DNA from: Candidatus Nanohaloarchaea archaeon
Lineage (GTDB): Archaea; Nanohalarchaeota; Nanosalinia; Nanosalinales; Nanosalinaceae
Direction of reading: 5' to 3'
Length of the DNA stretch: 64,000 bases
NCBI GenBank assembly: GCA_042218325.1
Contig: JBDGRE010000001.1
Location: forward strand, 100,356 to 164,355
Positions 1 through 64,000 of this stretch are shown here, in pieces. The first letter of the stretch is position 1; every line of letters begins with the position of its first letter. Below the pieces are notes generated by a model. That model saw only the letters and a program-made list of their open reading frames with translations, did not search any database and was not told where the DNA came from. The position numbers were made by a program, and so were the translations under genes.

Positions 1-2
1 CG

Positions 3-467
3 TCCGCTCTCGTCAAACAGCCCGACTACCTGCTGCTTGACGAGTCTGCCGCGGGCCTGGACGTCCAGAGCCGGACCGCTCTCGAGGCCGTTATCGAAGA
101 GCTCGGTGAGGAACACGGCGTTCTCCTGAGCACGCACTCGATGGAGATAGCGGAAAGACTGTGCGACCGCGTAGTTATACTCCGCGACGGCAAGAAGATC
201 GTCGAGGGCGGGATGGACGAACTGCTGGATGGTATAGACGCGCAGTATGTGGTAAGCGGAGAAGGCGAGGTACCTCAAAGTTACATAGAAAACGCGCGCG
301 TGAGTGGAGACTACTTCGAGATATTTTGCGACAGGCCGCACGAGGTGCTGAAACACATGGTCGAAACGGGGAAAATCGAGGGAATCGACGATATAGCGGT
401 CGACAGGCCGGGCCTTGAGGAGGTCTATCTCGACGCGACGGGTGAGCGTTATGAGGAAAGTAGCTGA
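3..467 (+). CDS. ABC transporter ATP-binding subunit (5'-truncated by window edge)
   Basis: Frame open from position 3: SALVKQPDYLLLDESAAGLD (Walker B/D-loop) and LLSTHSMEIAERLCDRV (H-loop); overlaps the downstream permease. Confidence 0.9.
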   Translation, partial: SALVKQPDYLLLDESAAGLDVQSRTALEAVIEELGEEHGVLLSTHSMEIAERLCDRVVILRDGKKIVEGGMDELLDGIDAQYVVSGEGEVPQSYIENARVSGDYFEIFCDRPHEVLKHMVETGKIEGIDDIAVDRPGLEEVYLDATGERYEESS

Positions 468-1185
468 GCTTCTGAAGATTTACTTCATGAACAAGCTGCG
501 CCGACCTTTAACCGTGGCTATGTCGCTTCTCTGGGCGCTGGCGTTCTTCGTTTTCCTTTACTTCGTCTTCGAGACAGGCGGCCTCAGCTTCGGGAAAGAA
601 GGCTTCTCGAACTCTTTCGTCGCCTCATACCTCGTCTTCGTACCCGCGTACATAGGCGTATTCGGGGTCCTCCATGGTGTGCTTGAGGACAGCGATTCGG
701 GGCTGCTCAAGGCGTACCGGGGCACACGGATGGAGAAGTACGAGTACTTCACCGCCAAGATCGCCGCTTCCTCAGTCTCCGGCCTCGCGGTCGCGGCGCT
801 CATACTCGGCCTGGCATCGTACCTCTCCCCGGTAACGGTCAGCCTTCCACTCGCCTTCATGGCTGTGCTCGCCACGGTTGTCGCTCATTCCGGCATCGCT
901 CTCGTAACCGCGTCACTGTCGAAGGATACGCAGGAATCCCGGATGGTGGTGCAGACATTCGTGATAGTACTCATCGCCGGCACACCTGTTTTCTACCCGG
1001 AGACTCTTCTTCCCGGGTCTGTGAGGATATTGCAGCAGCTGATACCACTGACGCACAGCATAGAGCTTTCAAGGGCGCTGGTGCAGCAGCAGGCGACAGC
1101 AGGATTCATAATCGAGAAAACAGCGGTGCTCGTAGGCTTCTCAGCGGTCCTGATAGGCGCCGCCTATCGAAGGTTCGATTTCTAG
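451..1185 (+). CDS. ABC-2 type exporter permease
   Basis: About 6 hydrophobic segments; PVFYPETLLP...LIPLTHSIELSR motif typical of ABC-2 permeases; ATG at 451. Confidence 0.85.
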   Translation: MRKVAELLKIYFMNKLRRPLTVAMSLLWALAFFVFLYFVFETGGLSFGKEGFSNSFVASYLVFVPAYIGVFGVLHGVLEDSDSGLLKAYRGTRMEKYEYFTAKIAASSVSGLAVAALILGLASYLSPVTVSLPLAFMAVLATVVAHSGIALVTASLSKDTQESRMVVQTFVIVLIAGTPVFYPETLLPGSVRILQQLIPLTHSIELSRALVQQQATAGFIIEKTAVLVGFSAVLIGAAYRRFDF

Positions 1186-4028
1186 CCCTTGATGTTCGCG
1201 ACCGGCTTCATCCTCGCGACCTTCTTCCCGATACCCAGTTCGTCGCTTACACGGATGACCTCGTCCACGTCCTTGTAGGCGCCGGGCGCCTCCTCCGCGA
1301 CGGTCTCTCCCGAGGCCGCTCGGACGTAGACACCGTCACGCTCCAGCTCTTTCTGCAGCCGCTCGCCGCGGTAATCCTTCTTGGCCTGTGTCCGCGACTT
1401 GAGTCTTCCCGCGCCGTGGGCGGTCGACCCGAACGATAGCTCCAGTGATTTCTCGCCACCGGAAAGTATGTAGGATGAGGTGCCCATCGTTCCCGGCAGC
1501 AGAACCGGCTGTCCCACGCTGCTGTACGCCTCGGGAACCTCCTCGCGGCCGGCCGGCATCGCCCGGGTCGCTCCCTTCCGGTGCACGAGAACTTCTTTCT
1601 TCTCTCCATCGACAGTATGGGTCTCCTGCTTGGCGATGTTGTGGCAGACATCGTAGACGAGGTCGACCTGCGTATCGTCGAACAGCAGGCCCAGCGCCTC
1701 GCGAATGGCCTCGGTCATGGCCTGCCTGTTGGCCCAGGCGAAGTTGGCGGCGGCGTTCATCGCGTCCCAGTAGTCCTGCGCCAGCTCGTCTCCTATAGGC
1801 GCGTATATCAGCTCCTTGTCCGGTATCTCCTCGACTATCTCCGGGTACTCCTTCTCGAACTTTCTCAGGTACTCCGTGCATGTTTGATGTCCGAGCCCGC
1901 GGGAGCCCGAGTGTATCATTATGACGACCTGGTCTTCCTGCAGGCCGTAAGCTTCGGCCCTGTCCTCGTCGTACAGCTCCGCGACCCTCTGCACCTCGAG
2001 GAAGTGGTTGCCGCTTCCCAGCGAGCCGACCTGGTTTACGCCGCGCTTGATGGCATCCTGCGGCACCTTTTCCGGGTCCCCGGGAAGTTTCCCGTTCTCC
2101 TCGCAGTGCTCCAGATCAGCTTTTCGGGCGTGACCGTTCTCCAGCATCCACTCCATGCCTTTCTCAAGTATCTCTCGCAGGTCTTCCTCGTCGGTATCGA
2201 TGTAGCCTCCGCCGCCGAGACCGCAGGGGACTTTATCGTACAGCAGGTTCGCCAGCTGCTTCTCCCGGCCCTTCACGTCGCTGTACTCGAGATTCGTTCT
2301 CAGTACGCGGACGCCGCAGTTGGAGACGACAAACTGGTCAGCGATGAAGTTGTGTTTTTCATGTCTTACACCTATGTCGTATACAGTCTCGGTTCCTTTC
2401 TCATCGATGGATTTTATAGTCGATTTTACTGTGAGATTGTCCTTGACTTCCAGGTCTCTTCTGTATTCCTCATAACTCGGAAAGCTCTTCGGAGGTCGAG
2501 AAATGGTTTTCCTTCCGCTGTAGATCCTTCTCTCGATGAACCTTTCGTTTATTTCGAACTTCTGCTTGATTTCCTGAGGTTGGGTTCCATTTTTGTAGAG
2601 CTGGACGCATTTTTCGGCTATCCTTTCTCTCTGTTCGATTGCTTTCTGCTTGGTCTTTAGGTACTGGATGGCCTTGACGGCTTTCTTTCTTTTTTCGAGG
2701 TTGTATCTGTAGCCGACTTCGGAGAGGAATTTGATTAGATTCTCGCTGTTGTTCTTTATACCGAGCCGGAACCTGGTTACCTCTCCGTCTTCGTTTTCCT
2801 CGGTCTTCATGCTTTCTATCTGGTTGGTATCGATCTCCAGTCTTCCGAGGTAATCCCTGATTTCCTGCATGAACTTTCTGCCTGATTCTCTCTTCTCGCT
2901 TGCCTTGTTCTGTGATATCTTCGGACAGTAGAAGTTTTTGTCGTGCTGTGCTTTCGGCGAACTCATCTCTGCGCCGAAGAAGGCGGAAAGGTACAGGGCC
3001 AGCTGCCAGTCCTCAACTCTCGACAGATATCTGGGTGTAGTGAACTCTTCCTGAGTCTTCTTGCCCTCAGGTGTTCCGAGCTTCATGAGCAGTTTCTTGA
3101 ACGCCCTGGAGGTTGACTTTACGCTGTGTTCAGTTCTCTCAAACTGACTTCCTTTGTGGTTATGCTCCCTTTCTCTTGAGTAGATTTTTGACGGTTTGAA
3201 GCCTAGTTCCTTGATATCATCTCTGATTTTTTCCAGATCTTCTGGTTCTGCATAGAACCACGTGTCGCCTGAGTTATTGACGGATCCATCGCCGGTATGG
3301 AACCCTGCAAGTTTCAGGAGGATGTTGAACTCTCTGTCGGTTGATTTCAGGGGTAGAAGGTCTCTTTCCTTTAGAGCTTGTACCAGTAGCTTGTTTTCTT
3401 CTATGAAATCCTCCTCCGACAGAACTGTGAACTCTTCTGGTTCCGAGTTCTCGATTCCTCTGAAAGGTCTGAGATAAATCTGTGATCCTTCTGAAAGACT
3501 GTCGAGTTCTACCATTCCTTCGTCCGTCAGGAAAGGATGGTCTCTCGTCGCGGTTATTTTCTCGCCTGTCTCGGTTTCCACCTCAAGGACCTTTCGGCCT
3601 TCTTTCTCTGTAAGAATTTGTATATCCGATTTTGCTGTTTTGCTCCCCGCTACAACTGCGCGATAGTCGTTGAAATCGTCCTTCAGCTCCCCTATTTCTT
3701 TTCTCCTTCCGAACTCCACAAGAACTTCGGAATCTCCGGATAAGCAGTTGATGTCGTAGCCGATACCGCCCGGGCTGATGACGCCGTTCTCCATGTCGAC
3801 CGCCGCCACGCCGCCTATCGGGAACCCGTAGCCCTGGTGACCGTCAGGCATCACGATGGAGTGCTCCTGTATGCCAGGCAGGGTCGCGACGTTCTTCACC
3901 TGTTCAAGGGTCTTGTCCTGTTTTATCTCCTCAAGAAGCGACTCCGAGGCGTATATCCTCGCCGGGACATTCATGTCCCCCTCTTTTTCTATCTCGTATA
4001 CGTTCTCGGAAACTTTCTGTGGTTCCAT
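1182..4028 (-). CDS. rtcB: tRNA-splicing ligase RtcB, intein-containing
   Basis: MPDGHQGYGFPIGG, GYDIN|CG, GSLGSGNHFLE, HSGSRG, HRKGAT and HGAGR motifs; 476-aa insertion between N and the catalytic C. Confidence 0.97.
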   Translation of the reverse strand: MEPQKVSENVYEIEKEGDMNVPARIYASESLLEEIKQDKTLEQVKNVATLPGIQEHSIVMPDGHQGYGFPIGGVAAVDMENGVISPGGIGYDINCLSGDSEVLVEFGRRKEIGELKDDFNDYRAVVAGSKTAKSDIQILTEKEGRKVLEVETETGEKITATRDHPFLTDEGMVELDSLSEGSQIYLRPFRGIENSEPEEFTVLSEEDFIEENKLLVQALKERDLLPLKSTDREFNILLKLAGFHTGDGSVNNSGDTWFYAEPEDLEKIRDDIKELGFKPSKIYSREREHNHKGSQFERTEHSVKSTSRAFKKLLMKLGTPEGKKTQEEFTTPRYLSRVEDWQLALYLSAFFGAEMSSPKAQHDKNFYCPKISQNKASEKRESGRKFMQEIRDYLGRLEIDTNQIESMKTEENEDGEVTRFRLGIKNNSENLIKFLSEVGYRYNLEKRKKAVKAIQYLKTKQKAIEQRERIAEKCVQLYKNGTQPQEIKQKFEINERFIERRIYSGRKTISRPPKSFPSYEEYRRDLEVKDNLTVKSTIKSIDEKGTETVYDIGVRHEKHNFIADQFVVSNCGVRVLRTNLEYSDVKGREKQLANLLYDKVPCGLGGGGYIDTDEEDLREILEKGMEWMLENGHARKADLEHCEENGKLPGDPEKVPQDAIKRGVNQVGSLGSGNHFLEVQRVAELYDEDRAEAYGLQEDQVVIMIHSGSRGLGHQTCTEYLRKFEKEYPEIVEEIPDKELIYAPIGDELAQDYWDAMNAAANFAWANRQAMTEAIREALGLLFDDTQVDLVYDVCHNIAKQETHTVDGEKKEVLVHRKGATRAMPAGREEVPEAYSSVGQPVLLPGTMGTSSYILSGGEKSLELSFGSTAHGAGRLKSRTQAKKDYRGERLQKELERDGVYVRAASGETVAEEAPGAYKDVDEVIRVSDELGIGKKVARMKPVANIKG
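2319..3746 (-). mobile_element. Intein with LAGLIDADG homing endonuclease in RtcB (476 aa)
   Basis: Starts CLSGDSEV; block B TRDHPF; LAGFHTGDG and YLSAFFGAE motifs; block F VYDIGV; ends VVSN followed by +1 Cys; visibly AT-richer than the exteins. Confidence 0.95.
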
Positions 4029-4119
4029 GGATACAAATACCTGGCTTAACTTTTTACAATCTGCAATGCTGTATTACAGAACTGGTGTTCAGGCTTTTTT
4101 ATGGAAGATTTGTATTACA

Positions 4120-4533
4120 TCAGATGTCGAGCACGGCCTCGATGACCCATTCTCCATCGCCTTGCTCGACCTTCATCTCGTTATAGGTCGGGCCCTTGAC
4201 GTCGAGGTAGGAGCCGCCGGGATCGAGCTTGTCGGTCATGATGTCTGCGGTCAGCGCGTAGCCGTGCTTCTTCTCCTCGATTTCCAGGTTCTCGGCCTCA
4301 CGTACGGTCACTCCCTCCGTGTCCTGTAGAAGGATCAGCCGGTCCATGAAGTCGAACAGCAGTGCCTCGAGGTTCTCCGACTCGACCTCGATTTCGTGGC
4401 GTACTTGGCCTCTCTCGCCGTCTCCTACTATCTCGGCGAAACCCATCACTGTTTCTGAAAACGCCTCTTCGAGTGTTTCGCCCGTTGCGCGGAACTTGGC
4501 GTCGGCAGTGTGTTCGAGTATCTCGTATCCCAT
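4120..4533 (-). CDS. Archease (RtcB cofactor)
   Basis: YEILEHTAD N-terminus, VKGPTY, C-terminal VLDI; directly upstream of rtcB. Confidence 0.93.
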   Translation of the reverse strand: MGYEILEHTADAKFRATGETLEEAFSETVMGFAEIVGDGERGQVRHEIEVESENLEALLFDFMDRLILLQDTEGVTVREAENLEIEEKKHGYALTADIMTDKLDPGGSYLDVKGPTYNEMKVEQGDGEWVIEAVLDI

Positions 4534-4537
4534 CTGT

Positions 4538-5122
4538 TTACCAGGCCTCCCCGGGGAACCGTTCCTGGAGCACGCGGTCCACGAGTTCTTCTTGCTCCTC
4601 GATACTTAATTCAGTGTTGTCCACGACCACGTCGTAGATATCGGGTCGTGGTACCTCTATACCGTAGTACTCTCTGTAACGTTCGTTGTTGTCCTCGTCT
4701 CTTTTCTTGACTTTTGCCTCCGCTTCTTCCTGCTCTATGTTTTCCATCTCCGCAAGCCGCCTCGCCCTTTCCTCGAGGTCGGCGGTCACATATATCGTCA
4801 GGTCCGCGTAGTCGCCCAGCACCCAGGCCGCGAGCCGTCCGTCTATCATGCAGTCCTTTTCCAGGCCTGCCTCCAGTGTTCGGCGATCCACCTCTATATC
4901 GGTTTCCCGGTCTGCCTTTTCGGAAAGCTCTTCCACGGTCATGCCTCGCTCCGCCGCGATTTCCCTGAAGAAATCCCCTGCCGAGACGTGCTCCACGCCT
5001 ATTTCCTGTGCTATATGTTCTGCGAGCGTGCTCTTCCCTGATTTCGACGGGCCTCCTATCGCGATGACGATCTCTGACTCTCTCTGCCTGCCATCCTTGA
5101 ACTCCTCTATCCTGCTTCCCAT
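4538..5122 (-). CDS. cmk: Cytidylate kinase, archaeal type
   Basis: P-loop GPSKSGKST; SAGDFFR; DGRLAAW; RYREYYGI...YDVVVDNT. Confidence 0.88.
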   Translation of the reverse strand: MGSRIEEFKDGRQRESEIVIAIGGPSKSGKSTLAEHIAQEIGVEHVSAGDFFREIAAERGMTVEELSEKADRETDIEVDRRTLEAGLEKDCMIDGRLAAWVLGDYADLTIYVTADLEERARRLAEMENIEQEEAEAKVKKRDEDNNERYREYYGIEVPRPDIYDVVVDNTELSIEEQEELVDRVLQERFPGEAW

Positions 5123-5147
5123 GTGAGATGCTTCCTGGGAAGCCGTT

Positions 5148-5477
5148 TTATTCGTTTTCCAGCAGTGAGACTACTTCTGATGCGAACCTGCGCGCCTCTC
5201 TCCTGCTATGGAGCTGCGGTGCCATGACGGAGAGTGCACGCCAGTTGCCTTCCTGCGTCTTGCCGAGCCTGAGCTCTCCCGTGACAACGGGACTGGAGCT
5301 TTTATCGGATTCTTCGCCTGTTAAAGCTGCACTCAATGAGTTCGAGGACACGATTTCGGGAGTCTTGGGGCTCGAGGGGTTACCGGAATGCTGCTCCACT
5401 GCGGCGGGGCTGGACGGGTTGGCGCTTACGCTGTATCTCCGCGTCTCCTCGAACTCGGTCTCGTCGCGGAATACCAC
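5148..5477 (-). CDS. Hypothetical protein (109 aa)
   Basis: Acidic ORF that fills the gap between tRNA-Ser and cmk in the same orientation; no recognisable motif. Confidence 0.45.
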   Translation of the reverse strand: MVFRDETEFEETRRYSVSANPSSPAAVEQHSGNPSSPKTPEIVSSNSLSAALTGEESDKSSSPVVTGELRLGKTQEGNWRALSVMAPQLHSRREARRFASEVVSLLENE

Positions 5478-5585
5478 GTTTTAGCGGCCTTCTTCCTCCT
5501 CTATCCATTCGGGTTCCGGCAGCGGCATATGCATCAGAGCGGTGTGGAAAGTGTTAAGCAGAACTGTAAGCGACCGCAAGGAAAG

Positions 5586-5748
5586 CGCCGGGGCTGGGAT
5601 TTGAACCCAGGAGGGCCGGTATGGCCCACCAGCTGGCTGGGTCGAAGCCGGCCTCGGGGATGAGGCGTCTTCTCCAACCTCCAACCCTCCGAGTTCGGGT
5701 AGAAGGTTTTCCAGGCTGGCACGTTCGTCCAGACTCCGTCACCCCGGC
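5586..5748 (-). tRNA. tRNA-Ser(GGA) with 74-nt intron at 37/38 (intron 5635-5708)
   Basis: Acceptor GCCGGGG/CCCCGGC, G73, anticodon stem CCAGC/GCTGG, CT-GGA-A, long variable arm, T-arm CTGGG-TTCAAAT-CCCAG; CTGG/CCAG helix and CC|A bulge at the 3' splice site. Confidence 0.93.
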
Positions 5749-5826
5749 ACAGGAATGACGATTATTAGTTGAAGGCAGGGCGGAGATTTTTAACTCAACT
5801 GCTATAGAGCATGCTCGACTCTTGTC

Positions 5827-6183
5827 CTAGAACCGGATGCTTTTGCGTATACCTGCCTTGTTCGGGTTCGGTTCGACGAGTTCGTACGCGCTGTCTTTTA
5901 TCTCGGCGAACCGTCCGCAGGAAGGACATTTCTCGTAGCCGGAGTGTTCGCCCTTTACCGTCCGGGAGTGGCCGCATCCTCCGCACTCCATCTTCGTATC
6001 CATGGTCTCGACGTCGAGGTCTATACGCTCGAGTATGGTGCCTCGTGAGAAGTGTTCGAATATCGTCTCGAAAGCCTCCGGCTCGCACAGGTTACGGTTG
6101 ACCCTGATCCTCGCTGAACCGTTTGTCGATATCCGGGAAAGGTCCTGCATCGCTTTTATGACTGCGTTTCCGACTTTGTCCAT
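5827..6183 (-). CDS. HypA/HybF-like zinc-ribbon protein
   Basis: EPEAFETIF...GTILE...CGGC...CPSC layout of HypA; the N-terminal MHE Ni-binding motif is absent. Confidence 0.65.
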   Translation of the reverse strand: MDKVGNAVIKAMQDLSRISTNGSARIRVNRNLCEPEAFETIFEHFSRGTILERIDLDVETMDTKMECGGCGHSRTVKGEHSGYEKCPSCGRFAEIKDSAYELVEPNPNKAGIRKSIRF

Positions 6184-6217
6184 TCCTTGAGACCTCTCAT
6201 ACTCCTTCCCCCTAAAG

Positions 6218-6709
6218 CTACCCTTTTCTACAACCTTTATTTAACTTAATGGACAGGGCCTGAATAGCCGGGAAAGTTTTTGAACGCGTTTTAACTTTTT
6301 TGAACAGTTGTGTACTCTTTTTGACGTACATAGCGGTTAAAGAGGCGGCTATTATGGCTGAATTCGCCTTAAGACTGTAGGCTGATGTCAGGCTGAGCGC
6401 AAAATCGGACATGAACGGGAAAAAGAGCGGAACGCCGGAGGTAGTGAGGAGGTCGAGGAACAGGTGTGAGTTGTAGGCCAGCATGCAGCTCTCGGCCGAG
6501 ATCCTGTCCTCGGTGTAGACGTAGACGAGCCCGGAGAAGACTGCTGCCGCGAGGAAGGTGTGCATTATGCCGCGGTGGGTGAACGGGTAAAGGAAGTCAA
6601 GGGTTATGTCGAAATCAGGGGCTATAGCGAAAGCAGACGAAGTTACGAGCCTTCTTTCGAGTATGTAGGCCACAGCAAGCCCGAAAGCGAAGTGGGCGAC
6701 CGTAATCAT
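6218..6709 (-). CDS. YdjM-like membrane metal-dependent hydrolase
   Basis: N-terminal H, APDFD, HRGIMH, SHLFLDLLT..GVPLFFP. Confidence 0.8.
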   Translation of the reverse strand: MITVAHFAFGLAVAYILERRLVTSSAFAIAPDFDITLDFLYPFTHRGIMHTFLAAAVFSGLVYVYTEDRISAESCMLAYNSHLFLDLLTTSGVPLFFPFMSDFALSLTSAYSLKANSAIIAASLTAMYVKKSTQLFKKVKTRSKTFPAIQALSIKLNKGCRKG

Positions 6710-6792
6710 GTTTCTGGGTTATGAAGAGTCGGATTTAAACTTCAGCGAGAAACTTTTCCAGCTCACGGCGGAGGGTGAGATATTATCGAGAA

Positions 6793-6815
6793 TAGCGGGG
6801 CGTGGATTTGAACCA
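6793..6815 (-). repeat. 23-bp direct repeat of the tRNA-iMet 3' end (att-like)
   Basis: tagcggggcgtggatttgaacca at 6793-6815 is identical to 6862-6884. Confidence 0.9.
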
Positions 6816-6861
6816 TCCGAAAATCGGAGATTTTCTTGGAGTTTCAAATCCGGATAGAGCT

Positions 6862-6936
6862 TAGCGGGGCGTGGATTTGAACCACGGACCTCCGGGTTAT
6901 GAGCCCGACGAGCACTCCTGGCTGCTCTACCCCGCT
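6862..6936 (-). tRNA. Initiator tRNA-Met(CAT)
   Basis: A1-U72 pair, GGG/CCC in anticodon stem, CT-CAT-AA loop, GGTTCAAATCC T-arm. Confidence 0.95.
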
Positions 6937-7023
6937 GTAAAACCTATACCATTCACTGGCCTGCCAGTTTTTTAAACCATCCATCGGCCTGCTCCCGGAA
7001 AATTGATATAGGTCGGAGGACAT

Positions 7024-7893
7024 ATGTTAGTCTTGATGAGTACTGACACGGGAAGTAAGGAGGCGCCAGCGGACGAAGAGGAACTGGTCGATTTTATGAG
7101 ACGGCTTGATATAGAGCAGGAACCTGTTACAGGGGGCGCCCTGGTCGGCAGTTCTGGCGGTGATAGACCTGCGCGCACCATCGAGGCTGATTCCACGGAT
7201 TTCAGGGCAGTCGTTGACAACCTCGACCGCATAGACAGCGGAACGGTAGAGAAGATGCTCTACCACTTCAGGGGTTACTCTGGTGGCACTGATTACGCTG
7301 TTTTCCTGCCCGATGAGGTATCGGACAGGGTGTTAGGAGATGATGAGTTCGATCTACCGTTCATCTCGGCTGTAGAGGGGAGAGGTGTCTTGCTCGGTCG
7401 TGCGCGTGACCCGGCCCAGCTGCAGGGCTTACTTGCAGGGAACAATTTTGATGAGGTCTACGACTACATAGAGTCGGAGGTCTTCGATGAAGGCATGCTT
7501 TTGTTCGTCCCGGGCGGGCAGAAGGGCTTGGAGGAGGCTCCTTGGGCTGGCAGGCGGGCCTACATGTTGAACCATCCGTATTCGGTTATGTCCTCGATGG
7601 AGAACGTAAAACAGGACGCGGGAGAAGCCCGTGGCGCAGAATGGCTTGGTCCGGAGGCCCGGGAATCCGAGTTCGAGGCCGACGGTTCAAGGATAGTGAA
7701 GACGGTCGAGTTCTACCCTGGTGCGGACTACGACAGGGTAAAGGCCCGCGACCGCACCAGCGGGGTGAAAGTCTACGGTGACGGCGAGCATATCGCCATG
7801 TACGACGGTTTCGATCTCATAGGGAGCCGGCGCGAGAGGGAAAGAATCGGGGATGAACCGGTGTTCTTCGAGATGGAGAAGGAACAGGAATAA
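7024..7893 (+). CDS. Hypothetical acidic protein
   Basis: 289-aa acidic ORF with TATA-like element upstream; start may be ATG 7036. Confidence 0.65.
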   Translation: MLVLMSTDTGSKEAPADEEELVDFMRRLDIEQEPVTGGALVGSSGGDRPARTIEADSTDFRAVVDNLDRIDSGTVEKMLYHFRGYSGGTDYAVFLPDEVSDRVLGDDEFDLPFISAVEGRGVLLGRARDPAQLQGLLAGNNFDEVYDYIESEVFDEGMLLFVPGGQKGLEEAPWAGRRAYMLNHPYSVMSSMENVKQDAGEARGAEWLGPEARESEFEADGSRIVKTVEFYPGADYDRVKARDRTSGVKVYGDGEHIAMYDGFDLIGSRRERERIGDEPVFFEMEKEQE

Positions 7894-7920
7894 TAACTGT
7901 TGGCGGCCCACGATACTCCT

Positions 7921-8583
7921 ATGACAAAGATTCTCGGTATCGATGAGGCGGGAAGAGGGCCGGTCATAGGTTCGATGTTCGTCGGCGGCTTCCTTTTCGA
8001 GGAGGACAGGACCGGGGAACTCGAGGATCTCGGTGTCAAGGACTCGAAGAAACTGTCGGACAGGCGCCGGGACATGATGGATGAGAAGCTGGAGAGCATA
8101 GGCGAGACCTTTCTTAAGGAGGCGACCGCGAGCACCATCGACGAGCTACGGGAGGTCATGACGCTGAACGAGATCGAGGTCCAGGCGTTTTCCGAGGTCA
8201 TAGCGATGTCGGACGCTGACCGGGTCATAGTCGACCTGCCCGAGCCGAACGCGGAGCGCTTCATACGCAAGCTAAAGGACCAGCTGCCGCCACGGTTTGA
8301 GGACGTGGAGTTCGTCGCGGAGCACGGGGCTGACGACGAGTACCCTGTTGTGTCCGCGGCCTCCATACTCGCGAAGAGCGCCCGTGAGCGCCACGTCAGA
8401 GAGCTGAAGGAGAAGTACGGCTTCGACTTCAAGTCAGGTTACCCGCACGACGAAGAGGTCATCGATTTCATGGACCACTACCTCGACGAATACGGCGAGC
8501 TGCCGGACGAGATCAGGCGGTCTTGGAGCACGGCCCAGCGTGTCCTGAAAGAGCATGGCCAGGAAGGCCTCGACGACTTCTGA
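7921..8583 (+). CDS. rnhB: Ribonuclease HII
   Basis: GIDEAGRGPVIG, VKDSKKL, VSAASILAK, SGYP, RRSWST. Confidence 0.96.
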   Translation: MTKILGIDEAGRGPVIGSMFVGGFLFEEDRTGELEDLGVKDSKKLSDRRRDMMDEKLESIGETFLKEATASTIDELREVMTLNEIEVQAFSEVIAMSDADRVIVDLPEPNAERFIRKLKDQLPPRFEDVEFVAEHGADDEYPVVSAASILAKSARERHVRELKEKYGFDFKSGYPHDEEVIDFMDHYLDEYGELPDEIRRSWSTAQRVLKEHGQEGLDDF

Positions 8584-8664
8584 ACTACTGTTTTATCTGG
8601 CAAGAGCCTATATGCCTCCGGGCTCTGAATCGGTTTTAAAAGGTTCTTCCGTTACCTCCAAGGT

Positions 8665-9213
8665 ATGATTGCAGCAAAGCTGGCCGAGTCCCGCGTCCGT
8701 ATCACGGATGAGGATGGCGCGAAGGAAGTCTACAGCGACTACTACTACGGCAAGTTCCAGTGCGACGAGGAAGAGGTGCTGGAGCTGTCGCTGTCCGAGG
8801 CCATGCATCTTGTCGACCGCGACGTGATAGAGGTCGAGGGCGCCTCGGGAGAAACCTTCTCGCGGGAAGAGCTTCACGACCGGTTCGTGGAGCTGGACGA
8901 CGAGTTCTCGCACAAGTACAAGGTTTACAGGGACCTGCGAGAGCGGGGCTACATCGTGAAGAGCGGGTTCAAGTTTGGCTCACATTTCCGCGTCTACGAG
9001 GAGGGCGTCAACCCGTACAGCGAGGGACCGAAGCGGCAGAAGCAGCACACCAAGTGGGTGGTGCACGCTGTTCCCGAGAACCACACACTCAGCTTCCAGG
9101 AGATGTCCCGCGCCGTAAGGCTGGCCCACAACATCCGCGCTACGATGCTCTGGGGCGTCGTCGACTCGGAGGGTGGCGTGACCTACTACGAGGTCGAACG
9201 GGCGAAGCCCTGA
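8665..9213 (+). CDS. endA: tRNA-intron endonuclease, single-unit alpha type (atypical active site)
   Basis: LSLSEAMHL, YKVYRDLRERGYIVKSGFKFGSHFRVY, VRLAHNIR, VDSEGGVTYY. Confidence 0.92.
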   Translation: MIAAKLAESRVRITDEDGAKEVYSDYYYGKFQCDEEEVLELSLSEAMHLVDRDVIEVEGASGETFSREELHDRFVELDDEFSHKYKVYRDLRERGYIVKSGFKFGSHFRVYEEGVNPYSEGPKRQKQHTKWVVHAVPENHTLSFQEMSRAVRLAHNIRATMLWGVVDSEGGVTYYEVERAKP

Positions 9214-9214
9214 A

Positions 9215-9577
9215 TCATCTCAGAGGATTTCTTCCAACTCTGCTAGGATCCATGTAATCGGGAAGGACTGAGATAGACAGCATGTATCTACCTGGTCCTT
9301 CGCGCGGTTCTTCTGACCGTGTTTGTAGTTCTGCCTCACCGCCTTCTGGGTTGCCGAACTGTAGATAGCCTGTCCCCGAATAACCGGTTTCAGGTATTCG
9401 GAATGAGGCTGGAGCTCTGGACAGCATATTTACTCCTTCGGTCTCTGTACGGCCTTCCAGAATTTCAAATGCCCGGTCTTCGTCAAGTATCACCTCTTCC
9501 GGACCTTCGTTCTTTCTTTCCACGCTGTAGAAACGGGTTGAAAGGTTTCTCTCAGAGAGTTCGATTACCATCACCAC
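9215..9577 (-). CDS. Hypothetical protein (120 aa)
   Basis: Acidic ORF with its own TATA-like element near 9590; lower GC than neighbours. Confidence 0.5.
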   Translation of the reverse strand: MVMVIELSERNLSTRFYSVERKNEGPEEVILDEDRAFEILEGRTETEGVNMLSRAPASFRIPETGYSGTGYLQFGNPEGGEAELQTRSEEPREGPGRYMLSISVLPDYMDPSRVGRNPLR

Positions 9578-9604
9578 AGTTTTCCTGTTTTATATATAAA
9601 TATC

Positions 9605-10525
9605 TCAGTACCCGAGGAGGTCAAGTACTCCTGTCGACGGTGAGTGTCTCTCCCGCAGCTTCCTCCCGTACCAGACACCTACCACGAGGCCGGTGAGGTG
9701 GGCTGATGGGGCCGAGATCCCGATGAGGGGTATCGAGTAGCCGAGCAGCTTGGTCAGCAGGTTGATGCCTTCCATAACCGCGAACAGCCTGAGTGCGGTC
9801 TGTATCTTCATCGGGATGAAGAAGTACAGCAGGACCTCCGCGTCCGGGTAGAACATGGCGACAGCGGCGAAGACCGCCACGACTGCACCGGAGGCTCCTA
9901 CAGCCGGGCTCAGGACTGTGAGGGCGCCGGGACTGCAGCCTGAGGTGAGGCAGGCTAGGCCCGAGGGATTAAGAAATGCTATAAGGTTCTGGAGTACGAT
10001 GAAACCGATGCTCGCGACGACGCCGGAGCCGACATATAACTTGAATAGGCCCTGCGTGCCAATTATCCTCTCGAGCGGGGTGCCGAAGAAGTAGAAGGTC
10101 ACCATGTTGGCGAAGATGTGGAAAAGCCCGCCGTGGACCAGCATCACGGTGATTATCGACCAGGGCCGCTGCACCAGCTCGCCGACGGCAGGGTCGAGGA
10201 GCATCATCTCCGTGAAGCCGGGAACCATCTGCAGGAGGAACGCGAATACTGTAACTGTTATTATCGATAGCGTGGCGCTGTTCGTGAAGGTCGAGATTAT
10301 GTCCCGTGCCATCGATGGTTTCCGGGGTTCGGAGGGCTTCACCTCGTTCCTGACTTCTTTCTCCTGGAACCATTTGCCCTGCTGTTCTCTCTTCTTCTCC
10401 ACTTCCTCGTCGAGTTTCTCGCAGTCGTGGTTCTCGGGCAGCCGGTGCTCGGCGCAGTATTTCTTGCCGCAGTACCTGCATGTGAAGGACATCGAGTCCT
10501 TGCCGCACTCGGAGCACTCGGCCAT
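9605..10525 (-). CDS. Rhomboid intramembrane serine protease with N-terminal AN1-type zinc finger
   Basis: CSEC...CRYC...CAEHRLPENHDC; HIFANM, GASGA (catalytic Ser) and AHLTG (catalytic His). Confidence 0.92.
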   Translation of the reverse strand: MAECSECGKDSMSFTCRYCGKKYCAEHRLPENHDCEKLDEEVEKKREQQGKWFQEKEVRNEVKPSEPRKPSMARDIISTFTNSATLSIITVTVFAFLLQMVPGFTEMMLLDPAVGELVQRPWSIITVMLVHGGLFHIFANMVTFYFFGTPLERIIGTQGLFKLYVGSGVVASIGFIVLQNLIAFLNPSGLACLTSGCSPGALTVLSPAVGASGAVVAVFAAVAMFYPDAEVLLYFFIPMKIQTALRLFAVMEGINLLTKLLGYSIPLIGISAPSAHLTGLVVGVWYGRKLRERHSPSTGVLDLLGY

Positions 10526-10623
10526 AGGTTAAGTTGCGGACCGGTTTTTATCAAGCTGCGACCGGCCACAACGTCAACCTGTTTAAACCTGTAGCCGGAA
10601 AACCGTCACAGGTGATTAACTCT

Positions 10624-11037
10624 ATGACATCTGAACTCGCATTACTTGTCGGCCGCGTCCTTTTCGGTGGCTACTTCGCCCTGATGGGCGTCAACCACTT
10701 CCTGAGAACCGGACAGCTGGCCGGCTGGGCCGAATCCAAGGGTGCGCCCGCCGCGGAAGCGCTGGTGTACCTTTCAGGACTGATGCTTCTCGCGGGAGGC
10801 ATGGGCATCGCAGCCGCAGCCTACCCGGCGGTCAGTCTCGGCCTTGTAGGGGTCTTCCTCGCCGTCGTTACGCCGTGGTTCCACGACTTCTGGAGCCACG
10901 AGGGCGAGGAGAAACAGCAGCAGATGACCCACTTCCTTAAGAACCTCGCGCTCTTCGGCGCGGTTTTGGTCCTTTACGGGGCCGGGGCAGCGGTCTTCGG
11001 GCCGTACTCCGCCGGTGTGGGTCTCGGCCTGCTGTAG
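10624..11037 (+). CDS. DoxX family membrane protein
   Basis: GRVLFGGYF...GVNHF, HDFW, HFLKNLALFG. Confidence 0.88.
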   Translation: MTSELALLVGRVLFGGYFALMGVNHFLRTGQLAGWAESKGAPAAEALVYLSGLMLLAGGMGIAAAAYPAVSLGLVGVFLAVVTPWFHDFWSHEGEEKQQQMTHFLKNLALFGAVLVLYGAGAAVFGPYSAGVGLGLL

Positions 11038-11141
11038 GAATCGCTCCTCCATCTTTTCTTCTTTTTTCTCGTACGCTTACGCGCGGCGTGCCGGTCTCCG
11101 GCGGATAAAGGGTCTAAGATGCCGTCTGCAAGCTTTTCTTT

Positions 11142-11733
11142 ATGAGAGGATTCCCCCACGGTGTTTTACTGTCGGGCATCGTACTCTCTTTCATAGCTGG
11201 CTCCGCGGGGCTCTTCGCGGCAGGTGCTTTCGACCCGGCGGAAAACGCGAACGAATCCGATCTGGTCGTGCACGGCGAGGTTGTTTACATCGGCCAGGCG
11301 GGGTACATCCCGTTGCGGGGTACCGAGATATCGCATCCCGTGACAGTCAGGGTGAACGAGACCTTCAAGGGTGAGGCCCGCGGCTCGGTCACTTTCCGGG
11401 TGGCTGGTGGCACGATACCCGGCGTCCGCGGAGTCCACGTCTCCACGGCACCGGATTTCGAGAGAGGCGAGGAGGTCGTGGTCATGCTCCAGCGTTCGGA
11501 GACCGGCTACATGGTCACGAGAGGAGAGCCCGGCAAGTACGAAGTGGTGAACGGTCGTAACTGTCCCGGGCCCGGAAGAAAGGAACCTGGCGGTCTACCG
11601 GCTGGAGTCGATAGTGCGTAACACGAGTTCCGGTGACACCAATCGGCCGACACAGAAAGAAGGGGTGTCGGGTGGAAGGACCATCCTGGCGCCGCTTTCG
11701 GGGCTTTTCGACTGGTTGACAGGTCTCCTCTAG
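11142..11733 (+). pseudogene. Secreted beta-rich protein, apparently frameshifted near 11555 (real lesion or assembly error)
   Basis: Signal peptide, then SDLVVHGEV...ETFKG...APDFERGEEVVV...GKYEV; the +1 frame continues VTVPGPEERNL...LSGLFDWLTGLL* to 11733, next to the glyS stop. Confidence 0.6.
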
Positions 11734-11734
11734 A

Positions 11735-13471
11735 TTACAGCTCTCCGAGTCCCGCGCCCTGCATGAACCCCTGTATCTTCTGCTCCAGCTCCTCAACGGG
11801 CACTCTTACCTGCTCCGTCGAGTCCCTGTCCCTCAGCGTGACGGTGCCATCCTCTAGGGTCTCGTGGTCCACGGTGACGCAGAGCGGGGTCCCGATCTCG
11901 TCCTGTCTCCGGTACCTCCGGCCTATCGCGCCCGAGTCATCGTAGTCGACCGAGAAGCCTGCGGCCCTCAGCGACTCCGCTACTTCTTCCGCTTTCTCCC
12001 CCATACCGTCCTTATCCATAAGCGGGAAAACCGCGACCTCTACCGGTGCGACATCCGGTTCGAGCCTGAGAACTGTTCGTTGCTCGCCGTCGACCTCGTC
12101 TTCTTCGAGGCTGTGGTCGAGGACAGTGTAGAACAGCCGCCCGATACCGAACGACGGCTCGACCACTGCGGCCATGATGTTCTCGCCGTTGATGGTTTTC
12201 TCCACCTCCTCTCTTTCTATCCAGTCTGTGTCGACATCGAAGACCTCGCCGTTCAAGTCTACCTCCAGCGTGTCCTGGTCCAGCAGGCTGGGATGGTCCT
12301 TGACGCTTTCTTCCACGGCCTCCGCGACATCGCCTGCGTCGGAGCCGAACTCCGGCCCGAGTTCGCCCATGTCGACCGAGACATCGACTACCTCTTCTTC
12401 CCGCGGCTCGTCGTACTCGCGGAAGACGGTGAAGTCCTCGCCCGAGTGCTCTTGGTGGTTCTTGAGGTCGTAGCAGCCGCGGTACGCGAAACCGGCGAGT
12501 TCCACCCATGTTCCCGCGGTGTAGGCCTCGGCGTCCCAGCAGTCGCTGGCGTAGTGCGAGAGCTCGTCCTCCTGGTGCTGCCGGAACCTGAACTTGTCCA
12601 TGTTGACGCCGACCTTCTCGTACCACCGCTTCGAGATGCCGACGTAGTAGGCGACCCAGTCGCTCGCGATTATATCCTTCTCGACGGCCTCGCCGACGGT
12701 CGTGACTATCTCTTCGCCGCCTCCTCTGTCCTGCTCGCTGCGCGGGTAGAGCGTGACCTTTACGTCCTCGACTTTCTCGAGTCCGGGTTCGTCTCTCTCC
12801 GGGTCGATGAAATGCTCGAGCTCGGCCTGTGTGAACTCCCGGACCCTGACCAGTGATTTACGCGGCGATATCTCGTTCCTGTACGCCTTGCCTACCTGGG
12901 TTATGCCGAACGGCAGCTGGTTGCGGGCGTACTCCTTCAGCTGCGGGAACTCCACGAAGATGCCCTGCGCCGTCTCCGGCCGGAGGTAGCCGGGCGAGGA
13001 GTCACCGGGGCCGATGTTGGTCGAGAACATCAGGTTGAAGTCGTCGACTTCTTCTCCCGCCAGTGCTTCACCGCAGTCCGGGCACTGTATGTCCTCGTCG
13101 GAGATGATTTCCATTATCCTCTCCGTGGAGAATGCCTCCGCCTCCTCCACTTCTGTATTATCCTCTACGAGGTGATCGGCGCGGTGCGACTTCCCGCATC
13201 CCGGGCATTCGATTATCATGTCGTCGAACGTCTCGAGGTGGCCGGATGCCTCGAAAACCGCCTCGGGCATCACTGTAGGCGCATCGATTTCCCGGTGGCC
13301 TTCCCTGTACGTGAACCTCTCGCGCCACTCGTCCTCGATATTACTCTTCATCGGGGCTCCGCGCGGGCCGTACGTGTAGAACCCGGCGGTACCGCCATAT
13401 ATCTCGTTCGAGGGCAAAAAGAATCCGCGCCTCTTCGCGAGTTCCGTGACTTCTCCCGTGTCGTCTGTCAT
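11735..13471 (-). CDS. glyS: Glycine--tRNA ligase (alpha2 type)
   Basis: RRGFF...EIYGG, YLRPETAQG, RNEISPR, REFTQAE, VEPSFGIGR, anticodon domain IGRRYRRQDEIGTP. Confidence 0.97.
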   Translation of the reverse strand: MTDDTGEVTELAKRRGFFLPSNEIYGGTAGFYTYGPRGAPMKSNIEDEWRERFTYREGHREIDAPTVMPEAVFEASGHLETFDDMIIECPGCGKSHRADHLVEDNTEVEEAEAFSTERIMEIISDEDIQCPDCGEALAGEEVDDFNLMFSTNIGPGDSSPGYLRPETAQGIFVEFPQLKEYARNQLPFGITQVGKAYRNEISPRKSLVRVREFTQAELEHFIDPERDEPGLEKVEDVKVTLYPRSEQDRGGGEEIVTTVGEAVEKDIIASDWVAYYVGISKRWYEKVGVNMDKFRFRQHQEDELSHYASDCWDAEAYTAGTWVELAGFAYRGCYDLKNHQEHSGEDFTVFREYDEPREEEVVDVSVDMGELGPEFGSDAGDVAEAVEESVKDHPSLLDQDTLEVDLNGEVFDVDTDWIEREEVEKTINGENIMAAVVEPSFGIGRLFYTVLDHSLEEDEVDGEQRTVLRLEPDVAPVEVAVFPLMDKDGMGEKAEEVAESLRAAGFSVDYDDSGAIGRRYRRQDEIGTPLCVTVDHETLEDGTVTLRDRDSTEQVRVPVEELEQKIQGFMQGAGLGEL

Positions 13472-13549
13472 GGGAGACAGTTCGGAGAGTATCTTTTAGA
13501 AAGAACGGTTTTGAGGCTCGAGAAAGTTTCAGTAACGGCTGTGGGAGGC

Positions 13550-13566
13550 TCCAAAATGTCCACCTT
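13550..13566 (-). repeat. Dispersed motif copy AAGGTGGACATTTTGGA (inverted)
   Basis: Close match to copies at 16286, 16347, 16620 and 18891. Confidence 0.65.
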
Positions 13567-13640
13567 TGGTTGGTTCACAGCACATGCCTGTAACCGGGCC
13601 TCGAAGTTTTTTATGAGTTCGTGGGCTCGGCGGGATAATC

Positions 13641-14201
13641 ATGGCGGAAGACGTAGTCCTCGTGGGCGGCGACGGTGTCGACGAGAACTTCCCCGCGGTC
13701 CTGGAACCGCGTCGGGCTCTCGAGGAAGAAGGCTACAGCGTGGATGTGATCGAGCTCTACAGGGGTTTCGAGCAGGCAGTGGAGGAAGACGGCTCGGTAC
13801 CGGAGATCGAGAGCCGTATAGAGGCCGGGACCCACCTCGTGGGTTACTGTGCAGGAGGCGTTCTCGCGTACCAGTACATAGATCACCCGGACGTGCTCTC
13901 CTTCACAGGCTACGATGTTCCGTCGGGTCTAAGGGTCGAAGACAGGGAGCTCCGGGTCGACGAGCCCGTTGACAGGGAGGACATCTTCTTGATATACGCC
14001 GGCGAGATAGGGGGGCGGCTCGAGGGCAGTTTCGCCGGGGCCGAGGTGAAAGATACCGGTCACGGATTCGACGGCAGGGAGCAGGAACTGGCGAGGGCCG
14101 TGCTGCACGGTCTTGAACACCATTCCGGTATAGGTCTTGAAGATCTGTCGGAAAGGGCGCTTGAACAGGGAGTATCTATCTTCCGGGGGCTCCGGAGATA
14201 A
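13641..14201 (+). CDS. Small alpha/beta-hydrolase-like protein (dienelactone-hydrolase-like)
   Basis: Nucleophile elbow VGYCAGG and C-terminal GHGF. Confidence 0.55.
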   Translation: MAEDVVLVGGDGVDENFPAVLEPRRALEEEGYSVDVIELYRGFEQAVEEDGSVPEIESRIEAGTHLVGYCAGGVLAYQYIDHPDVLSFTGYDVPSGLRVEDRELRVDEPVDREDIFLIYAGEIGGRLEGSFAGAEVKDTGHGFDGREQELARAVLHGLEHHSGIGLEDLSERALEQGVSIFRGLRR

Positions 14202-14291
14202 AACCGGCTGCGCGCCTGTTGAGACCTATGGCCGCGGTCTGGAAACCTTAAAAACCTGCCAGGATAATACTTCGTAATATGAGGGATTTCT

Positions 14292-15461
14292 ATGAGAGGG
14301 CTTGAAGAAGCAGAGCTGGAGGGAAAGAAAGTCATCCTTAGAACCGATCTCAACCTGCCGGTGGAGGACGGAGAGCCGCAGAAGACCGTCAGGTTCGAGC
14401 GCTACATGGAGACTGTCAGAAAGTTAAGCTATAAAGGGGCGAGAACGATGATAATAGCACACCAGGGCCGCCCCGCCAGGAAAGACTTCCTATCCCTGGA
14501 AAGACACGCCGAACATGTCTCCGGCGCGCTAGAGAAGGACGTCAACTTCGTCCAGAGCTTCTTCGGGCCCGAGCTCGGGGACGCGGTGGCTTCGATGGAA
14601 GACGGTGACGTCTGCCTCCTGGAGAACGTCCGTTTCCTCTCGGAAGAGCTGCAGAACGTCTCGCCCGAGAGACACGCTGAAGACTACTTCGTGAGCAACA
14701 TGGCCTGTTACTTTGATGTTTTCGTTGACGACGCTTTCTCCGCCGCCCACCGCTCGCACGCATCCATTGTCGGCTTCGCGCCGCTGCTCGATTCCTACGC
14801 GGGCCCGGTGATGCAGCGCGAGCTGGAGAACGGCAGGAGGGTGAGGGATGAGCTCGAAGATCCGCTTCTCGTGCTCGGCGGGGAAAAACCGGCCGACCTG
14901 ATAGGTATGATGGAACAGATGATAGACCGTGCGGACAAGGTGCTTCTCGCCGGCATCCCTGGAGAACTGGCATTGACACTGCGAGGTGAAGAGCTAGGAG
15001 AGAAGAACGACTGGATAGAGGAACAGGGCTTCGATTCAAGGGCTGGCGAACTAAAGGAGCTGCTGGACGAACACTCTGACAAGATCGTACTGCCGCAGGA
15101 CCTGAGGACAGGGTCCGGCAGCCACAGGGTCGGCGATGTACCTACGGATGAGATGACCTGGGACATAGGACAGGAAACACAGGAAAGATTCGTAGAGGAG
15201 ATAGAGGAGGCGGACTCGGTGCTGATGAAGGGTCCGATGGGTGCGTTCGACGAGGGCCACGAGGAAGGGACTCGTGCTATCGTCGACGCCATAGCCTCGA
15301 GCGATGGCTTCACGGTGCTCGGCGGAGGCCACACCTCATCGCTGGTTCACAGGTTCGACCACGCGCTGGAAGATTTCTCCCACGTCTCTATCGCCGGAGG
15401 AGCCTTCGTAAGGTACATGTCGGGCGAGGACCTCCCTGCGGTGGAGGCACTCAAGGACTGA
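14292..15461 (+). CDS. pgk: Phosphoglycerate kinase
   Basis: RTDLNLP, AHQGRP, LLENVRF, DAFSAAHR, GGGHT, HVSIAGGA. Confidence 0.96.
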   Translation: MRGLEEAELEGKKVILRTDLNLPVEDGEPQKTVRFERYMETVRKLSYKGARTMIIAHQGRPARKDFLSLERHAEHVSGALEKDVNFVQSFFGPELGDAVASMEDGDVCLLENVRFLSEELQNVSPERHAEDYFVSNMACYFDVFVDDAFSAAHRSHASIVGFAPLLDSYAGPVMQRELENGRRVRDELEDPLLVLGGEKPADLIGMMEQMIDRADKVLLAGIPGELALTLRGEELGEKNDWIEEQGFDSRAGELKELLDEHSDKIVLPQDLRTGSGSHRVGDVPTDEMTWDIGQETQERFVEEIEEADSVLMKGPMGAFDEGHEEGTRAIVDAIASSDGFTVLGGGHTSSLVHRFDHALEDFSHVSIAGGAFVRYMSGEDLPAVEALKD

Positions 15462-15497
15462 CATGGATATTTCAATCCGGCGGGAGAGTTATCTTGT

Positions 15498-16271
15498 ATG
15501 AAGGTAGAGAAGATAGGAGAAGGAGAACCAGAGTACACGGTCGTAGGGAGCCTCCACGGCGACGAGCCGTGCGGGAAAAAGGCTATCGAAAAGTTCCTGT
15601 CCGGGGACTGGGAACTCAAGAAACCCGTACAGTTCATCATAGCGAACGAGGAAGCTCACGAACAGGAAGTACGGTACCTCGATACGGATCTCAACAGGTC
15701 TTTCCCAGGCGACCCGGTAAGCGACAGCCACGAGGAGAGGCTGGCCGCGAGACTGCTGGAGCTGGTCAAGGGCACGAAGCTCATCGATTTCCACTCGACC
15801 CGGTCACAGGATGAGCCTTTCGCCACCACCTCCATCATGACGGAAGAGGTCCTGGAGCTCGCCCGGTCTTCTGGCGTCCGGGACGTGGCCTACTTCGGCG
15901 CGGAGTCCGGTGTGCTCAACGAAAGGGTGCCGGCGGTAACGGTAGAGGCCGGCAGGCAGGGAACAGAGCAAGCGGCGGAGAACGCCTACGGGATACTCGT
16001 CAATTTCCTGGCCGCGGAAGGTGTCATCGACGCGGATTACGAGCGCTCGGATATAGAGCTCTACATCTACTACGATACCGTCGAGGGCGGCGACCTTGAG
16101 TTCGTCGCAGAGAACTTCACCCTCGTCGAGGAGGGCGAGGTGTACGCCCGGAAGGATGGGGAAGAAATCAGGGCCGACGAGTACTTCTTCCCGATCCTGA
16201 TGTCGACCCATGGGTACGAGGACATCCTCGGCTACAAGGCCCAGAAGATAGATAAAGATGTCTACCTCTAG
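15498..16271 (+). CDS. Succinylglutamate desuccinylase/aspartoacylase family (M14-like) metallohydrolase
   Basis: HGDEPCG, DLNRSFPG, IDFHS, TVEAG. Confidence 0.88.
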   Translation: MKVEKIGEGEPEYTVVGSLHGDEPCGKKAIEKFLSGDWELKKPVQFIIANEEAHEQEVRYLDTDLNRSFPGDPVSDSHEERLAARLLELVKGTKLIDFHSTRSQDEPFATTSIMTEEVLELARSSGVRDVAYFGAESGVLNERVPAVTVEAGRQGTEQAAENAYGILVNFLAAEGVIDADYERSDIELYIYYDTVEGGDLEFVAENFTLVEEGEVYARKDGEEIRADEYFFPILMSTHGYEDILGYKAQKIDKDVYL

Positions 16272-16285
16272 GTAATTCATGCGGC

Positions 16286-16303
16286 AGGGTGGACGTTTTT
16301 GGA
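16286..16303 (+). repeat. Dispersed motif AGGGTGGACGTTTTTGGA
   Basis: Identical 18-mer at 16620-16637; degenerate copy at 16347-16362. Confidence 0.8.
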
Positions 16304-16576
16304 CCGCGCGCATCTCCCGATGACGTAGACAGCCGCTTTACGGTCCAGGGTGGATGTTCGGGCTCTTCTCGCACGCACGGCAGTTTATCTTTGACTGGTT
16401 CATACCTGCAGATCTGCGCTGTGCTGGAGGCTTCTTGGCGCAGAACATGGTATAGGTAATACAGGTACTTTCCGCCGATAAATATCGTAAAGAGCTGCTG
16501 GTATGCATTTTCAGGGCTTTTAGAGGCTTGAAAGCTACTTAAATCTTTTCTTACAACAGAAAAATACGTGAGTAAC

Positions 16577-16961
16577 ATGGCACACACCACTACGGACGAA
16601 GAAAATGCAGAAGCCCGCAAGGGTGGACGTTTTTGGAAAACCTAGCATAGAAGTGGTCGCAGACCTGGCGGACCCGACCCCAGTTTACGTTTCCGGCCAG
16701 CAGGACACCGGTTTCTACCGCGAGATAACCTGTGATGCCGACCTCGTGATCCTGAGGAACAAAGAGGAATTCTCGCAGGAACCCGGAGATATCCTCGACG
16801 GGGATTACAGGGAGCTGCTACAGAGGTCAGACCAGGATATCTACGTTCACGAGGACGCGCCCAGAGACTTCCCTGGGATGAACCCGTACGTGGTCGAAGG
16901 GCTGGCCGCCAGCGGCGTGGAAGAACTGGCGGAAGCCTACTTGGAGCAGGGCCATGAATAA
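16577..16961 (+). CDS. Hypothetical acidic protein; probably begins at ATG 16577 with a +1 frameshift near 16621 (alternative start 16605)
   Basis: MAHTTTDEENAEARK downstream of a TATA-like element; one extra G before VDVFGKPSIEVVADLAD... Confidence 0.5.
16620..16637 (+). repeat. Dispersed motif AGGGTGGACGTTTTTGGA
   Basis: Identical to 16286-16303. Confidence 0.8.
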
Positions 16962-16972
16962 AATACCTGCCC

Positions 16973-18097
16973 GTGGAAGTGATTGACATGCCAGACATAG
17001 ACCCGTGGGGAGACGTCGAGGTGGGAGACTACCGCGAAAAGATGGAGAAGTTCGGCATCGAACCAGTCGGCGAGATAGAGGACAGGATGCCGGACCACAG
17101 GTACGTCCGCCGCGGGATAATATTCGGTCACCGCGGCATGGACGAGTTCCTCGACGCCCGGGAAAACGGCGATAACGTGGCGATGATGACGGGTATCATG
17201 CCGTCCGGCGTCTTCCACATGGGCCACAAGTGCGTGGTCGACCAGGTCACGATGTACCAGGAGATGGGGGCCGACATCACCCTCGCGGCCGCGGATATAG
17301 AGGCTTACAACACCAGGGAGATGCCCATAGGGAAGGCCCGCGAACTTGTCATCGAGGAGTATCTGGCCAACTACGTGGCGCTCGGCCTCGACCTCGAGCA
17401 GACTGATTTCTACTTCCAGAGCCAGGCCGGCAACGACCACCACGCCCGGGCCAAGATGTTCGCTCGATACCTCACACAGAACGAGGTCGAATCCACGTAC
17501 GGCAGCGCCGCACCGGGGAAGATTACCTCCGCGCTGACGCAGTACGCCGACATACTGAGGCCCCAGTTCCCGGAGAACGGGGGCCCGAAGCCCACAGTCG
17601 TTCCTGTAGGCGTGGACCAGGATCCTCATATACGGCTGACAAGGGAGGTCGCACGCAAGTACCGCGGCCAAGGCTTTGTCAAGCCCGCCTCAACTTACAA
17701 CAAGTTCATGCGCGGGCTCCAGGGCGGCAAGATGTCGTCGAGCAAGCCCAAGAGCTACATCGCACTGACCGACGGTGTAGAAGATGCGAAGCAGAAGGTC
17801 GACGAGGCCAAGACCGGCGGCAGGGACACACTGGAGGAGCAGCGGGAGAAAGGTGCCCGGGTCAAGGAGGACATGGTCTTCGAGCTGCTTGCCTTCCACC
17901 TGATCGAGGACGACTCCGAGCTTGAACGCATCCGGGAAGAGTACAGCTCGGGAGAGATGCTCTCCGGCGAGCTGAAGCAGATAGCGAAGGAAAGACTGGA
18001 GGAGTTCCTGAGGGAGCACCAGCAGAAGCGTGAAGAGGCCCGTGCCGAGGTGGAGCAGTTCGTCCGCGAGAACGTTCCCGAGGGAGAACTGGTTTAA
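16973..18097 (+). CDS. trpS: Tryptophan--tRNA ligase
   Basis: TGIMPSG.FHMGH (HIGH), PVGVDQDPH, KMSSS; start may be ATG 16988. Confidence 0.96.
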   Translation: MEVIDMPDIDPWGDVEVGDYREKMEKFGIEPVGEIEDRMPDHRYVRRGIIFGHRGMDEFLDARENGDNVAMMTGIMPSGVFHMGHKCVVDQVTMYQEMGADITLAAADIEAYNTREMPIGKARELVIEEYLANYVALGLDLEQTDFYFQSQAGNDHHARAKMFARYLTQNEVESTYGSAAPGKITSALTQYADILRPQFPENGGPKPTVVPVGVDQDPHIRLTREVARKYRGQGFVKPASTYNKFMRGLQGGKMSSSKPKSYIALTDGVEDAKQKVDEAKTGGRDTLEEQREKGARVKEDMVFELLAFHLIEDDSELERIREEYSSGEMLSGELKQIAKERLEEFLREHQQKREEARAEVEQFVRENVPEGELV

Positions 18098-18121
18098 GTC
18101 CGCACCGACTGTTTTTGAGGT

Positions 18122-18817
18122 ATGCTGCCCGAGCTTATACTGCGCGAGGAGGAGCACGAGAACCTCCCTCTGCTGGCACTGCTCGGTATCTTATCCGGGC
18201 TGCTCGGTTTCGCGGCCGCGAAGATGCTGTTCCCGTCGCAGGCCGACCTTCTCGGCGTGATATTCGCGTCGATACCGCTGATATTCCCACTCACGAGCTA
18301 TTTCCTTGAGCGTGAAAACGAGACAGCGCCGCACCTGCCCGAGGTCGAGGTCTACGGCTCGGTGTTCTTCGGCGAGGTCGTCGCGTTCTTCCTGCTCGGC
18401 ATGTACTTCCAGGACGCGTTCTCGCTCCAGAACCAGATAATAGGTGCGACCGGCAACGCGGTCAACGCTGTCTCGTTTATGTCTATACTTTCCAACAACC
18501 TGATGGTTTTCCTCGGTATCCTGGTCGTCGCCTCGGTGATTGGCTCCGCGGGTGCGTTCGTCCTGACCTGGAACGCATCGGTGCTCGGAGTCTTCTTCGC
18601 CGACCTTTTCAGGGAGTCCGCCATCAAACCGCTGGCTTACGTCCCCCACGCCACGTTCGAGATGGGAGGCTTCATAATCGCCGGCATCTCCGGTTCCATG
18701 ATATCCGCCGCGCTGTACCGCGAGCATTTCGAGAGGGATACCTGGATCGATATAGCGCAACTCGTCGCCGCGGGCCTTCTGCTTATACTGTTCGGGGCGT
18801 TCCTGGAGACGGCTTAA
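18122..18817 (+). CDS. SpoIIM/DUF95-like membrane protein
   Basis: Multiple TM segments; ILSNNL, WNASVLG, PHATFE. Confidence 0.75.
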   Translation: MLPELILREEEHENLPLLALLGILSGLLGFAAAKMLFPSQADLLGVIFASIPLIFPLTSYFLERENETAPHLPEVEVYGSVFFGEVVAFFLLGMYFQDAFSLQNQIIGATGNAVNAVSFMSILSNNLMVFLGILVVASVIGSAGAFVLTWNASVLGVFFADLFRESAIKPLAYVPHATFEMGGFIIAGISGSMISAALYREHFERDTWIDIAQLVAAGLLLILFGAFLETA

Positions 18818-18890
18818 CGACTTAAAGCTCCGCATCCATCAAGCCTTATGACCGCAGGAACACGTTTACCAACTGGTCCCACCGACTACA

Positions 18891-18908
18891 AGGGTGGATG
18901 TTTTTTCC
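18891..18908 (+). repeat. Dispersed motif copy AGGGTGGATGTTTTTTCC
   Basis: Intergenic, upstream of pheS; same core as the 16286 and 16620 copies. Confidence 0.65.
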
Positions 18909-18970
18909 GGGGATAGACCCTGCCACGGCTGCGCTGAAATATTAAAGGTTAATCGGCGAGGTGTATCGCT

Positions 18971-20377
18971 GTGAGACTCTCGAGCCAGGCAGCACAGATA
19001 CTCGAAGAGCTACGCGGCCGTGGAGAGGCCACGGTCGAGGCGCTGGAGAAAGAGGGCTACGACCAGTCGATGGTTCACAGGGCGGCGCTGGAGCTTCAGG
19101 AGAAAGGCCTCGTGGAGTACGAGGAAGAGGAGGAGATAGTGCACCAGATGACGGATAAAGGCCGTGAGGTCATCGAGAACGGCTCACCGGAGCACCGCCT
19201 CGTCCAGAGACTGGAGGACTCCGGGAAACAGATGTCGGAGCTCCAGGACCTGGACCTCGACGTCGCTCTTGGAAAGGCCCGGGAGAAGGGATGGGTCGAA
19301 ATCGAGAACGGCGAGGTCGAGCTCACCGGCGACGGCGAGGCGAACCTCGACACGGATCCTGCCCAGAGGAGGCTGGAGAGCCGCGAGTTCGACGAAGACC
19401 TGCGGGAACGCGGGCTGGTAGAGGCCGTGAACCAGACGGAACGCGTGGTAAGACTCACGCAGGAGGGCCGGTCGCTGGCGGAATCCGAGATAGAGGAAGA
19501 GTTCAACCTTGAGGCCCGTGTGAAGACGCCGAGGACAGGAAAGAAGCACTTCTACAAACAGATAATCGACTACGCCCGGAGGAAGTGGGTAGAGATGGGG
19601 TTCGAGGAGATGAGCGGCGACTTCGTAGTCCCGAGCTTTCTCAACTTCGACGCGCTCTACACGCCGCAGGATCACCCGGCCCGGGAGATGCAGGACACCT
19701 TCTTCATGGAAACGCCTGCTGTATCAGACATAACCGGCTACGATGTGAAGGTGGAGAACGTGAAGAACACCCACGAGAACGGGTGGATCACGGGCAGCGA
19801 CGGCTGGGGCTACGAGTGGTCGCGTGAAGAGGCGGAGAGAAACGTGCTGAGAACACATACTACCGCGGTTTCTATCCGCAGGATACACGAGATAGAGGTG
19901 AACGAGGAGGAGCTGCCGAGAAAATTCTTCACGGTCTCAAGAAACTTCAGGAACGAGACGGTCGACAGGTTCCACCTAGCAGAGTTCTACCAGACCGACG
20001 GCATAGTGGTCGGCGAAGACCTCAGCTTCCGCGACCTGAAGGGATACATAAGCGAGTTCTTCGAGAAGATGGGCTACGACGACTTCCGCCTGGTACCGTC
20101 CTACTTCCCTTACACCGAGATGAGTGTGGAGGTCCACGTCTGGGACGAGAAAGACGGAGAGTGGGTCGCTCTCGGAGGCGCAGGAATGTTCAGGCCTGAG
20201 GTCGTGAATTCGATGCTCGGCTTCGAGGCAACAGTGCTCGCCTGGGGTCTCGGCATCCCGAGGATAGCCATGGGTGCCGCGGAACTGGAAGATATACGTG
20301 AGCTGTACAGGAACGACGTAGAGATACTCGAGAACACGCCGGCCTGGAGGCCGCAGAACATGGAGGGTGAAGGATAG
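18971..20377 (+). CDS. pheS: Phenylalanine--tRNA ligase alpha subunit
   Basis: NFDALYTPQDHPAREMQDTF, LRTHTT, FRNE.VD..HLAEF, YFPYTE, GMFRPE. Confidence 0.96.
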   Translation: MRLSSQAAQILEELRGRGEATVEALEKEGYDQSMVHRAALELQEKGLVEYEEEEEIVHQMTDKGREVIENGSPEHRLVQRLEDSGKQMSELQDLDLDVALGKAREKGWVEIENGEVELTGDGEANLDTDPAQRRLESREFDEDLRERGLVEAVNQTERVVRLTQEGRSLAESEIEEEFNLEARVKTPRTGKKHFYKQIIDYARRKWVEMGFEEMSGDFVVPSFLNFDALYTPQDHPAREMQDTFFMETPAVSDITGYDVKVENVKNTHENGWITGSDGWGYEWSREEAERNVLRTHTTAVSIRRIHEIEVNEEELPRKFFTVSRNFRNETVDRFHLAEFYQTDGIVVGEDLSFRDLKGYISEFFEKMGYDDFRLVPSYFPYTEMSVEVHVWDEKDGEWVALGGAGMFRPEVVNSMLGFEATVLAWGLGIPRIAMGAAELEDIRELYRNDVEILENTPAWRPQNMEGEG

Positions 20378-20378
20378 G

Positions 20379-22043
20379 ATGGCGCACATCGAGGTGGACA
20401 AGAGAGAGTTCGACGAGCTTGTAGGCGCCGAGATCGATGAACAGAGGCTTCACGAGGACGCATCGATGCTCGGCGTCCACTGGAACCACGTAGAAGGGCC
20501 GAAATGGGATGTCGAGGTGTACCCGAACAGGCCTGACCTCCTATCGGTAGAAGGCCTCGCCCGGGCGTACAGGGGATTCTTCGACATCGATACCGGAAGA
20601 GAGGTATACGACGTGGAGGATGGAGATATACAGGTCGAGGTCGACCCTTCTGTCAAGGAGGTGCGCCCGTTCATCGGTATCGCGGTAGTGAGAGGCCTCG
20701 AGCTCACGGAGAAGAAGATAAACGGCCTGATACAGCTGCAGGAAAAGCTTCACCAGACTCTGGGGAGGAGGAGAGACAAGCTCGCCATCGGCCTCCACGA
20801 CCTGGAAACCGTCGAGGCGCCTTTCACGTACCGGGCGGTGGAACCCGAGAAGGTATCTTTCACGCCGCTGGAGTACGAGCGCGACATGCAGCTCGGCGAG
20901 ATACTGGACGAGCACGAGAAGGGCCAGGAGTACGCATGGATACTGGAGGACGAGGACCGCTACCCTCTGATCGAGGATTCAGAAGGTCGTGTACTTTCCT
21001 TCCCGCCGATAATCAACAACCAGCTGACGGAGGTCGAAACGGGAACAAGGGATATACTCGTGGACGTGACCGGCAAAGAGCTCGAAACAGTGAAGAAGGC
21101 GCTGAACATAATAGCGACTGCGCTCGCGGAACGCGGTGGCGACATAGAGACGGTCGAGGTAGACGGCGACAGGATGCCGGAAATCGAGCCAGGGAAAAGG
21201 GAACTCGACTTGGATTACTTCCGCGGTATCTCGGGCCTGGGACTGGATGCGGGACAGGTCATCGAAAGGCTCGAGAGGATGAAGATGGGCGCGGCCAGGA
21301 AACAGGATACTATAGAAGTGGAAGTACCTGCTTACCGGACTGACGTGATGCACCAGTATGATTTGATAGAGGACGTGGTGATAGCGCACGGCTACGGGAA
21401 CGTGGGCCCGGAGCTTCCGGAGGTAGACCAGTTAGCCCGGGAACGACCGGTCGAGGACTACACCCGCTTGCTGAGAGATACCCTGCAGGGAACCGGCGCG
21501 CTTGAGGCCCACACATACATACTTTCGAACCGGGAGAAACTGTTCCACAGGATGGATATCCCGGAAGAAGATATCGCCGAGATGTCGAATGCCCTTACCG
21601 AGGATTATACTGCGGTAAGGAACTGGCTGCTCCCCTCGCTCATGGAGGTCCTGCAGAGGAACAGGCACCGCTCCTACCCGCAGAAGTTCTACGAAGTGGC
21701 GGACGTATCGGTGCTTGACGACAGCGATACCGGCGCCTCCAACCGGAGGAAGCTGGCCTACGTCCACTCCTCGAACGATGTGGATTACAACGATGTCCGC
21801 CAGGTACTGCAGGTGCTTGAACGCGACCTCGGCGTCGAGTTCGAGGTAAGATCGCCGGGTATCGACTGTTACGAGGACGGCCGGGCCGCGACCGTGTACC
21901 TCGACGGTGAAGAGGTGGGCGCTATCGGGGAGTTTTCTCGCGAAGTCCTTGGTAACTGGCAGCTGGAGATGCCGGCTGCCGGATTCGAGCTGGACGTCGA
22001 GAAGCTGTTGCGGCTTTCATCCAAGGCCGAACATGACGGGTAG
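20379..22043 (+). CDS. pheT: Phenylalanine--tRNA ligase beta subunit
   Basis: PNRPDLLSVEGLAR, LQEKLH, SFPPIIN, YRTDVMHQYDLIEDVVIAHGY. Confidence 0.96.
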   Translation: MAHIEVDKREFDELVGAEIDEQRLHEDASMLGVHWNHVEGPKWDVEVYPNRPDLLSVEGLARAYRGFFDIDTGREVYDVEDGDIQVEVDPSVKEVRPFIGIAVVRGLELTEKKINGLIQLQEKLHQTLGRRRDKLAIGLHDLETVEAPFTYRAVEPEKVSFTPLEYERDMQLGEILDEHEKGQEYAWILEDEDRYPLIEDSEGRVLSFPPIINNQLTEVETGTRDILVDVTGKELETVKKALNIIATALAERGGDIETVEVDGDRMPEIEPGKRELDLDYFRGISGLGLDAGQVIERLERMKMGAARKQDTIEVEVPAYRTDVMHQYDLIEDVVIAHGYGNVGPELPEVDQLARERPVEDYTRLLRDTLQGTGALEAHTYILSNREKLFHRMDIPEEDIAEMSNALTEDYTAVRNWLLPSLMEVLQRNRHRSYPQKFYEVADVSVLDDSDTGASNRRKLAYVHSSNDVDYNDVRQVLQVLERDLGVEFEVRSPGIDCYEDGRAATVYLDGEEVGAIGEFSREVLGNWQLEMPAAGFELDVEKLLRLSSKAEHDG

Positions 22044-22148
22044 GTACAGCAGGAAACCGGTTACCAGCGCAAGCAGCGAGGCTGCGGCGAATCCTATACC
22101 GAACCCGAAACCGAGCTTCACCGCCTTCTTCAGGCTGATATCTTCCAT
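22017..22148 (-). CDS. Small membrane protein (43 aa, not in ORF track)
   Basis: MEDISLKKAVKLGFGFGIGFAAASLLALVTGFLLYLPVMFGLG; starts 8 bp after the pspC-like stop; overlaps the pheT 3' end. Confidence 0.6.
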   Translation of the reverse strand: MEDISLKKAVKLGFGFGIGFAAASLLALVTGFLLYLPVMFGLG

Positions 22149-22156
22149 GACGGGTT

Positions 22157-22378
22157 CTACTCCTCCTCGCTTTTACCTTTATCCTTTATCTCGCTCTCGC
22201 CGGGGATGATAAGCCATGCGAAAAGGTAGATGAGCAGGCCCGCCCCCGTGCCGAGCACGAGGAACAGCGCCAGTATCCTGACCAGTGAAGGGTCCATGTC
22301 GTATACCTCTGCTATTCCTCCACAGACGCCGCCCAGGATACGGTCGGACTCCGAGCGGTAAAGCCTTTTCTCCGCCAT
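22157..22378 (-). CDS. PspC domain protein
   Basis: KRLYRSESDRILGGVCGGIAE...DPSLVRI...YLFAWLIIP. Confidence 0.92.
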   Translation of the reverse strand: MAEKRLYRSESDRILGGVCGGIAEVYDMDPSLVRILALFLVLGTGAGLLIYLFAWLIIPGESEIKDKGKSEEE

Positions 22379-22379
22379 G

Positions 22380-22880
22380 TCACATCACTTCTTCTTCGTG
22401 CGCCGTGCGGTAGTCGTGGAGCTCTTCGTCCTCGAACCAGATGTCCAGCTCCTTCTCCGCTTCTTCCGGGGTGGCGGATGCGTGGATGAGGTTCTTGTAG
22501 TTCTTGCCCGCGGCGTCGGCATGCTCCATCGACATGTGACCGAAACGCCCGCGGATGGTCGAAGGGTGCGCCTCCCTGGCGCTGGTGTCGCCGACGATCT
22601 TCCTCAGATTTTCTACTGCGTGCACTCCTTCGACCGCGAGCGCGACTATGGGGCCCTCCTTCATGTACTCCGCGAGGCCCTCGTAGAACGGTTTGTCGAC
22701 ATGCTCCTCGTAATGCTGCTCGAGAAGCTGGTCCGTGGCCCGGACCATCTTCATGCCGGATATCTTGAATCCCGCGTCCTCTACGACCGAGATTATCTCT
22801 CCTACAAGTCCTCTTTTTACGGCGTCCGGCTTGAGTGCTACGAATGTCGTTTCGACGTAATTATCTGTCATCGTGGCCAC
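22380..22880 (-). CDS. ndk: Nucleoside diphosphate kinase
   Basis: TFVALKPDAVKRGLVGEII, HYEEH..KPFY, TIRG, NLIHAS; start may be ATG 22871. Confidence 0.96.
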   Translation of the reverse strand: MATMTDNYVETTFVALKPDAVKRGLVGEIISVVEDAGFKISGMKMVRATDQLLEQHYEEHVDKPFYEGLAEYMKEGPIVALAVEGVHAVENLRKIVGDTSAREAHPSTIRGRFGHMSMEHADAAGKNYKNLIHASATPEEAEKELDIWFEDEELHDYRTAHEEEVM

Positions 22881-22922
22881 TTGAGAAAGCCTTTCAGGGC
22901 AACACTTTTAACCGGTTAAGCC

Positions 22923-23402
22923 TTAGCCCTCGGTCATGTTGCGGAACGTGGTCTGCTCGCACCCGAGCAGTTCTACCTGCTCCATCTGTCTCCACTCGTC
23001 TCCCGTTCTGTTCAGGTATGATGCCCTGGATGTCCACTCCATACCCTTCATGTCCGCGGTGCATATGTTGTAGGCCTGGGCCATAAGCTCTGCCTCGACC
23101 CTGCGGTAGAAGTTCTCGGTTCCTCGCTGGACCTTCGAGTAGTCGTCGTAGTTGTAGGTGGTGTGGGTGCGGCGCTGGACCCCGATACATGCACCGGCGT
23201 CTATACCAGCGCACCGTGTCTCGACCTCGACGAAGCCCACCCTTACGGGTTCGTCAGGCGTCACGAGGTTGTGGCCAGCCACCGCCACGAGGAGAACTGC
23301 TATGCTGACACCGAGGAACTTCAGGTCGCGCTGGAATCCCTCGCCTAAATCATCTATTTTTTCCGGCAGCTCCATGTCTCTGTTCGGTGGGAGGAGATTC
23401 AT
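22923..23402 (-). CDS. Hypothetical single-TM protein with 4 extracellular Cys
   Basis: One hydrophobic segment followed by a Cys-containing domain. Confidence 0.65.
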   Translation of the reverse strand: MNLLPPNRDMELPEKIDDLGEGFQRDLKFLGVSIAVLLVAVAGHNLVTPDEPVRVGFVEVETRCAGIDAGACIGVQRRTHTTYNYDDYSKVQRGTENFYRRVEAELMAQAYNICTADMKGMEWTSRASYLNRTGDEWRQMEQVELLGCEQTTFRNMTEG

Positions 23403-23465
23403 AAATCAACGGCCCGAGCCGGAGGTTGGAATTTATGAATCTCCCCGCCGCCCTGTTTTCTATAG

Positions 23466-25328
23466 ATGCAACTCGGCACGATACAGGGCGAGGTCGATAC
23501 TTCCTCTTTCACCTTCCGCGCCACCGAAGAGGTCAGGAAGTTCGACTTCGTCTCGGTGAAGAGCAACGATAAGTGGATACTTGCCCAGGTCGACGAAGTG
23601 ACCAAGCACCCGGACGGCGAGACTGTCGCGGAGGCCAACATCATCGGCTACCGCGACAAGGGGCTCACCAAGGCTCCGCGCCGCGTCATAGAGCCGGATT
23701 CCATAGTCTACTCCGCAGACCAGGAGCTGATATCCGACACTCTCGGCCTTGAGGACGCTGGCCTGGGGATCGGGAACCTCGAGACCAACCCGGATATCGA
23801 CATCCACGTGGACGGTGAGGAGTTCTACAAGCACTTCGCGGTGCTCGCCCAGACAGGCGCGGGCAAGTCATACCTGACAGGCGTTCTCATCGAGGAGCTG
23901 CTTGAGGCGGATTTCCCGCTTGTGATAATAGATCCTCACGGCGAGTACTCCTCTCTTGGAACCCCCAACCCGGAAAGAGAGGAGGGGAGCAGGGCGTATG
24001 ACATCAAGGAGTTCTCGCCGAACACCGATATCAACTCAAGTGCGTTACCGCTCTCGTTTTCCTCCGTCAACCTCGAGAAGAACGAGCTGTTGGAGATAAT
24101 ACCTGACTCATTGACGAACTCACAGATGGGTGTACTGTACAACGCGCTGAAGCGGCTGAGGGAGAAGGAAGAGGACTACAACCTTACGGACATAATGGAC
24201 GCGGTATCCCAGGAGGAGTCGACCGCCAAGTGGAACCTGCTGAACTCCCTGGAGCAGGTCGAGCAGAGCGGGCTGTTCTCGGAGAGCCCGGTCGACCTCG
24301 AGAACCTCGTAGAGCCCGGCAGGGCCACGGTCGTCAACATGAAGGCGGTTGAGCCTGAAGAGGCGGAGATAACGATGTACATGCTGGCGCAGAAACTTTT
24401 CGACCTCCGTAAACGCGATAGGGTTCCGCCGTTCCTGATGGTCATCGAGGAGGCGCATAATTTCGCGCCGGAGAAGGGCTTCTCCCAAGCCCAGTCCAAC
24501 GATATACTGCGGAAGATAGCCTCCGAGGGACGCAAGTTCGGGCTCGGTATCGGGGTCATCTCCCAGAGGCCGGCACGTATCGACAAGAACGTGCTTTCCC
24601 AGTGTAACACGCAGTTCATACTGAGGGTGACGAATCCCAACGACCTGAAGGCTATCTCGAAATCGTTCGAGGGTGTGACCTCCGAGGTGGAGGACATGAT
24701 AAAGTCGCTGCCGCCCGGTGTCGCGTTCGTGCTCGGCAAGGACTACCCTGTCATGACTGATGTCCGCACCCGTAGATCAAAGCACGGCGGTGAGACGGAG
24801 ACAGGTTCGAGCTACGAGAAACGTGAGTCGATAGAGGTGTTGCCGCCGAAGAAGAGCCAGCAGGAGCTGGAGGCCGAGAAAGGCGAGAAGTACTCGGCCG
24901 CTTACTACCCGCTTTACCTTCTCGAAAACGACGAGAAGCAGTTGCTGGTGGACGGCACATCCGGGGAGGTCAAGTCGGAACGCGCCCGGCTGTCGGGCAA
25001 GGAGAGAGAGGTTTTTGAGCTCGCCTCGCAGGGGATGTCCAAGGGCGAGATAGTGGAGGAGCTCGATGAGGGAGTGGCCAAGGTCTCCAGCCTGATGGAG
25101 AGGTTGCGCGAAAAGGGCAGACTCGGCGAGGAGGGAACAGAGGAGTCTGTTCTGGATATCGAGCCCGAGGAAGAACGGGTGCCGGAAGACGCTCTTATAG
25201 AGTACGAAGTCCCGGAGGGGGAGGCTCGCGGCATGCTGGAAGATTCCTCGCTGCGCAGGATTTACTACCCGTACTATTCGAGAGAAGAAGAGGTGTACGA
25301 CCCGATACTCCTGTCAGCACTCGACTGA
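23466..25328 (+). CDS. HerA-like ATPase (HAS barrel + FtsK/HerA domain) with C-terminal HTH-containing extension
   Basis: N-terminal GTIQG, HFAVLAQTGAGKS, IIDPHGEY, IEEAHNFAP, EGRKFG, ISQRPA. Confidence 0.88.
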   Translation: MQLGTIQGEVDTSSFTFRATEEVRKFDFVSVKSNDKWILAQVDEVTKHPDGETVAEANIIGYRDKGLTKAPRRVIEPDSIVYSADQELISDTLGLEDAGLGIGNLETNPDIDIHVDGEEFYKHFAVLAQTGAGKSYLTGVLIEELLEADFPLVIIDPHGEYSSLGTPNPEREEGSRAYDIKEFSPNTDINSSALPLSFSSVNLEKNELLEIIPDSLTNSQMGVLYNALKRLREKEEDYNLTDIMDAVSQEESTAKWNLLNSLEQVEQSGLFSESPVDLENLVEPGRATVVNMKAVEPEEAEITMYMLAQKLFDLRKRDRVPPFLMVIEEAHNFAPEKGFSQAQSNDILRKIASEGRKFGLGIGVISQRPARIDKNVLSQCNTQFILRVTNPNDLKAISKSFEGVTSEVEDMIKSLPPGVAFVLGKDYPVMTDVRTRRSKHGGETETGSSYEKRESIEVLPPKKSQQELEAEKGEKYSAAYYPLYLLENDEKQLLVDGTSGEVKSERARLSGKEREVFELASQGMSKGEIVEELDEGVAKVSSLMERLREKGRLGEEGTEESVLDIEPEEERVPEDALIEYEVPEGEARGMLEDSSLRRIYYPYYSREEEVYDPILLSALD

Positions 25329-25336
25329 TGCGAATG

Positions 25337-25342
25337 TTTAAA
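25337..25342 (+). promoter_or_regulatory. TATA box of tRNA-Val
   Basis: TTTAAA about 30 bp upstream of the tRNA 5' end. Confidence 0.55.
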
Positions 25343-25369
25343 GAAAATTGCCCCCGACTTTTATCCCGC

Positions 25370-25501
25370 GGGTCCGTGGTCTAGTTGGTTATGACGTCGC
25401 CCTTACAGCTGGCGCACCGCGTGCGGAGCAGCGTTACTTTGACTCACACGCGAGGCGAGTGAGTCAGGCGAAGATCCCCAGTTCGAATCTGGGCGGACCC
25501 A
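25370..25501 (+). tRNA. tRNA-Val(TAC) with 58-nt intron at 37/38 (intron 25408-25465)
   Basis: Acceptor GGGTCCG/CGGACCC, anticodon stem TCGCC/GGCGA, CT-TAC-A, T-arm CCCAG-TTCGAAT-CTGGG; CTTA/TGAG helix with TC|A bulge. Confidence 0.92.
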
Positions 25502-25638
25502 TCTCCCAGCAGGGAGGCTGGTCGAAGCAGGAGAACCGACCTCTTGACCGCACCTGGACTTGTTGTCACCAGTAAGTACTTAAATATCGAGAGGTAAATC
25601 TGTACCATAAATTAAAACCCTGCCGAGGAAAGTCATCT

Positions 25639-25986
25639 ATGCCCGAGCTCAAACAGGCCCTGATAGTGAGAGAGGATCTTGAGATGTCGACAGGAAAGAT
25701 GATAGCCCAGGCCTGCCACGCGTCGCTCGGGGCCTACAGGAAGGCCGACGAGGGAGAAAGAGATAGGTGGGAGGAGCAGGGTATGAAGAAGATAGTGCTT
25801 TCGCCCGGCGACCGGGAACTGAAAGAGATACTTGAGCAGGCGAAGAGGAACGGTTTGCCCGCGTACATGGTGAAGGACGCGGGCCTGACCGAGCTCAAAC
25901 CAGGTACCGCTACGGCCGTGGGCATCGGGCCGGCAGGGGAAGACAAAATCGATGCCGTTACAGGGGAGCTGGAGCTGATAGGGTAG
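25639..25986 (+). CDS. pth2: Peptidyl-tRNA hydrolase Pth2
   Basis: KQALIVREDLEMSTGKMIAQACHA, KKIVL, DAGLTE, TAVGIGP. Confidence 0.95.
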   Translation: MPELKQALIVREDLEMSTGKMIAQACHASLGAYRKADEGERDRWEEQGMKKIVLSPGDRELKEILEQAKRNGLPAYMVKDAGLTELKPGTATAVGIGPAGEDKIDAVTGELELIG

Positions 25987-25992
25987 ATAATC

Positions 25993-27150
25993 ATGAACAT
26001 CGAAGAGATACCAGAGTGGAACTACTACTCGGACGCGCCCGGGATAAAGGGCGAGATAAAGGAGCAGGTAAGCGACTTCATAGTGACAGAACTCGCCTCT
26101 CACGACACTGGTGAAGGCGACCATCTCGTGGTCAAGCTCAGGAAGCAGAACATGACTACCATGGAGGCCATAGACACGCTCTCCAACATCCTACACATAT
26201 CGAAGGACCGCGTCGGCTACGCGGGTAACAAGGATAAGAGAGCGGTTACCGAGCAGTACATCTCCATCGAGGGTGTGACCGAGGAGGATATCAACCAGGT
26301 GTTCACGGATGAATTCGACCTTGAAGTGGTCGGCAGAAACGGGCACATAGGACTCGGGGACCTGGACGCGAACAGGTTCGAGATAGCGGTCAGGAACCTG
26401 AATCTGCCGATAGAGGACACCAGGAACCGCACGCTGAAGATAGTCGACGAGCTGGATAGCAAGTTCTCGAACTACTTCGGCCAGCAGCGGTTCGGCTCGG
26501 CCCGTCCCATAACCCACCAGGTCGGCCGCCATATCCTGAAAGGCAATTTCGAGGAGGCGGTCTGGACCTATATCGCCAAGCCCTACGACGAGGAGTACAA
26601 GTCCATCCGGAAGGTACGGGAGGAACTGTGGGAGACCCGCCAGGTCGAGGACATGGCGGAGAAGTTCCCGAAACATTACCGCTACGAGAAGGCACTGTTG
26701 TACCACCTGACCAAGAACGAGGGCGACTACAAGGGCGCGATCAAGCGGCTGCCCGAAGATCTCCAGAGACTTTTCGTCCACGCCTACCAGTCATGGATAT
26801 TCAACCGCGTCCTCTCAGAGCTGATAGAGGACGGCTGGTACGACGAGGAATACGAGATCCCGCTGGTGGGCTACAAGACCGAGCTCAGGGACAACAGGCC
26901 TGACAACATGGTCGAGGAGATACTTGAGGAAGAAGGAGTTTCGCAGGAGGATTTCCGGCTGCAGGACTTCCCGGAGCTGCGGAGCGAGGGCTCCTACAGG
27001 CGGGCGTTCGCAGATTTCAGGAACTTCGAGATACTGGAGATAGAGGACGACGACCTCAATATGGCGAAGAACATGATGAAAGTCAAGTTCGACCTGCCGA
27101 AGGGTGCCTACGCGACGGTGCTCCTCAGGGAAATCATGAAGAGCGGCTGA
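25993..27150 (+). CDS. truD: tRNA pseudouridine(13) synthase TruD
   Basis: DFIVTE, YAGNKDKRAVTEQ, NYFGQQRFG, HAYQSWIFN, LPKGAYAT. Confidence 0.95.
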   Translation: MNIEEIPEWNYYSDAPGIKGEIKEQVSDFIVTELASHDTGEGDHLVVKLRKQNMTTMEAIDTLSNILHISKDRVGYAGNKDKRAVTEQYISIEGVTEEDINQVFTDEFDLEVVGRNGHIGLGDLDANRFEIAVRNLNLPIEDTRNRTLKIVDELDSKFSNYFGQQRFGSARPITHQVGRHILKGNFEEAVWTYIAKPYDEEYKSIRKVREELWETRQVEDMAEKFPKHYRYEKALLYHLTKNEGDYKGAIKRLPEDLQRLFVHAYQSWIFNRVLSELIEDGWYDEEYEIPLVGYKTELRDNRPDNMVEEILEEEGVSQEDFRLQDFPELRSEGSYRRAFADFRNFEILEIEDDDLNMAKNMMKVKFDLPKGAYATVLLREIMKSG

Positions 27151-27196
27151 TGATTCTTAAAGTTCCGGCAGGAGAAGGTTTCCCAAGGGCCGAAAA

Positions 27197-28462
27197 ATGA
27201 TAGAGTTAGTTATTCTCGCCGTCTACGGGCTCGTGCTTTACACGTCGGCCTTCCTTTTCCTGACACTTATCGAGTCGGACACGGTGAAATCCGAGGTCGA
27301 AGAGCCGGATGAGTGGCCCTCTCTTACCGTCGCGATACCGGCCTACAACGAGGAGGACACTCTTGCCAAGACCATCGACTCTGTTCTTGCGGCTGACTAC
27401 CCCCGGGAAGAACTCCAGGTCATAGTGGTTGACGACGGCAGCTCCGACAGCACGCGGGAGATCGGGGAAAGGTACCAGGAAGAGGGCAAGATAAACTTCA
27501 TACACCAGGAGAACCGCGGTAAAGGCGGCGCGCTCAACACTGCGCTTGAGGCCTGCGACACGGAGCTGTTCGCGTGTGTGGACGCTGATTCCAGCCTCCG
27601 GGAGCACAGCCTCAAGAACGTGGTATCGCGCATGGACGGGGAGACCGCCGCAGTCGCCTCCGCGATGAAAGTGGAGGAGCCGGAGAGCATGCTGCAGAAG
27701 ATACAGATGGTCGAGTACATAGTCAACGTCTTCTCGAGGAAGCTGTTCCAGATGATAGACTCCATCCACGTCACCCCTGGACCCCTGAGCGTATACCGCA
27801 GGGAGGCCATAGAGAGTATCGGCGGTTTCGACGAGGACTCCCGCGTGGAAGACCAGGAGATATGCTTCAGGCTCCAGAAGCAGCACGAGAAGCTCAAGAC
27901 CGCCCGGGACGGCGAGGTCTATACTGTTTCGCCGGATAACTTCCGCGATTACTACCGGCAGAGACGCAGGTGGTACGCCGGCACGTTCGAGACGCTGATA
28001 AAACACCGCGACATGGTGTTCAACCGTGAGTACGGCGACTTCGGGATGTTCGTGATGCCCTCGAAGGTCGTCCACCCGCTGGTCTCCATCTTCGGCCTTT
28101 TCCTGATAACCTACACGATGCTAAGACCTGTCGCCAGCCTACTAATAGATGTCGCGAAACTCGGGACCGACGCGCTTGCGCTCGGCTTCGCGCTGACGCC
28201 CTCGGCTATAGCGAACGTCCTCAAGTGGCAGTTGCTGAGCGTGGACTACACCATGCTAACCGCGTTGACCGGCCTCGCGATATTCTCGGTGTCCATGGTG
28301 TACCTTGCCACGGTCCACGTAGAGGAGTCACTGAGAGACCTCGGCATCATACCGGCAATAATCTACGTCTTCTGGTTCTTCATCATAGTCGGCTTCATGT
28401 CCCTCGTATCTATAATAGTGGTCGCGAGGAATTACCTGACGGGCAGTGAGCTCACATGGTAA
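27197..28462 (+). CDS. Processive membrane GT2 glycosyltransferase
   Basis: PAYNEE, DDGS, GKGGALN, DAD, ED, QRRRW and C-terminal TM segments. Confidence 0.9.
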   Translation: MIELVILAVYGLVLYTSAFLFLTLIESDTVKSEVEEPDEWPSLTVAIPAYNEEDTLAKTIDSVLAADYPREELQVIVVDDGSSDSTREIGERYQEEGKINFIHQENRGKGGALNTALEACDTELFACVDADSSLREHSLKNVVSRMDGETAAVASAMKVEEPESMLQKIQMVEYIVNVFSRKLFQMIDSIHVTPGPLSVYRREAIESIGGFDEDSRVEDQEICFRLQKQHEKLKTARDGEVYTVSPDNFRDYYRQRRRWYAGTFETLIKHRDMVFNREYGDFGMFVMPSKVVHPLVSIFGLFLITYTMLRPVASLLIDVAKLGTDALALGFALTPSAIANVLKWQLLSVDYTMLTALTGLAIFSVSMVYLATVHVEESLRDLGIIPAIIYVFWFFIIVGFMSLVSIIVVARNYLTGSELTW

Positions 28463-29847
28463 GCCTTGAAGATACAGGACTCGTTGACCGGCTCGCGGTC
28501 ACGCTTATAGCGGTTTTCGCCGTGGGACAGCTCGCAGTCCTTACGGAGGCGTGGAGCAAACCGTTGCTCTGGGACTCTTCCGTCTACCTGGCGATGGGCA
28601 AGTGGCTGTTCTCGCTCGGCGATTACGGCTTCTGGGAGAACTTCCGCCCCCCCGTACTGCCCCTATTGACCGGGCTCTGGTGGAAGGCAGGCCTGCCGTT
28701 CGAGAGCCTGAGACTGCTCTCGACAGGTATCGCCACCGCAGGACTTGCAGCCGTCTACCGGATGTCGGGAAGGCTGTTCGGGAAGACAGAGGCCCTGTTC
28801 GCAACAGGTATACTGGCGGCAAGCCACACGTACTTTTTCTTCTCTCTCAATCCCCTGACAGGTATCCTCGCCTCTATACTCGTGTTCGCCGGCCTGTACC
28901 TCGTCGAGGCACAGCGTTACACCTTCGCCGGGGTCGTCCTCTCGGTGGCGTTCCTGACCCGTTTCCCGGCCGCCATAGCCGGGCCTGCGGCAGTGCTCTA
29001 CATCGTCCTGGAAGGTTATTCCGAGGGCGAACTCCGGGAAGCCGTCGAGAACTCGGCCCGGCTGACCGCTGGCTTCTTTACGGTCGACGCGGCCTACCTC
29101 GCGGTGCAGTACTGGTTCTTCGGCAGCATGCTGTCCCCGTTCCTCAGGAGCGCCTCTATAACTGCTGGCGCCGGCAGCAAATACCTCTACGGCCTTGCTT
29201 ACTTCGTGAAGATGGTGAAGGCCGGGCCACTGATGGCCCTCATACCTCTCGGGATATACGCCGTTTTGAGAGGCAGGAAGTGGAAGTACGGCGGTTTTCT
29301 CGTGTCCCTGCTGCTTTTCTACGGTTTCTTCACTCTGTTCCCGCTGAAGATAGCGAGGTACACCCTCCTTTTCCTCCCTCTTGCGTCGCTTTTCGCGGGA
29401 CACGCCGCAGCCAGTATGATGGATAGAGTGGAGCTGGACCGTTCGCTCGCGTTCAGGGCAGCTGTACTGTTGCTGGCAGGTCTCGTGGCATGGAACGCCT
29501 TGAACGGCTACAAGGCGTACAACTGGGACGCGGTGGAACAGCAGCAGTTCTTCTCCTCGGTCTCTGGACTCGACGGCGACGTTGTGGCCTCCAACGAACC
29601 GCGTGTCAACCTGTACGGTGACTTCCGGTACCACCCGACGCCGCCCTCTGAGCTATCTGAACTTATACAGCAGCACGGCAGCGAGATAGACCACTGGGCC
29701 ATCAACGGCCGCTACTGGGACTGCCGCGGGTACCCCGACTGCGAGGAGAACATAGCGGAACTGGAGTCTTACCTCGAAAGGAACTACGTGGTGTCTTCAA
29801 AAATCTTGGCCGGTAGCCACAACTATACCATATACTCAAGGAGATGA
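28456..29847 (+). CDS. GT-C fold (ArnT/PMT-like) glycosyltransferase
   Basis: WDSSVY...RPPVLP, AFLTRF, K.ARY; many TM segments plus a C-terminal extracellular domain. Confidence 0.8.
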   Translation: MVSLEDTGLVDRLAVTLIAVFAVGQLAVLTEAWSKPLLWDSSVYLAMGKWLFSLGDYGFWENFRPPVLPLLTGLWWKAGLPFESLRLLSTGIATAGLAAVYRMSGRLFGKTEALFATGILAASHTYFFFSLNPLTGILASILVFAGLYLVEAQRYTFAGVVLSVAFLTRFPAAIAGPAAVLYIVLEGYSEGELREAVENSARLTAGFFTVDAAYLAVQYWFFGSMLSPFLRSASITAGAGSKYLYGLAYFVKMVKAGPLMALIPLGIYAVLRGRKWKYGGFLVSLLLFYGFFTLFPLKIARYTLLFLPLASLFAGHAAASMMDRVELDRSLAFRAAVLLLAGLVAWNALNGYKAYNWDAVEQQQFFSSVSGLDGDVVASNEPRVNLYGDFRYHPTPPSELSELIQQHGSEIDHWAINGRYWDCRGYPDCEENIAELESYLERNYVVSSKILAGSHNYTIYSRR

Positions 29848-29851
29848 GCAG

Positions 29852-30523
29852 ATGAGAGAGATACAGAGATACCGGTACCTCGTCGCGGCGCTCCTGACTG
29901 TCATAATGTTCACGATGGGCGTTCTCGTGAGCAACTTCGTCGACGACGCACGAACCAGCTCGTTGCATAGCGAGATACAGCAGGACCTCGTGGAGATAGA
30001 GAGCAAGCAGCTGCAGCTGACCTACCTGAAGTCGGGAGAGGTACAGTCGTGCGACGTGCTGAAGGCCGGGCTGAACAACATAGTAAGCGGCTACAACAGG
30101 AGGCTGGGCAACCTGCAGCAGTACAAAGAGGAGAGCGTCCTGCAGGAGCAAAGGTTCAAGACCATAAGGGACAGGTACATCCTCTCGGGTATCCGTTACT
30201 GGATGTTCGCCCAGGATCTCCGGCAGCGCTGCGACTACAGCCCCGATACGGTGCTATTCTTCGCCAACAGTCTCGACCAGAACGACAGCGAACAGAACCA
30301 GAGGCAGGCCCGGCAGCTGACACTCCTGAAAAAAGAGAGGAGGTCCCAGATCCTGATATTCACCATCCCCCGCAACATGGAGGACGGCATGGTCAAGATC
30401 CTTGAGAGACAGTACAACGTCACAGAATCTCCCACCCTGGTGCTGAATGGCGAGGAGAAGCTGGTCGGCTACCACTCCAGGAGCGAAATCCGCGAGCACC
30501 TTGACAACAGGACGGGCGGATGA
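29852..30523 (+). CDS. Membrane-anchored protein with C-terminal thioredoxin-like fold lacking CxxC
   Basis: N-terminal TM; C-terminal YNVTESPTLVLNG...GY resembles the thioredoxin cis-Pro region. Confidence 0.6.
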   Translation: MREIQRYRYLVAALLTVIMFTMGVLVSNFVDDARTSSLHSEIQQDLVEIESKQLQLTYLKSGEVQSCDVLKAGLNNIVSGYNRRLGNLQQYKEESVLQEQRFKTIRDRYILSGIRYWMFAQDLRQRCDYSPDTVLFFANSLDQNDSEQNQRQARQLTLLKKERRSQILIFTIPRNMEDGMVKILERQYNVTESPTLVLNGEEKLVGYHSRSEIREHLDNRTGG

Positions 30524-30795
30524 ACGACATCCACTTACTCCTTATAGTGGCTGTGGCGGGCTTATCAGTTGGGTTCGCGGCCTTCTACCTCTCGCAGCAG
30601 AAAGGCTACTGCCAGCAGGTCGAGGAAGAGATAAGGGCGAACCAGTCGTTCAACGGCACCATCGCATGCTATCCGCCCGGCAAGGTCGATGTCAACGTCA
30701 GCGACGCTATCGAGAACCGGACGGAACTGAGATGCGTCTGCGAGAAGAGCTACATGGGCCGGACCCAGATATTTACAATAAACGTCGCCCGCTAG
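30520..30795 (+). CDS. Small membrane-anchored Cys-rich protein
   Basis: N-terminal TM, 4 Cys, ATGA overlap with the upstream gene. Confidence 0.65.
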   Translation: MNDIHLLLIVAVAGLSVGFAAFYLSQQKGYCQQVEEEIRANQSFNGTIACYPPGKVDVNVSDAIENRTELRCVCEKSYMGRTQIFTINVAR

Positions 30796-31679
30796 GCACG
30801 GTAGTTCCTTGATATCGAGAGCCTGTTGCTCCGACCCTCTTTCTCCTTCTTGACGACTTCTTTTTCCACCAGCCCCGACACTATACCCGATATCTTGGCC
30901 TTCGAGTAATCCATGGACGCCACGACATCCTTCTGGAGCATGCTGCCCTCGTTCTCCCGGAGAAGATCGAGGACCTGCTTCTCGTCCCTGTCGAGCTCGT
31001 CGTAGACGTTCTCTATATCCTCCATCTGCAGCCTGCGGTAACCGTAGTAGGCCGCGAGCGCGAGTAAAGCCGCCAGAACAGCCATGGCTGCTATCTGTGC
31101 AGGGGAGATACTGGAGGAGTAGTCCTGGTACAGTACCTGGAAGTTCAGGGTCTCACCGAGCTCCGGCTGTTTCTCCCACTCCACGAATATCCTCCTGCCG
31201 TTGCTTCCGGTTTCGGCTCCTGGCGGTGATATTACCGGGCTGGAGACGTTCCTGTCCTCCAGCAGGCCCGCGCCTTTCGGGAGCACTACGCGCAGTCTGT
31301 ACTCCTCCGTCGGCCTGTAAAAATTCTGGCTGTACCTGAAAATCGTTGTGCGCTGCCGTGTGCTCAGGAGCTCGCTGGCCTGGAATTCGAGGTCGACGGT
31401 GAAGTTCGCTCTTCTCTGCGGGTCACACTGTATCTCCGAGCCGACCTGCAGTGGCGTGACATCGCAGGGTATGCTGGTACCGTTCACCTCGGCCTCGACG
31501 TCTCTGACAGGATAGTTGGTCAGGTAGCTTAGTCTCTCCGAGGTGAGCTCTCCTACCTGCAGCTCTACCTCTACCTCGCTGGTGGCGAGATCTATCCGCA
31601 CTTCCTCGCTCTCTATAGTCGTCGCGGCGGCCGACGCTACGAAGAAAATGGTGAAACACGCCGCTATGAACTTTCTCAT
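30792..31679 (-). CDS. Membrane protein: extracellular beta domain + TM + cytoplasmic winged HTH
   Basis: Signal peptide; C-terminal DEKQVLDLL...QKDVV...YSKAKIS.IV..L...KEKEGRSN. Confidence 0.8.
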   Translation of the reverse strand: MRKFIAACFTIFFVASAAATTIESEEVRIDLATSEVEVELQVGELTSERLSYLTNYPVRDVEAEVNGTSIPCDVTPLQVGSEIQCDPQRRANFTVDLEFQASELLSTRQRTTIFRYSQNFYRPTEEYRLRVVLPKGAGLLEDRNVSSPVISPPGAETGSNGRRIFVEWEKQPELGETLNFQVLYQDYSSSISPAQIAAMAVLAALLALAAYYGYRRLQMEDIENVYDELDRDEKQVLDLLRENEGSMLQKDVVASMDYSKAKISGIVSGLVEKEVVKKEKEGRSNRLSISRNYRA

Positions 31680-31711
31680 GTGTGTATTCCCGTCTCGGAG
31701 TGTTAAATACA

Positions 31712-32110
31712 TTATTCGCCGGACTTCGATATCAGCACTCCACCGGGCCCCATCTGGGCGTACTGGTGCATCGTGTTGGCGACGTTCTGGAGAGAGTCCT
31801 GCATCTCGCGCATCGACATCTCGTATTTCTCGGGGCCCTCTATCTGGACGTAGGTCGGGCCGTAGTTGATGACCGTCTCGACAGTGCGGTCGAACCCTTC
31901 CACCTCTACCCTTATCTCTGCCACCTGGGAGAAACCCTTGTCGAGGCCTGGATGGGGGTCCTTGACCTCCGAGACATCGTCTATCTCGGATTCGACTATA
32001 TCTATGTCATCCTCGGTTTCAAGCATCTCGATGTGGTCCTCAAGAGAATCCTTGAGCGATCCCTCGTCAGGAGCGACCGCCTCGAATACCATCCAGAGCT
32101 GTATCGCCAT
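31712..32110 (-). CDS. Hypothetical protein (about 132 aa)
   Basis: Acidic ORF from MAIQLWMVFE with TATA upstream; the longer track start overlaps the opposite gene. Confidence 0.7.
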   Translation of the reverse strand: MAIQLWMVFEAVAPDEGSLKDSLEDHIEMLETEDDIDIVESEIDDVSEVKDPHPGLDKGFSQVAEIRVEVEGFDRTVETVINYGPTYVQIEGPEKYEMSMREMQDSLQNVANTMHQYAQMGPGGVLISKSGE

Positions 32111-32188
32111 AAACTTTCCCGCGAGCCCTACCTTTAAACTGGTATCGCCGTGGAACCGTTTTAAACAAGAGCAGACGAGTTTTAAACC

Positions 32189-32629
32189 ATGGGCACGAGG
32201 AAGAAAATCGACGAGATAAAGGTCAAGATGGAGGACGCCCGCCGCCACTACGGTGTCGACCAGAGAGAGCTCGGCAAGCTGATGATCGTCGTCTCGACCA
32301 CATTGCTCGTGGTGTCCGCCCACGCGGCCCTGAGCTTCCGTAGCGCCGCGGAATCAGTGGAGTCGTTGAACAGCGAGCTCGACACTGTTTCTGGAATAGT
32401 GAACTCTCCCAACTTCCAGACCGCGGTCGATGTCATAAGCTCCCTGAACAGCCAGGCCGTAACGCAGCAGGTGAACGCGCTGACAAGCGCGATGCAAGGC
32501 CTCGAAAGCTCGGTGCAGAGTTCGCGGGAGGTCGAACAGTCCCTGAGAGACCGTTACGAGATGTACCAGTGGCTGGCGCTTGTCGCGGTCATGGGAGAGG
32601 TCGCCGGCTTCTCGATAATCTACCTGTAG
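32189..32629 (+). CDS. Two-TM helical membrane protein
   Basis: TM - coiled segment - TM. Confidence 0.7.
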   Translation: MGTRKKIDEIKVKMEDARRHYGVDQRELGKLMIVVSTTLLVVSAHAALSFRSAAESVESLNSELDTVSGIVNSPNFQTAVDVISSLNSQAVTQQVNALTSAMQGLESSVQSSREVEQSLRDRYEMYQWLALVAVMGEVAGFSIIYL

Positions 32630-32666
32630 CGATAGATAATTAAGACTCCAGAGAGCTATCTACGAT

Positions 32667-34007
32667 ATGGAAAGGTCCTCCGGTGCCTTTTTCGCTGTCT
32701 TTATCCTGCTAATGGCGGCGGGTGCATCCGCGAGAACCACGTTCGGCACAGGTACCGGTGAACCGCTGCCTAACATCACATCGCTATCGATCTACGACGT
32801 AACAGGGCTCTCCAGCAGCCAGAAAGAGACCGGTGGAACGCTGGAGGACTCTGGTATAAACGAGACGTTCTTGGTCAACCAGTCTGACTACGACCGCGTC
32901 TACAGGTTCTCCTTCAGGATAAGGAACGACGGCGACACGACCTGGTATGTAAACGATACCTCGAGCGACGTGATGTTCCACGACGGCCTCGACACATCGT
33001 GGAGCGTCACCAAGATCTGGTACAACATCTCGCAGGACTACGACTCCGGAACCTTCAAATCGGGCAAGGTCGACTGGAACACCTCGAAGGGCGGCTCGCT
33101 ATCGCCGGGGGGAGTGATGTACGCCAAGTATCTGGTCAACATCTCGCTTTCCCAGTCATCTAGCTACTTCCAGCAGTTCAAGGTGAACGAGACGCTGGAG
33201 AACGCGGGCAGCTACGACTACCACATCCTGGACGCGAACAGGCTCGGCTTCCTGAACCTCACCCTGCAGGAGCCACCCAACGATACGGTGGTGGTTCAGA
33301 ACGAGACCTTTATCCAGAACGTATCTGTTACCTGTGAAAAGGGAGAATGCGGAACCGTAACGGTTTCTCCCCGTTACAATAAGTCATCGAGTGCGGACAC
33401 TCTGATACCCGGGTCCTCTGGAAATCCTTTCTATACAAATAGCTCGAACCTGCAGACCTGCGCTTCATCGCTTACGAAGGACGAGACTTGCTTCTCAACT
33501 TGGTTCGTCAACTCTACAGGAACCCTCGAATCTTGGCATCTTCTTGACGGAAATGCCTCTTCCTCCTACAGCCGGGTTCAACAAAACGACTCCGAGGACC
33601 ATCTGGTGCAGATAAATAAAGCGCTGATATTCGATCTCACCTGGAACACCAACCGTTTCGGAGTCCTCGACCCGGGTTCGCAGAACAACTCGGCGCTCGG
33701 CAACAATGACCTCGAGTACAACCTGACTGTCGACGAGGACTCGGAGCCGATAGACAAGCTCTGGATAAGGTCGACCGCTCTGGAGAACCAGACCTCCGGT
33801 TACTACATCAACGCTTCCAACATGAGCTACTCGACCACGAACGATATTGCGACCGAGAACTTCTTCTCGACCAGCTACGAGCTCGTCATGACCGATATCA
33901 GTCCGGGTACCATCATCAACTTCTTCTTCTGGATGGATGTCCCTACAGGCATCAAGAAAGGAGGCTACAACGGCACCTACTACTTCAAGGTGAACTCGAC
34001 CGGGTGA
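32667..34007 (+). CDS. Secreted multi-domain glycoprotein ending in a WxL/pilin-like beta-sandwich (putative tip subunit)
   Basis: Signal peptide, many NxS/T sequons, no C-terminal anchor; ends FWMDVPTGIKKGGYNGTYYFKVNS. Confidence 0.75.
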   Translation: MERSSGAFFAVFILLMAAGASARTTFGTGTGEPLPNITSLSIYDVTGLSSSQKETGGTLEDSGINETFLVNQSDYDRVYRFSFRIRNDGDTTWYVNDTSSDVMFHDGLDTSWSVTKIWYNISQDYDSGTFKSGKVDWNTSKGGSLSPGGVMYAKYLVNISLSQSSSYFQQFKVNETLENAGSYDYHILDANRLGFLNLTLQEPPNDTVVVQNETFIQNVSVTCEKGECGTVTVSPRYNKSSSADTLIPGSSGNPFYTNSSNLQTCASSLTKDETCFSTWFVNSTGTLESWHLLDGNASSSYSRVQQNDSEDHLVQINKALIFDLTWNTNRFGVLDPGSQNNSALGNNDLEYNLTVDEDSEPIDKLWIRSTALENQTSGYYINASNMSYSTTNDIATENFFSTSYELVMTDISPGTIINFFFWMDVPTGIKKGGYNGTYYFKVNSTG

Positions 34008-34011
34008 GAAA

Positions 34012-34701
34012 GTGAGGAAGCAGCTGTATCCTACAATTGTTCTCCTCCTGCTTCTCCCTGCTGCAGTTTCCTTCGGTTCCTTCCCGGTCCAGAGCCAGAA
34101 AACTACAGAAGACCTCAAGGCGAACTTCACCCTGGGCCTGATCAATCCGGGAAACGATACCGCAAGAGTAAACCTGCGCGCACGAGAATCACCTGATTAT
34201 GGTGTCGAATTTCCTGACTCGAGTTTCCTGCTCGAGCCAACACCGGTCTCCAGGAACCCACGGGGAAGCGGATGGTACCATCTCGGCGATGGAAGATACG
34301 TGAAGGTCAGGTACATGGAGTTCAGGGTGGAGGCCAGCGAGAACCGTAGCTCCAACAGCCTCTCGGTATCTGTAACCGTGGCCGCGTCCGCAGGTACCGA
34401 AGAGGGGCAGGGTTCCTCCAGCCGGGTTGTCTACGTTAGAGAGCACAGTTTCGACCTCGAAGTTGAGAGAAAGATCGAGGAAGACGGGGGAAGCAGCCCG
34501 GAGTGGATAGAGATAGAAGATGGGAACCGCTCAGGTATCCGGAGCAACCGGACTGCTGCCGGGAACGGTTCCGAGTCCGGGAAGAACTATAAACCGGGCG
34601 GAGAAAGTAAAAGCACGGGGGAATCGGGGGCTAACGGCACGACTTTCGTGCTGCTACTGGCGGTGTTGATGATGGCAGCTTACACTTACCGGGTGGCCTG
34701 A
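34012..34701 (+). CDS. Secreted Ig-like protein with C-terminal TM anchor
   Basis: Signal peptide, beta-rich domain, Gly/Ser/Glu linker, terminal TM. Confidence 0.75.
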   Translation: MRKQLYPTIVLLLLLPAAVSFGSFPVQSQKTTEDLKANFTLGLINPGNDTARVNLRARESPDYGVEFPDSSFLLEPTPVSRNPRGSGWYHLGDGRYVKVRYMEFRVEASENRSSNSLSVSVTVAASAGTEEGQGSSSRVVYVREHSFDLEVERKIEEDGGSSPEWIEIEDGNRSGIRSNRTAAGNGSESGKNYKPGGESKSTGESGANGTTFVLLLAVLMMAAYTYRVA

Positions 34702-36546
34702 ATGGGCAGGAGACAGTACTTGCTGGTACTAGTTCCGGTGTTGCTCTTCACGGGCCCGGCCCTGACCGCGAGCTCGGATACCAGCGGCGATGGAACTGTG
34801 GGCGTGAGTATCGACAGGATCTGCCAGGTGGAGCAGAACGAGTTCGAACCACCGGGAGAAGAAACCTTCACGGTCGACAACAGCACGTACACACTTAACG
34901 CGATCGGAGTAAACGAGACAGGGGAATTCCTCTTCGATTTCTACAACACTGGCAACCGGAACGCAACAGTAACTGTCAACCTGACGGTTACTAACGAGAC
35001 CGATTTCTGGACTCCTGGAGAACCGAAGGGTAACTTCGTCAACCTCTCGAAGCAGGAAGAACTGGTCAAAGAATCATACGAGCCTTTCACGGTGCAGACC
35101 ACTTACTACATACCGCCGGGCGAGCTGGCCATCGGCAACACGTTCTACCTGATGACCAAGCTTTTCCAGGCCCAGTACCCGCCCGGCTTCTACGCAGGGA
35201 GGCTTAACATCAACTACACGTGCCCGAACCTGAACCGCAGCAAGAACATCTCTCGGCACGCCAACTTCTTGCTGGTCGAGTCCAAGATACTGACCGCGGG
35301 CGGAGAGGGCAACATAACAGGTGGAACTAAGGGAGACATACCTTCCGAGACACCTTTCCCGGCGCTGGCCAACTTCACGGGCAACCTTACGACGAACACA
35401 ACAGCTCCGAGGAGAGCCAACAAGTCAGGCAACTACACCTCGAACATCACCCGTCCCGAGGGGATCAGCGACCAGGGCAACTACTCCACCAACCAGACCG
35501 CCTACAGGGAGGACACGCCGCAGGGCGCGGAAGTGAACCAGACCTTCCCCGCGGACGCCAACAGGACAGGCGAAACATCGAACCAGACCGTCCAGCAGGA
35601 AGCGAACCGTACCGGCGGCCAGGGACAGACTGTACCGGGTGACAATCCTCAACCCGGTCGATCTCCAGAACCAAGGCCCCGTCTCCAGATAGACGTGGAA
35701 CCCTTCAAGAACGTTTACAGCGCCTCACCGGGCCAGTACGCTCCTGTCGCGCTTCAGGTCCAGAACCTCGGTGACACAGCGATACAGGACTTCCAGGTAA
35801 CCCCTTCGATAGGTGAGATAAGGCAGGGCTGGCAGGTGCGCTCCGCCAGCGTATCATCGATACCGGCGGGAGGGAACATCACGAGAGAGGTGTTCGTAAG
35901 ACCTCCAGCAGACGTGGCCACAGGGAAGTACGTTTCGCCGGTGGTCGCGGGCAACGGGACGGCCCGTTACGACCTCGACTACTTCACTGTCAAGGTGACC
36001 GAGCCGCCCGAGAGAAGCGCCCGTATATCGATACAGGAGTCTCCCAGCTCCGCCAGCCTGCCGACCAACTCGACCCGGAGGATACCTGTATTGGTAGAGA
36101 ACACTGGCAAGGTGCCGCTGACAGATGTCACCGCGAGGCTACAGAACGCGGAGAACTGCGCTGTCACGCGCTCCTCTACCGTGGACAGGGTGGATGTCAA
36201 CGAGACAGCTTCACTGAGCGTCGAGGTGGAGACAGCCTCCGAGGCCACGAGCTGTGACGCGCAGCTGATAGTTTCTTCCTCGGAGGGAGCCTACGCATTC
36301 GGAGATGTCCAGTTCTCGACCAGACCCGAGGGAGGTTTCATTCCTGTAAGGCAGCGCGTACCGTTCCTCGCTATAGCTTGGACGCTTGTACTTGCGGCCT
36401 ACGCTGTGCTGAAGAAACGCTATCAGCTTGAATCTGGTATCGTCAAGGCGCCGTTCGTGCTGCTGCTCACAGGAGAATCCGTCATCATCCTGTACCTCAT
36501 AGTGAACTACTACGGGTTCGTCAGCGTCGCCTTCCTGCCGTTCTGA
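34702..36546 (+). CDS. Large surface glycoprotein with CARDB/NEW3-like Ig repeats and two C-terminal TMs
   Basis: V.N.G...and PADVATGKY-type Ig motifs; internal repeats FPALANFTG/FPADANRTG; dense sequons. Confidence 0.8.
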   Translation: MGRRQYLLVLVPVLLFTGPALTASSDTSGDGTVGVSIDRICQVEQNEFEPPGEETFTVDNSTYTLNAIGVNETGEFLFDFYNTGNRNATVTVNLTVTNETDFWTPGEPKGNFVNLSKQEELVKESYEPFTVQTTYYIPPGELAIGNTFYLMTKLFQAQYPPGFYAGRLNINYTCPNLNRSKNISRHANFLLVESKILTAGGEGNITGGTKGDIPSETPFPALANFTGNLTTNTTAPRRANKSGNYTSNITRPEGISDQGNYSTNQTAYREDTPQGAEVNQTFPADANRTGETSNQTVQQEANRTGGQGQTVPGDNPQPGRSPEPRPRLQIDVEPFKNVYSASPGQYAPVALQVQNLGDTAIQDFQVTPSIGEIRQGWQVRSASVSSIPAGGNITREVFVRPPADVATGKYVSPVVAGNGTARYDLDYFTVKVTEPPERSARISIQESPSSASLPTNSTRRIPVLVENTGKVPLTDVTARLQNAENCAVTRSSTVDRVDVNETASLSVEVETASEATSCDAQLIVSSSEGAYAFGDVQFSTRPEGGFIPVRQRVPFLAIAWTLVLAAYAVLKKRYQLESGIVKAPFVLLLTGESVIILYLIVNYYGFVSVAFLPF

Positions 36547-37070
36547 CCCGCGAGCATCTCCACGCCGGAAAGGCTCACGGCCAACACAACCAGTATAAAG
36601 GCCAGGGAAACTGGCAGGGCCCAGCTCCTGCTGACTTCAGCTACGGACAGGAAGCTCTCCACGTCACCCTCGGAACCGATGGTGAGAAGTATCGACATCA
36701 GCATACCGGTTCCCGCCGCGGCGAGCGTATTGGCGCGGAAACTCTTCAACCTGCTGGCCGCCACGATAGCACCCCAGCCTGCCACGAGCGTGGAAAGGTA
36801 CCCCAGTGAGTAGAAGACGAGCAGGAACCCGTCGGATGGTGTGCATAAGGGCCGGACGATGGCGTGGGCCCCTCCCACGAAACTGAAACCTATCTCGGTG
36901 CTGTACGGGCACCCGATCAGCCACAGGGGCAGCACGTGGAAGAGTTCGTGTATGAACTGTCCTATCAACAGGAAGGATGCCAGGAACGTGGCTGACACGG
37001 TCACGTGGGAAAGTATCTTCCTGCGCTTCCGGGAGCTTTCAAGGTCTTTCAGGTGTTTCTCCGGCAGCAT
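36510..37070 (-). CDS. Membrane HExxH metallopeptidase (M50-like)
   Basis: IHELFH at the end of TM1 and a downstream GD; last gene of the MoxR operon. Confidence 0.6.
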   Translation of the reverse strand: MLPEKHLKDLESSRKRRKILSHVTVSATFLASFLLIGQFIHELFHVLPLWLIGCPYSTEIGFSFVGGAHAIVRPLCTPSDGFLLVFYSLGYLSTLVAGWGAIVAASRLKSFRANTLAAAGTGMLMSILLTIGSEGDVESFLSVAEVSRSWALPVSLAFILVVLAVSLSGVEMLAGQNGRKATLTNP

Positions 37071-38762
37071 CTATACCGCCTTCACGACCTTCTTCGCGGT
37101 TTCCACCATGGAATCTATCTCGTCCTCGTCTATGGTGCCGGCGTACTCGTCCTTTGCAAGTGCCCTGAAGAACTCGACCACCTCGTCGAGGTTCTTACCT
37201 TTCCTGCCCTCCAGCTTGTCCGCCAGCTCATTGTAGGTCATCTCCCGCTCTATCTCGAACTTGAACTCGAGGTAGCCTTTCAGTATGTGGGCTGTCTTTA
37301 TGGCGGCCTCCTTCTTCTCCAAGTCGCTGTATTCGTCAAGTAGCTGCAGCACTTTCTGCTTCCTGATATTCTTCTCCTCGCCTGAGCCGCCGCCCCTGCG
37401 GAATATCTCTCTCACCCGGTCTCCCACGCCGGCCACATGCCTGAGCTGGTCCCTGAGCCCTTCCCCGCTGTCCTCCTCTTCCTCTTCTTTCACGGCCCCC
37501 ATAAGCATCTGGAGGTCTTCCTCGGCCTCGGTCTCCATCTCTTCCCTGTCCTTGTCCTCCTCTTCCTCCTCAACAGTATCGGTGCTTCTTCTCTCCCGGG
37601 CTATCTTCTCGAGGTCCTCGAGACTGGCCTGGTTCAGGATGTCCTCGTCGAAGTCGTCCTCCAGTTCTTCTATCAGTTCCTCCCTCTTCTCCTTCTCCTG
37701 CCTTAGGCGTTCCAGCTCCTCGAGAGATACCTCCCGTAGCTGCTCATCAGGTATGTCGACCCCGAGGTCATCGGCTATCTCCCTCTTCTCCTCGAGTTCG
37801 CCGCCATCCTCTACCTCGCCCTCTTCGCTCTCTTCTTCCTCATTGGTCCCGTCTGTATCCCCATCGCCTTCGTCTCCGGGTTCCTCCCCGCTGTCTTCTT
37901 CCTCTTCCTCGCTGGACTGGTCTCCGGTCTCTCCCGGTGACTCTCCTCCGGGAGCCTCGTTACCGGGCCTGGTTTCCCCGGTGCTATCATCTCCGGGATC
38001 TTGGCCCCCGGTCCCCTGTGGTCCTGTCGACCCGGTTTCCCCTGTCTGCGAGGTTTCTCCTCCACCTGTTTCTTGCCCCCCTGTTTCCGCTTTATCCTCC
38101 TTTGCGCTGTCCTCAACCGATGTACCTTGTTCTCCCTCGCGGGATATCTCCCTCATGGCCTCCGAAAGCCTGCGGCTGCCGCCAGAGTTACTCCCATCTC
38201 CTGCGCCGCTTGCCGCGGTATCCATGTCGACCTGTTCTATATCCTGCTCGAGTTCGTGTATGTCCTGCTCGGTCTCGTGGACGTCCTCGGCCAGTTTTTT
38301 CTCCGCTCTCCGTTCATCAAGGAACTTTTTCGCGGTCTTCCTGTCCTTGAGCGATCTTTCGGCCTCGAGCAGTTCCCCGAGCTGCTCCCTGTCAAGCCTG
38401 TGGAACCTTACGAACTCCTTGAGCTCTTCCACGGTGCCCTTGACCGCCTCCATCATCTCGTTTCGGCCTACATCCTCGGGTGGTACAGGTTCCGCTATTT
38501 TCTCCACGTCCTCTATCTGCTTCATCGCGGCCTGTATCTCGTCTACGTCTTCCTTCGCTGTTTCGAGACCTTCCTTCAGGTCTTCATCATCTATCTGGTT
38601 CCTGAGAAAATTTTTGGCGGTCTTCCTGTTCTTGTGCGACTCTTCGGCGTCAAGCAGGTCGACAAGCATGTCGCGGTCAGGCTCGTTCTCCCTGACATAC
38701 TCCCTGAGGTCCTCGACTGTACCGTCAACGACTTCAAGTACTTCGAACTCGGTCTCCGCCAT
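37071..38762 (-). CDS. Very acidic low-complexity protein with two N-terminal helical repeats
   Basis: Two copies of GTVE.L.E.VR....D...L..LL.AE...K.RKTAK.FL; long E/G/T-rich disordered middle. Confidence 0.8.
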   Translation of the reverse strand: MAETEFEVLEVVDGTVEDLREYVRENEPDRDMLVDLLDAEESHKNRKTAKNFLRNQIDDEDLKEGLETAKEDVDEIQAAMKQIEDVEKIAEPVPPEDVGRNEMMEAVKGTVEELKEFVRFHRLDREQLGELLEAERSLKDRKTAKKFLDERRAEKKLAEDVHETEQDIHELEQDIEQVDMDTAASGAGDGSNSGGSRRLSEAMREISREGEQGTSVEDSAKEDKAETGGQETGGGETSQTGETGSTGPQGTGGQDPGDDSTGETRPGNEAPGGESPGETGDQSSEEEEEDSGEEPGDEGDGDTDGTNEEEESEEGEVEDGGELEEKREIADDLGVDIPDEQLREVSLEELERLRQEKEKREELIEELEDDFDEDILNQASLEDLEKIARERRSTDTVEEEEEDKDREEMETEAEEDLQMLMGAVKEEEEEDSGEGLRDQLRHVAGVGDRVREIFRRGGGSGEEKNIRKQKVLQLLDEYSDLEKKEAAIKTAHILKGYLEFKFEIEREMTYNELADKLEGRKGKNLDEVVEFFRALAKDEYAGTIDEDEIDSMVETAKKVVKAV

Positions 38763-38810
38763 CGCTTGAGTATTGTGACGCCTTAAATAAGGGTTTATGG
38801 CGCTTTCGGG

Positions 38811-39761
38811 TCAAGGCAGGATGCTGTAACGCGTGGTGCCCAGTATCCACTCCGCCAGCATCAGGGCGAGCGCAAGGAATATGAAGTAGATGGAGATATC
38901 CGTCCTCTGGGTCGACTTCTCGAAGCTGAGGAACGCTGATTCAAGCTCGGCGCGGTCGGTAACGGTCAGCAGCCGGCCTCCGGTCTTCTTCGCCGTCCTG
39001 TTCAGCTTTCCGGGGTTCAGGTTCGGGAACTCGGCGCGTGACGCGTTCTGGCCCTCCACGGTTCCGAACTGCTGCCCTCTTTCCTCTGTGCTCCCGATGC
39101 CTATAGCGGTAACGGTGACGTTCTGCTTCTGTGCGAACTGAATGGACTCGTTCAGCGAGCTGCCGACGTTGTTCCTGCCGTCGGTGACCAGTATCAGCCG
39201 CCGGGTCTCGTTGCTATCCATCAGCATGCTGGAGCCCGTGAATATGGCGTCTCCTATGGCTGTACCTGCGGCCTGACCCATCCCGATGTTCGAGATGCTC
39301 TCCTTCACAGCATCAGTATCAGGGGTGAGCTCCTGTTCTCTTTTGACGTCGCCCGAGAACGATATGACACCTATCTCCACGGAGTCGGACAGCCTGTTGA
39401 CGAACTGCCGGGAGACGTCCTTGGCGGCCTGCAACCTGTTCGGCTCGAAATCCGAAGTCAGCATAGAGCCGGAGGCATCTATCGCCACGACGTAATCGGA
39501 ACCGGTGGACGGTACCTCCCGGACGATGACAGGGTTGGATATACCGATTATCAACGCGGTAAGCGCCAGAAGACGGGCGACGAGTATGACGTTGCTCGAC
39601 TTGAGGAAGTTCTTGCCCGCGACTTTTTGTAATGTCTCGTAGTTCCCGAACTTCATCGCGCGCTGCTTTTTCTTCTTCTTGGCCCCGATGTAGAACAGTA
39701 TCGCCAGCCCGTTCACCAGGAACAGGATATTGGCGTACTGGTCGGTGAAGACGAGCTTCAT
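38811..39761 (-). CDS. BatA/BatB-like VWA membrane protein
   Basis: MIDAS DASGS, GTAIGDA, LVTDG; N- and C-terminal TMs. Confidence 0.9.
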   Translation of the reverse strand: MKLVFTDQYANILFLVNGLAILFYIGAKKKKKQRAMKFGNYETLQKVAGKNFLKSSNVILVARLLALTALIIGISNPVIVREVPSTGSDYVVAIDASGSMLTSDFEPNRLQAAKDVSRQFVNRLSDSVEIGVISFSGDVKREQELTPDTDAVKESISNIGMGQAAGTAIGDAIFTGSSMLMDSNETRRLILVTDGRNNVGSSLNESIQFAQKQNVTVTAIGIGSTEERGQQFGTVEGQNASRAEFPNLNPGKLNRTAKKTGGRLLTVTDRAELESAFLSFEKSTQRTDISIYFIFLALALMLAEWILGTTRYSILP

Positions 39762-39874
39762 CGGTCGAAGTCACCTTCTATGCGACTTCTCCGTGAAGAT
39801 TTCCGGCCCAAATCTTCGACTAAAAACCTTCTCGCGGCGTGTTTTCTCAAGATGCTTTTTCGAGGAAAAACCAT
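39758..39874 (-). pseudogene. 38-aa ORF coupled to both neighbours, possible remnant of a deleted operon gene
   Basis: TGATG overlap with the DUF58 stop and ATGA overlap with the VWA start; MVF...RIEGDFDR; basic, palindrome-containing middle. Confidence 0.4.
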
Positions 39875-40776
39875 CACCATTCACCCTGGTCCTGGTCGAA
39901 GAACTCGGCGAACTCGGCCGAGAAGTTGTCGCGGGTGTCGACCTTCATGAAGCTGGAGCCGCTGCCCTTGAGCTGTTCCTCGAGTTTTTCCTCCTGCTTC
40001 CGGGCCTCCTCGTTGAACTCTTCCCGGACTCGGTCCGTGTTAACCACCATCTCTCCGCCGCCCGAGGCCGACTCGAACCGGAAGTTGCCCGACTTCGGCA
40101 GCTCGTAATCCCGTTTATCTCTGACCATCACGCTCATGAAGTGCCGGAACTTCTTGTTCGCGAGCGTCACCTTGGTCTTCCAGTCGCCCTCGGTTTCAAG
40201 GAAGTCGGACACCAGGAATATCGCGGTGTTCTCCTTCACCTTTCCTATAACGTCGTTCATCGCGTCCTCGAGGTCGAACGTCCCGCCGTAGTTGTCGAAC
40301 TCGGAGAGCTCATCGAGGAAGCGGTCGTACTGTCTCGTACCTCCTGATGGCTCGAGGAACACGCTTTCCTCGCCCCACATCCCCATCCCGACGTCGATAC
40401 CAGCCTCGACTGACGCGTACGCTATCGCAGCGGTCACGATGGCCGCGTACTCTGACTTGAGTTTATCTGCGGTGCCGAACTCCATCGTGTCGGACACGTC
40501 GAGCATCACGAACGCGTCCATGTTCAGGTCCTCCTCGTACTGCTTCACGTAGAGGTCGGGCTTCCCCGCGCTGTTTTTCCAGTCGATACGTGAGGCGTCG
40601 TCGCTCGGCAGGTACTGCCTGAGGCCGGAGAACTCTACGCCGGAGGGCTGGAAGTGGCGCTGGTACTTCAGCACGAACCGGAAAAGGTTGGATATGCGTT
40701 TGACCTCCGCATCCATTTTGTCCCGGAGGTCTCTTCTCGAGATGAACTCCTCCTCCATCTCTTCAAGGTCTTCCAT
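39874..40776 (-). CDS. DUF58 (VWA-like) protein
   Basis: GVEFSGLRQY.PSDDASRIDWK.SA, VKQYEED, LDVSDTM, LVSDF. Confidence 0.92.
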   Translation of the reverse strand: MEDLEEMEEEFISRRDLRDKMDAEVKRISNLFRFVLKYQRHFQPSGVEFSGLRQYLPSDDASRIDWKNSAGKPDLYVKQYEEDLNMDAFVMLDVSDTMEFGTADKLKSEYAAIVTAAIAYASVEAGIDVGMGMWGEESVFLEPSGGTRQYDRFLDELSEFDNYGGTFDLEDAMNDVIGKVKENTAIFLVSDFLETEGDWKTKVTLANKKFRHFMSVMVRDKRDYELPKSGNFRFESASGGGEMVVNTDRVREEFNEEARKQEEKLEEQLKGSGSSFMKVDTRDNFSAEFAEFFDQDQGEW

Positions 40777-40777
40777 A

Positions 40778-41788
40778 CTATCTCACCGGTACATGGTCGA
40801 CGATGTCCTGTATGACGTCCTCGACCTCGATTCCCTGCGCCTCCCCCTCGTAGTTGAGTATGATACGGTGTATGAAAACGTCCTTGACTACCTCCCGGAT
40901 GTCCTCCGGTGTCACGTAGTGCCGGCCGTTGTACACAGCGTTGGCCCTTCCCGCGAGCGCCAGGTTGATGGATGCACGCGGTGTGCATCCCCAGTCGATG
41001 TACTCCGAGTACTCCATGCCGTAATCCTCCGGGTTCCGTGAAGCATCCACGAGGTCGACGATGTACGCCTTGATCTCCTCGTTCACCGTTACGACCTTGG
41101 AGAACTCCTGTACGTCCAGCACGTCCTGCCTCGAGACGACAGCGTTGACATCGAAGTCGTCCTCGTCCATGATGTTGGCGTTCATATCGATGATCTTCTG
41201 CTCGTTGTGCTTCTCCGGGTAGTCAAGGTATATCTTGAACAGGAAACGGTCGATCTGCGCCTCCGGTAGCGGATATGTACCTCCCTGCTCAACCGGGTTC
41301 TGCGTAGCCATGGTGAAGAACGGCTCCGGGAGGTGGAACGTCTCGTCGCCGATAGATACCTTGTGCTCCTGCATCGCCTCAAGCATAGCACTCTGTACCT
41401 TCGGCGGCGCCCTGTTTATCTCGTCGGCCAGGATGAAGTTCGCGAAGATAGGCCCTTTCTCGACGTAGAAACCCTTGTCCTCGTTGTAAGCCTCCGTACC
41501 GACGATGTCCGACGGCAGCAGATCCGGTGTGAACTGGATGCGGTGCATCTCCGTTCCCTCGACAACGCGGGCGAGGGTTTCAACAAGGAACGACTTGCCG
41601 AGGCCCGGAACCCCCTCGAGCAGGATGTTTCCGCCGGCAGAAACGGTCAGCAGTATCTTGTGGATAACGTCTTCCTGTCCGATGAAACCTTTCTGGACTT
41701 CTTTCTCCATCGTCCGCATGATGCCGGCTATCTCCTCGGCTTGCTCGGCTTTTTCCTCGTCAGAAAGGTCGGCGAACTTGGATGCCAT
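40778..41788 (-). CDS. MoxR-family AAA+ ATPase
   Basis: GVPGLGKS, RIQFTPDLLPSDIVG, LADEINRAPPKVQSAMLEAMQE, ATQNPVEQ.GTYPLPEAQ.DRF. Confidence 0.95.
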   Translation of the reverse strand: MASKFADLSDEEKAEQAEEIAGIMRTMEKEVQKGFIGQEDVIHKILLTVSAGGNILLEGVPGLGKSFLVETLARVVEGTEMHRIQFTPDLLPSDIVGTEAYNEDKGFYVEKGPIFANFILADEINRAPPKVQSAMLEAMQEHKVSIGDETFHLPEPFFTMATQNPVEQGGTYPLPEAQIDRFLFKIYLDYPEKHNEQKIIDMNANIMDEDDFDVNAVVSRQDVLDVQEFSKVVTVNEEIKAYIVDLVDASRNPEDYGMEYSEYIDWGCTPRASINLALAGRANAVYNGRHYVTPEDIREVVKDVFIHRIILNYEGEAQGIEVEDVIQDIVDHVPVR

Positions 41789-41886
41789 CGCATTCAACAG
41801 TTGCGGAGGCCGCAATAAAAAGATTCCAACCAGGGGTTGTGCAGAAATCCTGAACTCTCATGTGCGTGTATGTTTCTTGTCAAGAT

Positions 41887-41903
41887 AGAAGAAAAAAAGG
41901 AAA
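41887..41903 (-). terminator. Oligo-T terminator after the major surface subunit gene
   Basis: TTTCCTTTTTTTCTTCT on the minus strand, about 25 bp after the stop. Confidence 0.55.
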
Positions 41904-41928
41904 TGGAGGGTTCTACGAGCTAACTGCT

Positions 41929-43101
41929 CTATGCAGCGTTGCTCGTCGAGACTACTACTCTGAGGACTCCCTGTGAGACAACTCCCTGCGGGATTCCTCT
42001 CGGTACCATGACCCGGATACCAAGGTTGACTGCCTGGTTAGGGTCAAGCTGGTTGTTGCCAGCAATCAGGTACTGTGAGCGGTCTGCCGAACCGAAGTTC
42101 GCCAGGTCGCTGTAGTCTCCTGCCTCGACGTTGTACCGGGTCCTGATGGTGTGCGGCTTGTCGGTGTCCTGTTGACCGGAGTTACCTCCTGTGTCGCACT
42201 GCGTCAGGATGTCGTAGACACGAATCTGTCCGGATTCACTCGTGTCCTTAAGCGGTACGCCGTTCGTGTTGCTGTCGCTCCCGGCGCCAACGACACCGTA
42301 ATTGTTGCCGGCGTTGTTCGTGATGTTCTGGATGACGTAGTCGCGGCCGGGGATGGTGTTGTAACCTGCGTCTGTTCCTCCGTCAGGACCATTGCTTCCA
42401 TCCGTCGCCGTGAAGTCGACAGGAACAGTGTCCGTCGAGTTGTGCGGCTGCTTCGCGATCAGCAGTGTGTTGAACGTATTGGTGGAGTCACCGTTGCACG
42501 CTCCGTTACCTCCGACAGGGAGGGCCCAGAAGTACTCCTGGTCACCCATACGGAACCTGCCGATTGCTACCTCACTCGCGGATGTAGCGGTAGTACCTGA
42601 CACGTCGACGTAGTAGTCGCCGCTGTCAGGTGCGTGGATGTACTCCGGATTGAGGGAGTTGTTGTAGGCTCCGTAGTCCCTCCTGTTGACGTACGTCCAG
42701 TTGCCGGTGTCTCCCTGTAGAGGGGGAGAGTCAGAGGCCGCTGGCCGTATCTGGAGGAAGTTAGCTGAGTCGAAGCTTGAAGGGTTCGTCGAGCCGTAGA
42801 AAGCGCTCTGGGAAGTCGTCTGTGTCGCGTTCACCCAGACCCTTTCGATTACTCTCGAACCTACGTTCTCAAGCTCTACCGTCCCGAATCCTCTCTCCTC
42901 CTGGGTTTCGTCAGCTGTCTGTCCAGGGTTGAGGCCTGTGTACTTCAACCTCTGTGGGTGAACGTCTATCGCTACTTCGCTGCCGATAGTGACGTTCACT
43001 GTCGCATTTCTCTGCGAGCTGTCTGTTGCTGCTGTTACCGAGGATGTCATCCCTGTGGCAGCTACCAGAACGAGGAGTGCCGCAAAAATCTTGTTCTTCA
43101 T
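41929..43101 (-). CDS. Probable highly expressed secreted structural subunit (pilin/WxL-like fold with large insertion)
   Basis: Sec signal, no anchor, distinct codon usage, GAGGTGA SD, long leader and own terminator; N- and C-terminal strands align with the C-domain of 32667-34007. Confidence 0.8.
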   Translation of the reverse strand: MKNKIFAALLVLVAATGMTSSVTAATDSSQRNATVNVTIGSEVAIDVHPQRLKYTGLNPGQTADETQEERGFGTVELENVGSRVIERVWVNATQTTSQSAFYGSTNPSSFDSANFLQIRPAASDSPPLQGDTGNWTYVNRRDYGAYNNSLNPEYIHAPDSGDYYVDVSGTTATSASEVAIGRFRMGDQEYFWALPVGGNGACNGDSTNTFNTLLIAKQPHNSTDTVPVDFTATDGSNGPDGGTDAGYNTIPGRDYVIQNITNNAGNNYGVVGAGSDSNTNGVPLKDTSESGQIRVYDILTQCDTGGNSGQQDTDKPHTIRTRYNVEAGDYSDLANFGSADRSQYLIAGNNQLDPNQAVNLGIRVMVPRGIPQGVVSQGVLRVVVSTSNAA

Positions 43102-43105
43102 GTTG

Positions 43106-43112
43106 TCACCTC
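43106..43112 (-). promoter_or_regulatory. Shine-Dalgarno GAGGTGA
   Basis: 4 nt upstream of ATG 43101. Confidence 0.7.
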
Positions 43113-43343
43113 GTTTGTGTGGTTTTCGCTAGGTTTTGAAGATAAAACCAGCCCTATAGGGTTCTCAAATCGGGTAAGATGCTGTACAGCGTCCCCGTTA
43201 GCTGGTGAAGAATCATGAAAGTGAAAGCTATGACTAGCCGTGTCAACGCGAGATAGGCTCTCGCACGTGATTTTGGGGAATCTCATGATTGATACCTTCC
43301 ACTTGTCCCCCTCTCCCCCTTGTACGGCGTTTTAGGGAGCCTG

Positions 43344-43351
43344 TATAAAAA
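43344..43351 (-). promoter_or_regulatory. TATA box TTTTTATA for the 41929-43101 transcript
   Basis: Best TATA on this strand in the gap; implies a leader of about 220 nt. Confidence 0.5.
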
Positions 43352-43418
43352 GGTTCGTGGACTCGTCGAGGCCCGTCTAAGATGTATAAAACAGCCTCTA
43401 CATATATTTTAACAGATT

Positions 43419-44513
43419 ATGAGAAAGCTGTTTCTGGCCCTTTCCGTACTGGTTTTCTCGGCTTCTGCCGCTTCACAGTCTATAGGCGTGGCCCCCAGTG
43501 ATTACCAAATGCGGGATGTCAACCCGGGCGAAGAAGTAGACTTCACCGTCTACCTCTCTGTTTCGGGTACTTCCGAGAACTTCACTGTGAAACCGACTAT
43601 GAGTTCTCCGAGTTCCGGTTTCGTGTTCAATGACGAGGGTTTCATAGACGCTGATAGCTACTCGGAGCAGGAGGTGCAATCCTGGATAAACTGGGATAAA
43701 GAAAGCTTCAAGGTCAATCCCAAGACGTCCCAGACCTATACTCTTCCTAACGGCGCTCAGGTGGTGGCAGAGGGCAAGATGGAAGGAACCTTACAGGTCC
43801 CGTCCAGCGCGGAACCAGGATATCACTCCGTAGAGATAGGGATTTCACCACAGTTCCCTCGTGGCTCGGGGTTCGGGGCCTCGATTCTGGGGCTCGCGAG
43901 GATGGACTTCAGCTTCAGGGTACCGGGCCAGGCGGAGAGAAGCGTAGAGATATCTGATTTCTCGGCGCGCCGTGTCGCCGAGGACAGGGTCCAGTTCGTA
44001 TACACTATGGAAAACACAGGTACTGTGACAACAGGGGTCGTAGGCGGGAGTTTCGAGGTAATATCGCAGGGTCGCAGTATAGGTAGCGCTCAGGTCGGTT
44101 CGGCCACACTCTCTCCCGGCGAGGAGAGAAGAGTAGAAACCCTGTGGGTTAAGGACGGGCTTGAAGGGGGAAATTACCGGGTGAGAGGCTCCGCGGATTA
44201 CAGGACCGGCAAGGCTTTCTTCGATGAGACGGTCACGATAACGCAGGCTCCACGGGACCCGATACAGGTCGAAGAGCCGGATAACCAGGACAGGGATGAG
44301 CCTCAGCAGGCTTCTACACCTGTTCTTCTCGTGCTGGTCGCCTTCCTCGGTATAGGTTCCGTTCTCTACGCCTTTGGCTTGGATATGCTGTGGGCGTTCG
44401 TCATAGCCGGTGCAGCAGGAATCGCCATCTTTATAATAACAAGCGGGCTATCTCTCTACATGCTCCTGTTGATGGTTACAGGAGCAGGACTACTGGTATA
44501 TCTCAACTGGTGA
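43419..44513 (+). CDS. Two-Ig-domain secreted protein with 3-TM anchor (DUF916/DUF3324-like assembly factor candidate)
   Basis: IGVAPS...VNPGE, VPSSAEPGYH, ENTGTV, LSPGEER; hydrophobic tail. Confidence 0.75.
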   Translation: MRKLFLALSVLVFSASAASQSIGVAPSDYQMRDVNPGEEVDFTVYLSVSGTSENFTVKPTMSSPSSGFVFNDEGFIDADSYSEQEVQSWINWDKESFKVNPKTSQTYTLPNGAQVVAEGKMEGTLQVPSSAEPGYHSVEIGISPQFPRGSGFGASILGLARMDFSFRVPGQAERSVEISDFSARRVAEDRVQFVYTMENTGTVTTGVVGGSFEVISQGRSIGSAQVGSATLSPGEERRVETLWVKDGLEGGNYRVRGSADYRTGKAFFDETVTITQAPRDPIQVEEPDNQDRDEPQQASTPVLLVLVAFLGIGSVLYAFGLDMLWAFVIAGAAGIAIFIITSGLSLYMLLLMVTGAGLLVYLNW

Positions 44514-44986
44514 TTCGAATCGAAAGGAACACAGTGCTTGCGGTATCTGTCATAACTGCAAGCATCCTCGTTGGACTGGCACCTTTTGTAATAAAGGAGA
44601 CCTCTATCGAAGAGGTAACGGTAACTTTCAACAGCTCTGTCGACGTCCGTGATACAGGTCCAGCCAACATGACAAGTCTGGGTATCAACGCCGGCAAGAA
44701 CTTGAAGTTCGGCGAGATAGAGCAGAACGCCAACTATACAAAGTGGATCAACGTTGGTGTGAACGAGAGAAGCCGCGTGGAGATACGGAGCGAAGGGAAT
44801 ATATCGGAGCTCCTGCGCTACGATCGTGTCAGGTACATGAAGGGGCAGGGCCGGATCCCTGTCGAACTGTTCCCGCACACCACCGGTTACTACGAGGGCA
44901 AGGTCGTCCTGACCGTCTGGAGGCCCAGGAACAGGCTGGGCGAGCTGTATCTCGAGGCCTGGAAGAAGACCGAAGACGTGTTTTGA
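44510..44986 (+). CDS. Membrane-anchored beta protein
   Basis: GTG start overlapping the upstream stop; N-terminal TM; LKFGEI...TGYYEGKVVL. Confidence 0.7.
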   Translation: MIRIERNTVLAVSVITASILVGLAPFVIKETSIEEVTVTFNSSVDVRDTGPANMTSLGINAGKNLKFGEIEQNANYTKWINVGVNERSRVEIRSEGNISELLRYDRVRYMKGQGRIPVELFPHTTGYYEGKVVLTVWRPRNRLGELYLEAWKKTEDVF

Positions 44987-45021
44987 CAACCGGTTTAAAC
45001 CTGGCAGACAGGAATACCTGT

Positions 45022-45417
45022 ATGCGTAAAGGCCTGCTGTCTGTGGCGATAGTCCTGTTTCTTTCGTCCGTCACTGCCCAGGCTACAGGGGCTTTCTTGC
45101 ACAACGGCTCGCTGGAGGTCGAGGACTTTTCGGGTCTTGTGGAGGTCCAGCAGGGTGACCGGACAGAGTTCAACTGGACCAACGGGACGGTGAAGATATT
45201 CGACAGGGATGAGGGCCTGAACATGCCGACGGGTTACATACTGCTTATCCTGGCGTTCCTGCTCGTGGTCATCTACTCGGTGGACATCGATCCTTTCTGG
45301 ATAGCGATACTGCTCTTCATGGTGGCCTTCACTGCGGTAGTTTATTATCTCAAGTGGCCGAAATACGTCATACCTCTGATGCTTATCCTGGTAACGGTGG
45401 TGAAACACTACAGATGA
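45022..45417 (+). CDS. Small secreted domain with 3-TM anchor
   Basis: Signal peptide; TM tail similar to that of 43419-44513. Confidence 0.7.
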   Translation: MRKGLLSVAIVLFLSSVTAQATGAFLHNGSLEVEDFSGLVEVQQGDRTEFNWTNGTVKIFDRDEGLNMPTGYILLILAFLLVVIYSVDIDPFWIAILLFMVAFTAVVYYLKWPKYVIPLMLILVTVVKHYR

Positions 45418-46184
45418 AATACCGAATAACTGTTATCGCGCTCCTGGCGCTGTTCATCGCTTCTCCAGCGGCCGCGCTGAGCTTCGACGTGTCGATAGGC
45501 GCTCTCGCAGATACAGAGGCGCATTTCGTCCAGTACCACGAGAACACCTCGGCGGTGCAGGATGTGAACGTATCCGTGGAGAACACCGGTTCGGTAGGAT
45601 GTGTCTACCGCCTCAAGGCAGAGTTCAGGTACCGCAACCAGACGCAGACCCGGTACTCGCGGCCCTATCCGCTGTTCCCGAACGAGATGGCGAACGCCCG
45701 GCTGCATTTCATACCGGAGAACTACACCGGGCCGGTGGAGGCATCGCTCTACTCAACCTACTGCGGCCAGCAGAAATCCGTGGAAAACATAACTTTCAGG
45801 TCCCTGAGGTCCAACACTGCTGAAAACAGTATCGAGTCCCGCGTGGTATCCGCGGACGAGGACTCCGCAACTGTAGAACTTGAAGAATCGGGCGGGCTGC
45901 TTGTCCCGCGCCAGACACCTCCTTACTGGAAGGCCTCCTCCGCCCGTATAAAGGAGGGCCGGGCCACGCTGCGGTACAGCCCGCCGATATTCACAAGGGA
46001 GTTGCTGAACTACACAGTCGTCAGGAACGGGTCGATAACTGGCTACACGACGGTCGACCTCGAAGTGGATAAGACCTACTGGGACCGGCTGCGCGAGAGG
46101 CTTCCCCGGATAATCGGCGTACTGCTCGGCTTTTCGCTGCTGCTGAACGCGAGACTGCTCCGCGACCGGTTCTCCGGTAATTAA
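45414..46184 (+). CDS. Secreted Ig-like protein with C-terminal TM
   Basis: Signal peptide, VENTGSVGC, several sequons, terminal TM. Confidence 0.75.
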   Translation: MKYRITVIALLALFIASPAAALSFDVSIGALADTEAHFVQYHENTSAVQDVNVSVENTGSVGCVYRLKAEFRYRNQTQTRYSRPYPLFPNEMANARLHFIPENYTGPVEASLYSTYCGQQKSVENITFRSLRSNTAENSIESRVVSADEDSATVELEESGGLLVPRQTPPYWKASSARIKEGRATLRYSPPIFTRELLNYTVVRNGSITGYTTVDLEVDKTYWDRLRERLPRIIGVLLGFSLLLNARLLRDRFSGN

Positions 46185-46220
46185 AGCTTTAAAGCTCGGA
46201 AACACCAACTTTGGTTGTAG

Positions 46221-49208
46221 ATGACAGCGATGCCCTACTTTCTCGCCAGGTCAGTGATCGCCATCTCCGCTCTGATGCTTATCGGCGGGGCCTCCGCGGC
46301 ATCGCTCAACATAGAGGACGGCGACACGGTCATATGGAACAACTCCGACAGCGCCTCTGAGCTGACGCTCGACTGGAGTTCTGATACCGGTCTTGAGAAA
46401 GTAACTATCCGACATGAGTCTGGTAAGGCCCGGAACGTGACCATGGATTCGTATGATGTAACGCGTGGGATGGAGGCTCTGGGCGAGTACGAAGTCTACG
46501 GATGGTACAGCAACGGGAATATGACGAACAGGACAAATTCTGATAGTTTCTTCTTCGCAGGGATCAGGCCTGAGATCCTGAACCCGGACGACCATGACAT
46601 CGGCTACAGGAACCATTTCATGGGAGATGAGTCGAAGGGCGAGCTCTTCAAGGGCGAACCGGTAAGGCTGAATCTAAACGTGAAGGGTCTGGACGGAATC
46701 GAATCTGTAACGGATTACGAGGGTATGGAGAGCCTTGTCTACCAGAAGTCGAACTTCGATTTACCTTTAGTGATACCAAGTTACAGTAATCGACCTCTGG
46801 ATGCTGCACCTTTCGAATGGGAGGATCCGAGCGCGCCGAAGGAACCGAATATACTTCTTCACCCATACGTGCCTGCAGATATAACAGGAGGGAACAAAGA
46901 GATAACTACAACTGTGGAGTATAGCGGGCCCTACGGTGGGTTCTCGGAAAAGGTTTCGACGGATGAAGAGGCTCTTTATGTTACCGGCGTGAGAACGCTC
47001 GGCAAGCAACCTGAAGAAGATATCACGGAATCTCAGATAGGAGAAATATCGCTGCGTATATACGTTGAATCCAAGCACCGTAAACTGATCTCGGAGGGCA
47101 TGTTTGAGGCCCGGCTGGAGGGAAAGAACGGGGAGACTGTAGGCAGGAACGAGGCCAACGTCGATTTCTCCTTGACAGATGTTTCGGGCGAAAAAGGCGT
47201 TTACAGGTTAGAACTGGAAAAATTGCCTGATAAAAAACCCGATAGCGCCGAGTTCGACTTCGAAATCCTGTACGAAGACCCGCTATACTCCGGTCAGCAA
47301 CCGGTCGAGATAGCCTCCTACAACGTTTTCTCTGATTTCGTCAGATTCAGAGGCTATGTCTGGGATTCCCAGAAGCAACCGGTTGGCAGCAGTTTCACAG
47401 TTGATGGTAGAAGCTTCTCGACTAACGGTAACGGTTTTTTCCAGCAGAAGTTTGTACCGGGTGAGTACGATTTCAATATCAGCTTCAAGAAGGGAGGTAA
47501 GACCGCGTCCGTGAATCTTCATGATGTCGAGATGCAATCTCAATACAAACCTGGTAAGACAAAGATAAGGTATGAGTACGTGAATAATCCTTCGGGGGTC
47601 AGGGTTCCCGGCGTCAAACCCATGGACCTTGTTTCTTTCGTGTTCCGTAAACCTTTCGAGCAGACCGGGAGCACCGTCACAATCGACTACTCGGTTTCTG
47701 GTTCTGATCCTACAGAGGTGAGTGTGTTCAGTTGTGATAACTGGGCTATTTCGGACTCAAGATGTCTCTCCAGCTGGAAGAAGGTGGAGAAAACATCGTT
47801 CAGCCCGGGAGGAGGGTGGTCGGTCAGGGCGCCTGCAGAGACATTCGAGGCTAACTATAACGGTAGGCAAAAAGAGATAATGCGTTCGGCTTACGTCATC
47901 GGGACCCGTTCCGGTCTCCGGCTTAACAGCAACTTGAGGCTGGAGGGAACAACCGGTGGCCGGATAGTCGCGGGCAGCGAGCTGTCTGTGAGCGGGCAGA
48001 TACTGGCCGCGGGAGGCAAACAGGTCTCCGGCGTGGATGTACAGGTCGCCATGAAGGACGGCGGCGAGACAGTAAAGACCCTGACGGGTAAGACGGATGA
48101 TTCGGGTTCTTTCACGGTTTCAGGTGACGTGCCGGAGGAACCCGGCAACTTCACCCTTGAGCTGACGGCCTCGAAGAAGCCTTACGACACCTTTACGACA
48201 GAGAAAGATGGTGAGGTCTGGGTCTACAGGGAGAAAGAGCTGGAGTTGCGGAAGAAGGACAGCGGTCGCTGGACGCTTGAACCCGGGAAGAAAAGCAGCA
48301 GGACCGTGGTGGTGGAGAACACCGGACAGGTCAATATCGAGGATATCCAGCTCTCCGTGGCCGGTACCCGGAACATCAATCAGGACTACGTATCGCTCGC
48401 GACCGCCACCCTCGGGAGTTTATCGCCCGGTGAATCAAAGGAGGCGGAAGTCGTGTTCGACCTCCCGGACACCTGTCCCGGTAGCGGCTGCCCCGAGCTC
48501 TCTTCGAGCATCGATCTCCGGGTCACAGGCAGCCATGGAACTGCGGCAACCCTCAACCTTGGCCCGAAGGTAAGCACCGGCAGCGAGACCGGTGAAGATA
48601 GCACGACGAGTGAGAAGACCTCCGAGCAGAAAAACAGATCGGATAACGGTATGAGCTTCTCCACTCCGGAGATCCCGGGCGCGAAGGCCACGGGCCAGTT
48701 TCTCGCCGCCCAGAGCACGGTCAACATCGCTCTCGGCCTCATGTTCATCTTCCTGATGGTGCTGGCTGGCGCCCTCAAGAACAAGGACGATGACGACAGG
48801 ACAGTCAGGAGGAACGTAGTAAGAGGTAGCAATGGCGGAGGGTCACGCCCCGGCGTCCAGCCGCCACGGGTGTCACCGGCGCACCACGACAGCGACTCCG
48901 CCCCCCTCGACGGGCCGAAGACGGTGGAAACCGGCGGCGAGGAAACCGAAACAGGAGAAGTAGAGGAGGAAGAAGACGAGGATGAACAGGCGGCCGGGGA
49001 AGAGACCGGTGGGGAAGCCAGCGGGAAAGGCAAGGTTGACAAGCTCGCGGAGTCACTTACCGGGGAAGCAGATGAAGAGCAGGAAGAGGATGGCGAGAAC
49101 GGTGAGAGCTCAAGCGGTGGAGGGGAGGTTTCAGTCGAGTGCGATATCTGCGGTGAGGAGTTCGACACCGAGGCTGGCGTCAAGATACACAAGCAGACGG
49201 CCCATTAA
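46221..49208 (+). CDS. 995-aa surface protein: multiple Ig/carboxypeptidase-regulatory-like domains, TM, acidic tail, C2H2 zinc finger
   Basis: Signal peptide; STNGNGFF and KTDDSGSF; VENTG; TM; terminal CDICGEEFDTEAGVKIHKQTAH. Confidence 0.85.
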   Translation: MTAMPYFLARSVIAISALMLIGGASAASLNIEDGDTVIWNNSDSASELTLDWSSDTGLEKVTIRHESGKARNVTMDSYDVTRGMEALGEYEVYGWYSNGNMTNRTNSDSFFFAGIRPEILNPDDHDIGYRNHFMGDESKGELFKGEPVRLNLNVKGLDGIESVTDYEGMESLVYQKSNFDLPLVIPSYSNRPLDAAPFEWEDPSAPKEPNILLHPYVPADITGGNKEITTTVEYSGPYGGFSEKVSTDEEALYVTGVRTLGKQPEEDITESQIGEISLRIYVESKHRKLISEGMFEARLEGKNGETVGRNEANVDFSLTDVSGEKGVYRLELEKLPDKKPDSAEFDFEILYEDPLYSGQQPVEIASYNVFSDFVRFRGYVWDSQKQPVGSSFTVDGRSFSTNGNGFFQQKFVPGEYDFNISFKKGGKTASVNLHDVEMQSQYKPGKTKIRYEYVNNPSGVRVPGVKPMDLVSFVFRKPFEQTGSTVTIDYSVSGSDPTEVSVFSCDNWAISDSRCLSSWKKVEKTSFSPGGGWSVRAPAETFEANYNGRQKEIMRSAYVIGTRSGLRLNSNLRLEGTTGGRIVAGSELSVSGQILAAGGKQVSGVDVQVAMKDGGETVKTLTGKTDDSGSFTVSGDVPEEPGNFTLELTASKKPYDTFTTEKDGEVWVYREKELELRKKDSGRWTLEPGKKSSRTVVVENTGQVNIEDIQLSVAGTRNINQDYVSLATATLGSLSPGESKEAEVVFDLPDTCPGSGCPELSSSIDLRVTGSHGTAATLNLGPKVSTGSETGEDSTTSEKTSEQKNRSDNGMSFSTPEIPGAKATGQFLAAQSTVNIALGLMFIFLMVLAGALKNKDDDDRTVRRNVVRGSNGGGSRPGVQPPRVSPAHHDSDSAPLDGPKTVETGGEETETGEVEEEEDEDEQAAGEETGGEASGKGKVDKLAESLTGEADEEQEEDGENGESSSGGGEVSVECDICGEEFDTEAGVKIHKQTAH

Positions 49209-49790
49209 CTACTGTTCTTCAAGTTTTTCTATCGCTTCCCGGTACCATGGCTCGGCTATCTCTCGCGCCTCTTCGCTCGAGATACGTTTGAACATCCAGT
49301 CGTACTTCTCCCGTACGTCCTGTTTCCGGAATACCTTTCCCGTGGCGTCGAGGAAGATATCCACGTTGCACTCGAAGAAGCTGAGGCTGTCCGCGTCCTT
49401 CAAGATGTCCTGTTCAGGGGTTCCGCCCTCCTCGTGTTTCCTTACGAGTTCCCGGACCTTTTCGACCAGTTCCCGGGGTGCGCCCGAGTCTTCGAGGAAA
49501 CTCGCGACTATCTCGGCGCTTCTCTCCTGGTGGCTCTCCAGCCTGTCGGGATCGGTAAAGTTTTTTTTCTCGTGTCGGTCTGCGTTATCGCTTTTATCTT
49601 CTTGCTGCCATCTCTCCGCGTGCTCCATGTCGTGGGCGTAACCCGCTATCTTCAATGCGTCGGTCGCGTCCGGTTCCAGCTGTTTTATCCAGTGCACTGT
49701 CCTGGCTAGATGCTCCAGGTGGTCGGGTCTCCCGGCTTTCCTGAACTCTTCGTCGACGAACTGTTTGACCTTTGAGAAGTAGCCGGTCAT
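49209..49790 (-). CDS. HD-domain protein (DUF4202-like)
   Basis: HL.RT..W, AHDME, H...SA, HE, DADSLSFF. Confidence 0.8.
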   Translation of the reverse strand: MTGYFSKVKQFVDEEFRKAGRPDHLEHLARTVHWIKQLEPDATDALKIAGYAHDMEHAERWQQEDKSDNADRHEKKNFTDPDRLESHQERSAEIVASFLEDSGAPRELVEKVRELVRKHEEGGTPEQDILKDADSLSFFECNVDIFLDATGKVFRKQDVREKYDWMFKRISSEEAREIAEPWYREAIEKLEEQ

Positions 49791-49794
49791 TCTA

Positions 49795-50577
49795 TCAGCG
49801 GGTGATGTTTTCCTTGAACTTCTTGAACCCGCGCTTCAGCTTGGGGAAGCTCGGCTCCTCGAATTGTACACCCTCGAGGTCGTGGGCAAGCCTCTGTATC
49901 TCGAGCGACGCGGGCGATAGAGGTTCGCGCTGGACGAGAGGAGCTCCTTCGAAAAGGCTGCGCTTCATCTCCACGTCGTAGGGTATGGTCGCCATTATGT
50001 GTGATTCGGTCATCATCTCGACCTCCCTGTCGATAAGCTCCATCTCCGGGTCGCCCTCGGACATGTTGATAACTGTTCCGAGGACCGGCACGCGGAGCTG
50101 TTTCGCCTTCTGGATTATCTGCGCCGCGTTGGTGCCCGCGGTCTGGGTCGGCATGGTGATGATAATCAGTTCGTCGCACGCCTCCATGATGTTCTCCACC
50201 GTCGAGTTCAGGCCTGGCGGGCAGTCAACTATCACGTAGTCCGAGACCTCGCGGGCGTGCTCCAGCACCGGCTGTATCTGCGCAGTATCGGGTTCTGTCT
50301 GGCTTATCTCGTTAGACGCCACTATGGCCTTGATGCCTGCCGGATGCCGGAATATCGCGGAAGACGGGTGATCGTCGCCGTGCAGCACGTCCTGTATCTT
50401 CACAGGATGGTCGTACCGGCCCAGGTGCACCCCGAGATTGGATGCGGAGAAATCCGCGTCAACGACCGTTACCTCCTTGCCGAGTTGCTTCAGGCTGATC
50501 CCGAGGTTGACCGTCAGGCTGGTCTTGCCGACCCCGCCTTTCCCAGAAATCATGCCTATAACCCGTCCTTCGGTCAT
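49795..50577 (-). CDS. minD: MinD/ParA-family ATPase
   Basis: Deviant Walker A SGKGGVGKT, VDAD, IVDCPPG. Confidence 0.85.
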   Translation of the reverse strand: MTEGRVIGMISGKGGVGKTSLTVNLGISLKQLGKEVTVVDADFSASNLGVHLGRYDHPVKIQDVLHGDDHPSSAIFRHPAGIKAIVASNEISQTEPDTAQIQPVLEHAREVSDYVIVDCPPGLNSTVENIMEACDELIIITMPTQTAGTNAAQIIQKAKQLRVPVLGTVINMSEGDPEMELIDREVEMMTESHIMATIPYDVEMKRSLFEGAPLVQREPLSPASLEIQRLAHDLEGVQFEEPSFPKLKRGFKKFKENITR

Positions 50578-50662
50578 GAACAGACAAGAATTTCGCTCAG
50601 ATGTTAATAAACCTGATGAGATGAACATTTGTTAAGCAAAGGTGGTTTAAAGTTTTCACTCC

Positions 50663-51088
50663 ATGAGAGTGATTATGAACTGGTTCTGGACTGCGGCGGT
50701 AGCACTCATCGTCGTGGCAGTTGCTCTTGTGGCGTTCCCGGGCAGCAGTTCAGGTATAACCTTCACGGACCTGGAGACAGAGTGCAGGTATGACCGTGTC
50801 GAGTCCGCTGATTTCACGCTCGAGGACCGGAGACTGGTTTTCGAGGGCATGTTCCCGGTCGACAACACGGACGTAAAACTGAGCCACGGGTACAGCAAGA
50901 GCAGCGACAAGATAGTGCTGAACGTGAAGTCATCGAAGATGGAGCAGCCGCGTTCCTTCGTGAACGAGTGTCTGGGGATGGTCATCTATGATGCACGGAC
51001 CCGCGAGCTTTCGCCGGGTTCCTATGATGTGCGGCTGAAGCACAACGGTGACCTCCAGAAGCGGCAGGTCATCCGGGTAACCCGGTAG
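50663..51088 (+). CDS. Membrane-anchored hypothetical protein
   Basis: N-terminal TM, 2 Cys, LSPGSYDV; start may be 50675. Confidence 0.7.
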   Translation: MRVIMNWFWTAAVALIVVAVALVAFPGSSSGITFTDLETECRYDRVESADFTLEDRRLVFEGMFPVDNTDVKLSHGYSKSSDKIVLNVKSSKMEQPRSFVNECLGMVIYDARTRELSPGSYDVRLKHNGDLQKRQVIRVTR

Positions 51089-51205
51089 CTACAGCACGTT
51101 CTGCATCTCGAGGTACGTCACGAGTAACGAAAGAAGATAGATAAAGGCTACTGTGCCGGCGATGACTTTCTGCTTCCGGTCCAGCCTTGAAATCCTCTCA
51201 AGCAT
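51089..51205 (-). CDS. Small single-TM protein (38 aa, not in ORF track)
   Basis: MLERISRLDRKQKVIAGTVAFIYLLSLLVTYLEMQNVL; starts 9 bp after the ppsA stop and fills the gap exactly. Confidence 0.6.
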   Translation of the reverse strand: MLERISRLDRKQKVIAGTVAFIYLLSLLVTYLEMQNVL

Positions 51206-51214
51206 ACTTCCGTC

Positions 51215-53719
51215 CTACTTGAGACGGTAGCTTACCGCACCGCCCTTGTTTTCGACCTTTACCTTTCCCTCTCTTGCGAGCCAGCCGAGCGACTGGTGGA
51301 GTGTCTGCGCATCTATCGCGTCCTCGGTGTGCTTCAGAAGTTTCTCCGCGGTCGCCACGCCGTGCTCCTCCAGGATGCTGTAGATCTTGCCCGCGGGGCC
51401 TCCTATCATGCTCTCGTGGTCGAACTCCATGCTGCCTTCAGCCGAGTTATCCTCTGCCTCCGATACCTTGACTATCGTCTCGAGTGCGACGTCCGGTGAG
51501 ACCGATATCGCGTCGATACCTGCCTCCACGAGGAAGTCAGCGTAGCCCTCGTGAGTCGACGGTGCGTCGCCGCAGATGCCGACGTGTGCGTCTTTGGCGT
51601 GAGCCTGGCTGATGAGTCTTCTTATCGACTCCTTGACCGCAGGGTCACGCTCGTCGAACAGCTCCTTCAGCTTGTCGCTGTTCCGGTCGACCCCGAGGGT
51701 CAGCTGCGTCAGGTCGTTCGTGCCGACAGAGAAACCGTCGAACACGTCCGCGAACTCGCCTGCACGGATGATGTTCGCGGGGATCTCGGCCATGACGTAT
51801 ACATCGATGTCTCCTTCGTCGAGGCCGTACTCTTTCATCTTCGCACGCACGTTCTTGCCCTCCTCGACTGTCCGGCAGAACGGCACCATTATCGTAAGGT
51901 TGTCGAGCTCGAGCTCGTCGATGCACCGCCGCAAGGCCTGGCATTCCAGTTCGAAAGCCCTCGAGAACTGCTCGTCGTAGTAACGCGAGGCCCCGCGGAA
52001 CCCGAGCATAGGGTTCGCTTCATCTGGTTCGTACTCCTCGCCACCCTTCAGCTCCGCGTACTCGTCAGACTTGAAGTCCGATAGGCGGACGACGACCTGG
52101 TCGGGGTAGAACGCGGCACCGATCTTCCCGATACCGCTCCTCAAAGCTTCCACGTACTCTTCTTCCCGGTCATCTTCTATCAGCTTGAGCGGGTGCTCGC
52201 CCACGTGAGACGAGATTATGAACTCTTCACGGGCCAGTCCGACCCCCTCGACAGGGAGCTGTGCGACGTGGAAGACCTCGCTCGGCTCCCCGATGTTCAC
52301 CTGTACGTCAGTATCTGTTTCCGGTATCTCGTCGAGGTGATGTTCCTCGACCTCGAACTCCAGCTCGCCGTCCCATATCTTGCCAGTCGAGCTGCTGCAG
52401 TCCACGGTTACCTCCTGCTGGTCGTCCAGCTGTGACGTTGCATTTTCGGTTCCGATGACCGCCGGTACGCCGAGTTCACGGGAGACGATGGCCGCGTGAG
52501 AGGTGCGTCCGCCCTTGTTGGTTATTATCGCGCCCGCCTTCTTCATGATCGGTTCCCAGTCAGGGTCGGTCATGTCCGTTACGAGGACTTCTCCCTCCTC
52601 GAACTGGTCGATCTCCTTCGGGGACTCCAGTATGTGGGCCTTGCCAGCACCGATCTTCGAGCCGATGGCGCCTCCTTCAAGCACGACCTCGGATTCTTCT
52701 TTCATCCTGTGGTCCTTGATGACGTTCTCTTCCTCCTCCGCGTGCACAGTTTCCGGGCGGGCCTGGACGATGTAAAGCTCCCGTGTCTGGCCGTCATACA
52801 CCCACTCGATATCCATGTGCTTGCCGTAGTGGTCCTCGATACGTTCACCGTAGCGGGCGAGTTCCTTCACCTGGTTGTCGGTGATTGAGAACTTCTCCCG
52901 TTCATCCTTCGGTACCTTCTCCTTCTCGTTGTCTTCATCGCCCGAACCCCGCACCAGTTTTACCTCCTTGTCGCCGAGCTCCTTCTCTATTATGCCGAGG
53001 TTCTTCTTGAATACCGTGAACTCGTCCGGGTTGACCTCCCCCGCGACCACTAGGTCGCCGAGGCCGTACGCTGAGTTGATTGTTATGACCTCCTCGAAAC
53101 CGGAGTCCGGGTCGATAGTGAACATGACTCCTGCCGCACCAGTGTCGGAGCGGCCCATCTTCTGGATGACCGCGCTCAGCTTGACGTCGAAGTGGGAGAA
53201 GCCCTTGTCCTCCCGGTAGCTGATGGCGCGGTTGGTGAAGAGCGACGCGAAGCAATCCTTGATACGTTTTATCAGGTCCTGTTTGCCGGAGACGTTGAGG
53301 TAAGTATCTTGTTGACCGGCGAACGATGCACCGGGAAGGTCCTCCGCGGTCGCCGATGAGCGGACAGCGACCTCCGGGTTCTCGACGCCTATCTGCTCGC
53401 CGAGCTCCTCGTAGGCATCCATGAAAGCGTTTCGAAGGTCCTCTGGCATGTCGGCCTCCTGTATATGGGAGCGGATCTGCTTGCCGCGCCTCTGCAGGTC
53501 CTTCACGTCTTCAGTATCAAGGCCGTCCAGCAAGGTTTCTATCTTGTCCTTAAGGTCTGTCTCCTCTATGAAGTGATCGTACGCGCTGGCCGTGGTCGCG
53601 AAACCTGGTAGAACCGGTACGTCTATCTCGTTGTTGAGTTCGCCGAGGTTGGCGCTTTTTCCACCTACACGGTCAGTGTCGCTCGAGTCTATCTCGTCGA
53701 ACCAGAGAACCTTCTCCAT
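51215..53719 (-). CDS. ppsA: Phosphoenolpyruvate synthase with C-terminal winged-helix fusion
   Basis: VGGKSANLGE, VRSSATAED, DIEW, QARPET, GGRTSHAAI (phospho-His), GTNDLTQ, GICG; tail AGKIY..L...LGWLAREGKV. Confidence 0.96.
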   Translation of the reverse strand: MEKVLWFDEIDSSDTDRVGGKSANLGELNNEIDVPVLPGFATTASAYDHFIEETDLKDKIETLLDGLDTEDVKDLQRRGKQIRSHIQEADMPEDLRNAFMDAYEELGEQIGVENPEVAVRSSATAEDLPGASFAGQQDTYLNVSGKQDLIKRIKDCFASLFTNRAISYREDKGFSHFDVKLSAVIQKMGRSDTGAAGVMFTIDPDSGFEEVITINSAYGLGDLVVAGEVNPDEFTVFKKNLGIIEKELGDKEVKLVRGSGDEDNEKEKVPKDEREKFSITDNQVKELARYGERIEDHYGKHMDIEWVYDGQTRELYIVQARPETVHAEEEENVIKDHRMKEESEVVLEGGAIGSKIGAGKAHILESPKEIDQFEEGEVLVTDMTDPDWEPIMKKAGAIITNKGGRTSHAAIVSRELGVPAVIGTENATSQLDDQQEVTVDCSSSTGKIWDGELEFEVEEHHLDEIPETDTDVQVNIGEPSEVFHVAQLPVEGVGLAREEFIISSHVGEHPLKLIEDDREEEYVEALRSGIGKIGAAFYPDQVVVRLSDFKSDEYAELKGGEEYEPDEANPMLGFRGASRYYDEQFSRAFELECQALRRCIDELELDNLTIMVPFCRTVEEGKNVRAKMKEYGLDEGDIDVYVMAEIPANIIRAGEFADVFDGFSVGTNDLTQLTLGVDRNSDKLKELFDERDPAVKESIRRLISQAHAKDAHVGICGDAPSTHEGYADFLVEAGIDAISVSPDVALETIVKVSEAEDNSAEGSMEFDHESMIGGPAGKIYSILEEHGVATAEKLLKHTEDAIDAQTLHQSLGWLAREGKVKVENKGGAVSYRLK

Positions 53720-53948
53720 ACCTCAGGTTTCCCGCCGGGAGGATTTAAAAGGCGCGTTGTGAGGTGGAAGTGAATAGGTCTCCGGTTTGCCTCCATCAGG
53801 ATGAATAACTTTTTCTGCTACAACGGCTGATGCGGCCTGATGCTTTGGCACGAACCTTTCGCATCCCGGGGTTAAGCTGTTCCAGGAAGCCCGCAGAGCT
53901 TTGTTCCCAGAGGCAAGATGATTTTAACCCGTCTCCGTAAACTTTAAT

Positions 53949-54365
53949 GTGAAAAACAGAAGAGGACAGGCGGCGATAGAGTACATGACTGTGTTCGGTA
54001 TCGCGCTGCTGCTTTCCACACCGTTCATAATGCGGGCCCAGAGTTCCATCATGGATCTGAAGACCGGTTCGGAGATAATAGAGATGAGGGACTCGCTGAG
54101 CAAGATCGAGACGTCTGTCCAGACGGTGGGTGCGGCTGGCGAACCTGCGAGAAGGACGTTTCACGTTGAAATCCCGAGGTCAGTAGTGTCGTCAAGGATA
54201 GAAAACGATACCGTCGTATTTATACTGAGAGGCCCGGCCGGCAACTCGGATATGTCGAGGTCGTTTGAGACGAATGTAACCGGGACGCTTCCTGATACGC
54301 CGGGAATACACCGCCTTACTGTTTACGCTGAGAACGGAGCGGTGTATATAGAGGTGGTTGGATGA
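53949..54365 (+). CDS. Minor type IV pilin-like protein
   Basis: Class III signal RRG|QAAIEY followed by a hydrophobic helix. Confidence 0.85.
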   Translation: MKNRRGQAAIEYMTVFGIALLLSTPFIMRAQSSIMDLKTGSEIIEMRDSLSKIETSVQTVGAAGEPARRTFHVEIPRSVVSSRIENDTVVFILRGPAGNSDMSRSFETNVTGTLPDTPGIHRLTVYAENGAVYIEVVG

Positions 54366-54766
54366 GTTCCCAGGGGCAGAGCTCACTGGAGTTCCTCGCT
54401 TTCGTTTCGATGTCGGCGCTTCTGCTGGCTGCTCTTTACGGTGTTATGTCTACCAAGCAGACCGAAGCCTTCAGGCAGCAGAACACCGAGAAGGCGCAGA
54501 GGATAGCTGAACAGGTATCTTTCCAGGTCGAGCTTGCACTTATCCACGGTGACGGTTACTCGAGAGTATTCCCGGTCCCGTCCAGGATTGGAGGCAGCAG
54601 CTACACAGTGGAACTGTTCAATGGTACTTCCCGGGTTAGCTGGGCCAACCAGACTGTTCTCCAGCCTTCACGCTACGAGAGCGAGGAGATAAACATCACC
54701 ACACGGTCCGGGAACGTGTTCAGGGTGGTGAACCAGGACAGCGAGGTGACCTTCGTTGCCGAGTAA
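54362..54766 (+). CDS. Minor type IV pilin-like protein
   Basis: QG|QSSLEF class III signal; GDGYS motif. Confidence 0.8.
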   Translation: MSSQGQSSLEFLAFVSMSALLLAALYGVMSTKQTEAFRQQNTEKAQRIAEQVSFQVELALIHGDGYSRVFPVPSRIGGSSYTVELFNGTSRVSWANQTVLQPSRYESEEINITTRSGNVFRVVNQDSEVTFVAE

Positions 54767-55280
54767 GCTGGATGAGCGCCTGAGCACCGGCCAGACGTTT
54801 ATGCCTGACTACTTCGCAAGTATAGTGGTTTTCACTTTCCTGCTGATGATGTTTCTTTCAACCTGGAGCGCCGTGCTTGATAGCCAGTCATCTTTCGATG
54901 GTGCGGAGGCGATGAGGTTCAGGGCCCGCCACACAACATCCTTCCTGGTTTCAATGCCGGGATATCCGGAGAAATGGGAGAAACCTGGCGTGGATGTCAG
55001 GATACCAGGGTTCGCGTCGACGGACCACGTTCTCCAGGAGTCGAAGCTTGAAGCCTTCAGGGATCTGAGCTACCGGGAGCAGAGCGAGATACTGCTTGCA
55101 CGCGAGTTCTACATGAGTGTCAGGAACTCCACGGGTGTTATGCGGCTCAATGGGAAGCCTCTCGAGTTCGGCAAAAACTACTCTGGTGGCCGGACCGTCG
55201 TACCCATCACGCGCTCAGTTATGGTAAATCTTTCCGGAAACATGAGAACTGCGAAGCTGAGGTACGTGGTATGGAGATAG
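54756..55280 (+). CDS. Minor pilin-like protein
   Basis: TG|QTFMPDY plus hydrophobic helix; LVSMPGYPEKW; ends YVVWR. Confidence 0.75.
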   Translation: MPSKLDERLSTGQTFMPDYFASIVVFTFLLMMFLSTWSAVLDSQSSFDGAEAMRFRARHTTSFLVSMPGYPEKWEKPGVDVRIPGFASTDHVLQESKLEAFRDLSYREQSEILLAREFYMSVRNSTGVMRLNGKPLEFGKNYSGGRTVVPITRSVMVNLSGNMRTAKLRYVVWR

Positions 55281-57175
55281 CTTCTGGTTCCGGGTCAAGA
55301 AAAGGGTTCTACTTCTCATTCGATGCTTTCCTGGCGCTGGCAGTGATGTCTGCCTCGCTGCTCGTTGTGGCGCAGGCGTCTGATGGTTCGCTGGGAGCGT
55401 TCAAGGCGCACAGCATACAGTACCGTGAAGCCAGTCTCCTGGGCCAGGACGCTATGAAACTGGCCTCCGAGCAAACCTTCATGAGCTTCAATAACTCGTT
55501 CAGGCAGGACCTGGTGTCAGATACAGTTATGAACAGGGACGACCTGGACAGGACGGTGCTCGACGGTGTATCGCTACTGTGGGCTGCCAGGAACTTCACC
55601 TATGCGCGTGAGGTGACCCGGAGGTACTTCGACCGCAGGCTTCCGGAAAGGTACGAGTACAGGTTGCAGGTAAACGAAGACGGGAACAGGACTATTATCT
55701 ACAGCACAGGTGATATGCCGGATACACCTAGCGCGGTATCGAGCATCTCCCGGCTCGTCTCAGGGCATAAGATCGACAGGCCGAGCGAGGGTTTCCAGGC
55801 CCGTGCCCGAGCCACCTCTTTCACGAAGAATGGGACCCGGATAGTATCGTTCCCGGCGATGGGTAACGCGTACAAGAACGGTAAGTTCGAGGTCAGGAAG
55901 GAGTTCAACCTCTCCGACATCGAGAAGATATGGAGCGGTACTTTCTACATCAACGTCGAGTACAACTCCGGCCAGTCAGTGGAGCAGTTCACGATCAACG
56001 GCGTGCAGAAGAAGACGGATATCGAGGAGATATACGATAACGGTGATACGCTTTACGCAAAGGTTGATGTGACCGGTGAGCTGCAGGAGGGCAGGAACAG
56101 CATCTACCTGCGTATGAAGGGAGAGGCAAGCCAGAGCCAGCCTAACGAGTTCCAGCCGGGCACCATGCTCAGGGTGAAGTACAGGAGGGATGGATTCGCG
56201 CCGGTCAAGAGGACAAGGCGGCACAGGAGGATCTACTTCGAGAACCTCACTGCTTCGACACCGGGTGGCGAGGCAGGAATTTTCAAGGTGGAGAGCTTTG
56301 AGCTCCCGAAAGGAGCTGACCTCGTAAACGCGTCTATCCATCTGGACGCACGCGGTATCAGCAGCTCCAGCTGCGGCTACAACGGCTGGTGGGTTGACTA
56401 CGACTGGGACGTGAAAACCATATTCAACGGAGAGGTTCTGGACGAGACCTGCGCGTCGGGCAGGTTCGAGAGGGAGTACATCCTGAATGAATCTAATGTG
56501 GACCCTGGTACCAACGTCTTTACCACCTACATCGAGAACTACGGGAACACGTTCTGGGGGAGCGATGAAGTAGGCATCTACTCCGACTTTGAAACCAGCA
56601 GGTCATCGCACATCGATGTCTGGTACAACGTTTCAGGGGATAACCTCAAGTTCGGACAGATAAAGGTGACTGCCTCGGAGAAGATGGGTGGTGGAGTGGA
56701 GGAACCCAAGGTGTATGAGAAAAGCTTTAATCACGGTGAGCTCTCAGGTTCTGAGGTTTACATCGCTCAGAAGTACAGCAACACGGTGCACCTGGAGGTT
56801 GACAATGGCACAGGTTACACCAGGATCTTCCAGTCACCGGGTGTCAGGGCGTCGCCGACCCGCATAACTGTACCGGATGACTACTACAGCAGGCGAAGCC
56901 TGAACCGCGTGCGCTTATCGGATTCAGGGCCGGATATCATAAAGTTCTATCCTGAATCGACGTTCCAGTGGACGGTCTGGGCTCCTTCGCAGGTCGGCTA
57001 CGGCCCGCTGTTCGAAAACCGTACAGCCGCTGTCGAGGACGCTAGAGAGCGGCTGAAGGATGCCCTGGGACCTTTCGTGGATGCGACAGGTATCTCCCAG
57101 GATACCTTATCTACAGGAGACCAGCCGTATCTCTGGGGTCCTGCGTCTATCAAGCTGGTGATATGGCGTGAGTAG
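55271..57175 (+). CDS. Large pilin-like adhesin
   Basis: RKG|FYFSFDA class III signal; large beta-rich insert; ends GPASIKLVIWRE. Confidence 0.8.
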   Translation: MEIASGSGSRKGFYFSFDAFLALAVMSASLLVVAQASDGSLGAFKAHSIQYREASLLGQDAMKLASEQTFMSFNNSFRQDLVSDTVMNRDDLDRTVLDGVSLLWAARNFTYAREVTRRYFDRRLPERYEYRLQVNEDGNRTIIYSTGDMPDTPSAVSSISRLVSGHKIDRPSEGFQARARATSFTKNGTRIVSFPAMGNAYKNGKFEVRKEFNLSDIEKIWSGTFYINVEYNSGQSVEQFTINGVQKKTDIEEIYDNGDTLYAKVDVTGELQEGRNSIYLRMKGEASQSQPNEFQPGTMLRVKYRRDGFAPVKRTRRHRRIYFENLTASTPGGEAGIFKVESFELPKGADLVNASIHLDARGISSSSCGYNGWWVDYDWDVKTIFNGEVLDETCASGRFEREYILNESNVDPGTNVFTTYIENYGNTFWGSDEVGIYSDFETSRSSHIDVWYNVSGDNLKFGQIKVTASEKMGGGVEEPKVYEKSFNHGELSGSEVYIAQKYSNTVHLEVDNGTGYTRIFQSPGVRASPTRITVPDDYYSRRSLNRVRLSDSGPDIIKFYPESTFQWTVWAPSQVGYGPLFENRTAAVEDARERLKDALGPFVDATGISQDTLSTGDQPYLWGPASIKLVIWRE

Positions 57176-58409
57176 TTCGAAGACCGAGAGCATCCCCGCG
57201 GATTGTACTGGAACAGGGCGGAAGGGTATGGTATACACCAGTTTCGCGTTGATGGCCTCAAGTCTTATCCTGATGCTTGTCCTGGCACCGTCAGCCGAGG
57301 ATCTGGGCACAAGTTCAGGTGATGCAGCGCGTATCTCCGAGGCGTCTTTCTTCCTTGAATCAGTGCTGGCTGACATGGACCGCTCGTTATCCATAGCCAC
57401 CCGCCGGGCTCTTACAGGAGCAACCAACTACGTTATCGAGAACGGTGAGCCGCTGGTTGACCCGGGTGAGAATCTCACATCCGCCATGGTGAATGGAACG
57501 ATATCCGGGCAGGAACTGAACGCTACAGGCGATGCCTCGCTTTCGGTCTGGACCAGGAGGGTAGGCCGGATAGCGCAGAACTCGGGATACAGAGTCAAGA
57601 TAGATATAAGGGATTACTCCTTCAATCCGTCAGGCCTCGACGTGGCATCTTCCTACTCGGTCAGGGCATCGCTCTATGACCCTGCCACGCTAGTCCGGCT
57701 TAACCGTTCCAGGACCTCTCACGTGGAGGTATCGGCCTCGGGACTTGAAGACACGATGCTTCTTCTCCGCTCCGTAGGTCGGTACACGAACCAGTACACC
57801 CGGTGCAGGTTCGATGATCCTGCCGACAGGCTTTACACCGGTACAGGAACAGGGACTGCGCATGGTCTTGCCGCAGTCAATCCTGCTGACGCCTCTTCAG
57901 TGAGCAACAGTGGCGAAAAGGTGCTGGTTGCGGATGATATAGATAGCTACGCGGTCTCTGATGTGAACACCTTTGCGGGTGCTGTCTCGGCTCAACCGAA
58001 CTCTACCACCGGGTACACCGTTCCACGGGTGTTCGATACCGGGTCCATCGCCGGTGTGAAGCAGAACATGTCGCTCGTACTTCACTCCGGTGAGGTCTGG
58101 AGAACCGGCTTCAGGAGCATGTTCCAGGACGGCTGCTACGTCGAAACGGTGAGAGGGCCAGATGTCATGGACCGGTTTGAGAACGAACTGGTAAACGAGC
58201 CGGGTGAAACCGGGATCGCGACTCTCCTTGAATTGCCGCGACTACCACCCTCGCTCCAGCGGACAGGATCCGCGGTCGGTTATGTCTACTTCAACGGTAC
58301 CGGATACGGCGGATTGAATGAGGTAAGTGGAGTGAGCGGAGAGTATCCATGGTTCCGGCTGGACGATTACCACGTGGACCTGTGGGGCCTGGAGCCGCTG
58401 GCGCATTAA
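57168..58409 (+). CDS. Pilin-like protein
   Basis: RKG|MVYT plus hydrophobic helix; GLED, GPDVMDRFE, WFRLD..H. Confidence 0.75.
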   Translation: MSSSKTESIPADCTGTGRKGMVYTSFALMASSLILMLVLAPSAEDLGTSSGDAARISEASFFLESVLADMDRSLSIATRRALTGATNYVIENGEPLVDPGENLTSAMVNGTISGQELNATGDASLSVWTRRVGRIAQNSGYRVKIDIRDYSFNPSGLDVASSYSVRASLYDPATLVRLNRSRTSHVEVSASGLEDTMLLLRSVGRYTNQYTRCRFDDPADRLYTGTGTGTAHGLAAVNPADASSVSNSGEKVLVADDIDSYAVSDVNTFAGAVSAQPNSTTGYTVPRVFDTGSIAGVKQNMSLVLHSGEVWRTGFRSMFQDGCYVETVRGPDVMDRFENELVNEPGETGIATLLELPRLPPSLQRTGSAVGYVYFNGTGYGGLNEVSGVSGEYPWFRLDDYHVDLWGLEPLAH

Positions 58410-58423
58410 AAATAAGAAAAAAA
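58408..58423 (-). terminator. Oligo-T terminator of the major pilin gene
   Basis: TTTTTTTCTTATTTTT on the minus strand just after the stop. Confidence 0.55.
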
Positions 58424-58438
58424 GTGGGTTTGAAGGGA

Positions 58439-58885
58439 CTAGCTGGACATCTTGTCCTTGATGGTGCCAGATACCTGCTGGGCTACACCTGCCGTGTACT
58501 CGATTTCTACATCGTAGCTGGTGCATGCGTCCGAACTGGTGATGGCTGGGAACGAGACTGAAGTCGTATCTCCCGCCCGTAGAGTGGTTCCTATGCCTGT
58601 CTGGCTAGCGATTGATGTCCCATCACTGGTGATGTTCACAGCGTTGAGCGTGACCTGCTCTCGCTTGTTGTTCTTGATCTGCAGGTTGAGCCCGGTATCC
58701 GTTGCACCGAACTCTGCGATGGCAACCGGAGTGGAGGCTAGACCGTTCTGCTTGGAGCACTGTCCCCTCACGGTTGCGAAAATCGCTCCGCCTACGATGG
58801 CTACTACGAGAAGCATCCATCCGTAGGTCATCAGGTACTCGATCGCTGACTGTCCCTTGCGTCTGTGGAAACTGGTTGATTTCAT
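58439..58885 (-). CDS. Major type IV pilin candidate
   Basis: RKG|QSAIEYLMTYGWMLLVVAIV; monocistronic with its own promoter and terminator. Confidence 0.88.
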   Translation of the reverse strand: MKSTSFHRRKGQSAIEYLMTYGWMLLVVAIVGGAIFATVRGQCSKQNGLASTPVAIAEFGATDTGLNLQIKNNKREQVTLNAVNITSDGTSIASQTGIGTTLRAGDTTSVSFPAITSSDACTSYDVEIEYTAGVAQQVSGTIKDKMSS

Positions 58886-58976
58886 CAGGTTTTACACCCG
58901 AGCATATGCCTAAATACGCGAGGCCTTTATAAAAAAGGTTGTACTGTTTGCCGGGAAGAGGGACTCAATTCCTCTG

Positions 58977-59957
58977 CTACGAGAAGCCGCCCATAACGGA
59001 TGCGAGCGCGCCCTTTATGATGAAGAACAGGATCAGGGACACTGCTATCATCGGGGGTATGTACTTCGCGCCTTCCTTGACGTTCGCGTTCTTTATCTGC
59101 GAGATTATCAGCGCCGAAAAGAAGTTGATGACGATTATCGCCATGACGGAGAACTGCTCGAAGAACGCCGTGTTGACCTGTGGTTTCTGGAAGGTCAGGC
59201 CCAGCTGGCCTCCTGTCTGCAGGTCGCCGATGTTCGTGCCTGCCCACATCTCCGCTGTCGTCTGGGACATGTAGACTGATATGGAGAAAAGCAGTGGGGC
59301 ACCTATGACCGCGGCCATCACTATGAATATGACGTACATACGGATGTTGGAGTTGATCTCTTCTCTCAGCTCCATGGAGTTCCTGATGTCGTCTGCGCTG
59401 GATTCGAGGAGTTCGGCCGAGTTCCCACCCGCCTCGAGCCCGTCTATCAGCAGCTTTATGGTCTCCTTGAACAGGCCTGACTTGACCCTGTACTCCAGGT
59501 CGTCCAGCGCCTCCTCGACCGGTTTGCCTCCGAACATCTGCATCGCCGTCGTCCTAAGCTCTTCCGCAAGCGGCCCGAACTCATCTCTCGCGCTCAGGAG
59601 GAACGCCTTCTCGATGTTGAGACCGGATTTCATGTTCGCGCTTATTAGAAGTAAAGCGTCCGGGAGGACGTTCTCCATCTCCTTCCGTCTCCTCTCCGCT
59701 GCTATCGAGACTATGACGTAGGGAACGAGCGGCGGTACCGTGACCAGGCCCAGACCCAGCAGCGCCACTTTCCACGCAAGGCTGTAAGGCAGCAGCATGG
59801 AGCCTATCAGGATCGCGGCGGCCACGGCGACCATGCCATGAAGCACTATGCTCTCGTGGTTGTCCATCGAGGCGTAACGTGCCTCTCTTTCTACGCGGTC
59901 GCGGTATGCCTCCGGCAGTTTTTCGTAAATCCCTCTCTCGCTTACAGGTGTCTTCAT
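58977..59957 (-). CDS. TadC/T2SS-F-like pilus platform protein
   Basis: LPDAL....ANMKSG...FGPL.EE, GGN..ELLE; start MKTPVS overlaps the upstream stop. Confidence 0.88.
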   Translation of the reverse strand: MKTPVSERGIYEKLPEAYRDRVEREARYASMDNHESIVLHGMVAVAAAILIGSMLLPYSLAWKVALLGLGLVTVPPLVPYVIVSIAAERRRKEMENVLPDALLLISANMKSGLNIEKAFLLSARDEFGPLAEELRTTAMQMFGGKPVEEALDDLEYRVKSGLFKETIKLLIDGLEAGGNSAELLESSADDIRNSMELREEINSNIRMYVIFIVMAAVIGAPLLFSISVYMSQTTAEMWAGTNIGDLQTGGQLGLTFQKPQVNTAFFEQFSVMAIIVINFFSALIISQIKNANVKEGAKYIPPMIAVSLILFFIIKGALASVMGGFS

Positions 59958-60811
59958 CAGGTCTTCACCTCCGGTCTCTTGGACTTCACGAAGTTCAGGA
60001 AGAACAGCTGGAAAAGTATCAGGCCCACGATTATCTGGTAGAACGTGAATTTGCCAAGGCTCACACCGGTGAACGTGGAGAGCACGATCATGAAAGTTAC
60101 GCCGAGCGAAGGCACTATGACCGCTATCATAAGGTAGACGAGCACGTACGGGTTGAGCTCCTTGCCGTACCGCTTGACCTCCAGCTTCTGCTGCTTGACC
60201 ATCGCCTCGACAAGCGAGTCCAGCGTGTGAGAGATGTCGGTCCCGGACTTCAGCGCGTTTATCATCTGCCACATCGCTCTCCGGTACTGCGTACTCGGAT
60301 TCCTCACGATGGAGTCCTCCAGCGCTTCTACCTGCGGCTTCCCGCCGTTGATATCCTTCACTATCCGGTTGAACTCCCTGGAGGCCTCCCCGTAGTCCTC
60401 GCTGACCGATACCATGGCCTCGTACAGCGAGATGCCAGAACGGACCTCGATAAGCATGTGTCGCAGTGCGTACGGCAGGTCCCGCTCCAGTTTCCGTGAC
60501 CGCTTCTTGGCTTTTACCTTCGGGTAGTTCGCGAACGAGAGGAATCCGAAGAAGGACAGCAGCGGCGCTCCTATAAGGGAACCTATCATTATCTGTCTCT
60601 GCCCCGTCGAGAAACCGAAGGCGAGCAGCGCCAGCGTTATGGTGCCTCCTATCTGAAGGCCGCGGAAAAGAGCCGACGCGAGGAATATATCTGGATCGGT
60701 GTCTATACGGGCTCTCGTCAGGTCTCGCTGCACGTTGGGGACCAGTTTCTTCAGCCTCTGTGCGGCCGGGAGCAGGGGCTGTATGTATCTGTCCGAGACA
60801 CGGAGATCCAT
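59957..60811 (-). CDS. TadB/T2SS-F-like pilus platform protein
   Basis: LPYALRHM...SGISL...YGEASREF, SGTD, YGKELNP. Confidence 0.88.
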   Translation of the reverse strand: MDLRVSDRYIQPLLPAAQRLKKLVPNVQRDLTRARIDTDPDIFLASALFRGLQIGGTITLALLAFGFSTGQRQIMIGSLIGAPLLSFFGFLSFANYPKVKAKKRSRKLERDLPYALRHMLIEVRSGISLYEAMVSVSEDYGEASREFNRIVKDINGGKPQVEALEDSIVRNPSTQYRRAMWQMINALKSGTDISHTLDSLVEAMVKQQKLEVKRYGKELNPYVLVYLMIAVIVPSLGVTFMIVLSTFTGVSLGKFTFYQIIVGLILFQLFFLNFVKSKRPEVKT

Positions 60812-60891
60812 CTTAAGAGTTTTTTCTGGAGGCTCGAATAAAAAGTAGCCCGGCAAATCGTTTTTTATACCAGCGCCGGGAACACTGGAAC

Positions 60892-61212
60892 ATGAACGGT
60901 TTCAACCTTTTCCTGGAGTTCGTGGCCCTTATACTGTCCATATCCTCCCTCGGGCTGATATACATCGCCATAAGGGAATGCAGCGAGTCCCAGTTTGTGC
61001 CGATTTATTACTTCCTCGCGCTCAGCTCCGGCGGTGTGGCAGTCCTTTCCCTGGCCCGGATAGAGGCGATGTTCTGGGGGAACGGTTTCGTCGTGTCATC
61101 GGCTCTCCTGCAGGATCTTTTCATCTCGTATATCGCGCTGTTCCTGTTCGGCTCGCTCTGGCAGAGCTACGAGGCAGAGATGTGCGTGCCAAGGTTCGTC
61201 GACAGCGACTAG
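60892..61212 (+). CDS. Three-TM membrane protein
   Basis: Hydrophobic ORF with upstream TATA; opposite strand within the pilus cluster. Confidence 0.7.
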   Translation: MNGFNLFLEFVALILSISSLGLIYIAIRECSESQFVPIYYFLALSSGGVAVLSLARIEAMFWGNGFVVSSALLQDLFISYIALFLFGSLWQSYEAEMCVPRFVDSD

Positions 61213-62825
61213 TCCTCGATGACGGGTGCGGGGTCAGAGCCCTCCTCTGCGAGCGTTACTATCTCTTCCGGATCGGAGTAGTACTCTGCTATGACCTTGC
61301 CGACGGTGTCGACCTCGTTAATCTCCTTGTCTTCCATCCACTCCAGTACAGTTTTCTTTTCCTCGAGGTTCTTGTCTATCTCTTCGCGGCTCATACCGGT
61401 GTGGAGGTTCAATGTACTGTATATCTGCTGTGATTCCTGCTTCTTCTCGACCTCGTCCTCCTTCGACTGCCACTCGTAGATGACGTTGGCATGGACCTCG
61501 TCTTCCTCGTTCTCACCTATCTCCGCTACTTCCATCACGCGGCGGAAGTTCCTCCTCCTGTCGCGGAACATGACCACGTTGACATCGACCGCGTCGACCA
61601 TGGTCTTCGGTACGTCGATGGGCGGGTTCACCAGCCTCCGCACGGTCTGCTCCGCGGTGTCGGCGTGGAGAGTGGAGTAGACGGAGTGGCCGGTGTGCAT
61701 CGCCTCGAACAGTACCTCGGCCTGCTGCTTCTTCCTTATCTCTCCTACAAGGATGCGGTCGGGACGCATACGGAGCGCGTTGACAAGCAGGTCAAGCATC
61801 GAAACACCGCCTTTTCCTTCCGGGTTCGGCTCCCGCGTGGTCAGCGGCACCCAGTGCAGGAAGTTCGGCAGCGAGACCTCACGCGTGTCCTCGATGGACA
61901 GCACGCGCTGGTTCGGAGGTATGAACGGCATAAGCACGTTCAACAGCGAGGTCTTTCCGGCGCCGGTACCTCCCGAGACTATGACGTTGAGCTCGTACTG
62001 GAGGCACAGCCACAGGAAGGCCGCGACCTCCCTGGTGATGGTCCCGTTCTGTATGAAGTCGGTTATCGTCCAGGGATCCCGCGCGAACTTACGTATGGTT
62101 ATAGTGTTGCCCTGCGTCGAGATGGGGTACAGCGTCGCGTTCGTCCTGTCTCCCGAGGGCAGGTGCGCGTCGAGCAGCGGATGCAGGGAGGATATGTTCT
62201 TCCCTACCCGGCGGCCGATCTCGGAGGCGTAGTTGTAGACCTGGTCCTCGTCGTCGAACTCGATATCCGTCTTCATCCAGCCGAGCTCCTTGTGGTACAC
62301 CCAGGCCGGTTCCTGGGAGGAGTTGATGACTATCTCCTCGAGGTGCTGGTCGTTCAGCAGTAACTCGATATCGCCGAGCCCCAGCATCTCGTGGATAAGA
62401 TTGCCTATCAGTATCTGTTTCACGCGTTCCTCTGTGGCGGGAAGCTCCTCTTCGAGCTGCGCCATGGCCTGGTCCCTGAACTTCTGCTTGACGTTCTCCA
62501 GCTCCTTCGCATTGACGAACTCCTCCGTCGAGAGATTTACCTCTCGGACAACCTGCTCCTTGAGGTCGCTGAGGACGGCCTCCGTCGCAGTCCGTATCTC
62601 CGGCCTCTGCACCTGGTACGTCAGGACGTACTCTTCTTCCTCGTCAAGTATCTTTACTCTCGCCGGTACACCGTCGGCCTCCACCTCGTACTCGTCCTCG
62701 AGCTCGGATTCTGTCTCGTCTTCACCAGACCTTTCGACTGCTTCTATACCTTTATCGTCGTCCGGCTCTCGCCCTTCCTCTGTCTCCTGCTGGTTCACCC
62801 GAGGCCTGTCGCTTCCATCACTCAT
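61209..62825 (-). CDS. Type IV pilus assembly ATPase (CpaF/VirB11/FlaI family)
   Basis: ITIRKF, GGTGAGKT, SIEDTRE, ALRMRPDRILVGEIR, TGH...STLHA. Confidence 0.95.
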   Translation of the reverse strand: MSDGSDRPRVNQQETEEGREPDDDKGIEAVERSGEDETESELEDEYEVEADGVPARVKILDEEEEYVLTYQVQRPEIRTATEAVLSDLKEQVVREVNLSTEEFVNAKELENVKQKFRDQAMAQLEEELPATEERVKQILIGNLIHEMLGLGDIELLLNDQHLEEIVINSSQEPAWVYHKELGWMKTDIEFDDEDQVYNYASEIGRRVGKNISSLHPLLDAHLPSGDRTNATLYPISTQGNTITIRKFARDPWTITDFIQNGTITREVAAFLWLCLQYELNVIVSGGTGAGKTSLLNVLMPFIPPNQRVLSIEDTREVSLPNFLHWVPLTTREPNPEGKGGVSMLDLLVNALRMRPDRILVGEIRKKQQAEVLFEAMHTGHSVYSTLHADTAEQTVRRLVNPPIDVPKTMVDAVDVNVVMFRDRRRNFRRVMEVAEIGENEEDEVHANVIYEWQSKEDEVEKKQESQQIYSTLNLHTGMSREEIDKNLEEKKTVLEWMEDKEINEVDTVGKVIAEYYSDPEEIVTLAEEGSDPAPVIED

Positions 62826-63717
62826 CTTTCCTGTCCTCCAGCCATCTCAGCAGCGTTTCACGGTTCTTACCCTGTTCTTCGAGTTCTATTACCCTTTCGT
62901 AGTCAGGGGAATCCATGTCCGCTATGTCCTCTTTCGCCTCCTCTACAGTTCCCTCAAGCGCCCGCCTGTACCGGCTCTTGCCGACGAGACCCTTTAGCCT
63001 GGATTTGAACGACGCGAAGATACCCCTGGCTTCCTCTTCCTCCTCTTCGAGGTCTTTCAGCTGTTCCTCGAACTCTTCAGCCGTCTCTGCATGCTTCTCC
63101 AGCTTCTTCATCGCCTTGATCTTTTTCCGTACCTCGTCTTTCTCCTGCTCGAACTCTTCCGCTTTTTCCTCCGCCTCCTCTATCCTTTCGAGCGCGGAAT
63201 CAATCTTGGATAACAGGTTAACCGAACGGGAACGCAGTTTCTCCTCTTTCTCGGCCTGCTGCGACAGCTCGTTCTCGAGCTCCTCTTCCAGGTCTTCCAG
63301 TTTTTCGAGCTTCTCCTTGACATCTTCCTCTTTCTCCCGGTTGTCCTCAAGCTCTTCCGCCATCTCCTTGAGATTTTCCCGGGCCTCCTGTATCTCGCTG
63401 CCTTTTTGTTCGAGCTCCCCCTCTACTTCTGCCGTCTTCTGCTCTACTTTTTCTCTTATCTCATCGAGTTTTTCCTCGGCCGCCTCCTTGTTCTGCTTCG
63501 TGTATTCAAGTATCATGCCCTGTCTCGCCGAGTACTCCTTCTCGACGAAATCGCTTTCATCGAGGGCCTTGGCCCACTCCTTTATACGGTCCTCAGAGAC
63601 ACCGAGGTCTTCCGATATCTTCGACACGGTGGCTTTCTGGTTCTCTGCAAGGTAGTTGAGGAGCGTGTCCACCCCGGTCTCTATAACAAGGTCTTCCCAG
63701 TCGTCGTCCTCGGCCAT
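62818..63717 (-). CDS. HTH + coiled-coil protein with C-terminal helical module
   Basis: IETGVD.L...VSKISEDLGV.EDRIKEWA..L (wHTH); E/K coiled coil; tail LEGTVEEAK...GKNRETLL. Confidence 0.8.
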   Translation of the reverse strand: MAEDDDWEDLVIETGVDTLLNYLAENQKATVSKISEDLGVSEDRIKEWAKALDESDFVEKEYSARQGMILEYTKQNKEAAEEKLDEIREKVEQKTAEVEGELEQKGSEIQEARENLKEMAEELEDNREKEEDVKEKLEKLEDLEEELENELSQQAEKEEKLRSRSVNLLSKIDSALERIEEAEEKAEEFEQEKDEVRKKIKAMKKLEKHAETAEEFEEQLKDLEEEEEEARGIFASFKSRLKGLVGKSRYRRALEGTVEEAKEDIADMDSPDYERVIELEEQGKNRETLLRWLEDRKDE

Positions 63718-63760
63718 CAGAACAGTATAGTTTTAACTCCATCCGGTTTTAAAGACTGTT

Positions 63761-64000
63761 ATGTTCGTGATTTTCTCCCATATACTGGCGTTCTCCACGC
63801 TTTTCGTCGCCGCCATCTCCGACCTCAAGACCACGGATGTGCCGGATATCTTCGGGGTCGCGGGAGTGATAGGAGGCGTATCGCTTCACGCCGCGCAGGC
63901 GTACACAACTGGGTCCATCGACCCGCTTCTCTGGAGTATAGGCGCAGGTACAGTTTTCTCTCTCTACGGCTGGGGCGCGTACCTCCTCGGTATGTGGGGA
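63761..64000 (+). CDS. Prepilin peptidase (A24 family), 3'-truncated by window edge
   Basis: TM then SDLKTTDVPD (first catalytic Asp motif); window ends at LGMWG, just before the expected GxD; adjacent to the pilus cluster. Confidence 0.75.
   Translation, partial: MFVIFSHILAFSTLFVAAISDLKTTDVPDIFGVAGVIGGVSLHAAQAYTTGSIDPLLWSIGAGTVFSLYGWGAYLLGMWG

Follow-up and report, generated by a model that had tools for sequence, protein, structure and literature searches.

The endA gene and its surroundings

The window, by which is meant the whole 64,000-nucleotide stretch of DNA analysed here, carries a gene for a single-unit tRNA-splicing endonuclease (EndA) together with a gene for the RNA ligase RtcB and intron-bearing genes for tRNA-Ser and tRNA-Val (Table 1). 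The RtcB gene lies 4.6 kb upstream of endA and consists of a 948-amino-acid frame in which an intein with a LAGLIDADG homing-endonuclease domain parts two stretches of RtcB sequence. Immediately upstream of endA, at a distance of 81 nt and on the same strand, lies a gene for RNase HII (7900-8583, +). This pair is flanked by a frame for a very acidic protein of 289 amino acids (7024-7893, +) and a frame of 120 amino acids (9215-9577, −), neither of which has a Pfam match at E ≤ 0.001. Downstream, the opposite strand carries a gene for a rhomboid protease that bears an AN1 zinc finger at its N terminus (9605-10525, −).

Table 1. Positions, in the numbering of the window, of endA, of its domains and residues, and of the associated RNA ligase and tRNA genes
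Feature	Position	Strand	Basis
endA, 182-aa single-unit (α4-type) tRNA-splicing endonuclease	8665..9213, stop codon included	+	Open reading frame with ATG start; Pfam and NCBIfam matches
EndA N-terminal domain, residues 4-70	8674..8874	+	PF02778, 56.3 bits (cut-off 21)
EndA catalytic C-terminal domain, residues 81-174	8905..9186	+	PF01974, 97.6 bits (cut-off 27)
Tyr111 (TAC) in FRVY, equivalent of the catalytic Tyr	8995..8997	+	Aligned with triad Tyr of five solved EndAs; 120/120 homologs
L3 (NEQ-type) loop (EEGVNPYSEGPKRQKQ), residues 112-127, exceeding that of M. jannaschii by 7 aa	8998..9045	+	Alignments to 1a79 and 3iey_A
Lys123 (AAG) in the GPK motif, His-5, candidate replacement for the triad Lys	9031..9033	+	K in 119/120 homologs
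His128 (CAC) in KQH, equivalent of the catalytic His	9046..9048	+	Aligned with triad His of five solved EndAs; 120/120 homologs
Arg152, site minus 7, the offset of the substrate-clamping Arg	9118..9120	+	Kept in 120/120 homologs; putative match by offset
Arg158, beside the vacant site, second candidate substitute	9136..9138	+	R in 119/120 homologs
Ala159 (GCT) in AHNIRA, at the canonical triad Lys position	9139..9141	+	phmmer alignments to solved EndAs
RtcB RNA ligase gene with intein, ligation partner in the splicing pathway	1182..4028	−	PF01139, 537.7 bits in two stretches; Intein_splicing, LAGLIDADG_3
tRNA-Ser(GGA) with 74-nt intron (5635-5708) at 37/38, likely substrate	5585..5748	−	aragorn -i; 4/4 central helix, 5-bp outer helix; fold
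tRNA-Val(TAC) with 58-nt intron (25408-25465) at 37/38, likely substrate	25370..25501	+	aragorn -i; 4/4 central helix, 5-bp outer helix; fold

Judged by the names of homologs, the organism belongs to the Nanohaloarchaeota. The assignment of the 182-residue protein to EndA is supported at the level of sequence and of fold. In addition to the two Pfam domains, the protein matches the endA family TIGR00324 with 106.1 bits against a cut-off of 59.6. An AlphaFold2 model computed from a 60-sequence alignment has a mean pLDDT of 94.2, with values of about 89 in the loop region discussed below, and the top Foldseek matches of this model are all EndA/TSEN chains. The best of them is the Methanocaldococcus jannaschii enzyme (1a79_A; E = 1.4e-17, TM 0.85/0.90, rmsd 2.3 Å, 35% identity). 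The best explanation of the gene is that it encodes the organism's sole endonuclease for splicing at bulge-helix-bulge (BHB) motifs of tRNA and rRNA, the archaeal EndA or tRNA-intron lyase.

The initial annotation had allowed for the case in which a second EndA with a full triad exists and the present one is only structural; no such second EndA was found, either here or in the remaining 69 genomes of the phylum, among them eight single-contig assemblies with one copy each. In the assembly, which comprises 1.07 Mb in 35 contigs and is 96% complete, so that a further gene might lie outside it, a search with PF01974 gave a single match at E ≤ 10, endA itself, and an unfiltered search (--max) of 14,787 six-frame open reading frames with three profiles likewise recovered endA alone, the next match having an E value of 0.65. 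Across the phylum, 67 of 70 genomes hold a match over the cut-off. Two of them (G061 and G069) hold two strong matches, which are in each case near-identical copies lacking the triad Lys; in G061, another nanohaloarchaeal genome, the copies lie 4.4 kb apart (C1:5089-9809, locus L116) and may have arisen by recent duplication or represent an assembly repeat. Weak PF01974 matches (E ~0.1) to frames of about 250 amino acids in 13 phylum genomes were rejected as chance similarities and read as Nop5/Nop56. This identity was assigned by reading of the sequences rather than by a family scan, and the three frames inspected each lie directly upstream of a gene for a fibrillarin-like methyltransferase.

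A single gene of about 180 codons that encodes both domains, with no further EndA-like gene in the genome or in 70 phylum genomes, places the enzyme in the α4 subtype. Its most likely assembly would be a homotetramer like that of M. jannaschii EndA. In the 120 homologs described below, the acidic loop with D167/E169 and the strand at the C terminus are conserved, which for the tetramer contacts (β9-β9' and the L10 pocket) is only suggestive.

The vacant lysine site and the Tyr-to-His loop

Alignment of the protein with five solved EndAs showed that the catalytic Tyr and His are present and that the canonical Lys is missing, as the initial annotation had claimed. Ala159 aligns with the Lys of AHSVRK in the enzymes of M. 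jannaschii (1a79), Methanopyrus kandleri (5x89) and ARMAN-2 (4fz2), of AHSTRK in Nanoarchaeum equitans (3iey_A) and of AQNVRK in Archaeoglobus fulgidus (1r0v), and in no alignment does a Lys fall at the canonical site. The spacing is equally conserved, since position 31 after His128 is Ala159 and the same interval separates H125 from K156 in M. jannaschii EndA (numbering as given in PMC2761253). The GCT codon of Ala159 differs from AAA and AAG in all three bases, which bears out the earlier remark that it is not one base from a Lys codon. Among the best 120 short homologs, which are 59-100% identical to the query, the column of the triad Lys contains Ala in 114, Ser in 4, Thr in 1 and Val in 1. 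The Lys that counts among the membership features of EndA is thus absent from the query and from all 120. That the vacated site holds only these small residues is as expected if another side chain occupies the space. Arg152 stands seven positions before the site, the offset at which a substrate-clamping Arg precedes the Lys in the pairs described for ARMAN-2 (R275 and K282) and M. kandleri (R327 and K334; PMC3488258, PMC5829648), and may be its counterpart.

The loop between Tyr111 and His128 has 16 residues, compared with nine in 1a79, and can be aligned over its length with the corresponding loop of N. equitans EndA. It contains the basic residues K123, R124 and K126, while N116, P117, Y118 and G121 vary little or not at all among the 120 homologs. 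A basic Tyr-to-His loop about seven residues longer than usual had been noted and is indeed present; its presentation as a new insertion tied to the loss of Lys did not stand. The loop is already known, since PMC3488258 and PMC5829648 describe it as the N. equitans-specific or L3 loop. According to Hirata 2012 (PMC3488258), residues 240-247 of ARMAN-2 EndA form an insertion that superposes on the specific loop 90-98 of N. equitans and lies close to the triad, with the catalytic His within the loop, and the basic residues K93, K94, K96 and R97 of N. equitans are expected to have a role in broad specificity. Kaneta 2018 (PMC5829648) renamed the loop L3, reported it in α4-type EndAs from several lineages of DPANN archaea and associated it with a larger number of disrupted tRNA genes; that survey included Nanohaloarchaea archaeon SG9, and the EndA of SG9 is one of the homologs collected here (P0041; L112). 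The loop also occurs in enzymes that retain the triad Lys, namely those of N. equitans and of three homologs (P0317, P0310 and P0371), and is older than the loss of Lys. The lysines that the initial annotation named as a parallel, those of the CSL and ASL, sit in a different, N-terminal loop (L1/L2).

Two basic residues come into question as substitutes for the missing side chain. The Lys at His-5 is present in 172 of 176 Lys-less units with a long loop, and in the query it aligns with R97 in the KKGKR stretch of N. equitans; the three representatives with an N. equitans-type long loop that keep the canonical Lys all have Arg at this loop position. This pattern, Ala at the site with Lys in the loop as against Lys at the site with Arg in the loop, is not statistical evidence, because it reflects one or two evolutionary events only. 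Moreover, the L3 loop has a function of its own, since Arg is found there in Lys-bearing enzymes and the ARMAN-2 loop mutants K241A and K244A are active, whereas Y236A, H251A and K282A remove no intron (PMC3488258). The second residue is Arg158, whose position is occupied by Arg in 177 of 182 Lys-less units and in 235 of 307 Lys-bearing ones. Six Lys-less units have a short loop; three of them (P0276, P0395 and L107) have Lys at His-5 and three (P0363, P0396 and P0397) do not. Together with one nanohaloarchaeal protein that has no counterpart of K123 (P0024), these units indicate that no single substitute fits every case.

Distribution of the trait and the RNA substrates

The absence of the triad Lys extends well beyond this genome. 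In all 30 loci drawn from other genomes of its phylum, Tyr and His are combined with a residue other than Lys (Ala in 29, Thr in one). Of 80 loci from named genomes, 70 lack the triad Lys, among them all 28 titled as Aenigmatarchaeota and all 12 titled as nanohaloarchaeal; the ten that bear it come from Hadarchaeota/Hadesarchaea, a metagenome-assembled genome titled Hodarchaeaceae, Hydrothermarchaeota, Pyrohabitans and one untitled metagenome-assembled genome, and have short loops throughout. Homologs of the two-repeat (α'2) type carry the Lys in 119 of 120 cases, the exception (P0225) having a NIRA motif and the same loop. A homolog titled as Diapherotrites (P0394) clusters with P0276, which has Thr at the site and a short loop. 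In a FastTree phylogeny of 217 distinct catalytic units, from which the motif columns of the trait and the loop had been left out, 78 of 80 Lys-less units fall into one clade with a support of 97, and the trait changes three times.

These counts and the single clade argue that the loss of Lys is old, essentially single and maintained. Judged from sequence, the absence of Lys is a lineage trait and not an error, and the best explanation is an old monophyletic DPANN lineage, comprising Nanohaloarchaeota and Aenigmatarchaeota, in which the triad Lys has been replaced by Ala and rarely by Ser, Thr or Val. The EndA described here represents a genuine variant of a known enzyme, shared throughout its lineage.

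Other architectures were encountered among metagenomic relatives. Three proteins of 360 amino acids (P0241, P0398 and P0399) are two-repeat EndAs that keep Tyr and His in both repeats; P0241 has Ser at the Lys site of both, and the repeats of P0393, P0398 and P0399 group among the Lys-less units. In such a fusion, each dimer would offer four potential active sites that lack the Lys. Two proteins of about 170 amino acids (P0314 and P0387) are units of the NIRA/NIRT type that lack the catalytic His as well, and probably act as the structural partner where the Lys-less lineage uses two genes.

The genome offers such an enzyme many candidate substrates. A whole-genome search with aragorn -i predicted 43 tRNA genes, 26 of them with introns; about half of the genes have an intron at 37/38, with lengths of 12-143 nt. 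Among the 25 introns of up to 300 nt, 22 adjoin a 5-bp anticodon stem at position 37/38, the candidate BHB register, and 17 combine this register with a fully paired central helix (4/4) and an outer helix of 5 bp; in 200 shuffles of the introns, such full helices averaged 0.6 and never exceeded 4. The intron-bearing set includes the only predicted genes for tRNA-Trp, tRNA-Asn, tRNA-Phe and tRNA-Val. On a strict count the inner helix of the candidates often has 0-2 bp, so that relaxed BHB motifs may be frequent among them. The initial annotation had called the Ser and Val introns of the window atypical; in placement they are not, as both lie at the canonical 37/38 position, with a 4/4 central helix and a 5-bp outer one.

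tRNA scans that ignore introns misidentify genes in this genome. ARAGORN at its default settings reports a 101-nt "tRNA-Arg(tcg)" at 5585-5685, where the intron search gives tRNA-Ser(GGA) with its 74-nt intron. On another contig (C31:12115-15101) aragorn predicts a tRNA-Leu(gag) with a 2,886-nt "intron", which may be a false call or an intron carrying an open reading frame.

Given the co-occurrence of RtcB, about 22 tRNA genes with candidate BHB introns and no second EndA, the enzyme is almost certainly active; it would then cleave BHB motifs and leave a 2',3'-cyclic phosphate and a 5'-OH. The sequencing runs listed for the organism, six entries from two studies, are of DNA type and include none of RNA, which has no bearing on expression. 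An inactive EndA would be hard to reconcile with tRNA genes so rich in introns and with the presence of RtcB.

A model for catalysis and its relation to known endonucleases

The data presented above have led us to propose a model in which the sole, α4-like EndA of this organism is active with Tyr111 and His128, and the role of the triad Lys is taken by another basic residue, most likely Lys123. We regard this model as probable, by a modest degree. Tyr111 would serve as the general base and His128 as the general acid, as in other EndAs, while the positive charge that stabilizes the transition state would be supplied from elsewhere than the canonical site. The likeliest source of this charge would be Lys123, which belongs to the conserved GPK motif of the L3 loop beside the active site, and Arg158 would be a less likely one. 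Lys123 is thus the best candidate for the substituting residue, and a rewired active site, as the initial annotation had suggested, is plausible. We also put forward, more tentatively and with somewhat more doubt than belief, that a catalytic residue migrated in the ancestor of Nanohaloarchaeota and Aenigmatarchaeota, from the position of the triad Lys to the Lys of the L3 GPK motif (K123), the old site having shrunk to Ala. If so, a family in which the triad is called conserved from Archaea to humans would contain a distinct architecture of Tyr, His and a loop Lys. Such an architecture may be coupled to a tolerance of introns with relaxed BHB motifs.

Other accounts of the vacant site have to be weighed against this model. 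An artefact, in which the Lys is displaced by a single residue or the Ala results from faulty sequencing, deserves hardly any credence: Lys directly follows the site in 17 of the 120 nanohaloarchaeal homologs, and Lys or Arg is common there in Aenigmatarchaeota loci, but the same position holds Thr in the query and in 82 of the 120, for which reason a Lys displaced to it was rejected. Moreover, the five separate pairwise phmmer alignments are concordant and gap-free around the Lys motif, and the replacement recurs across hundreds of independent assemblies. It is very improbable, if less so than an artefact, that the protein is a structural subunit only, with cleavage left to an unrecognised partner or to an unrelated nuclease. 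Triad-deficient structural subunits are known, such as NEQ261 of N. equitans and the β subunits, and the relatives include units that lack both His and Lys (P0314 and P0387); against this, structural subunits do not keep Tyr and His, which are present in 120 of 120 homologs here, a second homolog is wanting in the genome and in 69 genomes of its phylum, even in the eight of single contigs, and both domains and the acidic D167/E169 loop lie within one chain.

A more serious rival, which we nevertheless hold to be unlikely, is that the enzyme works without any replacement for Lys, by Tyr and His alone and then perhaps more slowly or with the help of a bound cation, or that Arg158 rather than the loop Lys fills the role. 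The stronger constraint on Arg158 in Lys-less than in Lys-bearing units speaks for it, as do the short-loop Lys-less enzymes of the P0276 and P0363 types, the lack of K123 in P0024 and the finding that the loop lysines of ARMAN-2 EndA are dispensable (PMC3488258). However, ARMAN-2 K282A removes no intron from either substrate (PMC3488258), so that plain loss of the Lys is not tolerated in a loop-bearing relative, and such near-invariance as that of K123 and of the NPY/G motif is unusual in surface loops that take no part in catalysis or binding. It was judged unlikely that high intracellular salt serves as the general surrogate for Lys, as a cation drawn from salt would fail to cover the Aenigmatarchaeota loci that share the trait, many of which are titled as groundwater samples.

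In the literature searched, no paper on Lys-less EndAs was found. The triad Lys is described as conserved in the four archaeal types and in Sen2/Sen34 (PMC6379350, PMC10485636), and a lineage spanning two phyla departs from a Tyr/His/Lys triad that is presented as common to the archaeal types and the eukaryotic TSEN2/TSEN34. That a lineage without this Lys manages on one gene, with introns in about half of its tRNA genes, implies that the role of the Lys is movable or less essential than thought, and a sole EndA with Ala in its place, in a genome rich in tRNA introns, must work somewhat differently. Either outcome would refine the accepted mechanism of EndA and would affect the practice of calling EndA/TSEN paralogs "inactive" from their sequences.

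Among characterized and surveyed enzymes, the α4-type EndAs with an L3 loop from DPANN archaea (PMC5829648) form the class to which the present protein belongs; the available text of that survey calls the triad well conserved and makes no mention of a missing Lys. The ε2 enzyme of ARMAN-2 (Ca. Micrarchaeum; 4fz2), which cuts relaxed BHB motifs, has its insertion (residues 240-247) at the corresponding place (PMC3488258). Unlike the protein described here, it is a three-unit fusion, keeps its own K282 and owes its broad specificity to another loop (ASL, K161; PMC3488258). NEQ205 of N. equitans (3iey_A), another DPANN enzyme, shares a basic Tyr-to-His loop of nearly the same length, but it keeps the triad Lys (K133 in AHSTRK) and needs a separate structural subunit, NEQ261, whereas the present EndA is encoded by one gene. 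The closest resemblance is to the α4 enzyme of M. jannaschii (1a79), likewise a single chain of about 180 amino acids with an N-terminal and a catalytic domain, which is the best structural match, aligns at a phmmer E value of 7.8e-28 and has the same Tyr and His with the same spacing of 31 residues from His to the site. It differs in bearing K156 where the nanohaloarchaeal protein has Ala159, and in a Tyr-to-His loop that is shorter by seven residues.
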